Below, piece by piece: positions 1 to 64,000 of a stretch of DNA of 64,000 nucleotides. Position 1 is the stretch's first letter. Each line of letters starts with the position of its first letter. Where the stretch lies: assembly GCA_964016885.1 (NCBI GenBank), contig OZ024741.1:106268001-106332000 (forward strand), read 5' to 3'. The notes under the pieces were generated by a model. It saw only the letters and a list, made by a program, of their open reading frames with translations. It did no database searches and was not told the DNA's origin. The stretch is from Eledone cirrhosa. Its lineage: Eukaryota. The translations under genes and the position numbers were made by a program.

Positions 1-367
1 TAAGGGCATAGCAGCAGTCGGGGAGAATGGTAAGTGAAGAAAGTCGGTGTGTCAGTGTGTGTGGAGGTGCGGTGGACAGGGGAGAGGATGGGTAGGTGTG
101 AAAGTTGGAGTGGGGATGGGGGGTTAGTAGGGGTGTTAGTGGCATGTGTGTGTGTGTGAGAAGGGGGGGGGGGGGTGTAGTGTACTGGTGTGTATGTGCA
201 TGTTTGGATGAGTGTGTGTGTGTGGTGAAGGGGGTGTTAGTGGGTGTTAGTATACTGGTGGTGTGGAAAGGGTTGAATGCGGGTGTTAGTGGGGGTCAGT
301 GGTGGTAGGGTGTGTAGAGTGGGTGTGTGTGTTCGTGTGCATGATATAATTAGAAAATGAAGCCAAC

Positions 368-522
368 CTGTGTATGCCAGATTTCCATCCCAGTAATCCA
401 GAGCTGAAATCCAGGCCTCAAAATCATGTCCTTTCCATTGAACAAGGTTCTTTAATCCAGTGTTTGTTACTTGCCATAATGAGATGTTACCATCAGATGC
501 AGAGGCTATAATGCATGGCTCA
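368..522 (-). CDS. DPH7: Diphthine methyltransferase (WDR85/DPH7), third coding exon; gene continues off the left edge
   Basis: Acceptor (ttc)9-cag| and donor |gttggc. 155 nt, in phase with the previous exon. Translates (S)EPCIIASASDGNISLWQVTNTGLKNLVQWKGHDFEAWISALDYWDGNLAYTG, matching the DPH7 motif HxFEAWIxAxxYW...YxG. Not in the ORF track. Confidence 0.9.
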
Positions 523-797
523 CTGGAAGAAGAAGAAGAAGAAGAAGAAGAATGTTTTCTTTATTAACCACAAGGGTTTACATAAAGTAGACATTAAGGA
601 CAGTACAGGACAATACAGGACGGTACAAATGGGCATTTCTGCGTGTAAAAAAAACAGAGGATGTAATAAAATAACAAAGAAAAATTCCCCAATAGGGGGG
701 AGACTTCCGAGGGACATTTGTGGAGAAAGCCCATTAAAAGACCACAGTGACCCTGACCACCAGGGCAAGTGCCCTCTCCCAGTTTTCCACCTTTAAT

Positions 798-3700
798 TTA
801 CAGACACATACTCAGAGAAGGCCCATTCATTCGGGCCATACTTGCTTCTCTCACCCATCTTTCAACAAAATGCTGGGAAGAGAGCACTTCCCTCTCTACC
901 CTGATTTTCCTTTTCAAATGAAATTTGAAAAAGTTAATCAGGGTATCACCGAAGAGGTAAGTGCTCGTCTTCAGCTCTTTCAAACGTGTCCACCATACTA
1001 TCTCTTTCGCCATAGCCACCAGACAGATAAAAACTGCCTGCCCTTCCCGGCTAAAAGAAGAGGGCGGGGCAATCCTCACGATGGACTCAGCTGATAGCTG
1101 GATCCGTCCTACACGTGACAGCAGGTGTTCGACATAAACCCACAAGTCAGCAATGCTCGGACACTGGACGAGTGCGTGCAGGACGGTTTCGTCGCCCTGC
1201 ACGCATCTCGGACATGCCCGGCTGACGGCACCTCCGTGCCTGTAGAGTTTATCCCGAACTGCCAAAGCTCCCCGGTAGCACTGCCAGGCCAGGGATTTCT
1301 GGAAGTTGTCCATAGGCCTCGGCCCGAAAGTCCTTCCGAAGAGATTGGCTAGTTGATTTTCGTCGATGCCTAGAGTTTCTCCAAGTACGTCGTCGCTCTT
1401 CCCCTCCACTAATCCCCTATAGAACGCCAAGGTTTCCACCGATCACATTGCCCGATTGGTCGAGGGCTGTGAGCGCCTGATGACATTCCAGTCTCCAAGC
1501 GCTCCCTCTCGGTCTTCGCTTGACCCAGGACTGCAGCTCCGTCAAGGAGACGAGCTGGGGAAAAACGCATCTAGCAAACGGCGACCACACCTGATCACCG
1601 TCGAGGAAGAGGTGGAGATGTCGTAGCCTGAGCGCGTGTCTGCGCATCATCAGCCACGGCATGCCCAGCCCTCCACGTAGCGGGTGTTGACAGCAGATGG
1701 ACCGCCTGACCATCGGAGCGCGTCCCTTCCACAAGAAGCGAAAGAGCAAACGCTCCAGCGCAGTCAGGCGGGGCTTAGGACAAGGTACGACGGTCAGGCG
1801 GTAGTAGATGACGGACGCGATGTACGCGTTAGCCACCTCCGCTCGACCTTTCAGGGATAGCTTCCTCTCGGCCCATTTCTGGGTGAGAGAAGCTACCCTG
1901 CTTGTCACCTCGTCCCAGTTTTTGTCCGTCTGGAGGTCTGGACCGAACCAGACCCCTAGCAATTTAACCGGTCCGTCCGTCCAGCGCCCGACGACGCTGT
2001 TGGACGGCATGGACCTGCCTCTCCAGGTGCCGAGCTGCAGTCCCACTGACTTTTCCTGGTTGATCATTGCTCCTGTCACCGCTTCGTATTCTCTTAGTGT
2101 AGTGCCGATCGCCTCGATGTGTTTGGCATTCGACACCACTACGGTGACATCGTCCGCATATGCTGACACGGATCTTCCGCATCCTAGTTCGCGCGGGACC
2201 CCCCTCAACGTCTCCAGTTTGTGCAGTAATGGCTCGAGAGTCAATACGTACAATAGGGACGAGAGGGGACATCCTTGGCGGACCGAGCGCATGATGTTGA
2301 ACGGTTCCGAAAGGTGACCGTTCACTCTCACTACAGAGCAGATGTCGCTGTGCATGGCAGCGATCCAGCCTCTGAAGACGGGCCCAAAGCCAGCCGCCCT
2401 CAGGATTGCCGCTAGGTAACGATGGTCGACCCTATCGAAGGCTTTCGACTGATCTAAATTGATCAAAGACCCACCCATGCCAGGTTCCCTAGCTACCCTC
2501 TCTATGATGTATCGCATGAGGTGGAGGTTGTCGTGGATGGATCTGTTGGGAATGGCGCATGTCTGTGCCTCTCCCACCAGACCACCAACGACAAGCGCCA
2601 ACCTCTTTGCTAGCACCTTGGCCAAAATCTTGAACTCTGTGTTTAGCAGAGTTATGGGCCTAAAATTATCTATGTTATCCCCCTTGTTCGGATCCTTTCT
2701 CAGCAGCGCCACCGCTCCTCGGCTCACAGAGCTGGGAATTCTCCCGTTCTGTTGCCAGTTGCAGTAGACGTCCGCCAAGAGGCCTCCGAACAAGTCTGGC
2801 ATTTGTACGTAAAGTTCATAGGGCAGACCATCTAAACCAGGCGATTTACCCCTTGTGCAGCCAGTCATTGCCTCCCGTACTTCAGCGGTTGTTATCGGCT
2901 TTTCGCAACACTCCACCTCAGTGGCCGAAAGCCGCGGCAGTTCGTCGAGGTAGACACTAAAGTCCATCCCTCGATCCGGCCCGCCACTGCCCCCGAACAG
3001 TTGAGCGAAGTGTCGCTGAAAAGCTTCACACATTTGCCCGGGATCGAGTAGCATGCGCCCGTCGTGGTCCACCAAAGACCAGATCGTGGCTTTATTGCCA
3101 CGACGCGCCTCCGCCACTCGGGCCCATTGAACGGCTTTCGTCCCCTCGTGTCTGAGAGCACGCACCCTAGCTCTGACAACACAGCCTTCGTGCTTTGCAT
3201 TGAAGAATTGGTCAAGGGCCAATTTCGCCGCAAGTACGTCGGTCGCGATGCCTTTGCTAAGCGCCTCGTCTAATTTTCTAACTAATTCTCCCTCTGCTCT
3301 ATTTTTCTCTATTGCTAAAGCCTTACTAAACCTAATGGACTCTATTCTAATTGCTCTTTTCAGAGCAGACCACCACTTGTTGTTGACGATGGCCCCCGTC
3401 AACGCCCGCTTAACTAGTTCGCTAATCCGGTCTCTGTAGGCCTTGCGCGCTGGTAAGGACGCGTTTAGCTTCCAGTAGCCAGGTCCTCGTCTATGAAGCC
3501 TATCTAAGTCAAGCACACAGATCACGAATTTGTGGTCCGTGTAGCTGACTATCTTGAATTGTGGACAGCCTATGCTAGACCTATCTATTTCCCTACAAAA
3601 TACTCTATCTAGATATGATCTGGATGACCCTATACGATTTGTCCAAGTCCACATTGGTACATTTGGGAAATCCATTCGGTACCTGTCAGACAGTTCAAAA

Positions 3701-4212
3701 CACCTGAGCAGGTTGGCGAGACTCTTGCACCCTCCTTCCCTATCCACTAATCCCACACAATCCCAGCGTGCATCTAAGATCCCGTTCCAGTCGCCCACTA
3801 ACACTAGAGAGCGGGACGTTCCAAGAAAGGTCTCCAGACGCCGGAAGAAATCAGGCCGCCCTGCTCCTGTCGGGGCATAGACGGCCACTAACCTGAAAGC
3901 TTGCCCTTCTCCGCTGGTCACGTCCAGCACCACCAACTTACCTTCTGGGTCCAGGAAGATGGCCCGTATGGCACGATCCAAACCTCTCCGAAAAAGAACA
4001 GCAACTCCTCCCCCCGATCCCGGATGGCTGGGAGATGCGTACACATCGTAGCTGCCGAAGATCGGTGCGAAGGCCCGTGCTTCGTAGATTCTGGTCTCGC
4101 TGATGGCCACTACATCTATGTTTAGTGACCTGAGGTCGTTGAGCAGGTGGCCTTGCTTCCATGACGACCCCAAGCCACGCGCATTTATGCTGCCTATTCT
4201 GAATGAGGTCAT
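798..4212 (-). CDS. Tx1 ORF2: AP endonuclease + reverse transcriptase + zf-RVT, one frameshift near 1430
   Basis: SINARGL, ISET, GDWN, YLDR, YTDH (APE); KSPGLDG, FRPITLL, LDQSKAFD, RQGCPLS, YADD (RT); CPRC...ETVLHALVQC in the ORF at 798-1439. Confidence 0.92.
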
Positions 4213-4246
4213 GTTGAAAAGGAGTGGAAAAGATGGGAAAGACCAC

Positions 4247-6257
4247 TTACCTTACTTCTCGTAGGGGAAGGACGGTTTTTCCATCCTTTTCACTGCTTGT
4301 GGCCTCCTCAGGAAGGATGTCCTTATAAATCCTCCTGGAGAGTGCTTGTCGGAAGTCTCCGATGTCTTTGGGGAATTTTTGTTTTAGTGTCATGTACGTT
4401 TTCTGTGTGATGCGAGTGATTTGTATGTGTGGAGGTGGTGTGAATTTTTGGGTTGTTGTGTAGTCTTTTTCTGTGATGCTGGTGTTGTGTTGGATGTAGT
4501 GTAATAATTGCTTGTTGTTCAAATTTAATGCTGTGTAGTGTGTATCGTTTTGGTTGTTTTGTTTTGTTGCGTTTGTTGTGGGTTTGTTTCTGTTTCGCAT
4601 TTTGGTGACTTTTGTGTAGGTGATGGTGGTGTTGGGGTTAATGATGGTGATGGTGTTGGTGTTTGGGGTGATGGGATTGGTGATGCTGGTGTGGATGGTG
4701 GCATATCTGTCCTAACTTTTTTGTTTCTTAATTTATTTGTTTCCCTCTGTATTTTGTTTTTGGAGGGGGAAGGAAGAGAATTTTTTCTTTTTTGGTTTCT
4801 TTTTTTTTTCCTGATACCGTTTCCCACTCCTCGTCATCACAATCTGTCTCCAGTTGTGATAGGCCGGGGAGTGAAAAATCCTCCACAGGCGTTAGTTTTG
4901 GTTGTGGCGTGGTGGATGGTGTAGGCGCTGGTGCTAGTTCTGAAGCGTTGGGTGGTGGTGGTGTTGGTTTTGCTGGTGGTGGTGGCGTTGGTTTTGCTAC
5001 TGTTGCTGAGGTTGTTGCTGTTATAGTTGCTTCTGTTGTTGCTGCTACAGTTGTTGCTGCCATCTCTGCTACTGGTGGTGTTGATGGTTGAGTCACTGGG
5101 GTGGGTAGGAGAGGTGGCCTCAACCTTTTAGCCTGAGGGCAGAAAGCCCTTAGGTGGGTTCCTTCACCACAAACGACACACCTAGGCCTTCTGCCCTCGA
5201 CAATTACGGTGAGGTGGCTGCCGTCAGTGAGGTCTATTACCTCTGGGATCTCCTCAATGCTTTTTTGGTCTGCTTGGATCAGGAGCTCCATCCCAGATCC
5301 GGACCAGTTCTCCTGCTTTTCTTTTGCTATTGCTATTATCTTTGTGTTGGCTTCGATGCCGGCAAGGATGGCCGCTATTAGCCAGGGAATTTCGATGGCC
5401 GGTGGAACGTGGGTCACCCTGATCTTTACGAGTCTCTGGCCACAATAGCTTGGGACGAGTGTGAAGTCGTCACTTCTTAATGGAGCCATGGAGTGTTCTC
5501 TAGCCTCCTCTGGTGTTTCAAAGAACACGTCCACGGTTCCATATTTCTGCCCACATCTGATGTGGGTTTTTCTTGCCCACACATGTCCCAAAGCTTTTTG
5601 GATTTGGGACTCGGATGCCCGTTCCACTCGGCGCGATTTTACATTTATTGTTCGATACGACACGGTGCATAGGCGCCGATGCTCCATTTTATTAGGGGGG
5701 GGGGTAAGGCTGACCCTGTACCCATCTTTCTTTACCATTTTTTTGGCATTTTCTAATTCCTCCTGAGTTACCGTAAATGCTTCGCACTGTTTTGCTACTC
5801 TGGCAAAACTCAGGGTGGTTTTTTTAATGTCATTGTTGTTGTTGCTATCGTTATTTTTGTTATTATTAATTTTAGTTTCAGTTGTGGTGGTGGTGACGTC
5901 AGTGGAGTTCGGTTTGGAAGAGTCCATTTTGGTTGAAAATATTTCGACGTCACGAGTTGATTTATTTTTTCCTTTTGTTTCTGTTGTCGCGGTGGTGGTG
6001 GGGGTGGGGGTTGTCGGTGTGGTGGTGGTGGGAGTGGCAGCTTTAACACCTGCAGTCATTGGTAATGGCGAGAAATGAATGTCTGCCTGAGACAAATTTA
6101 AAATATTGCTAGTGCTTAAATTGTTTGTGTTGGCAAACGTAGTATCATTTACAATGGTGGTGTCGGTGTGAGGTGTTATTTTGTGAGGAAGGCTTTCAGC
6201 AGCTTGGTGCAGAGGGGAATTAGCCATTTTTTTTTCAAAATCATTTTTGAAAATCAT
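4247..6257 (-). CDS. Tx1 ORF1 (gag-like, CCHC knuckle), probably frameshifted near its 3' end
   Basis: 509-aa ORF with CVVCGEGTHLRAFC and a Pro/Thr-rich linker. Overlapping ORFs 4525-4827 and 4247-4600 plausibly continue it; the first shift falls in an A-homopolymer near 4800. Confidence 0.75.
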
Positions 6258-6456
6258 AAAAGTTTAAATTTTGGGCACAAGGCCCCAATCTTTTTGGGTG
6301 TCCTTTTCGGAAAACAATGTATGTGTGCTTAACAATAAAAATTTTCCATAAATGGCAATTTTTAACAAATGGAAATAACAAACCTTTGCGGAGCTCACGA
6401 TGATACGATTTACTATGTAGGTCGCCAATAATAATAATAATAATAATAATAATAAT

Positions 6457-8232
6457 CGCACTTATACCATTAAGTAAAATGCTCAATGAAACAAAACATG
6501 GATATAAAGTCTATGACAAAACCATTAATCACTTGTTCTACATGGATGACCTGAAACTATTTGCAAAAAGTGATGAACAATTGCAAGGGCTATTATCCAC
6601 TGTGGAGCAGTTCAGTGATGACATTAAAATGGAGTTTGGACTAGATAAATGCGCCAAAGCAACGTTCACCAGAGGAAAGCTGCTGAAGAGTTCAGACATT
6701 AATCTTGATCGGGGGAATGTGATAAGAGAACTTGATCAAGAAAAAACTTACAAATATCTAGGTGTTTGTGAAGGAGACGGAATCAAGCACTCGACAATGA
6801 GGGAAAGGATAAGGAAAGAATGTTACTGCAGAGTAAGAGCAATCTTAAGAACAGAATTGAATGCAAGGAATAGGATTGATGCCATAAACACGCTTGCCAT
6901 ACCAGTAGTAACCTACAGTTACAATGTCATCAACTGGTCAAGCAGAGAGATCCGTAGGCTCGATACAAAAATTCGAAAATTCTTAACCATGCACAGAATG
7001 CATCACCCTAAGGCAGATACAGATAGAATATATCTCCCTAGGAAAGAAGGAGGTCGTGGGTTAATCCAGTTAGACATTGCGTTGAAAACTGCAACAATTG
7101 GATTATCTACATATCTAAGGGAATCACATGATTGGATGATCAAACTCGTTTTGAAACACGAAAGCATCAAAAGATCATACTCCATTACAAAAGATGCACA
7201 AAGATACAGTAATGGACTACACATTCCAGAAGTCCCATTTACTGCTGAAATGGAAAACACAGAAAAAGCAAAGCAGGTAAAAGTAACTGCAAAGAAAGAA
7301 CTGCTACAGAAACTGGCTAAGAAATGGCAAGAAAAGCCTCTGTATGGAAAATACCCAGAACGAGCTAACAATCCTGATGTTGACAAAACTTTAACCCATC
7401 AGTGGTTGGCATCCTCTGGACTGAAATCGGAGACTGAAGGACTGATTATATCAGCACAAGATCAGTGTCTACCAACAAAAAATTACCAAGCCAACATAAT
7501 AAAAAATGGATGCAGCCCATTATGCCGTGTATGTAAAAAACAGCCAGAGACCATTGACCATATAATTTCAATGTGCAGTCCTATAGCTCCAACCGAATAC
7601 CTAAACAGGTATGACAGAGCTGCACAATACATACATTGGATAATGTGTAAGCATTTTGACCTGCCCCATCAAAAGAATTGGTGGGAGCATCAACCACCTC
7701 CCATACTTGAAAAAGATCACATCTCAATCTTGTGGAACTTTAGCATCCAAACAGACCGAAAAATAGATGCAAATAGACCTGATATAATATTGAAGGACTT
7801 TAAAAAGAGGGTATGCCTGCTAATTGATATGTCCGTTCCAATAGACAAGAATGTATCTATAAAAGCATTTGAAAAATTGAGCAAGTATAAGGACCTGGAG
7901 ATAGAAATTGGAAAAATGTGGAAATTGAGAACTAAAACAATACCAGTGGTTGTAGGCGCTCTGGGAATGATACCTAAGGGGTCTAATGATTACTTATCGC
8001 AAATCCCAGGAAACCCGCGTATAGGAGAAATACAAAAGATAGTACTAATGGGAACTGCCCATATACAAAGGAAGATTCTGTCAATATAAGTGCATCACAA
8101 GTCTAAACACTAAAGATGCATGTGTGAGTATGTATGTTCTTTCTTGAACATGGCGGACCTTGTTGTCTCTTGGGGTCACTGGTTGTGACTTGGTGATAAC
8201 TCGTATGAACATAAAGCAAGATAAATGCAACT

Positions 8233-8233
<1 letters not shown>
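6457..8233 (+). mobile_element. 5'-truncated R4/Dong-clade (restriction-like endonuclease) non-LTR retrotransposon inserted in (TAA)n
   Basis: Starts mid-RT; (AAT)10 at 6427-6456 and (TAA)15 from 8234. Dong elements are known (TAA)n-specific R4-clade elements. Confidence 0.85.
6479..8089 (+). CDS. C-terminal RT + CCHC zinc finger + PD-(D/E)xK endonuclease of the R4/Dong element (uninterrupted but N-truncated)
   Basis: HLFYMDDLK, YKYLG, GGRGL, CRVC...ETIDHIISMC, RPDII...IDMSVP, KLSKYKDL. Confidence 0.88.
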   Translation: MLNETKHGYKVYDKTINHLFYMDDLKLFAKSDEQLQGLLSTVEQFSDDIKMEFGLDKCAKATFTRGKLLKSSDINLDRGNVIRELDQEKTYKYLGVCEGDGIKHSTMRERIRKECYCRVRAILRTELNARNRIDAINTLAIPVVTYSYNVINWSSREIRRLDTKIRKFLTMHRMHHPKADTDRIYLPRKEGGRGLIQLDIALKTATIGLSTYLRESHDWMIKLVLKHESIKRSYSITKDAQRYSNGLHIPEVPFTAEMENTEKAKQVKVTAKKELLQKLAKKWQEKPLYGKYPERANNPDVDKTLTHQWLASSGLKSETEGLIISAQDQCLPTKNYQANIIKNGCSPLCRVCKKQPETIDHIISMCSPIAPTEYLNRYDRAAQYIHWIMCKHFDLPHQKNWWEHQPPPILEKDHISILWNFSIQTDRKIDANRPDIILKDFKKRVCLLIDMSVPIDKNVSIKAFEKLSKYKDLEIEIGKMWKLRTKTIPVVVGALGMIPKGSNDYLSQIPGNPRIGEIQKIVLMGTAHIQRKILSI

Positions 8234-8279
<46 letters not shown>

Positions 8280-8314
8280 TATTATTATTATTATTATTAT
8301 TATGCTCCTGTTAC

Positions 8315-8622
8315 CTTGCCTGTTGTGGAATAGACCAGTCTAATGACAAACCAATAACATTGGAGCCTAGCTCTTCAGAACTGGTCAAAGTTACATGTTT
8401 CTGACTTTCCCCTTCAAGATAATATAGACATATCTGGCCTTCAGCATCAACCAAAGCAAAAGATGAGTGACCATTAAGGTCTGAACGGTACCATTTAATG
8501 TCCAATATTCCGGAATGATCCAATTCTTCATCTATGGAGAGCAGTTCTTGGGAGTCTGTAGTCTTTAGTTGATAAACATACAGTCTACCAACTCTACAGT
8601 TTCCTTTTAATGTATCCTCATC
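8315..8622 (-). CDS. DPH7: DPH7 second coding exon
   Basis: tattttag|GAT ... GCAAG|gtaac, 308 nt. Translates DEDTLKGNCRVGRLYVYQL...SGILDIKW...LSLDWS, matching the DPH7 RxGRL, ILDxKW and LSLDW motifs. Confidence 0.9.
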
Positions 8623-8630
8623 CTAAAATA

Positions 8631-9395
8631 GTAATAATAATAGTGGTTTCTTTATTAGTCACACAGGGCTTATATTAAGAGGACAATAAGGACAGTACAG
8701 AAGGGTACAGTGTGGGTTTTTGTGCGAGAGAAAGGTTTATAAAAAAAGACGAAAAAATAAACATTTCAATAATCAAAACATAACAAATTCCCTTAAGTGG
8801 GGGATATCTCTGAGGGTCAGTCATGGAGAAAGTCCACAAAAATCGATGGTAACCTTGACTGCTAGGGCGAGTGCCTTCTCTCAGATGTATCTCCAATTTA
8901 CAGGCACAGCACATACTCAGAGAAAGACCTTCACTCAGACCAGGCTCGCCTCTTTCACCCACCATTCAACAAACCGGTTGGAAGACAGCATTTCTCTCTC
9001 CTTGATTTTTCTTTTTAGGTGAAACCTGAAAAAGTTAATTAGGGCTTCACCGAAGAATAAAGTATTTGTTTTCAACCCTTTCAAGTGCATCCACCAAGCA
9101 GATAACTACCTGTCCTTCCCCTCTAAAGGAAGACGGTGATGTGATCTTCACAATGGAGTCAGTTGCTAGTTGGATCCCTCTCACACGTGACAGAAGGTGT
9201 TTGACATAAACCCACAGGTCAGCAATGCTCAAACACTCAATGAGTGCATGCAAGACAGTTTCCTCCTCTTGCTCACATCTCAGACAAGCCTGGCTGATGG
9301 CACTTCCATGCTTATAGAGTTTATCTTGAACTGGCAAAGCTCCTCAGTAGCACTGCCAGGCCAGGGATTTCTGGAAATTATTCATAGGCCCTGGA
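8631..9395 (-). mobile_element. 5'-truncated, diverged copy of the same Tx1 family in DPH7 intron 1
   Basis: Aligns by eye to 551-1320 (e.g. gtagcactgccaggccagggatttctggaa). Ends aataaagaaaccactattattatt directly before the exon-2 acceptor. Confidence 0.88.
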
Positions 9396-9700
9396 CTATA
9401 ATAACACTATCATCATCAACAACAATAACAATACCATTATCAACAACACTATCAATATCATCAACAATAACATCAACAACAGCAACATCAACAATAACAG
9501 CACCATCATTGTCAACAATATCCTAAACGTCAACAAAAACATCAACAAATCATTTGGAGACGGTTGCTTCTGACAGAACCTGCTGGAGGGAGTGCTTGAG
9601 GACTCTACCCCCACAACCTTCTCAGGAATAAGTGGGTGAAGAAGAAGAAAGAAGAACAACAATATTACCCCCACCATCATTGTTGTCAACAAAAACAAGA
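9396..9700. repeat. Degenerate (CAA/CAT)n low-complexity tract
   Basis: Runs of aac, atc and aat triplets. Confidence 0.7.
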
Positions 9701-9721
9701 AAACTAAAGAGAATTCTTTAC

Positions 9722-9859
9722 CTGAGGTACTAATTGTTGTAATTCTTCCACAAGTTGATAATTACCAACAAGTAAAACTGAAGAATCCTTAGTAATTGGA
9801 CACCATTCTACTGAATCAGCATAGAATTTGGTTTTAAGAGTCTGAAGTGTTGTAATCAT
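9722..9859 (-). CDS. DPH7: DPH7 first coding exon
   Basis: ATG at 9859, donor CAG|gtaaag after 9722, 138 nt (phase 0). Translates MITTLQTLKTKFYADSVEWCP...LLVGNYQL, with the ADSVEWCP motif. An acceptor (ctatttcag) ending at 9895 implies an upstream 5'UTR exon. Confidence 0.9.
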
Positions 9860-10279
9860 GGCCAACTTTCTATTTTTATTTAGATTCTGACCAACTGAAA
9901 TAGATAAAATAAATTGTTTAACTGACAAAATAAACAAGAAAATTCTTAAAGTTGAAAGGAGAGAGATAGAGAGAACAATATAAAGGAAGATAGAGGAGAG
10001 AGAGTTATGTGTGAGTGCATGTGTGTGTGTATGTCATCATCATCATCATTTAACATCCAAATGCAAGCATGGGTAGAACAGGCTGTCCTTTGTGAGAGAT
10101 CAGGTCAGAGGACCGTGTTTCACTCACACAGAACTGATTTTAGCTTGGTTCTATGGCTGGGTGCTTTTTATTGACAACTACACAAACCCTTTACAGCTAG
10201 GTGCTTTTGTCGTGACACCTACACGACCACTGTATGTATGTATATATATATATATTCAAGCAGGGAAAAGCGGACGTTT

Positions 10280-10314
<35 letters not shown>

Positions 10315-10554
10315 TAGAAAGTGAGGGTTTTTTTACAAAATGAAATATAACCGAGGTGTCCTACACGAGTGAAAGTATAAGGAAAAAAGATGAAATCGAA
10401 AATGCAACTGGAGTCTTTTTTTTTTTTAAATATATATATTTATTTGGTTCCTTTACCGGCTTCGCAGTTCTTCTGCTTTTCAAAAGTAGAGTTAAGATGG
10501 AGGGTCTTTGGTTTTTCTCACACACACACATACATACATATATATATATATATG

Positions 10555-11013
10555 AAGGCGCATGGCTTAGTGGTTAGAGCATTGGGCTTGTAATTGAAAG
10601 GTTGTGAGTTCAATTCTCGGACCGGGTGATGTGTTGTTTCCTTGAGCAAGACACTTTATTTCACATTGCTCCAGTTTACTCAGCTGTAGAAATGAGATGA
10701 TAGGGACTGGGGTCCCTATCATTCCACTGCAAAGTGGTCGTGGAGGTGCCACGGCAAAAAAGCACCCAGCCCACACTGTAAAGTGGACATCTAGGCGCCA
10801 TGGAAAAAAAGCATCCAGCACTCACTGTAAATGAGGTTGGTGTTAGGAAGGGCATCCAGCTGTAGAAATTAAGCCAGAATCAGTTCCCGTATGAGCAAGG
10901 CATGGTCAGCTGACCGGACACTGCCCGTATGAGCAAGGCATGGTCAGCCGACCGGACAACCCGTCTAACCCATACTAGCGTGGAAGAACAGACGTAAAAT
11001 GGTGATGATGATG
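10555..11013 (+). mobile_element. tRNA-derived SINE with an RTE-LINE 3' tail
   Basis: A box TGGCTTAGTGG and B box GAGTTCAATTC, central ccttgagcaagacact...ctcagctgta block, then sequence shared with the RTE 3'UTR, ending (GAT)n. Other copies at 36850-37186(-), 54975-55125(-), 55700-55932(-); related heads at 26685-26820(+) and 28050-28200(-). Confidence 0.82.
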
Positions 11014-11374
11014 ATATATATATATATGGTGACACGACAAAAGCACCCAGTCCACACTGAGAGAGAGAGAGAATGTGTGCAACTAAGACTGTTGATAGCT
11101 CCTATTAAATCAAAGCCAATCTTGAACCCAAGCAAATGTGAACCATACAATTACACTCAACCTCAGCAACCCCATACCATATCAATCAAGGATGAGCTAA
11201 ATCACTTAAGTTCTTCCAAATAATGTCCCTACCATATGATATTGTTGTGAAGAATGACCTCAAGAAACTGAACCTCATGAAAAAGATGACATAGACTAAG
11301 TCATAATATAAAAGATCAAGAACCAAGTGCAAGCATGGCAACACTAAAATTAAAATTAAATATGATGAGAGTCT

Positions 11375-11600
11375 GAAGACTACATAGAGTGAAGAGGTCT
11401 CCTTAGCTGGAAGTGGAAGAGGTAGCCTTTCATGGACTGGAGTGGTCTCTTTAGCCTGGAGTGGAGGAAATAGCCTTCCATGTAACTTTCATAGACTGAA
11501 GAAGTCTCTTTAGTCTGGAGTGGACGTGATAGCCTTCCATGGAACTTTCGTGGACTGGAGAGATCTCCTTAGCAAGATAGTCTTCTATGGAACTTTCAAT
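11375..11600. repeat. Diverged ~59-bp tandem repeat, about 4 units
   Basis: Recurrent gactggag..gtctc.ttag...gatagccttccatggaactttc. Confidence 0.65.
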
Positions 11601-11899
11601 AAAATGTATGGAATCAGGATGGGGCAGGGGTACTTATATGAGATTAGTGAATTTGACTTACTCTCAGGTGAACTTACGTTCATAAGTTGCTAAATAATGT
11701 GTGTGTAGTGTCTGTGTGTGTTGTGTGTGTATACATGCAAATTTCTATAGAATTTTTAACACAGGGAAATAGAAATTTACAAAATTTTATGGCTGAATAC
11801 TAGGAACGGATTAAATAAAATAATGAAAACTGAACAAATTAAAAGTCAAAGTTTTAAGACAAAACGTTTCCAAGTCGATTCTTAAATAGTATGAGGTAT

Positions 11900-12690
11900 A
11901 CTCAAGAGGTTTTGAGACTTTTATTATCAGAGACATTTATTTAAACCAGATCAACACAAAACTCTAGTTTCCCCCAAAGTAGGATTCTCCAACTTCAATG
12001 CGCTTGTGGTAGCACTCCAGCCATTTCTGGAAGGCCCCTTGTAGTCCTCCAAAGCGAAGGTGTCCAGGACTCTTGTCACAGATTCTTCATCTCCTCCACA
12101 TCCTCAAAGCGGATGCTCCTGAGCTTCTCCTTCAGCTTCAAGAACCCCCTGAAGTTGCATGGGGCTAAGTCTGGACTGTTGGAAGGATGAGGGACAGTTT
12201 TGATCCCCCATATCAACCAAGTAGTTGGTCACCAAGGACGATTTGTGACATGGGGAATTGTGCTGGTGCCGGTGCCACTGGCCAGACTTGAAGAGAACTG
12301 GTCTCTTGCAATGAAATCTCTTTCTGAACTGCCTCAAAACCTATACACAGTACTCTTTGTTAACTGTCTGACTGTGGGGATCCAGTGGATGTAGATCATG
12401 CCCTTGTTGTTGGAGAATTGGATCATGAGCTTCCCAGTGAACCTGCTTAGTCTGGCCTTCTTGGGTCTTGGGGAGTCAGAATATTTCCACTGGGCACTCT
12501 GTCTCTTGGTCTCTGGATCATAATAGTAGACTCAGCTCTCATCACAGGTTACCAGAGACTCAAGGACATTAGTATTCAAAGCAATCCACTTGACCATCTC
12601 CCTGCTGTCATTAATGCGCCTCTACCTTTGATCTTCATTGACCACCCTGGGAATAAACTTTGCATATGTTCATATCGCCATGAATGACTA
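11900..12690 (-). mobile_element. Degenerate mariner (DD34D) transposon remnant
   Basis: Minus strand reads TCDES.VYYYDPETKRQSAQW, QWHRHQHNSPCH and SPDLAPCNF, with stops and frameshifts. Confidence 0.8.
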
Positions 12691-13674
12691 TGTGCACAGT
12701 CTATTTACGGTGCAAATAATCATTTATGAACAGGAAAGTCAATTGTAAAAAAAAAGGAGGGAGGATAACTGATTTCATTTACCATATGTTGAGGAAGATT
12801 TGGCTGTTATATTTAATAGTAAATTTTTACCATTCGAATTGGAAGCAAAATTTATATTCTCGTTGTTTTTTTTTTTTTGTTTTTTTGTGTGTTTTGAACG
12901 AAACCTGTCTGAAAAACCGTCGAAAATTATTCATTTTTTAGTCAACGGGAGGGTGGGTTCTGTATACGTTCAAAATAAATTTTAAAAAAGCAAACAACGT
13001 GAGACGGGCGTAATTGTAAAATCTAACCCTTTTAGTAAGTACATAGACACTGTGTGGATTTTGTAAACGAACAAAACAAAACAAAAGCCCCAAAAAGAAA
13101 AACACCAAGAACCGGTGTCAAACAACAAATTGTACGAGGCCGTAAATAGGCAACATAACTATAGCTCAGTTCCCCTTCCTTCTCTATTCCAGATATGTTT
13201 AAAGGATGTAGACATGAAACTAGATTCCAGCATAAAAATTAATGGGATTAATATTTATTATCAACATGATTAAAAACATTTCCGAGTTTAGAGTTTACGT
13301 TTAGCCGATTATAATTACAAGTCTAAAATATTCAGCAATTAAAGCATTAAGGAAAGGAAATATACAATAACGAAAGTATTATGTTCCTTTCTTCATTTCC
13401 AAATAATATTTCACTTCCAGGAGTTAATAAGGTAATTCTTCTCAGAGATTAAACATTACCTGCACAAGGTTACTTTTCTTCCACACCGACATACAAAAGC
13501 TTTTTAAGAGTGATCTCCCCTTTTTAAAGATTAGGGAAAAGAGTTTTCTCGCTTGACAAATTTAGAAATCAAATCTCATCAAAATGTACTTATATTGCTC
13601 TCGGCTCCATAAAATAAGGACCAGTAAATATACTCGCTTATCTACATTTGTTCGATGGAAAGAGAGTCATATTT

Positions 13675-14132
13675 CATTTAGGGCATGGATTCATTGAAGC
13701 TCCGACGTCTGGCAATAGACTTGGTAAACACCCACAAAGTTATTAACCATCTCGCCAACAACAACCCTGAGCACCTTTTTGATCTCCATGTGTCTAACAC
13801 ACGTGGACATGCCTACAAAGTCAGAAAACAGCACAGCTCCCATGACTTTCGTAAACATTTTTTCACGCTCAGAGTTGCTGAAGCATGGAACAAACTGCCT
13901 GCGTCAGTTGTTAGCTGCCGAGACACTGCATCCTTTAAAACCGTCATGCTTCCCGAAATTCGCCAAAACTACACCTGATGGACCCCTTCCATACACATGC
14001 ACACATGTGTATATCATGACTCATGCACTGTTCATTTTCCTGACGTTTGTACATTACCCTATGTACTATACATACACTTGTTAATGAGTTGTAGTGCACC
14101 TGAGCACTGTACACAATATTTCATTATTATTA
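13675..14132 (+). mobile_element. CR1/L2-group LINE 3' fragment
   Basis: LKLRRL..DL...TRGHAYK...RKHFFTLRV.EAWNKLP, then a 3'UTR ending ttcattattattat. Confidence 0.85.
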
Positions 14133-14417
14133 TAGTAATGCACTGAGTAATTGCTGGCCTTGTGCCTAAAGTAGAAACAATTATTATTAAATACCATAAA
14201 TAATATATATGTATGGCCCCGTATAAGCGTATGAGCCCATCTCCTCCCCATGTCTGAATACAGCAAATTTCTTCCAGAGAAGGATAGAGAGTGAGAGAAA
14301 GAGATATTAGGGGAAGAATCGACCTCAGTACTTGACTGAAACGTTTTTATCGATCCCGAATGGATGAAAGGCAAAGTTGACCTCGGCGGGATTTAAACTC
14401 AGAGAGCTGACGCAACT

Positions 14418-14615
14418 AATTGTTTCTACTTTAGGCACAAGGCCAGCAATTACCCAGTACATTACTGGTACTTTATTTTATCGACCCCGTAAGGATGAAA
14501 GGCAAAGTTAACCTCGGCGGGATTTGAACTCAGACTGTAAAGGGACGTAAGGGACGTAACTATGCTAGAAAACATGGCGTCCAACCCTCTACCGACACTG
14601 CCAATTCACCGCCCT
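14418..14615 (-). mobile_element. tRNA-derived SINE, second family (Deu/Nin-like central domain)
   Basis: B box gagttcaaatcc, core gcctttcatccttacggggtcgataaaataaagtaccag, tail gtgcctaaagtagaaacaatt. Copies at about 14310-14410, 15716-15892, 15920-16065, 21880-22035, 22755-22880, 24845-24900, 26440-26660, 33905-34110, 41275-41505, 42150-42222 and 43955-44125. Domain name is from recall. Confidence 0.8.
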
Positions 14616-14675
14616 GACGCAAATAATGCCAAACATTCTATTTAGCGCCCTAACGACCCTGCCAATACACTACAT

Positions 14676-14885
<210 letters not shown>

Positions 14886-15053
14886 TACATTATCAGAGAA
14901 AGCTTTAAGCAATACTCTGACCGGCTTCCATCTCACTCAACAAACATTAGGATATACCTTAGTATAATCCCAATTTTACGTTTGGGGTGCTAACTATATG
15001 TATTTTGCGGATAGCCAGTTGTATTATTTTATATGAGACATAATTAAAATACA

Positions 15054-15104
<51 letters not shown>

Positions 15105-15229
15105 TACACATATATGTACACATATACATACACACAATATATATATATATATATATACACGCACACACATACACATATACATCCATGCATATTTATGCAT
15201 ATATATATATATGTGTGTGTATATGTGCG

Positions 15230-15271
<42 letters not shown>

Positions 15272-15276
<5 letters not shown>

Positions 15277-15712
15277 ATAATAATAATGAAAATTATTGTG
15301 TACAGTACTCAGGTGCACTACAACTCATCAAAGGTGCATGTATAGTACATACAATAATGTACAAATGTCAGTAAAGTGAACAATATATGTGTCATGATAT
15401 CCACACAGACATACATGCAGGTGTATGGAGGGGAATATCAAGTGTAGTTCTGGCAAATTTCAGGAAGCATGGAAGTTTTGAAGGATGCGGTGTCCCGACA
15501 ACTAACAACTGATGCAGGTAGTTTGTTCCATGCTTCAGTAACTCTGAGCTTGGAAATATGTTTCTGAAAGTCATGGGAACTGTGCTGTTTTCTGACTTTG
15601 TAGGCATGCCCACGTGTGTTAGATACATGGAATTCAAAAAGGTGCTCAGGGTTGTTGTTGGAAAGATGGTTAATAATCTTGTGGGTATCTACCAAGTCAG
15701 TTGCCAAATGTT
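15272..15712 (-). mobile_element. CR1/L2-group LINE 3' fragment, same family, inverted relative to 13675-14132
   Basis: ORF 15438-15737 is nearly the same peptide, with the same 3'UTR and tail. Confidence 0.85.
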
Positions 15713-16549
15713 GGAGCTTTTGGCACAAAGCCAGCAATAACCAGTGTATTACTGGTACTTTATTTTATCGACCCCGTAAGGATGAGAGGCAAAGTTAACC
15801 TCGGCGGGATTTGAACTGAGAATGGCAAGGGCCGTAACTCTGCGTCAAAGCATGGCGTCCGACCCTCTACCGTTACTACCAATCCACCGCCATTGGATAT
15901 CTTTCATAATGTCAATTGCTTTGACGCATAGAGTTACGGCTCTTGCCATTCTGAGTTAACTTGCCATTCCGAGGTTAACTTTGCCTTTCATCCTTACGGG
16001 GTCGATAAAATAAAGTACCAGTAATACACTGGGTAATTGCTGGCCTTGTGCCAAAAAGTAGAAAAAATTAAAGAGTATCAATCTACATCTAAAAAATAGA
16101 TTAAGAAGAGTATCATTAGGAAAAGAATATCAAATGGTAAAAATACTAAATTTAAGAAGGAAGATCATTTAAACATTTTTTTATTTTTAAAGAAAAACTC
16201 AGTAAATAATAGGATCATTTAAAAGGTGTATAAGATATAGTTAAGTGTAATGAATATCATAGATTAAAAATACTTCGGAAAGTGGAATTTTGGCGATGTC
16301 TGCATTAGATACATAGCTCTTACGTCGCACGCTTCACGAACGAAAGTATCGTCTTTCTGTTTTCCTTCGGTTGCAACGTTTTTTGAAATATTTACTTCTG
16401 CGTTCAAAGATTGATTTTTTTAGTTTCAGAAGATCCCGTTAAGATTCTTTGCTTAAACTTTAATCTGTTATTTTAATATATATATATAATTATATATTCG
16501 TGTACAGATATTTTTGCATACACAAAAACAAAAATATTTATTTCACGAA

Positions 16550-17710
16550 AGTACAGACGGCTTATCGTCATTGTTACTGCCGATATGCCACCCAAAAAGT
16601 CCCAACCTGACCGCAAGATCAGATTTTCCAGAAGAAGAAAATGTTACTAGAGCAACAGAGAGACTAAGCTTCACGATTATCATTAACAAAGCTCAAGGTC
16701 AAACCCTAAAAGTAGTTGGCCTTCATCTGGGAAAACCATGCTTTTCCCATGGTCAATTGTATGTAGGATGCTCTAGGGTGAGCTCGCCAAACAATCTCTT
16801 CATCTTTGCTTCCGAGGGCCGAACAAAAATTATTGTATACTCTGAGGTTCTAACAATGTAATTTATGTATTTTCTATTACTTGGAATTTCCATTATGGTT
16901 GTACAAATTATTGTAAAAATTATTGTAAGTTTGTTAAAAAATGTGTTCTCTGTTCAGCCTTTATTGTTTTAACTATTAATTTTCTTTAACGTACTGGCTG
17001 CTGAACTGGGGAATCCTAAAAACTATTCAAACCCAACATCAGAGCACGTTAACACCCCCCCCCCCCAGCTGACTTGAGAGGGCGTGCAGTATCTTTGCTC
17101 TGGAGTAGAGGGGGTAATCCTGAAAAGATAAAATGCCGGTATACCTAGCCGGGCCAGCTCGTACTATATATTTTCAACAGTAATACTGTACTATACTATG
17201 TATTTTCAACAGTAATACTTTACTATACTATATATTTTAAACAGTAATACTGTACTGTACTATATATTTTCAACAGTAATAACATACTATACTATATATT
17301 TTCAACAGTAATACTATACTATATATTTTCAACAGTAATACTATACTATATGTTTTCAAGAGTCATACTATACTATATATTTTCAACAGTAATATTATAC
17401 TATATGTTTTCAAGAGTCATACTATACTATATATTTTCAACAGTAATACTATACTATATGTTTTCAAGAGTCATACTATACTATATATTTTCAACAGTAA
17501 TACTATACTATATATTTTCAACAGTAATACTATACTATATATTTTCAACAGTAATACTATACTATATGTTTTCAAGAGTCATACTATACTATATATTTTC
17601 AACAGTAATACTATACTACACAGACGGCTTATCGTCTGTGTATCCAAGAGAAGCTAGGTACGTGAGCTATATATATGGATGCCGTCTATGGTAGCCGGGC
17701 GCCAGCTAGT
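16550..17710 (+). mobile_element. Non-autonomous Helitron remnant(s) with a PIF1-helicase C-terminal fragment
   Basis: INKAQGQTL..VGLHL..PCFSHGQLYVGCSRV...TKIIVYSEVL at about 16665-16860. GC-rich subterminal motif followed by CTAG-T at about 17706-17710, with a similar motif at about 17147-17162. Confidence 0.8.
17163..17618. repeat. 27-bp minisatellite (tactatatattttcaacagtaatacta, variant tgttttcaagagtcat)
   Basis: About 16 units; explains the periodic ORF 17350-17694. Confidence 0.92.
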
Positions 17711-18424
17711 ATAAGATAAAAACCCATAAAGTGCTTTTTTTCAAATCGTTATCATTTTTCATATATATATATATAAATATATGAAAAAATGATAAATATT
17801 TAAAAAAAAGTACTTAATGGGTTTTTATCTTATATACACGTCGCGTGTATAGTACACAACAAGAACAAATTTTTTTAACATCAAAAAGAATAGTTTTTGT
17901 ACTTGATCAGTTTCGCTTAAAACAGATTTGCAAAAGATTTTTCATGTTTAATTTACTACTTTTCTATTTGTAATATTATTGCCGCTTATGTTTTTATTAA
18001 AACAAGAGACGCAACTGGCTGCATCTATTTCCTTACGTCAAGAAGAGAAAAAAAAAAAAAAATTCGCAAGGGACGTAACTCTGCTCTGACCAGGTATTAA
18101 AGGTTTTGTATGCAAAGAGTCCAACTTTGGCTTAAATTATTCTCTAAAAACTTTTCCATGTCAATGCGTTTTTCCTCTCATGTTGACTGACAACATGGGT
18201 AGAATGCGAAGACATTGAAATTTGGTAAAGTTTGCTCACCGCATTCCTCTATATGTTGACAAAGAGGTATCTTTTTTGTGTATGGGTCTCTAATTTGTTA
18301 GTGGTGAAGTGTCATTCTTTGTCAGGGTGTTAGTCCTATTTGGCCAATGTAGTGTTCATGACAACCCTTACATGATATAATATATATTAAATTTTCTGCA
18401 CTAGAAGTCATTTTTAATTTTCAA

Positions 18425-19256
18425 AATGGGGCCTTCTTTGAAGTTCCAGCTCCTGCAGTTCTTGCATTTAATTCAGCCTCCTGTCTTCCATCACTCGTGA
18501 ACATGGCTCCAAGATACTTCAACTCTTCCACCTGCTTCAGTGGAAATCTTTTCACATGTAGAGTGCACTGCTCAGGCTTCCTTGAGAGGATGAGTGTCTC
18601 AGTTTTTGTAGCACTGACTTTCACTCCAGTCATGCAGCACTTGGCATCAAATCTATCAAGTGCAAGTTGGAGATCACCTTCTGTCAAGTTACTTAACAAA
18701 TTGTCTGCAAATTTCAACCAATTTTACACCTGCCAGTCATGATACCACTTCCAAACTGACTGTGCATATCAATCCTGTTTCATTTGGTAATCAGAAGGGA
18801 GGTGGGTGTAAAAGCCAAACTTGCTATCTTCAATTTGGTGTTCGTGCCAACCTATACTTGTAGTTATGAATCTTGGGTAACGACCGAAAGAATACGATTG
18901 CAAATACTAGTAGCCGAAATGGGGTTCTTCTGAAGGGTCTTTGGAGTAACGTTACTTGATAGTGTGTAGCTCAGAGATCAGAAAGTCACTCCAGCCAGAG
19001 CTGCTACTTCTCCAAATTGAGAGATCACAACATCAATACTATGGGCATATGGTTAGAATGTCTCAGGAAAGAATTGTTGGACAGATTTTATGGGCAAAAC
19101 CATCCGGCAGGAGACCCAGAGGTAAACTCCAAGTAAGATTGGTTGGATAAAATCCATGAGTTTGGATAGTCTCACTTGGGGATCCAGCCAGCTTAGTTGG
19201 AGATGGTTACTTCTGACAGTATCTGCTGGAAGGAGTAGTTGAGGACTCTGCCCCAA
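18425..19256. mobile_element. RTE-clade LINE 3' fragment, internally inverted (18425-18780 minus, ~18790-19256 plus)
   Basis: Minus part FADN...LKQVEELKYLG. Plus part encodes the downstream RT-thumb region (IERSQ..YYGHMVRM...RPRG). Homologous to the colinear copy at 33020-33575. Confidence 0.72.
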
Positions 19257-19269
19257 TGATTCAGAAATA

Positions 19270-20390
19270 AAAAGAAAAAAGATCTTTGAAGTGGAATTCG
19301 GGGCCTTCTAATAGATAGTTGCACACCCTACCGCTAGGTCAGTTGCATATTTTCACTTCAGGTTCTTTAATTCCAGTTTGCAATTTTGCATTTATTAGTA
19401 TCTTTTTAAGTGACTTAGGTGGTCATTTACTTTTTATAATTGGGTATTTTTGTAAGAGATTTTCATTTTATCCTTTAGTAGGATATGTAGGTTTAGTTGT
19501 ATGTATGTGTAGAATTCTGTGTTTTTTAATTAAAAGTTGAAATGTATGGTATGACCCTTTTTCTGTTTCTCTAAGTATTTGAATATTGATCTGTCTTGCC
19601 TTTTGAATGCTATCATTGATTAGATTTTGATATTTTCTCTTGATGAGTATTTGTTTTCATTTCTTCTAGTCTGTGGTCTCCTGTTGTTGGGTTTAAAACT
19701 ATTGTACAGATTTGTTTAGTTAAGTTAAGTGGTATATGTTGGATGAGAAGATGTAAGAAGGAAATATTGTCAGGAGTCATTGAGTTTGAAATATATACCA
19801 GTCCCTAACTTTGTTTTGTTTTGTTGCTGAAATCCATAGTGAATTGGATGTTAGGGTTCATATTACTGATGAGGTTTTGAAATTTCTTTAGTTCATCAAG
19901 ATTCTCCTTCCAAGGAATATATGGTATATTTTCTCCTTCCATAGAATATATGGTATATTTTCCAATTTTCTTTCATATAAAAATTGAATTTGCTCCCATA
20001 AATTTGTGAGGTCTGTTTGTAGATTTATAATTCGTGGTATCCCATGACTAAGTTAGTGCAACTTTTCTCCATGGCTGTTCCTGAATTTTGTCAGTAGGCT
20101 TTTTTGTCGAACATGAAGTAGTTGTTTTGTTTTTTAAAATAAATTGAAGACTGTCTATGATGAAATTTTTGTCAATACAGTTTGGTAGCTCATAGGGGAG
20201 TATTTGATAGCCTGGATTCTGTAGTTGTGTGGAATGTTACTATATAAGTTAACAACATCCAATGTAACCATGTAAATGTTTTGGTTTATTTCATTTGGTA
20301 GATGGTTGAATATATATTGATCATCTCATAAGCTCCGGATGTGTTTGATGAGTGGTTTTAATAAAATGTCTAAGAAGATGGAATTATTGA
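19270..20390 (-). mobile_element. Degenerate Penelope-like retroelement (RT region)
   Basis: Minus strand yields LDILLKPLIKHIRS, VTLDVVNLYSNIPH and QNSGTAM, typical of PLE RT; many disruptions. Confidence 0.7.
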
Positions 20391-23252
20391 AATGGCTACC
20401 AATTGTCATTAATCGTTTCATTAAAAAATATATATCCAAATCACCTTAGTTTAAAATTATCACCAAATTGCTTGCCAGAACATCATCTATATTATTACTC
20501 TTTACATTTAATCTCATCAATAGACTGTTATAAGGTCTGGGCTTGGAGATAGTTTCCAATATTACACTTTATCATACTGTCTTTGTTCAATCTACTTTAA
20601 ATTTTCTAACCATACATTTTGCTTGTTGAGCTCATCATTTCTTTCCCATTTAATCTTCCAGTAGCTCTCAATTCGATTTTCTGATGGGGTATCTTTTAAA
20701 GAGTTTGAATTGTTCACATTGAAGCTACGATGGAGTGATTTCATATCTCTTACAAACTATTCATTTACCATCTATAAGATGTAGATTTATATTTGTTTTT
20801 CAGTTGTGGCTGTAAGTTCTTTTTTCAGATGATGCAGTCTAGTGTAAGGTATAAAATTCTGTACTCCCAAAATGCCTCTCTAATTTGTTTTAAAACTTTC
20901 TGGTGTTAATGAAACTGTTTGTATTGTATAAGACTCTGTGATATATTTTCACAAATAACATTTATTTTTAAGTTACATACATATCCACTCTGGTTCATGC
21001 ATTTTGCTTGTATCTCAATGGCATAGCTTCAGCCTGTTGTGATAAGCTAGCAATGTGATTGCCAACACATATATTAAATTTATAGTTTTGTATGTTATTT
21101 CTATTCCCCTCTAGACTGGATGACTGCCTGTTATTTCATGTATTACTAGTTTGGAGGGCTACTTTCTTATATTAGTGCTGTATGTGTCTATTTTAAATTA
21201 AAGACTTGATCACTTGTAGGGTGTTGACATTTTGGTATTCATGTATTTGCAGTGAAGCTTTGAATTTTGAATAAATTATTTTCAGGATAGTACCCCCATC
21301 ACAGTTACAAATAGTGATTGCCTTTATATATATAAATCAATGAAAGAGAGAGGTGGGGGGGGGGGGGGGGTTAGAAAATAAGAAAACACATAAATCAGTC
21401 ATTTTCAAGAGAGTTTATTGAACACAAAGATTACATTTTACACAAGGAAGACTGGATACAAGACAACAGTGAAATATTATTTAAGAAGCCAGTTGCACCT
21501 TTAAAACAGTCATAATGAATGACGATTAAACTGAAGAATATAATTCTAGACTTGATGATGTGAAACCTCTACACATCCTTTAATGGGATGTTATAAGAAA
21601 TTGTGCAGCAAAAACAACAAAAAATGAACATTTGAATACAATAAATATAACATGGATATGAAGAAAGAAAAACTGCCACAGAACATTTATATTCTCAGAT
21701 AAAACACAGTTCTTGTATTTTTACTGTTTAATTAAAGAGAGAGGGGCAGCACTTGTGGCCTGTTACAGGGTTTTACAAGATTCTATTAATCCAAAAGACC
21801 TGGTTTGAATGCTTTCAACAGAGGTGAACTCCATTAAAGGCACCCAAGTACCAAGCAGTATTGGTGAAGAGCCACAATGGGGGTTTGAATTCAGAACAGA
21901 AATAGCTGGACCCTGAAACAAATACTGCAAGACATGCATCTAGTCCAGCACTTCAACAATTCTGCCAATCTACTTCACTTGGACTGGTACTTTATTTTAT
22001 CAGCCATGAAAGGATGAAAAGCAAAAGTTGACCATGGGATAGGGGTGAGGGAACAAAACGAAAAATAAACACCAAATTGCCTGACTTCTGTGATCCAAGA
22101 GGCAGAGACTATTTTCTTGGTAAGAAGCAAATATTTTAGGGATACTAATGAAGAGAAGGATTTACTATTAAAACTAAAATAAAAAGAGCATTATAGAGCT
22201 GCAATTACTGTAACTACGAGGCATATTTATATATATATATTATAATATATGTATGTTACATATGATAATATATATATATATATATAATACTGTTCTACAA
22301 AAGTTTATAATCATTTAAGAAATGTCAAGTTGTGTAGAAGTTGATTTTCTGACAAAAATCAACTTCAGTTTCTTGAATAATAAAACATTATACCATATTT
22401 GCCAGTGTCTAAAATGAAATGTTTCTTTTTTTTTTTAATTTTATTGTTTCATAAGCTGCAGTTGTACAAGGAGTTGTTTTTCAAATGGATACAGGTCTAA
22501 CTTGGTACCTTTAAATTCTGGGTCTATCTATTGTATGTATAGAAGAAAGAAAGGGACAATATTCAGATTGGACCAAGTAAGCTATGTTTCAATGAAGTCT
22601 TTCCATTGCTGATATTATCTTTTGATTTCAACTCCTGGTAGAAGTGTCACTTCTTTTGCTGTGACAGGAGCTGGAATTTGAATGTAGAACACAGCTGAAA
22701 AGGATACTTCATGGCAGCTTCTCCAATTCTTTAACAATTCTGCCAACCCACCACTCTTGAACTGGTATTTTACAATGAAAGACAAAGTTGACCATGGCAG
22801 GATTTGAACTCAGAATGCAGAGTGCCAGAACAAATACAACAAGGCATTCCTTCCAACACCTTAACAACTCTGCCAATTCGCTTCCTGTATGTATAGATGT
22901 ACTCATGATTTCTTGTATACTTTTTCAAAATGATTCAGCACCAGAAGCTTGTTTTTTCATAAAGGCTGAAGATTGATGATGCACACAAGATTAATCAGCT
23001 ATGATTAATCAAATACCACCGAAAACATATGCTTAGTTGCTATGTATTTTAAGTAATATATATATATATATATATATTACCATTTAATGTCCGTTTTCCC
23101 TTTGAGAAAGGGTTGGCTGGGTCATCACAGACCAAGTGAGTACTCAAGCAGTACTGACCTCTTAGACATGCTGGGACCCTACATATTGCTTACATGTTCC
23201 CACACTCTCTCGACTGCTCAGATGGGCCAGAGGCCTGTTTCTCGCTTAAGTA

Positions 23253-23307
<55 letters not shown>

Positions 23308-25834
23308 TGTTATACTCGTGTATATACACAGCTATATATTGTTATACTTGTAATTCTATTATATTCTCACACACTGGCAAATATGGTGGTTGAAATCTCC
23401 AAAAACATTTCAGCTTATTTTGTTATACAAATTTTTGATTTTTAAAATTCAAAACTTTGTTTCCTTGAAATGGAGATGTGAGGGTTGGGAGAAAGCCCAA
23501 ACATCTATATATAATTTATGTTAGTTACTGACAAGTTTCCAAACCAACAGAGAATGACCAGGTATCTATAAGCTATTTCTAATTCGAAAGTAAGAGAGCA
23601 TCGTGTAGCCTCAACAGTGTTGGATCAAATACCAGTCATATGCCCTTGTAAATAGTAAAAGGTATTACAGTTACTAGTGTAACAATAATGGATTTTGTTT
23701 AGGGTTATCAAAATTATCATATTTTTATCAATTCACTAATTTGACCTCAGTTGGTCATTATATAACAGTGACTGATATGATAAAAGATTTTAAATCAATA
23801 GTTTCTTCATTGATTCTACAATTTTATTCTGAGTATGTATCTGTTACAAGTAATTGATTGTTATAGTTAAGTCTGAAGAGACAATGAACAGCATTTTACA
23901 ATGTTTGGACTAGAGTAAAACAGCATTAAAGTTCGTACAAGAGTATATAATATTGCAATTACAATATTTTACAGAATTATGTACAGTATGGCTTTTTTGT
24001 TTATGATTAGATCAGTTATTTGAACAAATATATGTTTTCATATACATATGATTATAGTTTTTGACTACTCAATGACATGTAATAAGATACCATTTTTCCA
24101 CAAAAGAAAATTGCAATTCCTACCTTAATTAGGTAGAGTATTGGTGTGTGATATATATAGTTTTGAATGATCCTGTTTGTAATGGAAAGACCCAGAATTA
24201 AAGTAAAATATTAAATACATTGAGTAGAGAGGATATATTTTCTTATTGAAAAATGACTAAGAGGACTAGTTCTGTTTCCTTTGTCAAGAATTTATCTGAG
24301 AGAATTCTTCAGATGCATCAGACAAATTCTTTATAAAGGAAACAATAGTAGTCCAGTAAGTGTCATTTTTCAATATACATAATTGATTCATTTACAGAAG
24401 GGTATTTTAAGTACTTAATATGTCAGCAGTTTAAAATGAGGAAGAGGCATGGAATAATAAAACCATTAGGTCTTCCAGTTTAGAACTTGGAGAAATGTGT
24501 GAAATTGTTTGTTCTTTCTATTTGGTAAATCCTTCTTACTTTTACTAAGTCCATTTATAGTGCTTTACCTAGTGTTTATCAGATTTACTAGATATTTTAA
24601 TAAGAGGCTTTTTGTAGATATCAATTGATGTAAAGCAAGGACATTTGCTAATTCCTTTAAAACATTTTCTTTTCTCCAACCAAAACCATTAATTCTTCAA
24701 CAATTGCCATGTTTTGTTCAAGAAATATTAGAACCTTTGTTTTTAAATTGAAATTCAGTTTCATAAATATTCCTTTAATGAGGCAAGGGGCTTTTTTTTT
24801 AAAGGAAGACTGTTTTAATCAGACAGAGTTAGTAGTTATCTTGTTAACCCAGGAAGGATGAAAAATGAAGTTGATCTCAGCACAATTTGAACTCAGAACA
24901 GTGAGATATTGAACTTGATACACTTTAATACCCAGTCCAACGTCATACTGTTGTGCTCATTTCCACCAACATTCATTACAATTTAATAACACAATTAGCC
25001 AACCCAACTCAGTCTTCTTATACTACCATGATTACACAAACCTACATGCATGTGTGCGTGTGTATATGTGTATACACGCACACATACAGATATTCTGTGT
25101 GTGTATATATCTATGGGAGGGAGCGGCATATATGCATGCACGCACACAAATACTGTATACGTTTATGTGTGGGTGTATATGTGCGTATACAAGCACATGC
25201 CAGAACCAGATTTAACTTTCAGAGACCTTAAACACTGAAAGGCTTATGGTATTCCCAATATACTGAACTGGGAAACAACAATGGATCCCCTCTTTACTTG
25301 AGGCCCTAAATATGTGTTTGTTTTGCTTACTGGTTAAACTAGGGCTAACACACACAAACAGATAGGTAATGTGTATAACAATAGTTATAGTTTTCTGTCT
25401 GCATCAATCTTAAACAGAAGTAGGTTTAAGTAAGTGCATTAACTGTGTAAGTGTGGAAAGACAGTCTAAACAAAGATTTGAAACCAAGTAACTCATCAGT
25501 TTGTCAATAACCACATTTCTACATTACTTGAAACTTCACCAAACAGATTAGGTTCAGCCACCAAATTATGATAAAATTGCAAGTTTTGCCAGGCTTGCTT
25601 TTAATCTGGTATCAAACTTGCATCTTTGCATTATATTTGTCCCTTTTAAAAGACTTTGTGGTGATATACTAGAGGGAGGGGTTACTGCAACAAAGTGTGA
25701 TGAATGTAATAAAATGACAAATTTTGAAGTCATTTTATAAACATGTATTTGAATGAGTGTAACATGCTTATAGACATTACAGAAATGTGAAATAAAATAG
25801 AAATTGTATATGAAATTTAGTTCATAACCCTTAA

Positions 25835-26025
25835 TATATGTAGCCCCACCTGTTTTAATACATACTCTTGTATAAAGTTTTGCTAATAGCATATCCCACC
25901 AAATATGTAGTCCTAGCCACTTTAATACATACTATTTTATAAAGTTTTGTTAATAGCACACACCCCTGAATATATAGATACAGCCACTTTAAAACATGCT
26001 GATATATGAAGTTTAGTTAATGATA
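25835..26025. repeat. ~66-bp diverged tandem repeat, 3 units
   Basis: atatgtag..c..gccactttaatacatact...ataaagttttg.taatagca repeated. Confidence 0.65.
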
Positions 26026-27020
26026 CAATAGAATATATGAAGATGTGATAACAAGCATGAATTTAAGAGGTTGGAGCTACATATATTCAGATTGTGTGTT
26101 TATTAAGTAACCTTAATATTTATTATCAATTAAACATGCGTATAGCTCTCATAAGTCATGATAGATTAAGGGAAGTATCTAGTACCCCTTACAGTTAAAT
26201 GAAAACAAGATAGACAGAGAGATGAAAAAAAGTGAGAAACAAGGGCAGCTATAAAACAGCTAAAAGTCTAGATACTGAAAGATCTTGTCTATAAATGGTG
26301 TATTTAAGTATATATAGATATATGGATAAATTAGCCACCAAAGGTGAAATTTAGAGTCTCAGTTAATCCAAGATGTACAATAAATTTTATGTTACTATAT
26401 TTTCTGAGTTAGTAAATGTTTATTACTTATAATTATAGGGCAGTTGATTGACAGTATCGGTAGAGTGTTGCACAACATGCTTTGTGGCATATAGTTATGG
26501 CCCTCTACGTCCTGAGTCCAAATCCTGCCGAAGTTAGCTTTGCGTTTCATCCTTACAGGGTCAATAAAATAAAGTCCCAGTAACGCACAGGGGCCGATTT
26601 AATTGACTTACTCATTCCCTTCAAATTGCTGGCTGTGTACCAAATGTAGAAACAATTATTTATAATCCTTTTAAATCAACACTAAAAGCACGTAGCTAAC
26701 TGGTTAGAATGTTGGGTTTACAATTTTGAGATTGTGAAATTGATTCCCAGACCGGGCAGTGTGTTGTGTCCTTGAGCAAGAAAATTTATTTCATGTTGCT
26801 CCAGTATACTTGGCTGAAAAAAATTAGTTGTGACGTCACTGGTGCCTGGCTGTATTGGCCTTTGTCTTTCCCTTGGATGATATTGGTGTCATGGAGAGAA
26901 GAGACTGACATGTGTGGCCGATTGCTGATCTTCCACAAAAACACCTTGCCCAGGCTTGTACCTCGGAGGGGAACTTTCTAGGTGCAAAACCCATGGTTAT
27001 TCATAACCAAAGGGAGTTTT

Positions 27021-27056
<36 letters not shown>

Positions 27057-27679
27057 TTTATTATGGCGATATAGTGAGTCTTGTTACTCTGGTGTTTCAC
27101 CTAAACACTCATAGGCTGTCGTCACAGGTGAGACTCTAGAGTGACAAGACTCACTATTTAGCCACAATAACTGAATATTTAAACTTTACTTTGGTATTGA
27201 CTACTCTTATTTCTCATCCGTCAACAACATATGGATATATATATTGGTCAATACTAGTAGATCATTTTTTTAACCCACATACATCATACCTCTATATAAA
27301 TAAACTATTAAAATTCTGACTAACTATAATATTTCTCTCTTCTATTATTACTGATGCTGACAGAGAGAATATGTGTGTGTAATAATGAGATTGAATAAAA
27401 CCTTTAAAAAAAAAAAAAATGAAACAAAAATATACCTGAGCAACAACTTCTATGGGAATGTTTCAGAGAGTAATTCTTGAAAAATTGAGCTGGAACTTGG
27501 AGAAAAATCAAGAAAATTTCAGAAATTGAATCATTTACAATGGTAAAGTTTGTAGACAAAGAAATAGATTGATGATCAATTGGTTGTCTGGCTGATTGGT
27601 TGGTGATCAATTGATTGACTGACTGACTAGTTGGTGATCAATTGGTTGACTGGTTGATTTTTAAAAATTTCTACTACAC

Positions 27680-27985
27680 CCCACACCGATGTAGGTTTAG
27701 CTAGCCTCTGACGAGGTATCTCATAGGAAGTTTCTGGGGGTATTTTAATGATAGGGGCCTCAGTCCTATCATGTTACAGCATACACCTATGTAGTTTTAA
27801 TTGGTCTCATATGAGGTCCTATCTCATAAGAGGATTCTTGGGTATTTTAATGATAGAGTTCCCAGTCCTATCATATTGTAGTTACAACTCACACCCATGT
27901 AGGTTTAGCTGGCCTTCTACAAGATTGTATCTCATAGAAGGTTTCTTATGCGTTTTACTGATAGGGACCCCCAGTCCTATCATGA
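27680..27985. repeat. ~105-bp tandem repeat (3 units), each with an atgatagg..ccagtcctatcat hairpin
   Basis: cacacc.atgtaggtttagct...tatctcatag...gtattttaatgatagg.. repeated; abuts a minus-strand SINE. Confidence 0.7.
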
Positions 27986-28325
27986 AAAGACTACTTCCTC
28001 TGGATGGGATGCCAGTCCATTGCAGGGGTTAGCTCTCCCCAGCTGCTGCTGCTGGAACTCATTCTTTTTCAGCTGAGTGAACTGGAGCAATGTGAAATGA
28101 AGCATCTTGCTCAAGGATACAATGCACCAACTGGTCCAGGAATCAAACTCACAACCTTGTGATTATGAGTTCAACACCCTAACTACTAGGCTGTGCACCT
28201 TCACAGTTGATTAATAGGTGATCAAATGGTTGACTGATTGGTTGATTGGTTAGTTAATTATTTATACTTCTGAGAAAGAGAGAGAGAGAGTGAAAAAAAA
28301 AGAGAGAGGTGGGAAGTTGATAGCC

Positions 28326-28667
28326 TCATGTCCGAGCACTGCGTTCACACTCCATCAGACATTCTCGCACCAGTATGCGGGCATGAACGATGCCTCGCTT
28401 CAGTCGTTCAGCGGAGGATTTGCTGCCAGAGTACGTCGGACGTATATCTTTGCCCATGTCCTCGATGACCGCCAGAAGCTGGGTGTATTTTGTCTGAGGG
28501 TGTTGTGACATTTGTGGTAGCTGTGGACCACGGTTCCCTACAGCAGGTGGTGGTGTGCCATGGTTACCATGTATGTCCAACTCTGAGCGTGGTGTACCAG
28601 GATTGCTCATCACTGGCGTAACCGGTGAACTGGACGCTGTTCCTTCTATGATCACATCATCGTCCAT
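28326..28667 (-). CDS. CDK2AP1: Cyclin-dependent kinase 2-associated protein 1/2 (DOC-1; NuRD subunit) homolog, 113 aa from this ATG
   Basis: [50 protein letters not shown] matches the CDK2AP domain. Acceptor ctcatttcag| ends at 28677, and ATG follows 9 nt into the exon. Confidence 0.93.
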
Positions 28668-28844
28668 CGTCCGGTTCTGAAATGAGATTATACAAAGAGA
28701 GACATTCTTAATGAAGAGTGGGGCCAACATGTTCAACTTAGTAATAGATGTGATATCTTGTTCCTTTTATAAACGTCAACAGTATTCATTAAATCAAGGA
28801 AGGTGAAAGGTTTAATGAAATGGGGGTGGGTGTAGGTACTGGGA

Positions 28845-29412
28845 CAATAACAGATATTGGTACCATAGCAACTGATATTAGTACAACAGCAGCAGATATT
28901 ATTACAAAAGCAACAACAACAGCTATAACAACAGCATATATTGGTACAAAGACAACAACATATTGGTCCAACAACAACAACAGATGTTGGTACAATAGCA
29001 ACAGCAGATGTTGGTACAATAGCAACAGCATATATTGGTACAACAACAACAGCAGATATTGGTACAATAGCAACAGCAGATGTTGGTACAATAGCAACAG
29101 CAGATGTTGGTACAATAGCAACAGCATATATTGGTACAACAACAACAGCAGATATTGGTACAATAGCAACAGCAGATGTTGGTACAATAGCAACAGCATA
29201 TATTGGTACAATAACAACAGCAGATGTTGGTACAATAGCAACAGCAGATGTTGGTACAATAACAACAGCAGATATTAGTACAATAGCAACAGCAGACATT
29301 GGTACAAAAACAACAACAAATATAACAACATATATTGGTACAACAACAGACATTGGTACAACATATACTGATACAACAATCTATATTAGTACAACAACAT
29401 ATATTGATACAA
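28845..29412. repeat. 24-bp minisatellite (cagatgttggtacaatagcaacag) in the CDK2AP1 intron
   Basis: About 22 units, decaying at both ends; generates repetitive ORFs in several frames. Confidence 0.93.
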
Positions 29413-29479
29413 GTTGGTTTGATATAAAAAAAATTATTCCTTAAAAATAAACAAAAAAGGGACAGTGACATGGAAGTAT

Positions 29480-31130
29480 GATAAAGGCTGAGACCAACAG
29501 ATAACAGATTGTGGAACTCTGTCAAAGGCCTTCTCCAGGCCAATGAAAGTTAGATATAGCAGATTAAACTTGGGCTAGGGACTTCTCTTGTGGTTATCTC
29601 ACTAAGAAGAGGGAATCTGTATCACTCCTACCTGCATTTCATCTAATTTGATTCTATCCATTTGTGCAAAAATGCTTTCTGCTATTTTCATGATGAGGGG
29701 TTGATGAATGTGGAGAATGAGTGACAAATGCTCAGTAAACTCAAAAGAGGGAGCTTCTATCAAAGTTGACATTTATATGGTCAAAGAAGCCCTCAGAGTA
29801 TGGAAAAGCTGCTGGACCATTAGAGATAGTTACTGAGATGCTGAAATCATTGCTTGAAGTAGCCACTTTCATAGTCAACGAGATAATACGGGATTGTTAT
29901 AGTAGATTAACTCTTTAGTATTTAAACTGGCCATATCCAGCCAGAATTCTCTTACCTCTTTCTGTTCAAACCGACTGTAACCAGCTGCACATACTGATAT
30001 TAAGAAATTGTTCTCAAAATAAATAATATCAAAATCTCATAGATTCAATATTATGTGAGATAATTATGAAGTAAAGCCTTTACCGTGAAAATATAATAGT
30101 ATATATAGAGTAATGTAAATGCTAAATGGTTAAACTTGGCTCGAAACTTCTCTTGTAGTTGTCTCACTAAGATGAGGGCATCTCTAATGCTCCTTCTGGG
30201 CACAAGGCTAAACTTGTCTAATATGACTAACCATTTGTGCAAAAATGCTTTTTGCCACTTTCATGGATTGATTTATCAGTTTTATACCTCTGTAGTTGCT
30301 CCTTTCCAGAGCATCACCTTTTACATTTTAACAATTAGTGATTGTACTGCGATAAGCCACTGAATAAAATACAATCTTATATTATCTGATTGACTGTGAA
30401 AGTAGCTAGCTTGAATCCTTCACTCAATGATTTCAACATCTCTGTGACTGTATAATTGTCCGGCAGATTTTCCATACGCTAAGGGCTTTTTTGACCATAT
30501 AACTGTAAACTTTATTAGCAGATCTCCTTGTTGAGTTTACTGGGCATTGGACACTCATTTTCTACCCCTCGTCATAATATTTTCAAGCTTCTTTTTCCTG
30601 AGCATCAGTGAGAATATGTGCACCAGTAATTTCAAATACTCTCTTCCCATAGCAACATCCTGATTCCCATTGACACACTGCTTTGCAATGTAAACAGCAA
30701 TCCCTTGCTTTCAGCTTCTCTATGTAAACCTGTTGTTTAACTTCTATTTTAGCTACTTAACATTCTTCTCTGCTGCCCTATTTCTGCAGTCTTCATATGC
30801 CTCTTTTTTAGTATTTATAGCTCTATCTACTGTACTATTCCCCTACCACAATATCCTTTGCCAATAAATCACAAGTTGTCACTTCTCTCTCTCATCATAA
30901 GCATCAGTTAACATTTTTCTGAATCTATAACAAACAGAAATCCTTTAGCTTCCTGAATGTCTGATTCTATCTAGTTCTTATACTGATGCCACTAATAACT
31001 AGTCTACATTAGGTAATACATTCTTCTCCAAGGAAAAAACCTTAGTATTCACAATCATTTGTCTATCCCATTATCTAACAAGCAAGAAGTCAATCTGCCG
31101 TCTATGTTCACCTGATTAGTAGGTGATTAA
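29480..31130 (-). mobile_element. Highly degenerate RTE LINE segments, including a direct duplication (about 29560-29900 vs 30130-30570)
   Basis: DALILVRQLQEKF; same family as the element at 56543-60260. Confidence 0.6.
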
Positions 31131-31134
31131 GTGG

Positions 31135-31518
31135 CTGGTTGATATCCTAAAGTTAATGACACACGACCGTGACTTCTGGCGTCACGCAGTAATACAGAGT
31201 ACCCGACCTCCAATGGGTACAAGCTGAAGCATATAGACAATATGCCCCCACCGCAAGGTGGTCGGGGAGGTACCACGGCAAAAAAGCACCCAGCCCACAC
31301 TGTAAAGTGGACGTGTAGGCGCCACGAAAAAGCACCCAGCACTCACTGTAAATGAGGTTGGTGTTAGGAAGGGCATCCAGCTGTAGAAATCAAGCCAAAT
31401 CAGTTCCTGTATGAGCAAGGCATGGTCAGCCAACCAGACACTGCCCACAACAGGACAACCCGTCTAACCCATGCTAGCGTGGAAGAACGGACGTAAAACG
31501 GTGATGATGATGATGATG
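31135..31518 (+). mobile_element. RTE LINE 3'UTR fragment ending (GAT)n
   Basis: Near-identical to the reverse complement of 56545-56925. Further tail copies at 34540-34900, 39637-39900, 43290-43440, 46385-46682 and 48250-48495. Confidence 0.85.
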
Positions 31519-33019
31519 AATGTTGCAAATGATTATCACAGAATTCTAGGATCCTTGATCCTTCTTCATTTCATATATATATAAAGCTGAAATGATACAA
31601 GGCAGTAGAATAGAAAAGCTAAAGTTAGGACATAGAGAATGCATTGCATTTTTAAGTGATAGACAGTGCTTTAGTGTAACTGGCTACTGAGATTGTGAAG
31701 GTGGAGCTAAGTTCATTAAGTGTGATTCATTGTTGAGATTGTGAAGATGGAGCTAAATTCGTTAAAAGATTGGGTGTCAACTGATAGGTTAGTTCTGTGC
31801 TTAGAAGGAAAATGTTGTAAGTTTTTGATCAGCTCAACTGCTGGCTTGTGGGTTTTAATCTTACCATGGGCCGCTTGTTGGATGGGTCTTCAATTTTCTT
31901 ATTGTTATTCATACTTGGACCTTACTGTGAGGGATTCAGTGGAAAAGAAGAAAAAAAAGAAAAGGGAAAAAAAAAAAACAAAAAAAAATAAACTTCAAGA
32001 AAAAATAAACAAAAGAAAGAGTTTAAGGAGAGAACCTTGGGGGGTTTTGAAGTTCTCGAGAACTAAAAGAAGATCAATAAAGAGATTATTAAAGTAAAAC
32101 ATTTTGGTTCTTTAATGGTGAGACCATCAAAATATTTTCTCAATGGTAGGAGTTTGTTGCACCATAATATTAATGATTTCAGCATCATATTTCTAATGAC
32201 TTATAACAATATCTGAAATAATAAATAATTTGAAAGGATTCACTAAAATAATTATTTTATTAAGATGGTATTTGTAATATAAAATAAGGTTCTTATATCA
32301 AATTATGTTGGAAGATTTAATTTTAAAAAGTGGGTTATCAGAAGGATTAATAAAAAATTTGGAATGATTTACTAAAATTATTAAGATGGTGTTTGTAACA
32401 TAACGAAAAGTTCTTATATCAAATTATGTTGTTGGAAGATTTGTAAAATGAGTATTTTGTTTCATAGAACCAGTGGTGTTTTGGGGTGGGATAGTATCAA
32501 ATGGGTTAATGACTAAATGCAGTGACAACATCAGTATCTGTTACACCTCACAGACAGAATTGACTGAGGTGAACAATGCTAGCCTTTTAAAATCTATAGA
32601 ACAATATATTTTAAGAAAAATATGAGGGTTGGCAGGGAGGAGAGAACTGGGTTGTACTAGTCTAAATATATTTGAATAAATAGTTAGTTATTCCTTTAAT
32701 TTACATTATTATTCATAGAATTGCCCTTCAATGGCAGTTGTGTAATTTCTTTAAGCCAACTTTATTTGTTAATTGTTAAAATCAAGATGGCAATAAACAT
32801 TTATTTGTCATGTTTGAATTATAATTTAAGTGTTCCCATTGGCTGCTCTGTGTAATTTTTTCTGCCCAAACGTTTGCTTTGGAGAGAGTATTCAACTATA
32901 TTTGTACATAAGTTTATGAATGAGCATGCTTATGTATATATTTCAACTTCACAAATAAAAGGGAGACTACTCTAATTTGATTACTCATTTTTCAAAAATG
33001 CTCATTACAAATATTTAAA

Positions 33020-33575
33020 ATAAATCGGCTGGAATTTGCAGACGACATGGTGTTATTTAACTCGACAGAAGGTGATCTCCGACTTACACCCGATAGGTTT
33101 CATGCCAAGTGTTGCACGACTCGAATGAAAATCAGTGCTGCGTAAACTGAGTCACTCGTCCTCAAGGAAGCCTGCACAGTGCACTCTACATGTGAATGGA
33201 GTTCCACTGAAGCAGGTGGAGAAGTTCAAGTGTCTCGGGGCCGTGTTCATGAGTGATGGAAGGCAGGAGGCTGAATTAGTGCAAGAATTTCAGGAGCTAA
33301 TGCAATAATGCGCCAGCTTTAACGTTCGGTAATCAGAAGAAGGGAGGTAGACATAAAAGCCAAACTCACTATCTTCAATTTGGTATTTGTGCCAATTTAC
33401 TTCTCCAAATTGAGAGATCACAGCTCCAACATTATGGGCATGTGGATAGATTGTCTCAAGAAAGAATCGCTGGACAGATTTTACGGGCAAAACCAACCGG
33501 CAGGAGACCCTGAGCATGATGGTTGGACAACATCCACGAGCTTGGCTGGTTTCAGTTGGGGATCCAGCTGGATCA
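33020..33575 (+). mobile_element. RTE-clade LINE 3' fragment
   Basis: FADDMVL...VPLKQVEKFKCLG; homologous to 18425-19256 and 37440-37930. Confidence 0.75.
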
Positions 33576-36345
33576 GTCAGAGGTATAAGTGGGTGAAGAA
33601 GAATTTCATTACAAATAAGAGAGAACAAACAGAAGTAGAAAATAACCATATAAAGCAATAGTTGTCATCAGGGAGTTTTCTGTCCCCACTATATGGTTTC
33701 CTTATACACAACCTAATTATTAACCAAATGATACTTTTATTTACTTCATTAAACATAGAATACTATTTTAACACTTTTCAAACATACCTGTTTCTTTGCT
33801 TACAAAACTACCTGTTTTAATGTGTTTGTATTTGTATTTAAACCTTCCAACATAATTTTATGCAAGAACATTTTATTAGTAATGCTCCAAACACCAGCTT
33901 AATAATTCTTTCAAACATTGGTACTAGGTCATCAGTTTTGAGGGAAGGGAAAGTCAAATATATCAACCCCAGTACTTAAATCAGTATTTTATTTTATCAA
34001 CGTCAGAAAGATGACTTTGGCAGGATTTGAACGCAGAATATAAAGAGCCAAACAAATATGGCTAAGCATTTTATATGGCACTCTACGAACTCTGCTAATC
34101 CACCGCCCTCATCAGCTTAATAATGAAAAAGTTATTTTACTAAATCCATCCAATATTTTTTTTATTATTTCAAAATTCTTTGAAACATTAGAAATATAGT
34201 AAAATAAAAAGGGTTAAAAGAAAACAGGAGATAAACGCTGACCTTGTACAATTAAACCTCTCAAAGGAGATGGTACAGGATTGAGATCCTTGGCATTATG
34301 CTGCACTGCAGAAGACCTGTCTTGCTATGTGCACAGGATGAAACGAACATGTAGAGGACACTAGTCTGCACCAATTTTCTCCCTAGTCTTAATAGCCACC
34401 CCACCTCACCAGCTAAGTGTCCCACTCACCTTGTCCAACTTGCATACTAATTCCTCCTCCATTCCTGATACACTGCACTTGTCCTGTCCAACCCATGCAT
34501 ACAAGCATGAAATGCTGGACATGCTCCATATCTGCTCTCCCACAATCAAAAAGAACAGTCCACCCTGTATGTTGATAAGGCTGGTGTCACAACAAAAGCA
34601 CTTAATCCACTCTGTAAGGTGGTCATACTGGTGATATGACTTGAGGCACTCAGTCCACCCTGTATAGTAGTCATGCTGGTGACATGACAAAAATCAATTA
34701 GTCCACCCTGCAATGTGGTCATACGATGAAAAAGCACCCAGTCCACCCTGTAAGATGATTGGTATTAGGGAGGGCATCAAGTAGGAACCAAGCCAAAATA
34801 CAAATCCATATGAGTAAAACCTGGTCACCTGATCTGACTTGTCTCAATGTAACAACTTATCCAACCCATGTAAGTGTGGAAAAGAGATGTTAATAAATGA
34901 TAATAAATGAACAGGAAAATAAAAATGAAATGACAGGGAATATGTGTAGATGTAGTATGATGTCTTTAAGGATGTTTCTAAGGTTTTTAGTAGGCACCTT
35001 CAAATGAAGAAGTTAATTGTGTGTGGCAATTTAATAATTTTGTGTGATTTTACAAGATCATTAGTTTTCCTGTGCTGCAAAGATTACAAAAACCATTTGT
35101 GTGTGTCTCTTAGATGAATTATATAAAAGCCCCCACATAATGGCTTATGGTACATTATTATTCTTCAAAAACAATATATGTGCTGCTGCAAGTTTTTTTA
35201 TGCATTCTTCTATGGAATGTCTTAAATGTATAACTGATGAAGTTGGACCTTAAATTGATGTGATCAATAATATGAATATTCAGCTATTGACTAAATATGT
35301 TTGTGTGTGCGTGTCTGTCTTGGGGTCAATATTATTTATGCTCAGCTTGAACTTCTGTAATTTGGCACACCTGTATAGAGGGTGGGGATTTCAAAGAGTA
35401 GCAACACTTGGAAGGAAGCATATAGTCGTGTAAGATGAGAGGTGATTCAAAGTAAGGTTGATGAGAAGTGAGTACATTGGTAGAGGCGGTATGCAGTTTG
35501 CAAATTCAGATGATGATGAGATGAATAAAGGCCAGATGTTCTTAAAAAAAAGGAAAACAGGAAGTGAAGTGGCATTTGACTCAATTGCTCAAGCATACAG
35601 GAAGCCATGATAGAGAACAATTTTGTTGATCTGTATAGGATATATATGTTTTGCAAGATTCTTGATGTGAAATTGTTTGTTGAAACAAATATTGATATAC
35701 TTTGGGAGGGTACTGCTGCCAATAAAAACAAGCACACCAGTTGAGTTTCACTTCAGTTTATTATGAGTTGAGTAAATAATTCATTCAGTTTAGTTTAATA
35801 ACCAGTTGGTTGTTTAATTGTTAATTTCCAAACCTCTTCATCACACACCCTGTGACCTCATTGATTATTCTTACTCCTTTGATTCTTCTCTTTGTTCTAT
35901 TTACTTCATCTTGTCGTTTTGAGTAGTAAAGCGAACAAGATCAAGACAAAGAGGAGACAGAGAAGAGCAAGAATAGTCATTAAGGTAACAAGATGTATGA
36001 TGAAATACATTAACAATTAAGCAACCAACCAATGAATGGATTACTCAACTAATAAACTAAAGTGAAGCTCAACTGGTGTGTGTATGTTTATTGGCAGTAT
36101 GACTCTCCCAACGTATAACTATATATAAATATTAATATATATGAATTTTCTTCTCGCACCACTTTTCAATAATACTTTATTATAATAGTGAGCTGAATCA
36201 ATGAAAATTTTGATGTTTGAAGTTCTTTGCAAATTTTTTAACTGTTTTTAAAGGTAATTCTAAAATGGTTAGTGTGTTTGTTTACATAAAAAAAGGTCCA
36301 CATTGTTGATGGAATCTATCTTAATATTTTGAAAGAGGCACTTAC

Positions 36346-36388
36346 CTGAAAACCACGCTCAAAGAAGTAGCCAGGCTTGTAAGTATCC
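36346..36388 (-). other. 43-nt internal exon, probably of CDK2AP1 (5'UTR or N-terminal extension)
   Basis: gatttttcag|GGATAC...TTTCAG|gtaagt: strong acceptor and donor in unique sequence. Open in frame with the main exon (DTYKPGYFFERGFQ). Confidence 0.6.
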
Positions 36389-37439
36389 CTGAAAAATCAA
36401 TACAAAACCCTTATAGCAAAAGAGATGTAAAACGATAATGGTAATAAGCAATGATAGAGGAATTGAGTATGGACAATTTACCAAATATACTCAAATATAA
36501 GCTGACTTCCCTATTTTATGTCTGAGAAATGGGCAAAAATCCAAACCCCAATTATAAGCCAAAGTAGCTAATCAGCACATTATGTTTAGATGGCGTGCTT
36601 TTGAAATTCTCATGAGTATATACACTTATGAAGTTTTAATATTTTGATGTTTAAGTGTTGTTTAGAATATAGATTTTGTTTCACAAATTCATTACATAAT
36701 GCTATTTTACCATTTCATCCGTTTAATATTTGCAACTAGTTTCTCAAAGTTTTGTTATATATATATATATATATATATCGTTTAACCCATGCTAGCGTGG
36801 TAAAATGGATATAAAACGGTGATGATGATGATATATATGTGTATATATATCATCATTTCATTTTACGTCCACTTTTCCCTGCTTGCAAAGGTGGAACGGG
36901 AACTGATTCTGGCTTGATTTCTACAGCTGGATGTCCTTGCTAACACCAACCTCATTTACAGTGAGTGCTGGGTGCTTTTTTGCCGTGGCACCTCCACGAC
37001 CACTTTGAAGTGGAATGATAGGGACCCCACTCCCTATAATCTCATTTCTACAGCTGAGTAAACTGGAGCAATGTGAATTAAAGTGTCTTGCTCAAGGAAA
37101 CAACACATCACCTGGTCTGAGAATTGAACTCACAACCTTTCGATTGCAAGGCCAATGCTCTAACCACTAAGCCATGTGCCTCCACATATATATATATATA
37201 GGACTCTTCAGTAATTTCAAAGACATGATGATATCTCTAATGTTGGTGCCACAATAAAATGCACTTAGTAGAACATGGGACCCTATGTAAGCAAAATGCG
37301 AACTCTCAGCCTGTCTGTGAAAACCCATCCAACCCTTGCTATCAGGGAAAGTGGACATTAAATAAAGGTAATGATGATGATGATATATATACATATATAT
37401 ATTTGAAAATGAAGTGATCCCAACTCTTTCTTTTTTGCC

Positions 37440-39490
37440 CACTTATCCCTGGGAGGGCCACAAGGGGAGTCCTCAAGCACACCTTCCAGTGGGTCCTGTC
37501 AGAAGCAACTGTTTCCAATTGATCCAGCTGTATTCCCAAGTGAAACCAGCCAAGCCATGATCTCTGAAATCAGAGAAGTAGCAGCTCTACCTGGAGTGAC
37601 TCCCTGACCTCAGGGATACATACTTGAGTAACACTAGTCCAAAGACAGTCATTACTTATGGTTCATGAATATAGGTCATGGCTAGCAAGAATACCAAGTA
37701 GAAGGTAGTGAGTTTGGCTTTTACACCTACCTCCTTTATTCAAATGACTGAATACTGAAGCTGGCACATTACTACATCTCCTGCAATTCTTGCACTTAAT
37801 TCATCCCCCTGTCTTCCATCACTCATGAACATAGCCCTGAGATACTTGAACTTCTCCACCTGCTTCTGCAAATTCCAGCCAACTGATCCTATACCCATCA
37901 GTTTTGATAAACACTTCCAACCCAACTGTGCATATCAATCTTGTTCAAGAAAACTATGACCAGGAGAGGTGACAGTACCTACCCTTGGCAGAGTCCAACT
38001 CCCATATAGAGACATCAGGGCAGCAAGAATCTGCTCATCTATCCCATACACCTCTTGGCAATACTTCCACAATTTCTCAAAGATCTGTTGCAGTGTGAAT
38101 ATTTGGTCAGCTGTGTAGCATCAGGAGTGAAAACCAGACTGTTCGTCAGCTAGTTTGGACTAAAAAATACCCCTATATCTCTTTGCCAGACACAGGATGG
38201 CTTAACAAGGAGATCCCTGTATGATTGGAGCAATCTCTTGCCTCCCTTTTTGAGAATTAGGATTATCACTCCCAATTGCCATTGCTTAGGTGCCTTTCCA
38301 GAGATCCAGCACACACAAGCTAGCCAGACAATACCTTTTAATATCTAAAGCCAAATTTCATCCTCCCAAAGGCCTTGCCACATTTGAGCTCTTTAATTGC
38401 TCTTGTGACCTCGCCCTCCGAGAGATCAGTCATCGCTTCCAGATGCACCTCATGTAGATCAGAAGATGCTGTTGTGACCGAGTTTAGGAGATCAACAAAG
38501 CATTCTCTCCACCTCATGAGGATACATCTCTCTGAAGTGAGGAGAACCTCAGACACTTTCCTGATAGCAGGTGTGGAGGAGGACACTTCTTATTACAAAA
38601 TTGGCAGATGAGCTGCTAGAATACTTAATTTGCTGATCTCATGACAGATTCCAGCTTAACCCCAAAGACCTCCCATGTCTTAACATTGGACACCTTTACT
38701 CTCTCTGCTGTGAATCTTCATGCCTGCTTGTACTGCAAGTGCAAGAAGTAGGGTTTCTTTCCAGGCCAAGTATTGTAAGCCTCTTTCTTTGCTTGGATGG
38801 CATCTTTGACCCTTTGATTGAACCAAAAGGTCCTCCGGCCATCCGGCATCACACCAAGTCATTTTTACCTGCACCATTCAACAGCTGAAGCAGAAACTGT
38901 TGAGCTGAACAGTTACAACATCCTTAGTTTGCTTAGAGAGTTCTCTGAATTTGGATGCAATAGTATCCACATATCTGGTCTTGACCTCCTCATCAGCCAG
39001 TGCTTCCCATTTTATCCTGGAGGTCAACCTGAACCTGCCAGTTTTGTGGGCATTCTTGGCTTTAGGTAGTCTCATGTTGCAGATAACTAGATGGTGATCA
39101 GTTGACAGCTCAGTCCCTCTCTTTAACATGAACATCCAGCACAGAATTATTGATATCTGTCCTCAATTCCCTTTATACCATGTGTATTTATGGATGTCTT
39201 TGTGCTGAAAGAAGGTGTTCATAATGGACTTCCCATTATTAGAACAGAAGACCAATAAGGCCTATCCTTTCATATTTAGATCGTGATCCCTGTTCCTTCC
39301 AATCACTCCTTTCCATGTCAGGTAGTCAGTACCAACATGTGCATTGAAGTCTCCCATTAGGATATATGATTTAACTACATTTAATGCTGCAGTGACTTCA
39401 TCAAGAAAGAATCTATAGTTGGACTCTGTTTTCTGCATAAACTTACACCACCCACAGAGACCTTTCTGACATCCGGGGCTTGTAAACATC
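37440..39490 (-). mobile_element. Degenerate RTE LINE (APE to RT remnants)
   Basis: ILMGDFNAHVG, LSTDHHLV, RWRECFVDLLN, KELKCGKA, VEKFKYL; many stops. Confidence 0.8.
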
Positions 39491-40543
39491 CCTATTCCTC
39501 CTATATTCTAAATTTTCCTAATGTTTTTTAAAACAACTGGTTTATATATGTACATACATATATATACACACACGCACATATATATATATAACCCAATGGT
39601 AGCGTGGAAAAATGAACATTAAACAATGATGATGATATATCATCATCATCGTTTTACGTCCAATTTTCCACGCAGGCATAGGTTAGACTAGTTTTTCTGT
39701 TGTGGGCAATGTTAAGCCAGATGACCATGTCTTGCTCATACAGAACTGATTTTGGCTTCGCTTCTACAGCTGGATGCCCTTCCTAACGCGAACCTTACAG
39801 TGAGTACTGGGTGCTTTTTGCCGTGATACCTCCACAACCACTTTACGGTGTGGACTGGGTGCTTTTTGTTGTGACACCTACATGTCCACTTTACAGTGTG
39901 GTCGTGTGTGTATAGATATATATATATACTAATTTAAAGTATCATATATAATATGTATGATGATTATATTTCTCAAAGCTCAATAGACTATTGTCCAGAG
40001 CATCAATAATTCAAATTAATTTGAATTATAATGCGCTGAAATATCCATGACCCATAGTTAACTACTGATGAAGAGAGACTTGTTTGTGTCCCCTTACCTT
40101 CTGACACCCGTTATCAGTCTCTTATCCATATTTTATATATATATATATATATATGTAGAGAGAGAGAGTCTGTGATGGTGAGACCGAGGAGGCCACTAAT
40201 CATGTTAGTACTCGATACATGGGGAGATGTAGAGTGGGTATAGAGATATGTAATATCCCGAGTGTGGTGTCAAGTGCTTTCAGCTTGTGAGTTCAGCAAG
40301 GCTTTCCAAGATTTACATCTCTCTCTATATATATATAACACATAATAGTGACAGCTTTTTTTTTATTTTACAGGCGAATGCATAAGTAGAAAGATCAATT
40401 AAAGAATTTTTATATCGAAAATAACAATCTACAGGGAATTCAATCCTTGTGGGGGAAAATAAACCTTATTTTAGATTAAGAAAAATACAACAAATCATTA
40501 GGTAGAATATATATATATGTGTATATAAAATATGAGAATTTTA

Positions 40544-40619
<76 letters not shown>

Positions 40620-41892
40620 TTGGATCTAAGAAACCTCAATTCAAAATATGTTCTAAATGTAATATGGAGGTGCGTATGAAACTATCAAGAATGTCAGATA
40701 AAATTGATGAAATTCCAATAAATAACGAATCTGACCGATTTTATCTGACATTCCTGATGATTTCATACCAATAAAAATGTTCTAGTCCTGTAGAAGTAAT
40801 TTCTATAATATATATATACACACACACACATATCTGTGTGAATGTATAGATAAATCGGCGTTGTTTAGCTCCATATCAGCTCAGATACGGCACATCTCTG
40901 ATCGAAGTCATTGTCTTTGATCTAGACACAATGTATCTAGTATAGCGTTATAATGTTGAGATGGGTTTAATAGAGTTAAGATGGCTTTTACTGCTATATC
41001 TAGCAGGCCGAGTAACCACACACACTATGTATGTATGTATGTGTGTTTAACAGGGATATATATGAAAACATATATGATATATCTATGTAGAATAACCATG
41101 TAAAAGAAATAGTGCAACTGCCAATATATGTTTCCTTGGCTTATGTTGTGTATCGAAGATATGTTGGTAGGGTAATGGTTTGCGTTTGCTTGAATTCGTT
41201 GATAGCATGGGTTTGAAATAGATTATTTACGTTCAAGTTAAAGCAATTGACAGTGTTTACATATTATTATTGTTACGGGGTCGATAAAATAAAGTACCAG
41301 TAATGTACTGGTTGTTTGGTGGCCTTGTGCCAAAAGTAGAAACAATTATTGTTACAAATTGAGTTCAAATCCTGCCGAGGTCAGCTTTGCCTTTCATTCT
41401 TACTCAGTCGATAAAATAAAGCACCAGTAATGTACTGAGATCGATTTAATCGACCCCCCCCCCCAAAAAAAAAAGAATTGTTGGTCGTGTGCTTATAGTA
41501 GAAACCTTTAAATAAAGAAAGAAACCACTATTATTATTATCCTCATCATTTGAAGAGATTAAAAGCTGAAGCAAACAATTTCTGCTTGAACACTTACGAT
41601 ATCTAATATTTACCTTATCATTTTATATATATTGTTACGGGTGTATATTATATATATATATAAATAATTTTTGCATATCTCTCTTTCTTTATATTTATAT
41701 ATACATGTGTATGGCAAGACACATGGTTGTATAAAGCGCACCTAATATATGACAACTATATTATATATAAATAAATATATTGCATATAACAAGAAAATAT
41801 AGCTATATATGTATATATGAAAAGATGAGTGACCATTGATACAAAATCAATAGCAACGTTGGCAAACGGAAGAAATACATAGATTAACTTAC

Positions 41893-42100
41893 AGCGGGAA
41901 CAAAATGGGAAGAATGCAATCCTAAAAAAAAATATTATGCTAAACTACTTTACGGTAAGAAGCCGGAAGTCAGAGCTGCTAAAATTCAGAACCGGAATTC
42001 GGTGTGGTTACATTCTAAACCGGAGCTGAATGCCAGTGATGTGGTTCATGCTCAGAACTGCTACAATACAATCACGTGACAACCGATTCCGGTTCTGTTA
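41893..42100 (-). promoter_or_regulatory. Candidate promoter and first exon of CDK2AP1
   Basis: CpG-enriched patch with an ETS site CCGGAAGT (41963-41970), further CCGGA motifs, an E-box TCACGTGAC (42072-42080) and a minus-strand donor |gtaagt at 41892. Confidence 0.5.
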
Positions 42101-42437
42101 CAGTCATTTTCAGCATTATTTTGTTCATTTAGTGTTGCTATAAAATTTATAGGCGGCTAATTGGCAAAATCGTTAGAATTTCGAGGTCGATAAAAAAAGT
42201 ACCAGTACAATACTAAGGTCAATTCTTTCACTCTCTCTCTCTCTCTGTTCAGATCTGAAGAGGAAATAGGATCCGACAGGTTGAAAAATACATACATGCA
42301 TACACACACACATGCGCCTGTCTGAGCCCGATACGGGCAACCAACAGTTCACAATATGAGTTTCACCTGAATATCCAATCAGTCATTCGAGTTAGTTAAA
42401 AAAAAGTCTATATTAGTAGCATGACATAGTCCCTTCG

Positions 42438-45400
42438 TTATATCAGTTGATCTCTCTTGTTATTGTGTCGTTTCTCCCTTTTTCTCTTGTCCTGCTTTCT
42501 TTGGTTTTCAATATCAATACTTACATCATGGATTATGTTCCACCATATTGGTCTGTCATCAACATAATGCCACCAGCAGTGAAAAATATTACCTTTTCTC
42601 AAAATATCCTTGATCGTGAAGTGAAGGCGTCCTACATGTCCAACACCATCCTCAAGGTCACCAAAAAAACGTTTCTTTACAGGTCTAAAATCATCCATGC
42701 GGACGTCATGGGCAACCCATCTGAGTCTGTTCCTTATGAAGATAGTTTCAATGTCGGGAGTCTTTGCATATTTCAGTACCTCATCATTTGTGACAATGTG
42801 GTCCCATTTAATGTTGAAACAGTTCTTAATTGTCTTATGTGGTAACGATGAAGAGTCCACATCTCACTTCCATAAAAGAGAGGAGTCACATATTGGTTAT
42901 AAACTTTAAGTTTAGTCTCAGAAGTCAGTTCCCTGGATTCAAAGACTCACTCCTAGTTTACCTACAGCACAAGAGGTAGCTTGAATACTTAAACTAAGCT
43001 CTTCATCTAATTTATAGTCTTTGGTGACATAGATGTCAAGATATTTGAAGCATTCCACTCTGGCAAGTTTTTGTCCATTAATGAAAACATCAACTTGCAC
43101 TGTTTCAGTCTTCTTAATGTTGATATGAAGGCCCATTTTCAATGAAACTGTGTTATATGAAGATAACAGCTGCCGTAGAACAATGGAATCGTTGCAGAAA
43201 ACAGCGATGTCAGCAACATATTGCCCCCCCCCCTTATAAATTCAAGTGGATTTGAGGCAACAAAGATAAAAAATATTGCCATTATATTTGGCGTTAGGAG
43301 GGGCATCCAGCTGTAGAAAACCAGCCAGAAACACCCCTATATGAGTGAGACACGGTCACCTGACACAACTTGCCTCAAAATAGGACCCATCTAACCCATG
43401 CTGGCATGGAAGATGGACGTTAATCGATGATGATGATGATATCTAAAGCGTACTTTGATGCTGTGTGAGGGGCTGACTTCTTTAGAGGCTATAAAAAGCA
43501 ATACAACAGCATAGACCCCAAACAGTACACGGGAAAGTTTGCAGCCTTGTTTCACTCGAGTATTGTAAGGGACAGGGTTTGACAATTCGCCAACTATAAT
43601 AAGCCTAGCATGCATTTTTGAATATAGAGTCCTAATGATACTAACAAATTTATCAGGAAAGCCAAGCTTTCTCAGAATTTCACAGTCAAAAGCCTTGAAG
43701 TCTATAAAAGCAATGTGTAAATTACACTGATGTTCTCAGCATTTCTCTATAATTTGACATAAGGTGAAGATACTGTCTGTATATCCTGATTGTGACTAAG
43801 AGTAAAACTTTTTAGCAAGCTGTTGCAGTCTGTGGAGTATGATGTTTGCAAGGAGTTTCCCAATCACATTAAGCAACGATCACCTTTCTTAGAAAAAATA
43901 GAATGTTAGCATCAATAAGATCAGATGGTAAGCTTTATGAGATCCAGAACTATTTAATAATTGTTTCTACTTTTGGCACAAGGCCAGCAATTACCCAGTG
44001 CATTACTGATACTTTATTTTATCGACCCCGCAAGGATGAAAGCAAAGTTAACCTCGGCGGAATTTGAATTCAGAATGGCAAGGGCCGTAACTCTATGCTG
44101 CAAAGCATGGTGTCCGACCCTCTACCAGAAATGATCTTAAGGTATTGCCACCATGAACTAAAACCTCTTGGACTCTTCTTGAGTTTAGTTTTTTGTGTGC
44201 TGTCTCAAGTTCTATCATGGTGATAAGGTTGTCAAATCTTTTAATGATTGGTTGTTGCTCCATTTCATTAAGAATTTCCCAATTAGCATCAGTCGGTTGG
44301 TTGAGGACTTCACTAAAGTACTCAATCCATCTGTCTTTGATGTCTTCAATTACTGAAAGAAGGTCACCGTTCTTCAACTGCACAGGATGCAGATTTTTGA
44401 CCTTGGGACCATATACTGCATTGAAAGTTGCATAGAGTTCTCTATGATTCTTCTGTACAAATCTTTCAATGTCATTGGCTTTTTGTTGAAACCAGTTGTT
44501 CTTGAGCTTTCTAATTTTATCTCTTAGACCTTTTATACTGCTGCTCTCTCTTAGCTTTCAGAAGTCTCTGAATTTCTTGCTCCTGATCTTCAAACCAATC
44601 TCTACTTCTCCTTTTTCTTTTTTTATGAAAGAATTGTTGGTGATGTTGATGGATTTCCTGCCCACTGGATTATCAAGGATGTGGTGCCAGTGTTGGGAAT
44701 GATGCTGCCAAGTGTTCTTGAGACAAGTATTTAGTTGGTACATTGAGCCCATGATGGAGAGTTGAAAGCATGTGCAACATCCTAACAACATTAAGCCATT
44801 AGAGTTCACATTTCCCACTCCATGTTTGCCAACTACTGATGGCCATGACTTCCAATCTTTTCCAATATCAGTTTTGAAGTCACCAAGAACAACAATAGCA
44901 TCCCACCACTTGCTTTAACAATGCATTCACTAAGTTGCTCATAGAAACATTCCTTCTCAACCACTGACTGTTACATTGTGGCTCCATAAACACTGATCAA
45001 TGTGAGATAAGAGTTGTTCTTCAGTTGAACGTGAGCAGTCATGAGTCTGTCAGAAATAGGAACTGGATTAATGTGACCAAATTTATTAGAGACAGCAAAT
45101 TCAACCCCAGCTGCTGTGTCATCATTTCCGTTCCAAAAGATAGTATGGCTCCTCTCTTTTATGTTACAGGAGCCTGGACGCTGTACCTCACTCAAGGCAC
45201 AAATATCAATACCTATCTTTTCTATCTCACTGCAGATAATAGCTGTAGTCCTTTCAGGCCTGACAGAATTTCTATCATTGTTAGTAGTCCAAATATTCCA
45301 AGCTGCTAGATTAAGCAATTGTGTCACTCTCTTGGAAGCTCAGTTATTTGTTGAAATTGAATTTTCATTGGTTACCCTGAAAGCGGTAGAACTATATGGA

Positions 45401-45700
45401 CTTTGCTCACTTTCCAACACTGCCATATAATGTGGCACATTGGTTACCTTGTACGCAGTAGCATTAGGGGAACATTCAGTGTTACTCATCTCATAAAAAG
45501 GCTGTGCTAAAAGATGGCAATGCTGCCCAGCACACTGTAGAATCCCTTGGCAAGAAACCCTGGAGACTGGCGGCACAGCAAAGCTGAAACTACTGCAGGA
45601 GCAACCTGTTGTAGGTACTATTTGCCCATAAGTTGGGATTGGTATAAAGCCAGGGCATATCCACATGGTGATGAGCCATGCACCAAATACCTTCTGTGGA
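42438..45700 (-). mobile_element. Degenerate RTE (BovB-like) LINE interrupted by SINE and RTE-tail insertions
   Basis: LAAWNI..., IDICALSE, LISVYG, GNVNSNG, RWIEYFSEVLN, VKQGC, RNRLRWVAH. Confidence 0.8.
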
Positions 45701-47139
45701 GTCCCTACTCCTTCTTTGTTAGAGCCTCATTAGTTGTAGAACTCACACAGACAATACATTTCAAATGAGACCAAGCATGACAAGTAAAAAAAAAATTTAA
45801 AAGAAAAAATAATGAAAATTGAAAAATTTTAAATGTATATATAGATTGAAAACACACTCACATACGCACACACAATTTGGATTTGGATGGCTGTTGACTC
45901 TGCTAAGTTCCTCCGCTCTTTGCTGGGTCTTGTATTTCATCCCACAGGGTGTCCAAATATCACCCTGCTCACAGTGTCCAAATATCACGCTCCTCACCAA
46001 ACAAACTAGGTGGGGTTGCCAGTTTAGTCGCTGGTGACTCGACCAAGCGACAGGTTGTGCTGGGTTACATGTTACCTACCAGTAGCACATACATACATAT
46101 GTAATATCAAGATTTAAAAGGGATGACATAGATTGTTTTCATTGTTAAAAGAATAATAGCTAATCACTTATAAAATGTAATAGATATTTATTAATAGTGT
46201 AAAAAAAAATAGAATATGTGTTTTTAAAGAAATCAAAAAGAGATTTGTGTATGTTATACACTTTTCAAAGACATTCAGATACTATTACATGGACTATGTT
46301 GAAAAATAAACAGCAGTCTTTGGTCATTCCATGAGACTATCTTGGTCAGTCTGCCGAAGCTGATGCATATACACACTATGTACCACGCCACCCTCACATG
46401 AGGACAGGCTGAAGTAAAAAGCACCCAGCCCACATTGTAAAGTGGTTGTGTAGGTGTCATGACAAATGGCACCCAGTCCTTACTGTCAAGTGTAGGTGTC
46501 ACAACAAAAAGCGCCCAGTACTCACTGTAAATGAAGTTGGCATTAGGAAGGGCATCCAGATGTAGAAACCAAGCCAAAATCAGTTCTGTATGAATAACAC
46601 ATGGTCACCTGACCTAGCATTGCCTACAACAGGACAACTCGTCTAACCCATGCTAGCATGAAAAAATGGACATGATGATGATTCACTGTTGATAGGGGTG
46701 TAAACTTTTCAGTAAGTCAACATATACAATATCAGTAGATCTTGGTTCACTGCTAACCAATTTTTTTATTATTAAAGTTAATATCTTTTTATTTACGTAA
46801 ATTATCAAATAATTAACAATTTTCAGACAGAAAGTAATCAGAAAGAAAAAAAAAAAGAAAACAAGTAACAGAAGACATGAAAACTCAATTACATGGCACA
46901 ATAAAGGTTGCTGAAGTTTCCCTTTAATAATTTTTGAGACAAGCCAACTCACAGCATTGCTGTTTAATAACCAAGCAACCTCTTGAGCATCACCTGATAT
47001 ATTGGTAAGATGAGCTACCAACAATGACAGGAACCTTGTTAATTGCCTAGTTCCTGCAAAATTCTCAATTTTTACAGTTTGAAAAAATAGTTGCCTAATA
47101 ATTCCTGATATTATCCAATTTTATTCCATTTGGTTATAG

Positions 47140-48231
47140 ATGTAGTGGCCGTCACTAGGAAAGGTGTAGGTAGGAACTCCATCCTCTGCCCCAAATGCAA
47201 ACAATGGGTACACAAGAGATGTAGTGGGATCTCAGGAAGCTTAACTAAGAATGTAGGCTTCACATGTAGCAGCTGCGCTGGGGCAGCAAGCAGGCAACGG
47301 CCACAGGAAACAAGCATTACCAAACTCTGGGAGGGCTCTGTAGAAACAGTAGACAGCTTCTGCTACCTAGGTGACCGAATTAGCAGTGGAGGTGGGTGTT
47401 CGGAAAGTACAATAACTAGGGTAAGAACGGGATGGAAGAAGTTCAGGGAGCTACTGTCACTGTTAGCTGCAAAAGGCTTTTCTCTCAAAATGAAAGGCTG
47501 ACCGTATGATGCGTGTATCCGAACAGCAGTGTTACATGGTAGTGAAACCTGGGTGCTGTCTGTAGAAGACTTGCACAGATTAGAAAGAAACAAAGCTTGC
47601 ATGCTCCACTGGATGTGTAATAGTAATATACGCGAACAGCAAAGCATAAACGAAATGAGAGAGAGACTGAGCATAAGTGGAATCAAATGCTTGTGCAGGA
47701 GAGGAGGTTACGTTGGTATGGACATGTGAGGCATATGAAGGATGACAGCTGCATAAAAAGGTGCAGAGCACTAGAAGTCAATGGAAGCCGTGGAGTGGGG
47801 AGACCCAAGAAGACCTGGGATGAAGTGATAAAAGCCGACCTTACCCAATTGCACCTCTCAAAGGTGATGACACACGACCATGACCTCTGGCGTCACGCAG
47901 TAATACAGAAGACCAGACTTCCCACAGGAACAAGCTGAAGCATATAGACAATATTCCCCCACCCCTTCCACTGCAAAGTGGTCGTGGATGTGCCACGGCA
48001 AAAAAGCACCCAGCCCACACTGTAAAGTGGACGTGTAGGCGCCACGGAAAAAAAGCACCCAGCACTCACTGTAAATGAGGTTGGTGTTAGGAAGGGCATC
48101 CAGCTGTAGAAATGAAGCCATAATCAGTTCCTGTATGAGCAAGACAAGGTCAGCCAACTGGACACTGCCAACAACAGGACAACCCGTCTAACCCATGCTA
48201 GCGTGGAAGAACGGACGTAAAACGGTGATGA
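47140..48231 (+). mobile_element. 5'-truncated RTE LINE (PHD, RT thumb, 3'UTR, (GAT)n tail)
   Basis: RKGVGRNSILCPKCKQWVHKRC, FCYLG, MLHGSETW, RRLRWYGHV; close to the element at 56543-60260. Confidence 0.9.
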
Positions 48232-49399
48232 TATATATATATATATATATGGTGACACAACAAAAGCACGTAGTCCACACTGTAAAGTGATTGTGCTGGT
48301 GACAACAAAAAGCACCTAGTACTCACTGTAAACGAGGTTGGTGTTAGGAAGGGCATCCAGCTGTAGAAACCAAACCAAAATCAGTTCTTATGTACAAGAC
48401 ATGGTCATCTAACCTAGCATTGCCCACAACAGGACAACTCGTCTAACCCATGCTAGCATGGAAAAATTGATGTAAAACGGCAATGATGATGGTGATATAA
48501 TTTTTGATGATTTAGTGTTATAGAATAAAAACTAATGATAAAAATATATATTTAGAAATGAAGCCCCCATGGGTGTGTGGTCCGAAGCTATCGCTTATTT
48601 AGCTTAAAGGTAAGTCCAGCACTGTCCATTAACCTAGTTCCCTGAGAATTTGGCACTCATATAAAGTAAGCACCTTGAGTATTGATCAGACTTGGCTATC
48701 ATATTTGACAATAAATATGATTTTAAGTTAGAAAAATAAGCCATGAAACTAGATATGGTAAATAATAATATAGCTATATTTTTCTCCTATCTGCATCAAA
48801 TATGTATGTCCTAATCACACTTATACCAAATGACTTCTGGGTCTATGATACTAAACAGTTTATCTTAAATCTTTCATCACAATTTTATGTAAGTTATAAT
48901 CCAGCAAATTAATATTGAAAAAGTTAAATCTTTTAAAATTTTTGATTACTTTGAAAATGTTTGTTGTAGGTAAAAAGTCAAAGGGCAGCTAACCATGTAT
49001 GGCAGGATTCTCAAACTCAAGGACTCAAATGGGCCATTACCTCTTGAGGCACATCAGGCCAAAAATGACATGGTGGTGGTGAGGAGGAGCGTGAATTCCA
49101 TCTTTTATAATGCTAACATACAGGTTGCTACTTTTTTTTCTCATAAAATGAATTCGCATATGATAGTAAGTGGAATATGTGAATTAGTACAAAATGTAGG
49201 GGAAGAAATTTTCCTTTGTTCTGCCACGAGGCAAAAAAAAAAAACCTTTGCAGTCTGCTTGTTTGAGGCTCCTGATATATGATAAGGAAAGGATGAAAAT
49301 CTTTTTTTTTTTTCGTGTGGGTAAAAGTAAAAAAAAAGAGGTCAGAATAGCTAATTATATATGGTAAGAAAAGGGTTAAGGTGTTTGTTGTAGGTAAAA

Positions 49400-49560
49400 C
49401 GTCAACGAAAGGTGGGCTTAGCAGCCAATTATTGAGAAGTGCGAGAGATGCATAACTAAGGGAGATAATCATGGTGCACCTTTTATTTCAGTCATGCGCA
49501 GTAACCCGAAATCTAATGTCGGCCAAATCCGTTTTGGACCAGAAATGGTTTTTATATTTT
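49400..49560 (+). promoter_or_regulatory. Candidate GET4 promoter
   Basis: CpG-enriched unique sequence about 350 bp upstream of the ATG, with an NRF1-like CATGCGCA at 49493-49500. Confidence 0.35.
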
Positions 49561-49855
49561 ACTGAATAACCTTGATTATAATTAACATTCCTGTAATTTT
49601 TAACTGTGGCATAACATAACATACATACACAGAACGCACGCAGACTGAGCTAAAAGACAGAACTATAACACATCTGTAATAATATCATCAGATAACTAAA
49701 AACGTTGGTTGATTCTCAAGTTGTGTAAAAAAAAAGACAAGGCACTTTTCTGTTTGTTTTTCTAGTTTCTCTTGGTTTGATTTTATTTAATTACATTTGG
49801 TCGTGATTATTTTAGTAATGAGACATTAAATAATTGTTTTGGCATCATTAGCAAC

Positions 49856-49959
49856 ATGTGTGCCGAAAGATTAAGTCGTATTCTGGCGAAATGTCAGGCC
49901 TGTGTGGATGAAAACAACTTCTATGAGGCTCACCAAATGTACAGGACATTATATTTCAG
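49856..49959 (+). CDS. GET4: Golgi-to-ER traffic protein 4 homolog, first coding exon; no further exon recognised in the window
   Basis: gcaacATG; translates MCAERLSRILAKCQACVDENNFYEAHQMYRTLYFR, with the GET4 signature YEAHQMYRTL.FR; donor AG|gtaaga. Too short for the ORF track. Confidence 0.92.
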
Positions 49960-50333
49960 GTAAGATTTAGCAATTAAATTATTTCTGAAAAAAACAAGCA
50001 AAGAAACAAAACAAAACAAAAATAAAACGAACAAATAAAACAAAAAAAAACTTCCTCTTATGTTACCTCATTACCTTTATATTAAGCACGCTAATATGAA
50101 CCACAACAACATATACATACAACTACACACATTGTCACAGGATATTAGATTACACATTTCAGATATTTAACAATTAAAACCTTCCTCTGTGTTTCTTCTC
50201 TCTAGCTTTTCACTAATCACATCGATATATAAAACGCACACAAAAAATAATTACACATACACATACAGTCAACACATACATCATTAACATTGCCACATAT
50301 ATTCCCTATAAATATATATACATACACGCGCGC

Positions 50334-50365
<32 letters not shown>

Positions 50366-50367
50366 GC

Positions 50368-50399
<32 letters not shown>

Positions 50400-50401
50400 G
50401 C

Positions 50402-50458
<57 letters not shown>

Positions 50459-50639
50459 TATATATAAATATATATATATTGACAATAAGACATACCTCTT
50501 ATATAATAAACTATATTACCTACTTTTCGATCTTTATATTAGTTATATTGGGGTGTAAACAGTGATTGTGTTGTAATTCTATTAACATTTAGATATTTAT
50601 ATATATATATGTGCACACATTTGTTAGTGTGTCTGAAAT

Positions 50640-50685
<46 letters not shown>

Positions 50686-51336
50686 GAGAGGGTATGGTAA
50701 GGTACCAGGTGGACCATAACCAACCAGAGTACTCGATACTTGGGGTAGTAGAGTGGGTAATATGAAAAGATTCAGGACCCCGACGGCTGAGCTCTGGCCG
50801 TTCGGATCTAGCTAGCTGTCGGATAGAGCTCAGCCGTCGGGGTCCTGAATATATCTATATATATATAAATATAAATATAAACAAAGCAATATATATAAAT
50901 ATTACGTTTTAATTAACCACAAATTCCCTCTTCTACCAGATGGTTTACTTAAGTCTCCTCCACCTGATCTTCTGGCCCCTCTTCTTCCTAGGAGGGTTGT
51001 TGGGGCAAAGCGCTCAGACACGCCTTCCAGCTGGTTCTGTCAGAAGCAACCTCGACTGGATCCCCAAGCGCGACCAGCCGGCTCGTGGTCGAACTCTGGG
51101 TCATCCGTAAAATCTCTCCAGTGATTCTTTCATCAGACTTAACTACTATTTCTATTCCACTCACTAATTGATAATCTACTTTCTCAACCCCCACACCTAA
51201 CAAATTAGGGTTTTATTGGTATCAGATATTCTTTGAAGACAATACTAATATCTTGTCCGATTCATCGAGCATGCTCCACACACACATGTACATACACAAA
51301 TATATTTATAGATACATACATACGTGTATATAAATG

Positions 51337-51540
<204 letters not shown>

Positions 51541-52704
51541 CCTACACACATACTGACAAGCTGATAAGGAAAACTTACCTCTTATTAACCCTAATCCAAA
51601 CCATAAGCGGTAAATAAGACGAGATACTTTCATATTCTTCAAAAGTGGTTTATTGTTAATGATAGATTTCTTTATTTACCATAAAGGCATAAAAAGAAGG
51701 GACAAATACAAAGGGGGAGTTTACATATAATCGAGTAAAAAGGGTGTAACATGTTAATGATAGCCACGAAAATATGTACACAAAAAAAACAAACCAGTCA
51801 GGTTCCATATTCTTAAGATCTTAATATCTGAATCATTTATTAGTACTGATCGACATGACATTACTTGTGACCGGAATCTGACAGGTTTTTTGACTGTCTT
51901 CGATGATTCTAAAATTTACTTTCTTCTACAAATACACAAATTGTAACAACACTGACATTTGTGATTAAAAATATCAAATATTTATTAAGAACTGTTCTGA
52001 TGTTTAACATATACATACATATATACGAGGGTGGTTTTATTATACATCAGAGCAGTTCTTTATAAATATTTGATATTTTAATCACATATGTAAACACCAA
52101 TACATACATATGATCCACCAACAGCATTGAAGGCAATAATATTACTTCCCTGAGGATTCTAAGTGCATGGTCTGTATAATAATATATATGCATATATATA
52201 TAGACTTCTTATATTGTAATTGTACCTTAGACGAAACACTGTGTAAGGGGTAAATGTTGTTTTTTAAATGTATTTTTGATTATATATATATATATATAAT
52301 CAAAAATAAATGGAGAAGGCAATATATATATATAAATAAAATTAGAATTATATTTCTCGCCCTAGCACAGCTGATACATAAATGTAAGTATGCATACGTA
52401 CACACATATATACACACACACATATATATATATACACACATATGTACGTATGGGTTATATCAAACATTGATAATAATATTCGATTCATTTGTAAACAAAT
52501 GGCCTGATGAAGGGTAATGACCCAGAAACATGTTGATTGTTCCTTGATGCCAGTGTTGAACAAACGGATGACGATTTGTCATCGGCACGGCACAGCTTTA
52601 ATCAGGCCGTTTGTTTACAATATATTAATGTTCGATATAACTCATATGTACATATGTGTGTGTGTGTATATATATATATACATGTGTGTGTACATATATA
52701 TATA

Positions 52705-54006
52705 CAGGGTGGGGCATAAAAACTGTTACAAAATAAAATGCAAATAGTTCTTGAAAAAAACATTTATTTCAAGATCTGACTTCAACAAATAGTAAGTAAT
52801 ATACTATTAAACAACTGCCCCAAAATGTATTCGAAATGCTTTCCTCTAGCTCTCACTACTGCTCGAAGACTTGTAGGAAAGTCTTCGATGGCTGCACGAA
52901 CAGTTTCCATGGGTATTTTCTCCCATACTTTATTCAGTTTTGATTTTAGAGTTTCAATATTTTGGCTAGGAGTAGAGCAGGCTTCACTCTCAAGAATTGA
53001 CCATAAGGAAAAATCGAGAGGGTTGAGATCTGGTGATGTCGGAGGCCACTCTTCCTTACTGATCCATGCAGAACAATGGTCTCTACACCACTATTGTGTT
53101 ACGCAAGCAGTGTGGCTCGTCTCCATCTTGTTGGAGAGTCCAAATGTCATCGCTATAAACAGATATGCACCATGGCATCAGTGCTCCTTCCAAAATATTT
53201 TTTATGCAAAGTTCTTTGTTAATTTTAACTCCTTGAGGCATAAAATTCAGAGGAGACTTCCCTCTTTCAGAAATGGCTGCCCAAGCCATCACTGATGCTG
53301 GTTTCCCTGTTCTGAACACTTTTCCTACACTTGAAGGAATTGATTTGAGACTTTTTGCAAGTACTCAATCATTTTGATGATTGTGAGACTGCTGCACAGT
53401 GAATAACTTCTCATCTGTAAAGGTCATGTTTTGCAGCGTGCCATCTTTGATACGGTCCAATAACAGTTTACTTCTCGAGAGCCTATTTTCAATTGTGGCT
53501 GCAGAAAGAAGCTGCCTCTTTTGGAACTTATAGGGTGACATCCCCAGATCATCTCGACATATCCTCCGTATAGTTCTCGGCGATCTTTCTGCTTCTTCTG
53601 CCATTTTTCTCATGGACCTTCTTGGATTACGCCTTATTTTTTCCCTCACACTTTTAACAAGTTTTGGTGTTCTTGAGGTGCGAGGGTGTCCGGATTGAGG
53701 TCTGTCTTTGGGTGTGGAAGTGTCCTTAAATCGATTAATTGTCCTTTTGATCAACATTCTATTGATCTTAAGAATTTTCCCCAGTTTAAATATCTTGGGT
53801 GGAGTCAGGCCTTTTTCATGCTTCTCTATAATGAACTTTCTTTTCAATTCTATGGACATTGCAAATAGTTAATGGAGTAATGTTCTGAAAAATAGTTAAT
53901 ATGGTTATAGTGCATGGATTTGATACAAATATATTAGTTATATTAGCAACATAATGTATTTTTAAATTGATTTAAAACTTTGTAACAGGAATTATGCCCC
54001 ACCCTG
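52705..54006 (-). mobile_element. Full-length Tc1/mariner DNA transposon (maT-like) with a disrupted transposase
   Basis: TIRs CAGGGTGGGGCATAA..TGTTACAAA / TTTGTAACA..TTATGCCCCACCCTG with TA flanks. HTH region, FTDEKLF, VMAWAAIS, LQQDG, WPPTSPDLNPLD; frameshifts and stops. Confidence 0.92.
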
Positions 54007-54097
54007 TATATACATCTGTGTGTACATATATATATATATATCCATACATGCATGGAAAAAAATGGATGTAAAAACGATGGTAATATGTGTGTATGTG

Positions 54098-54148
<51 letters not shown>

Positions 54149-54150
<2 letters not shown>

Positions 54151-54972
54151 ACTATTGGCCGCTAAAGGGTTCTCTCTAAAAATGAAAGGCAGGCTGTATG
54201 ATGCCTGAATACGAACAGCAATGTTACATGGCAGTGAGACCTGGGCATTGTGTGCAGAGGATATGCGCAGACTGGAGAGGAACGAACCTTGCATGCTCCG
54301 CTGGATGTGTAATAGTAATATACGTGAACGGCAAAGCATAAACGAACTAAGGGAGAAATTAGGAATAAGAGGGATCAGATGCTGTTTACTCGAGAGAAGA
54401 CTACGTTGGTACGGTTACGTGATGCACATGAAAGACAGCTGTATAAAAAAGTGCAGGGCGATAAAAATAGACGGTAGCCACGGAGTAAGCAGACCCAGAA
54501 AAACCTGGGACGACTTGATAAATTCCGACGTCACACCTCTCCAAGACAATGTCACTGGACCGAGATCTTTGGCGCTACACAGTAATACAGAAGACCCGGC
54601 TTGCTTAAGTACAAAGCGAAACCTACAGTCAGTAGGCACCTCTAACAAAAATACACCCCCATCCCATTACCCCCACCCCATCCACTACCCCTTCCAATGT
54701 AAAGTTATGTTGGTACCACAACATCCAGTCCGGAACAAATGAGGTCGTGTAGGTGTCACGACAAAAAAACACACAGTCCACGCTGTAATGTGGCCGTGTA
54801 GGTAACACGGTAAAAACCTCCCAGTCCACACTGTAAACGTGCTTGGTGTTAGGAAGGGCATCCAGCCGTAGAAGACCCGCCAGACAGTCCTATACGAGCA
54901 AGACAACCAATCTTGCCTCAAGTGGGAAAATTCCCGTCCAAACCCATGCTAGCGTGGAAGATTGACGTTAGT
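54149..54972 (+). mobile_element. 5'-truncated RTE LINE, related subfamily
   Basis: MLHGSETWAL...RRLRWYGYV, then a 3'UTR with ttaggaagggcatccagc. Confidence 0.85.
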
Positions 54973-55129
54973 GACCCCAGTCCGTATCATCTCATTTCTA
55001 CAGCTGAGTAAACTGGAGCAATGTGAAATAAAGTATCTTGCTCAAGGAAAAAACACATCACCCGGCCTGAGAATTGAACTCACAACTTTTCGATTGCAAG
55101 GCCAATGCTCTAACCACTAAGCCATGTAT

Positions 55130-56510
55130 ATATATTCTTCTTTCTTCTCATGTTTTTTATATATATTTACCTCGGCTGTGTTTGTCTGTTTCTCTCTTAC
55201 TGCTTCCCCGTTCTCTCTGTTTCTCTCACCTTCTTTCGCCCCTCTGTCAGTTACACTTTCTCTCGACTGACCACTTCCTCGCACTTCCACTCACTTACTC
55301 TCTGTTTCTCCCCTTCTCACTTCCTCCCGTTTGGCTTACAGTGGGTCTCTTCTTGCTTACATCTCACTCACGTCGGACGTCTGTACCTTTCGCTCATGAA
55401 ATCCACCCAGTTTATGCTGACCAGGACAATCATGTTGCTTGTTTTTTTCCTTTCTTTGGTTTGCTTTTATCCTTCTATGTTGTTCACTTGTCCCCCTCGC
55501 TTTACGCGATTTACTGGTCCCAATAACTTTTTTTAGTTATTGCTCGCACCAACCGGAGGTATATGATTTTTAATGCGATGAAATACCAATGATGGTTGGA
55601 AAATCACTGACGAAGGACTATTTTTATCATATGTAACCCATGTGCAACCACGCAGTATTCTTCTTTCTTCTCATGTTTTTTATATATATATATATCATAT
55701 CATCATCATCATCATCATTTTTTACGTCCGCTTTTCCCTGCTTGCAAGGGTGGGACGGGAACTGATTCTGGCTTGATTTCTACAGCTGGATGCTCTTCCT
55801 AACACCAACCTCATTTACAGTGAGTGCTGGGTGCTTTTTTGCCATGGCACCTCCACGACCACTTTGCAGTGGAATGATAGGGACCCCAGTCCCTATCATC
55901 TCATTTCTACAGCTGAGTAAACTGGAGCAATGAGACAAGTAAACAACAGGGAAGGAAAGCAACGCAAAGATAGGAAAAAACAAGCAGCATGGAAATCCGG
56001 TCAGCTTAAACTGGGTGGATTTCATGAGCGAGAGAGATATATACAGACCGTCCGGCGTGAGTGAGATGTGAGCAAAAAGAGAACCCACTACAGGCCAAAC
56101 GGGAGGAAGTGAGAAGGGGAGAAACAGAGAGTGAGTGAGTGGAAGTGCGAGGAAGAGGCCAGTCGAGAGAAAGTGTAACTGACAGAGGGGGCGAAAGAAG
56201 GTGAGAGAAACAGAGAGAGCGTGGAAGCAGTAAGAGAGAAACAGACAAACGCAGCTGAGGCAAATATATATAAAAAACATGAGAAGAAAGAATACTGCGT
56301 GGTTGCACATGGGTTACATATGATAAAATTAGTCCTTCGTCAGTGATTTTCCAACCTTCATTGGTATTTCATCGCTTTAAAAATCATATACCTCCGGTTG
56401 TTGCGAGCAATAGCTAAATAAAGCTATTGGGACAAGTAAATCGCGTAAAGCGAGTGAGACAAGTAAACAACAGGGAAGGAAAGCAACGCAAAGATAGGAA
56501 AAAACAAGCA

Positions 56511-56512
<2 letters not shown>
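55130..56512. repeat. Inverted, circularly permuted pair of a ~525-bp repeat unit (possibly Penelope pseudo-LTR derived) around a SINE
   Basis: 55130-55680 is matched in reverse complement by 55932-56512; each copy has terminal redundancy. Confidence 0.8.
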
Positions 56513-56542
<30 letters not shown>

Positions 56543-56546
<4 letters not shown>

Positions 56547-59500
56547 TCATCATCACCACCACCGTTTTACGTCCATTCTTCCATGCTAGCATGGGTTAGA
56601 CGGGTTGTCCTGTTGTGGGCAGTGTCTGGTCGGCTGACCATGCCTTGCTCATACAGGAACTGATTTTGGCTTCATTTCTACAGCTGGATGCCCTTCTTAA
56701 CACCAACCTCATTTACAGTGAGTGCTGGGTGCTTTTTTCCGTGGCGCCTACACGTCCACTTTACAGTGTGGGCTGGGTGCTTTTTTGCCGTGGCACCTCC
56801 ACGACCACTTTGCAGTGGGAGGGTGTGGGGGCATATTGTCTATATGCTTCAGCTTGTACCCATGGGAGGTCGGATACTCTGTATTACTGCGTGACGCCAG
56901 AAGTCACGGTTGTGTGTCATTGCCTTTGAGAGGTGCAACTGGGTAAGGTCGGCCCCTATCACCTCATCCCAGGTCTTCTTGGGTCTCCCCACTCCGCGGC
57001 TTCCATTGACTTCTAGTGCTCTGCACCTTTTTATGCAGCTGTCATCCTTCATACGCATCACATGTCCATACCAACGCATCCGCCTCTCCTGCACACAGCA
57101 TTTGATTCCTCTGATGCTCAGTCTCTCTCTCAATTCATTTATGCTTTGCCGTTCGCGTATATTACTATTACACATCTATCGGAGAATGTAGGCTTCGTTT
57201 CTTTCTAATCTCCGTAAGTCTTCCACCTTCAGCGCCCAGGTCTCACTACCATGTAACATTGCTGTTCGTATACACGCATCATACAGTCTGCCTTTCATTT
57301 GGAGGGAAAAGACTTTTGCAGCTAGCAGTGGCAGTAGCTCCCTGAACTTCTTCCATCTAGTTATTGAACTTTCTGAACACCCAGCTCCGCTGCTAATTCG
57401 GTCACCTAGGTAGCAGAAGCTGTCTACTGTTTCTACAGAACCCTCCCAGAGATTGGTGGTACTTGTTTCCTTTTGCTGCTTGCTGTCCCAGCACAGCTGC
57501 TACATGTGAAGCCTACATTCTTAATTAAGCTTCCTGAGATCCCGCTACATCTCTTGTGTACCCATTGTTTGCATTTGGGGCAGAGAATGGAGTTCCTACC
57601 TACACCTTTCCTACATACTGAGCAAGGCCATTTGCCTGAGGGGATCTGGGTTCTGTTTTCTCGTCTACTTATAAGGACCTTAGTCTTTGTCATGTTGACT
57701 TTGAGGCCTTTTCTCTCTAGTCCCTACTTCCAAGTTTGGAATTTCTTCTCTAGTTCTACCATAGATTCAGCTATAAGTGCGAGGTCATCTGCATACAGGA
57801 GTTCCCATGGGCATCCGGTCTTAAACTCCTCCGTTATTGCCTGCAGGACTATGATGAACAGGAGAGGGCTAAGAACAGAGCCCTGGTGGACACCAACCTG
57901 TACGCTAAATTCTTTGTTATACTCATTGCTAATCCTAACTTTGCTGACTGCTCCCCTATACATGGCTTGTACAGCTTTCACAAGCCATTCATCTACTCCT
58001 AGTTTTCTAAGAGCCCACCAGATTATAGCACGTGGAACTGTGTCAAAGGCTTTCTCCAGATCGACAAATGCCAGGTAGAGTGGCTTACTTTTAGCTAGGT
58101 ACTTTTCCTGTAACTGCCTCACAAGGAAGAGGGCATCAGTGGTGCCTCTTCCTGGTACAAACCCAAATTGCATCTCATCTAGTTTCACCCGGTCCCTAAT
58201 CAACTGTGCTATAACTCTTTCTGTTACTTTCATGACCTGGTCCATCAGCTTTATACCTCTATAGTTTCCTCTATCTAGTGCATCACCTTTACCTTTGTAG
58301 CAGTTGACAATGATGCTACTGCACCAATTTTTTTGGTATGACACCTTCTAGTATTACCTGGTTAACAATACGTGTAGTTATAGTGTGACCTACAGACCCA
58401 GATGCCTTCAGCATCTCGGCAGCTATACCCGATGGACCGGTTGCCTTCCCCATCTTCATATCTTTGATTGCCTTACTTACTTCGCTGCTGCTGACTTGTA
58501 CTGCTGGCCCCTCTATAGGGTCTACTTGGGGTAGGGTCTCTTCTTCCCATGCATTCTCCTCATTTAGTAATCTATCATAATGGCTCTTCCACGCATCTTT
58601 CTTCTCAGCACTTGTGAGGGCAAGCTCACCTTTATCATTCCGGATACACTTCTCTCCAATGACATCACAACTCTCTCTGACACACTGCCTTGCAATCTTG
58701 AACACCTGTTTCTGGTCCTCACGTTGCAAAACATGCTTGAATTTTCTATCCTCTGCTTCCCTCCTAGCTAAGTATACTTGTCACCTAGCTTCCCTCTTGG
58801 TCTCTATGTAATATACCCTGCTTCCCCCATTCTTCCATTTTTCCATGACTGTCTCTTGGCCTTAACTGCCTCCTTTACCTTATTGTTCCACCAACAAGTC
58901 ACTCTCCTCCTGCTTGTGGTCTTACTCCAGCCACAGATCTCATCTGTCGCCTCTAGGAAGTTTTTTTTAGGAACTGCCAGTGCTCTTCTACATTGAATGT
59001 CTCTATCTGTTCTTATTGACTGTCGTAGGCATTGAGTAAAATATCTTTAAATCTGTTACTAGCCGAGGGGTCTTACAGCTTCCAGATCTTTGTTCTCCAG
59101 GTTGGCCTCTGCTTCCAGGTTCGTCTAGTTCTGACCGTGAGGTCGCTGACAACTAAGCTATGTTGGGAGGTACATTCCTCACTAGGGAAGGCTTTTGTGT
59201 TTACGACCGTCCATCTGTCATGTCCTCTGATGAGGATAAAATCTATCTGACTAGAATGCTCCCCTGATCTATAGGTGATCAGGTGGTTGTCGGGTTTTTT
59301 GAAGTTTGTGTTACATATTGACATGTCATTGGCGTCGCAGAATTCTAGAAGTCTGAATCCTTCTTCATTTCTTGTGCCAACCCCATGGCCTCCATGGACT
59401 CGATTGAAGCTGTCACAGTGTTTGCCTACGTGTCCGTTAAAATCTCCTGCGATGATTAGGAAGTCATTGTTGTTTGTTAGAGCAGTAGAGTGCATTAGGG

Positions 59501-60260
59501 ACTCGTAAAACCTATCCTTCAGTTCGTCTGGCAACCCCGATTGCGGTGCATAAGCTGATATTATTGTGGTAATTGTTTTATTCAGGACTAGTCTGAGTTT
59601 AATGATTCTTGCATTTACCCTGTACACTGAGATTACTTTATCTACCCACTTGTCAGTTAGTAGTATTCCTACACCACCCATCCCATCGTCATTTCCCACT
59701 CAGAAAAATTTGTAGCACTGACTTTTTCCTACAAGGACTCTAGCAGACTCTCCTCTCCATCTAGTCTCTTGCACACAGCATACATCAATTTCCTTTCGCT
59801 CTAGCATCTCTTCGATTTCTCCTGCTCTTCCTTTCATTGTGCGTACATTGATGGTACCAACTCGGAGTTTTGGGCATTTGTCAACATTCGTAGGGAAGGG
59901 TCGATTTTTGCAGGGGTGTGTGTGTGCTTCCTGTCTCTGAATTGGAGCTTCACATGGGTGCTTGGTAGCTCGCGGATTCATATTCATTTTCATCTATTAA
60001 TTCAGAGTTCCTCCATTTATTCTCAGCTCATCCATACATAACGGTAGGAAAATTCAGGGCTAGAGGAACAGTGGTGGTGGTAATAATGGCAGGGTGTGTT
60101 GGGCTGGGACGGGGGATGAGAGAGTTAGGTAGTAGTAGAAATGGCAGGGTTTGTTGGGGTTGGTAGTGGGAGGGGGGGCATGCTGAGGTTTGATTGGTCG
60201 AATAGGCTATGGTGGTGTGAGGGGGTGGGCGGGAGTGAAATTGTGAGGTAGGTAGCCATC
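56543..60260 (-). mobile_element. Near full-length RTE-clade LINE (APE, RT, PHD-like finger), disrupted; antisense in GET4 intron 1
   Basis: VGTINV, CVQETRW, AYAPQ, AGDFNGHVG, QIDFIL, SQH; NYRGIKL, FVDLEKAFD, HQGSVLSP, YADD; (GAT)n tail. Several stops and frameshifts; 5' boundary approximate. Confidence 0.93.
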
Positions 60261-60411
60261 ATGGCCTGTAGTATCTCATGGCAAAATAAACCGATAGGAG
60301 TAGATGACTTCGTAGAGACAGCGAAATGATAAATACAACAACTAATAATAGTGTAAGAGAGTAGATGACTTCGTAGAGAGACAGCACGGGAAAAGAATAT
60401 ATATATATATA

Positions 60412-61722
60412 CGAGGGGGGATCAAAAAGTTCTTGGAATTTTTCAGAAAATATTCTATTTTTCAAAAAATATGATTTACCTTCAATTTATTTTTCTACAT
60501 AGTTGCCATCCAGGTCAATACACTTCACAAAGCGATGCTTCCAACTCCGTCAGCCGTCTCTAAAGAAAGTTGAAGGCCTTGTTCGAAGCCATGTGTTGGC
60601 AGTGTTTTTAGTTTCTTCAACACCACTAAAATGGGTTCCTTTTAGCATTTTTTTGAGTTTTGGAAAGAGGAAAAAGTCTGATGGGGCTAAATCTGGACTA
60701 TAAGGCGGGTGAGGAAGCACTTCCCATCGAAATTCTCGAAGAACTTCTTTTGCAACCCGCGCAGAATGCGCTGGTGCATTGTCATGGTCAAACAAGATCC
60801 CACCATGAAGTTTCCCTTTTCGTTTCTTGACTAATGCCTCTTTCAGTTTCCTTAAAACATTTGCATAGTAAGCTCTTGTCACAGTTCTTTGACCTTCAAG
60901 ATAATCTATTAGTATCACCCCATCTGAATCCCAGAAAATGGTGGCCATCACTTTTTTATCCGACTTTTGAGATTTGAATTTGATTGGCCCCCGATGATCC
61001 ACGTAGAAGCCACTGTTTTGACTGCTGTTTGGATTCAGGATCATACTGGTAGATCCAGGTTTCATCTCCGGTGATGATTCTGGTCAGGAAATGCTCTTCA
61101 TCAACTTCAATTTTGTTTAATATCGCCAAAGACAGATCACTTTGAAGAATCAGCTGATCAGGGCGCAACGCTTTTGGGACCCATCGCACTGAAAGCTTGC
61201 TTAGTCCCAAATTATCGTGCAGAATTGAATTTGCCGAACCATATGAAATGTCTAGGGACTTAGCTAACTGATTAACTGTTATTCTTCGATCTTCTTCAAT
61301 TAAAGTCTGAGCAGCCTCAACGTTTGGTCATTTTTTGATGTTCCTAGTCTTCCACTGCAATGGTCGTCTTCAAGGTCGTCTCTCCCTTGTTTGAATCGAT
61401 GAATCCACTTGTAGACAGCAGTTTTCTTTGGAGCAGTAGTACCGTAAACTTTAACTAAAGCCTCCATAATCTGTGTCCCTTTCCATTTGAGTTTCACCAG
61501 AAACTTGATATTCGATCTTATCTCAAAATAACTATTTTCCATTGTTCCAAAAAGAGTTTTTTTTAAAGAGTGTCAGTACTACAATAGTCCGCGCATGTCT
61601 GACTGCAAGTGACTAATAGCAAGGTAAACACCCAATGACAATATTGTGACATGTTTAATATTGTTTTAACCTATTTTTTTCTTACTACGATAAAATTCCG
61701 CAAACTTTTTGGTGCCCCCTCG
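60412..61722 (-). mobile_element. Full-length mariner (DD34D) with a frameshifted transposase
   Basis: TIRs CGAGGGGG.ATCAAAAAGTT / AACTTTTTGGTGCCCCCTCG in (TA)n. WVPKAL, ITGDETW, DHDNAPAH and YSPDLAPSD motifs across three ORF pieces. Confidence 0.93.
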
Positions 61723-62211
61723 TATATATATATATATATATAAAAACATTTTCCCCGATTCTGCCCTGCCCGTCCCTTCAATCTTTCTAATTTCTCATTC
61801 TTTCTTCTGATGAAAGACTAGCGTCCGAAACGTTAAGTCCCTCTTCCTGCTATTTCAAGCTTTAAACTAATATATTCCTTTCATATACTGTACTGATTGG
61901 GTTGTTATTTCTGTTTACCTTTTACATACATATATCAATTTCAAAAACACTGAAGATTCATGTTTTGAATCTTTGGTGCTTTTGAAATTAATATATAACA
62001 GCTCTGCATGTCCCTCATGCATGAGCTTTTAATCAACCAGTAAAGGTTGATTAAACATAAGGAGTTTAACTACTCTAGTTAATATTATCATAACCATAAT
62101 ATTACTACTAGTATTATATATATATATATATAAATATATATTTATATATATATATAAATGCATGCTAGCATGTGAAATGGATGTTAAACGGTGGTGATGA
62201 TAATATATGGA

Positions 62212-62630
62212 GAGAGGGTGGACTTCAAAATGTTGTTGGAAAAAGGACAGTTTGAAAAATCAGTTTAAGTTATGATGTTTATTTTTCAACATATGCTCCA
62301 TCTAGGTCAATACACTTCTGCAAACGTTGATAACCAGCCTTTATGTCCATCTGTGTAAAACTGAGGTCCATGTGATTGAAGCCATGTTAAAGCAGCTTTT
62401 TTTTACATCTTCAACCTCATCTCTTGCACCTCTAAAATGACATCTATTTGTAGGTTGTTGATTTCTTTGGGGCATTGTCCCCATAATCTTGCTCCTGAGC
62501 GTCAACGATTTGGCTGCTCTTCCACCCTAACTTCACCATGAATTTGATGTTTTGATAGAGGCTATGTTTCTCAAGCAGTTGCTGACTTCCGACTGCCGGT
62601 ACCGTGTTGCAACATACATTGAAGGGTTAA
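62212..62630 (-). mobile_element. Internally deleted mariner relic
   Basis: ccatctaggtcaatacacttc...agccatgt resembles 60500-60600. Confidence 0.5.
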
Positions 62631-62711
62631 TGTTAGAACATTATATGTATATATATATATATATAAATGAAAAGTATAGAAATTATTGTAGCAAGAAGCC
62701 AACAGTATTCC

Positions 62712-62714
<3 letters not shown>

Positions 62715-62753
<39 letters not shown>

Positions 62754-62766
62754 GTGTGTGTATGTG

Positions 62767-62805
<39 letters not shown>

Positions 62806-63066
62806 ATGTATATATATATATGTGTGTGTATGTATATATATATATATATATGTGTGTGTATATATATGTGTGTGTGTATGTATATATATATATATGTGTG
62901 TATATATATGTGTGTGTGTATGTATATATATGTGTGTGTGTATGTATATATATATGTGTGTGTGTATGTATATATATATGTGTGTGTGTGTATGTATATA
63001 TATATGTGTGTGTGTGTATGTATATATATATGTGTGTGTGTATGTATATATATATGTGTGTGTCTG

Positions 63067-63099
<33 letters not shown>

Positions 63100-63120
63100 A
63101 TGTGTATATGTATATATATA

Positions 63121-63175
<55 letters not shown>
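62715..63175. repeat. Mixed (TA)/(TG) microsatellite field
   Basis: Read directly; resumes at 63570-64000. Confidence 0.97.
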
Positions 63176-63411
63176 TAAATATACACGGGTGTGTATGATT
63201 GTGTATAGAAGATTATATTAATAAGAGGAATTCCAACTTTGTCTGATTTACTCGTTTTATTTACAATCCTTTAAAATATATATAATGGTATTATAATGAA
63301 ATAGTATGATAGAATATTAAATTCCAAGTGTTAATTGAACAAGTACTTTCATGCTTTCGCAATCTTCAGGTTCATAATATGTGGTGACAGTCAAGTTTGC
63401 AACACATATTA

Positions 63412-63450
63412 TGAACCTGAAGATTGCGAAAGCATGAAAGTACTTGTTCA
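63412..63450 (+). ncRNA. Minimal type I hammerhead ribozyme motif (mirror copy on the minus strand at 63336-63374)
   Basis: UGAAC-CUGAAGA-U-UGC(GAAA)GCA-U-GAAA-GUAC-UU-GUUCA: 5-bp stem I, intact core, stem II, palindromic stem-III loop. Confidence 0.6.
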
Positions 63451-63565
63451 ATTAACACTTAGAATTTAATATTCTATCATACTATTTCATTATAATACCA
63501 TTATAAATTTTAAAGGATTGTAAATAAAACGAGTAAATCAGACAAAGTTGGAATTCCTCTTATTA

Positions 63566-63659
<94 letters not shown>

Positions 63660-63662
63660 GTG

Positions 63663-63695
<33 letters not shown>

Positions 63696-63766
63696 GTGTG
63701 TGTATATATATGTATATATATGTGTGTGTGTGTATATATATATATGTGTGTGTGTGTGTATATATG

Positions 63767-63797
<31 letters not shown>

Positions 63798-64000
63798 ATA
63801 TATGTATGTAAATATATATATGTGTGTGTATATATGTATGTATATATGTGTGTGTATGTGTGTATGTATGTATATATATATATGTGTATATGTATGTATA
63901 TATATGTGTGTGTATATATGTATATATATATATGTGTGTGTATATATATGTGTGTGTGTATATATGTATATATATGTGTGTGTATATATATGTGTATGTG

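Follow-up and report, generated by a model that had tools for sequence, protein, structure and literature searches.

Each of two consecutive DPH7 introns in Eledone cirrhosa ends in a Tx1-like retrotransposon copy lying sense to the gene, just upstream of the 3′ splice site. The locus raises the question of whether the family is adapted to splice sites, as the initial annotation had proposed, or has come to lie there by accident. We addressed it in the surrounding window, a stretch of 64,000 nucleotides, and for the family as a whole across the genome.

DPH7 and the elements in its introns

tblastn searches with the DPH7 of Octopus sinensis and Argonauta placed exon 1 (its coding portion, starting at the ATG, 9722-9859), exon 2 (8315-8622) and exon 3 (368-522, also a weak WD40 match) on the minus strand, and four further DPH7 exons within the adjacent 20 kb. 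Exons 1 to 3 are matched in Octopus homologues, confirming the predicted gene, and the exon 2 peptide matches the diphthine methyltransferase of O. sinensis at 84% and Argonauta at 72%. The junction phases read from the sequence (0, 2, 1) fit; a PDB search with exon 2 returned nothing useful. A 1,161-nt contig from run X4, whose kind is unrecorded and whose sample differs from that of X1 and X3, covers 8315-8621 and leaves the window at both ends, edges that fit splicing of exon 2 as in a spliced transcript. The X1 and X3 contigs extend into intron 1, to 8673, and no RNA record was listed for exon 2.

In intron 2, copy A (554-6426, minus strand) is full length, with ORF1 at about 4731-6227 and ORF2 at about 798-4209, the latter with a frame break near 1430. 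It is preceded by (ATT)10 (6427-6456, minus strand) and followed by A(TTC)9CAG (523-553, minus strand), which comprises the final target ATT, a host CTT tract and the AG acceptor. ORF2 encodes APE (PF03372), RT (PF00078) and a C-terminal zinc-binding region (zf-RVT, PF13966), a set common to L1-type elements and therefore not diagnostic of Tx1 alone. ORF1 is gag-like and without a Pfam match, and carries a CCHC knuckle (C-x2-C-x4-H-x4-C), typical of the Tx1 clade. Protein matches included no named Tx1 reference, the best named one being a Ciona Pol-like protein at 26%, and atlas searches returned generic names only and no clade. Copy A is young (median 97% identity to 59 relatives), its head recurs in tandem copies at four other loci (L033, L045, L054, L057), and no match to it was found in the other four DPH7 introns.

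Intron 2 also hosts a 1.8-kb, 5′-truncated element on the plus strand, antisense to DPH7 (6457-8233), which was missing from the initial annotation. It has (TAA)n at both sides, RT and zf-RVT domains, a zinc knuckle, and RYD and PD..D motifs that we take to be the signature of a restriction-like endonuclease (RLE); these features and the TAA target identify it as Dong/R4-like. An (AAT)n/(ATT)n tract (8234-8303) lies directly past the intron 2 donor.

Intron 1 holds copy B (8647-9390, minus strand), 5′-truncated and likewise sense to DPH7. Its column identity to copy A is 80% (71% by blastn), and as the closest relatives in the genome reach 77-85% identity to it, it represents an older subfamily. 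The 5′ part of the intron (9391-9721, minus strand) comprises the donor, a stretch of about 120 nt belonging to a different repeat that recurs at two other loci (L002, L070), and a degenerate (GTT/ATT/GAT)n flanking copy B; a degenerate (ATT)n target tract with the AG acceptor (8623-8646, minus strand) closes it. Minus their elements, introns 2 and 1 measure 142 and 355 nt.

Both element ends are indeed close to the exon and the intron ends read as first described, although the distances to the exon are 31 nt (intron 2, copy A) and about 24 nt (intron 1, copy B) rather than 10-30 nt from the AG. In both introns the nearest YTRAY lies inside the element and overlaps its AATAAA, as had been noted. 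No YTRAY other than TTAATAAA (560-567, minus strand), whose A is at -42, occurs in the 60 nt before the intron 2 acceptor, and CTAATAAA (8651-8658, minus strand) places a candidate branch-point A at -33 in intron 1. Intron 2 lacks adenosine at every position from -30 to -3; its branch point is therefore likely to lie inside the element, supplied by the 3′ end of copy A.

An (ATT)n-targeting family

At least three ATT units follow 54 of 60 sampled young copies, the remaining six begin with ATT, and A tails are absent throughout the sample. Upstream, (ATT)3 occurs at 11 of 30 alignment 5′ boundaries, several of which are internal alignment breaks, compared with 31 of 9,418 random windows. In the part of PMC4494074 consulted, a Tx1 family is target-specific when one sequence type makes up more than 20% of its flanks, a share that the 54 of 60 copies exceed. 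The suspected microsatellite targeting was thus borne out: this high-copy family is located at (ATT)n across the genome, in a fixed orientation. The fixed polarity of the target accounts for the sense orientation of the copies in the DPH7 introns.

TTC was rejected as a target or tail of the family, as TTC-tailed ends are rare (34, compared with 7,846 ATT-tailed) and lie at ATT/CTT boundaries, and of 20 such copies retrieved, the nine whose 5′ junction could be resolved all follow (ATT)n, which is also the arrangement at DPH7. The (TTC)n of intron 2 is host sequence, unlike the usual flank of the family. A sister family occupies (TATC)n.

In the parts of the literature consulted, the teleost Tx1 elements Kibi and Koshi, and crocodilian Tx1 elements at (TTCC)n/(TTTC)n, are described as microsatellite-specific (PMC4494074, PMC3812793). 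These and the Eledone family are all APE-type non-LTR elements with such a target, and the likeness is one of target and domains: Kibi and Koshi target (TC)n or (TTC)n, whereas the flanks here are (ATT)n and the host is a mollusc. Dong, of the R4 clade, targets the same TAA/ATT repeat (PMC3812793, part consulted), but it has restriction-like endonuclease motifs and the opposite orientation on the tract. Junctions of Tx1-like and Dong-like elements are common in the genome.

Element ends and acceptors across the genome

The initial annotation had gone further and proposed a splice-site niche, in which the family would seek out repeat tracts at acceptors and carry a branch point that overlaps its poly(A) signal. 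Two consecutive DPH7 introns, the YTRAY over AATAAA in both and additional real cases elsewhere in the genome speak for that proposal, and the genome-wide counts speak against it. An acceptor-like motif lies 5-35 nt downstream of only 127 of 23,510 related 3′ ends (0.54%), so that more than 99% lack one, and the AC control gave 332: by this motif the predicted enrichment is absent. ATT-tailed ends have the motif in 19 of about 7,846 cases (0.24%), compared with 1,124 of 119,958 (ATT)4 tracts generally (0.94%; Fisher p of about 1e-14), a contrast that comes partly from the longer tracts behind young copies; the matched control is in any case not lower. Most ends adjoin other repeats (59 of 90 sampled). 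Relatives ending in CCAATAAA, of CC type and without a branch motif there, show the acceptor motif in 21 of 3,731 copies (0.56%; p = 0.81 compared with YT ends). By this count, proximity to acceptors shows no dependence on YTAAT; a splice-site preference of the family is not supported, nor is the larger claim of a splice-site-adapted retrotransposon, which we regard as very improbable. The element-borne branch point stands as likely for intron 2.

CC-type ends also adjoin real exons, with one Pfam-backed case and one further presumed exon among the 21. Real exons follow 1-2 of 3,731 CC-type ends and about 9 of 23,510 ends (p 0.65-1.0, on small numbers). Clear exons appeared in 7-8 of 100 Tx1 ends, compared with none of 30 in a general ATT sample drawn entirely from contig C1. 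Genome-wide, we estimate that some 35-50 acceptors carry such an end, 1.5-2.5 times the random expectation; the test set 34-48 real cases beside 18-24 expected (P 0.02-0.19). The expectation assumes a total of 150,000-200,000 acceptors, and the motif sensitivity behind it was measured on 33 of them. There may thus be a weak excess over random. Antisense ends near donors gave 62 matches. Degenerate AGGT/AGAT repeats made up most of the 30 that were inspected, with at most two exon-like, so that this control says little, and exon-adjacent ends may be skewed towards sense copies at acceptors.

Several candidates were set aside. The TTWCAG pattern (364 matches) was dominated, among the matches listed, by RLE-tail junctions, a false acceptor. 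The automatic exon scan of L001-L090 was too insensitive, as it missed the DPH7 exon 3 control; L016, L019, L028 and L083 showed no convincing exon by eye, and L095 was dropped because it lacks family support and lies inside a stretch with gypsy-type pol. We take L373 to be GNPNAT1 and L181 to be extended-synaptotagmin, for which searches gave no support (one scan covered 137 of 279 ORFs).

Origin and meaning of the arrangement

The most probable explanation, in our judgment, is that an (ATT)n-targeting Tx1-like family entered two small, repeat-built introns and that the branch point of intron 2 now comes from its 3′ end by accident, not by adaptation. Both introns were likely struck because they were small and consisted largely of target-type repeats. 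Against this account, two independent hits in consecutive introns are improbable: 0.006-0.017 such pairs would be expected across the genome, a figure that rises to 0.06-0.15 with a threefold rate from diverged copies. The estimated excess over random also speaks against it. The endonuclease would cut one strand of (ATT)n, so that the sense strand of the element would read ATT in every case. If a T-rich tract precedes the AG on the sense strand of a gene, the element would land sense with its 3′ end towards the acceptor, and a TAA-targeting RLE element would land antisense; intron 2 holds both. The majority of such insertions would presumably be lost. Those that survive would keep the pyrimidine tract and AG of the host, with branching at whatever suitable adenosine falls at 30-50 nt, in many cases within the YTAAT that is present by chance in this family.

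Unlikely, though the strongest of the alternatives, is a bias among survivors: insertion would be passive, but sense copies on the acceptor side, with a YTAAT of their own and a 3′ end rich in pyrimidines, would be unusually well tolerated, escape purging and become mildly over-represented. It would account for an estimated 34-48 cases compared with 18-24 at random and for the YTAAT adenosine at -40 to -52 in eight YT-type cases besides DPH7. According to the part of PMC3088655 consulted, mammalian intronic transposable elements tens of bases from acceptors can affect splicing, and sense LINEs there are harmful and depleted, whereas the estimate for Eledone equals or slightly exceeds the random expectation, and the exon is apparently spliced. 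3′ splice-site factors are able to repress intronic polyadenylation (PMC13322065, part consulted). However, motif-less CC-type ends lie at exons at a similar rate, the expectation depends on the assumed acceptor number and sensitivity, and tails that we take to be SINE-like also precede two sampled carrier-gene acceptors (L298, L307).

We hold a bolder idea to be improbable: that Tx1-like ends are a splice-compatible cassette with the branch A inside the poly(A) hexamer, so that U2 would hide the hexamer, sense insertions at acceptors would escape a purge of the mammalian type, and tens of host genes would use donated branch points. Hardly credible is a mildly harmful DPH7 allele in which the sense AATAAA or an AAG in the element end diverts some transcripts: in mammals the harmful LINEs are those of full length and sense orientation close to an acceptor (PMC3088655, part consulted), copy A is young and extra AGs lie at -38 and -29, but the match of the X4 contig breaks at the exon 2 edges although the contig continues, as expected of a spliced transcript, and copy B survived to about 20% divergence. 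Those AGs are 4 nt beyond the candidate branch A, and an AG so near is too close for use.

Under the accidental insertion that we favour, target polarity alone can fix the orientation of an element at splice sites. In introners and other intron-generating transposons, transposon sequence acts as a splicing signal; unlike them, the DPH7 copies lie in introns that already existed and contribute no donor or AG. (ATT)n and (TATC)n extend the microsatellite targets of Tx1-like elements, neither being found in the parts of the literature consulted. The genome offers about ten natural cases in which a host exon and a LINE 3′ end are separated by branch-point distance. With YT and CC ends as a built-in control, these cases could test whether branch-point recognition hides an overlapping poly(A) signal.

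DPH7 and its two element-bearing introns

The minus-strand gene, from a 3.0-Gb genome, is DPH7. The exon 2 peptide is 84% identical to Octopus sinensis diphthine methyltransferase, and alignment of two named homologues placed exons at window positions 9859-9722, 8622-8315 and 522-368 (-) and four additional exons within the next 20 kb, with compatible splice phases. The donor of intron 3 (366-367) is a weak GTTGGC. One contig of sequencing run X4, whose kind is unrecorded (1,161-nt record), spans 8315-8621 internally, unlike the contigs of runs X1 and X3, which run on into intron 1; indirectly, this is the pattern expected of a spliced DPH7 transcript.

In gene order, intron 2 (7,792 nt) begins with the donor and (AAT)n(ATT)n. 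An antisense RLE-type element (6457-8233, +), 5'-truncated and Dong/R4-like with a long open frame, comes next and is followed by (ATT)10, full-length Tx1-like copy A (554-6426, -) and finally A(TTC)9CAG. Intron 1 (1,099 nt) opens with a short repeat and a degenerate RTT tract, continues with truncated copy B (8647-9390, -) and closes with a short ATT tract ending TTTTAG. With homologue-backed exons and compatible phases, the initial annotation's observation of Tx1-like 3' ends at the acceptors of two consecutive introns is real. Computed without the elements, introns 2 and 1 would measure 142 and 355 nt, an empty state deduced from this sequence.

Copy A encodes a CCHC knuckle in ORF1 and APE, RT and zf-RVT in ORF2. 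This architecture fits the putative label "Tx1" of the initial annotation. Elsewhere in the window are an open frame with a CDK2AP domain (28329-28667, -), apparently intronless in that part, and minisatellites of period 27 (17162-17618) and 24 (28849-29412).

Insertion target and orientation

The proposal that the family targets microsatellites was supported. Exact matches to the young 3' end number 2,848 genome-wide. Among 60 young copies (the best 30 of one search and the first 30 exact-end matches), 54 are followed by at least three ATT units and the remaining six by an initial ATT; A tails are absent from all 60. (ATT)3 was present at the 5' boundary of 11 of 30 copies, some of these boundaries being internal alignment breaks, versus 31 of 9,418 random windows. 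As truncated copies carry ATT on both sides, (ATT)n is a target as well as a tail. Element orientation follows the tract because the sense strand always reads ATT, and the TAA-flanked RLE element in intron 2 is antisense, as predicted by this rule.

TTC-tailed element ends number 34. Of 20 fetched, nine had a resolvable 5' junction, all with (ATT)n upstream, and 11 ran into the diverged upstream part or other sequence; the (TTC)n of DPH7 is therefore host sequence beside an ATT tract. Only 57 empty (ATT)3(CTT)4 junctions were counted, versus 1,921 in the opposite order, for 34 element ends at such junctions. Cutting may be favoured at the ATT/CTT boundary. The downstream flank was another repeat at 59 of 90 loci, often the RLE element tail, which adjoins Tx1-like 3' ends at many loci and creates a false TTACAG acceptor there.

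A sister family with a near-identical 3' end and ~70% nucleotide identity to copy A continues into (TATC)n (loci L092, L098, L102 and L304). Head-to-tail tandem copies with (ATT)n between them were seen at L033, L045, L054 and L057. A subfamily (L406, L410, L413, L414, L416, L417, L419 and L425) has ORF2 in common with copy A, but upstream of roughly element position 2133 the two diverge, which suggests that the ORF1 region was exchanged.

Available passages describe the targets of Kibi, Koshi and crocodilian Tx1 and a 20% criterion for target specificity (PMC4494074), list microsatellite-targeting elements, with Dong at TAA (PMC3812793), and report L1-Tx1 and Dong-R4 families to be active in O. 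vulgaris, the targets being absent from those passages (PMC13282606). Our literature search found neither an ATT- or TATC-targeting mollusc Tx1, targets that Repbase and paper supplements, outside the search, may record, nor a splice-acceptor niche for such elements.

Element ends near acceptors genome-wide

The suggestion that the family targets acceptors was not borne out. Genome-wide there are 23,510 occurrences of the shared end GTGGYTAATAAAGAAA, against 9 of its reversed control, and YYYYNYAGR, an acceptor-like pattern matched by neither DPH7 copy, follows it by 5-35 nt in 127 cases (0.54%), versus 332 with AC in place of AG. For ATT-tailed ends, the acceptor motif, for these ends without its leading Y, lies within 25 nt in 19 of ~7,846 (0.24%), versus 1,124 of 119,958 (ATT)4 starts in general (0.94%), a gap due partly to longer tracts after young copies. 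In mammals, TEs are depleted near acceptors, according to passages of PMC3088655.

Flanks were read for 100 listed matches of the 127, and seven have exons with outside support: mitochondrial carrier (L156), Kelch (L192), CUB (L149), CMI2B-like (L209), kinase (L210), oxalate:formate antiporter-like (L092) and, upstream, Shg1-domain (L169). L181 presumably also has an exon. The ATT-tailed set yielded a transporter exon (L259). The motif recovered 7 of 27 distinct script-picked carrier-gene acceptors and none of six DPH7 acceptors. Scaling up, we estimate that 34-48 ends, or 0.15-0.2% of the family, truly adjoin an acceptor, and random placement predicts 18-24, given an assumed rather than measured 150,000-200,000 coding acceptors; the estimated excess is 1.5-2.5 times (P between 0.02 and 0.19). 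The true number may be somewhat higher, because exons that are short or poorly conserved would go unnoticed. No clear exon followed the first 30 general ATT-tract matches (29 read, all on one contig), a small sample that leans towards the initial annotation's view. Sense tails that we take to be SINE-like lie at most 70 nt from two carrier-gene acceptors (L298 and L307), and this genome may often have TE ends close to acceptors.

If hits were independent, 0.006-0.017 consecutive-intron pairs would be expected genome-wide, and 0.06-0.15 with the rate tripled to allow for diverged copies, values to be read in light of the post hoc choice of the window. Independence is presumably broken in DPH7, because both introns would have been short and made of target repeat before the insertions.

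A candidate branch point within the element end

As annotated, YTRAY motifs overlap AATAAA in both DPH7 introns, with adenosines at -42 and -33. Intron 2 has no adenosine between -30 and -3, so its branch point must sit at the junction or within the element; the intron 1 tract contains additional weaker adenosines. Acceptor proximity seems not to be tied to this overlap. In the 3,731 relatives that end in GTGGCCAATAAAGAAA, the conserved T at two bases ahead of the branch A is missing (copy A ORF2 matched within 1.5 kb in 8 of 12 sampled), and 21 of them (0.56%) have the acceptor motif, versus 0.54% (p=0.81). Among the 21, L385 has a furin-like exon downstream, and L373 an open frame that runs up to a donor and that we take to be GNPNAT1, an identity for which no database support was found. 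Neither locus has YTRAY within 75 nt. As both persist and the rates are similar, the YTAAT/AATAAA overlap is neither fixed in the group nor required for ends to persist at acceptors, in these small numbers.

Beyond the observed target, polarity, gene structure and counts, we propose that the endonuclease would have cut within (ATT)n tracts and that reverse transcription would have left the element 3' end facing the acceptor, with the AG and the host tract retained. The original branch adenosines would thereby have moved away by kilobases, and in intron 2 the element YTAAT would almost certainly have replaced them as branch point. An AG within the element end, 4 nt past the candidate branch adenosine, would be skipped. 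The proposed masking of AATAAA by splicing is plausible but general and would need no element adaptation, since in human cells 3' splice site factors are able to hold back polyadenylation inside introns (passages of PMC13322065).

The likely cause is an ordinary one, a microsatellite-targeting Tx1-like family whose 3' end is predicted to have been incidentally co-opted as the DPH7 branch point. Similar co-option is predicted, and probable, at tens of other acceptors. At nine other loci (L156, L192, L149, L209, L210, L092, L169, L259 and L385), a Tx1-like 3' end likewise lies at branch-point distance from a host exon, which provides a ready test set.
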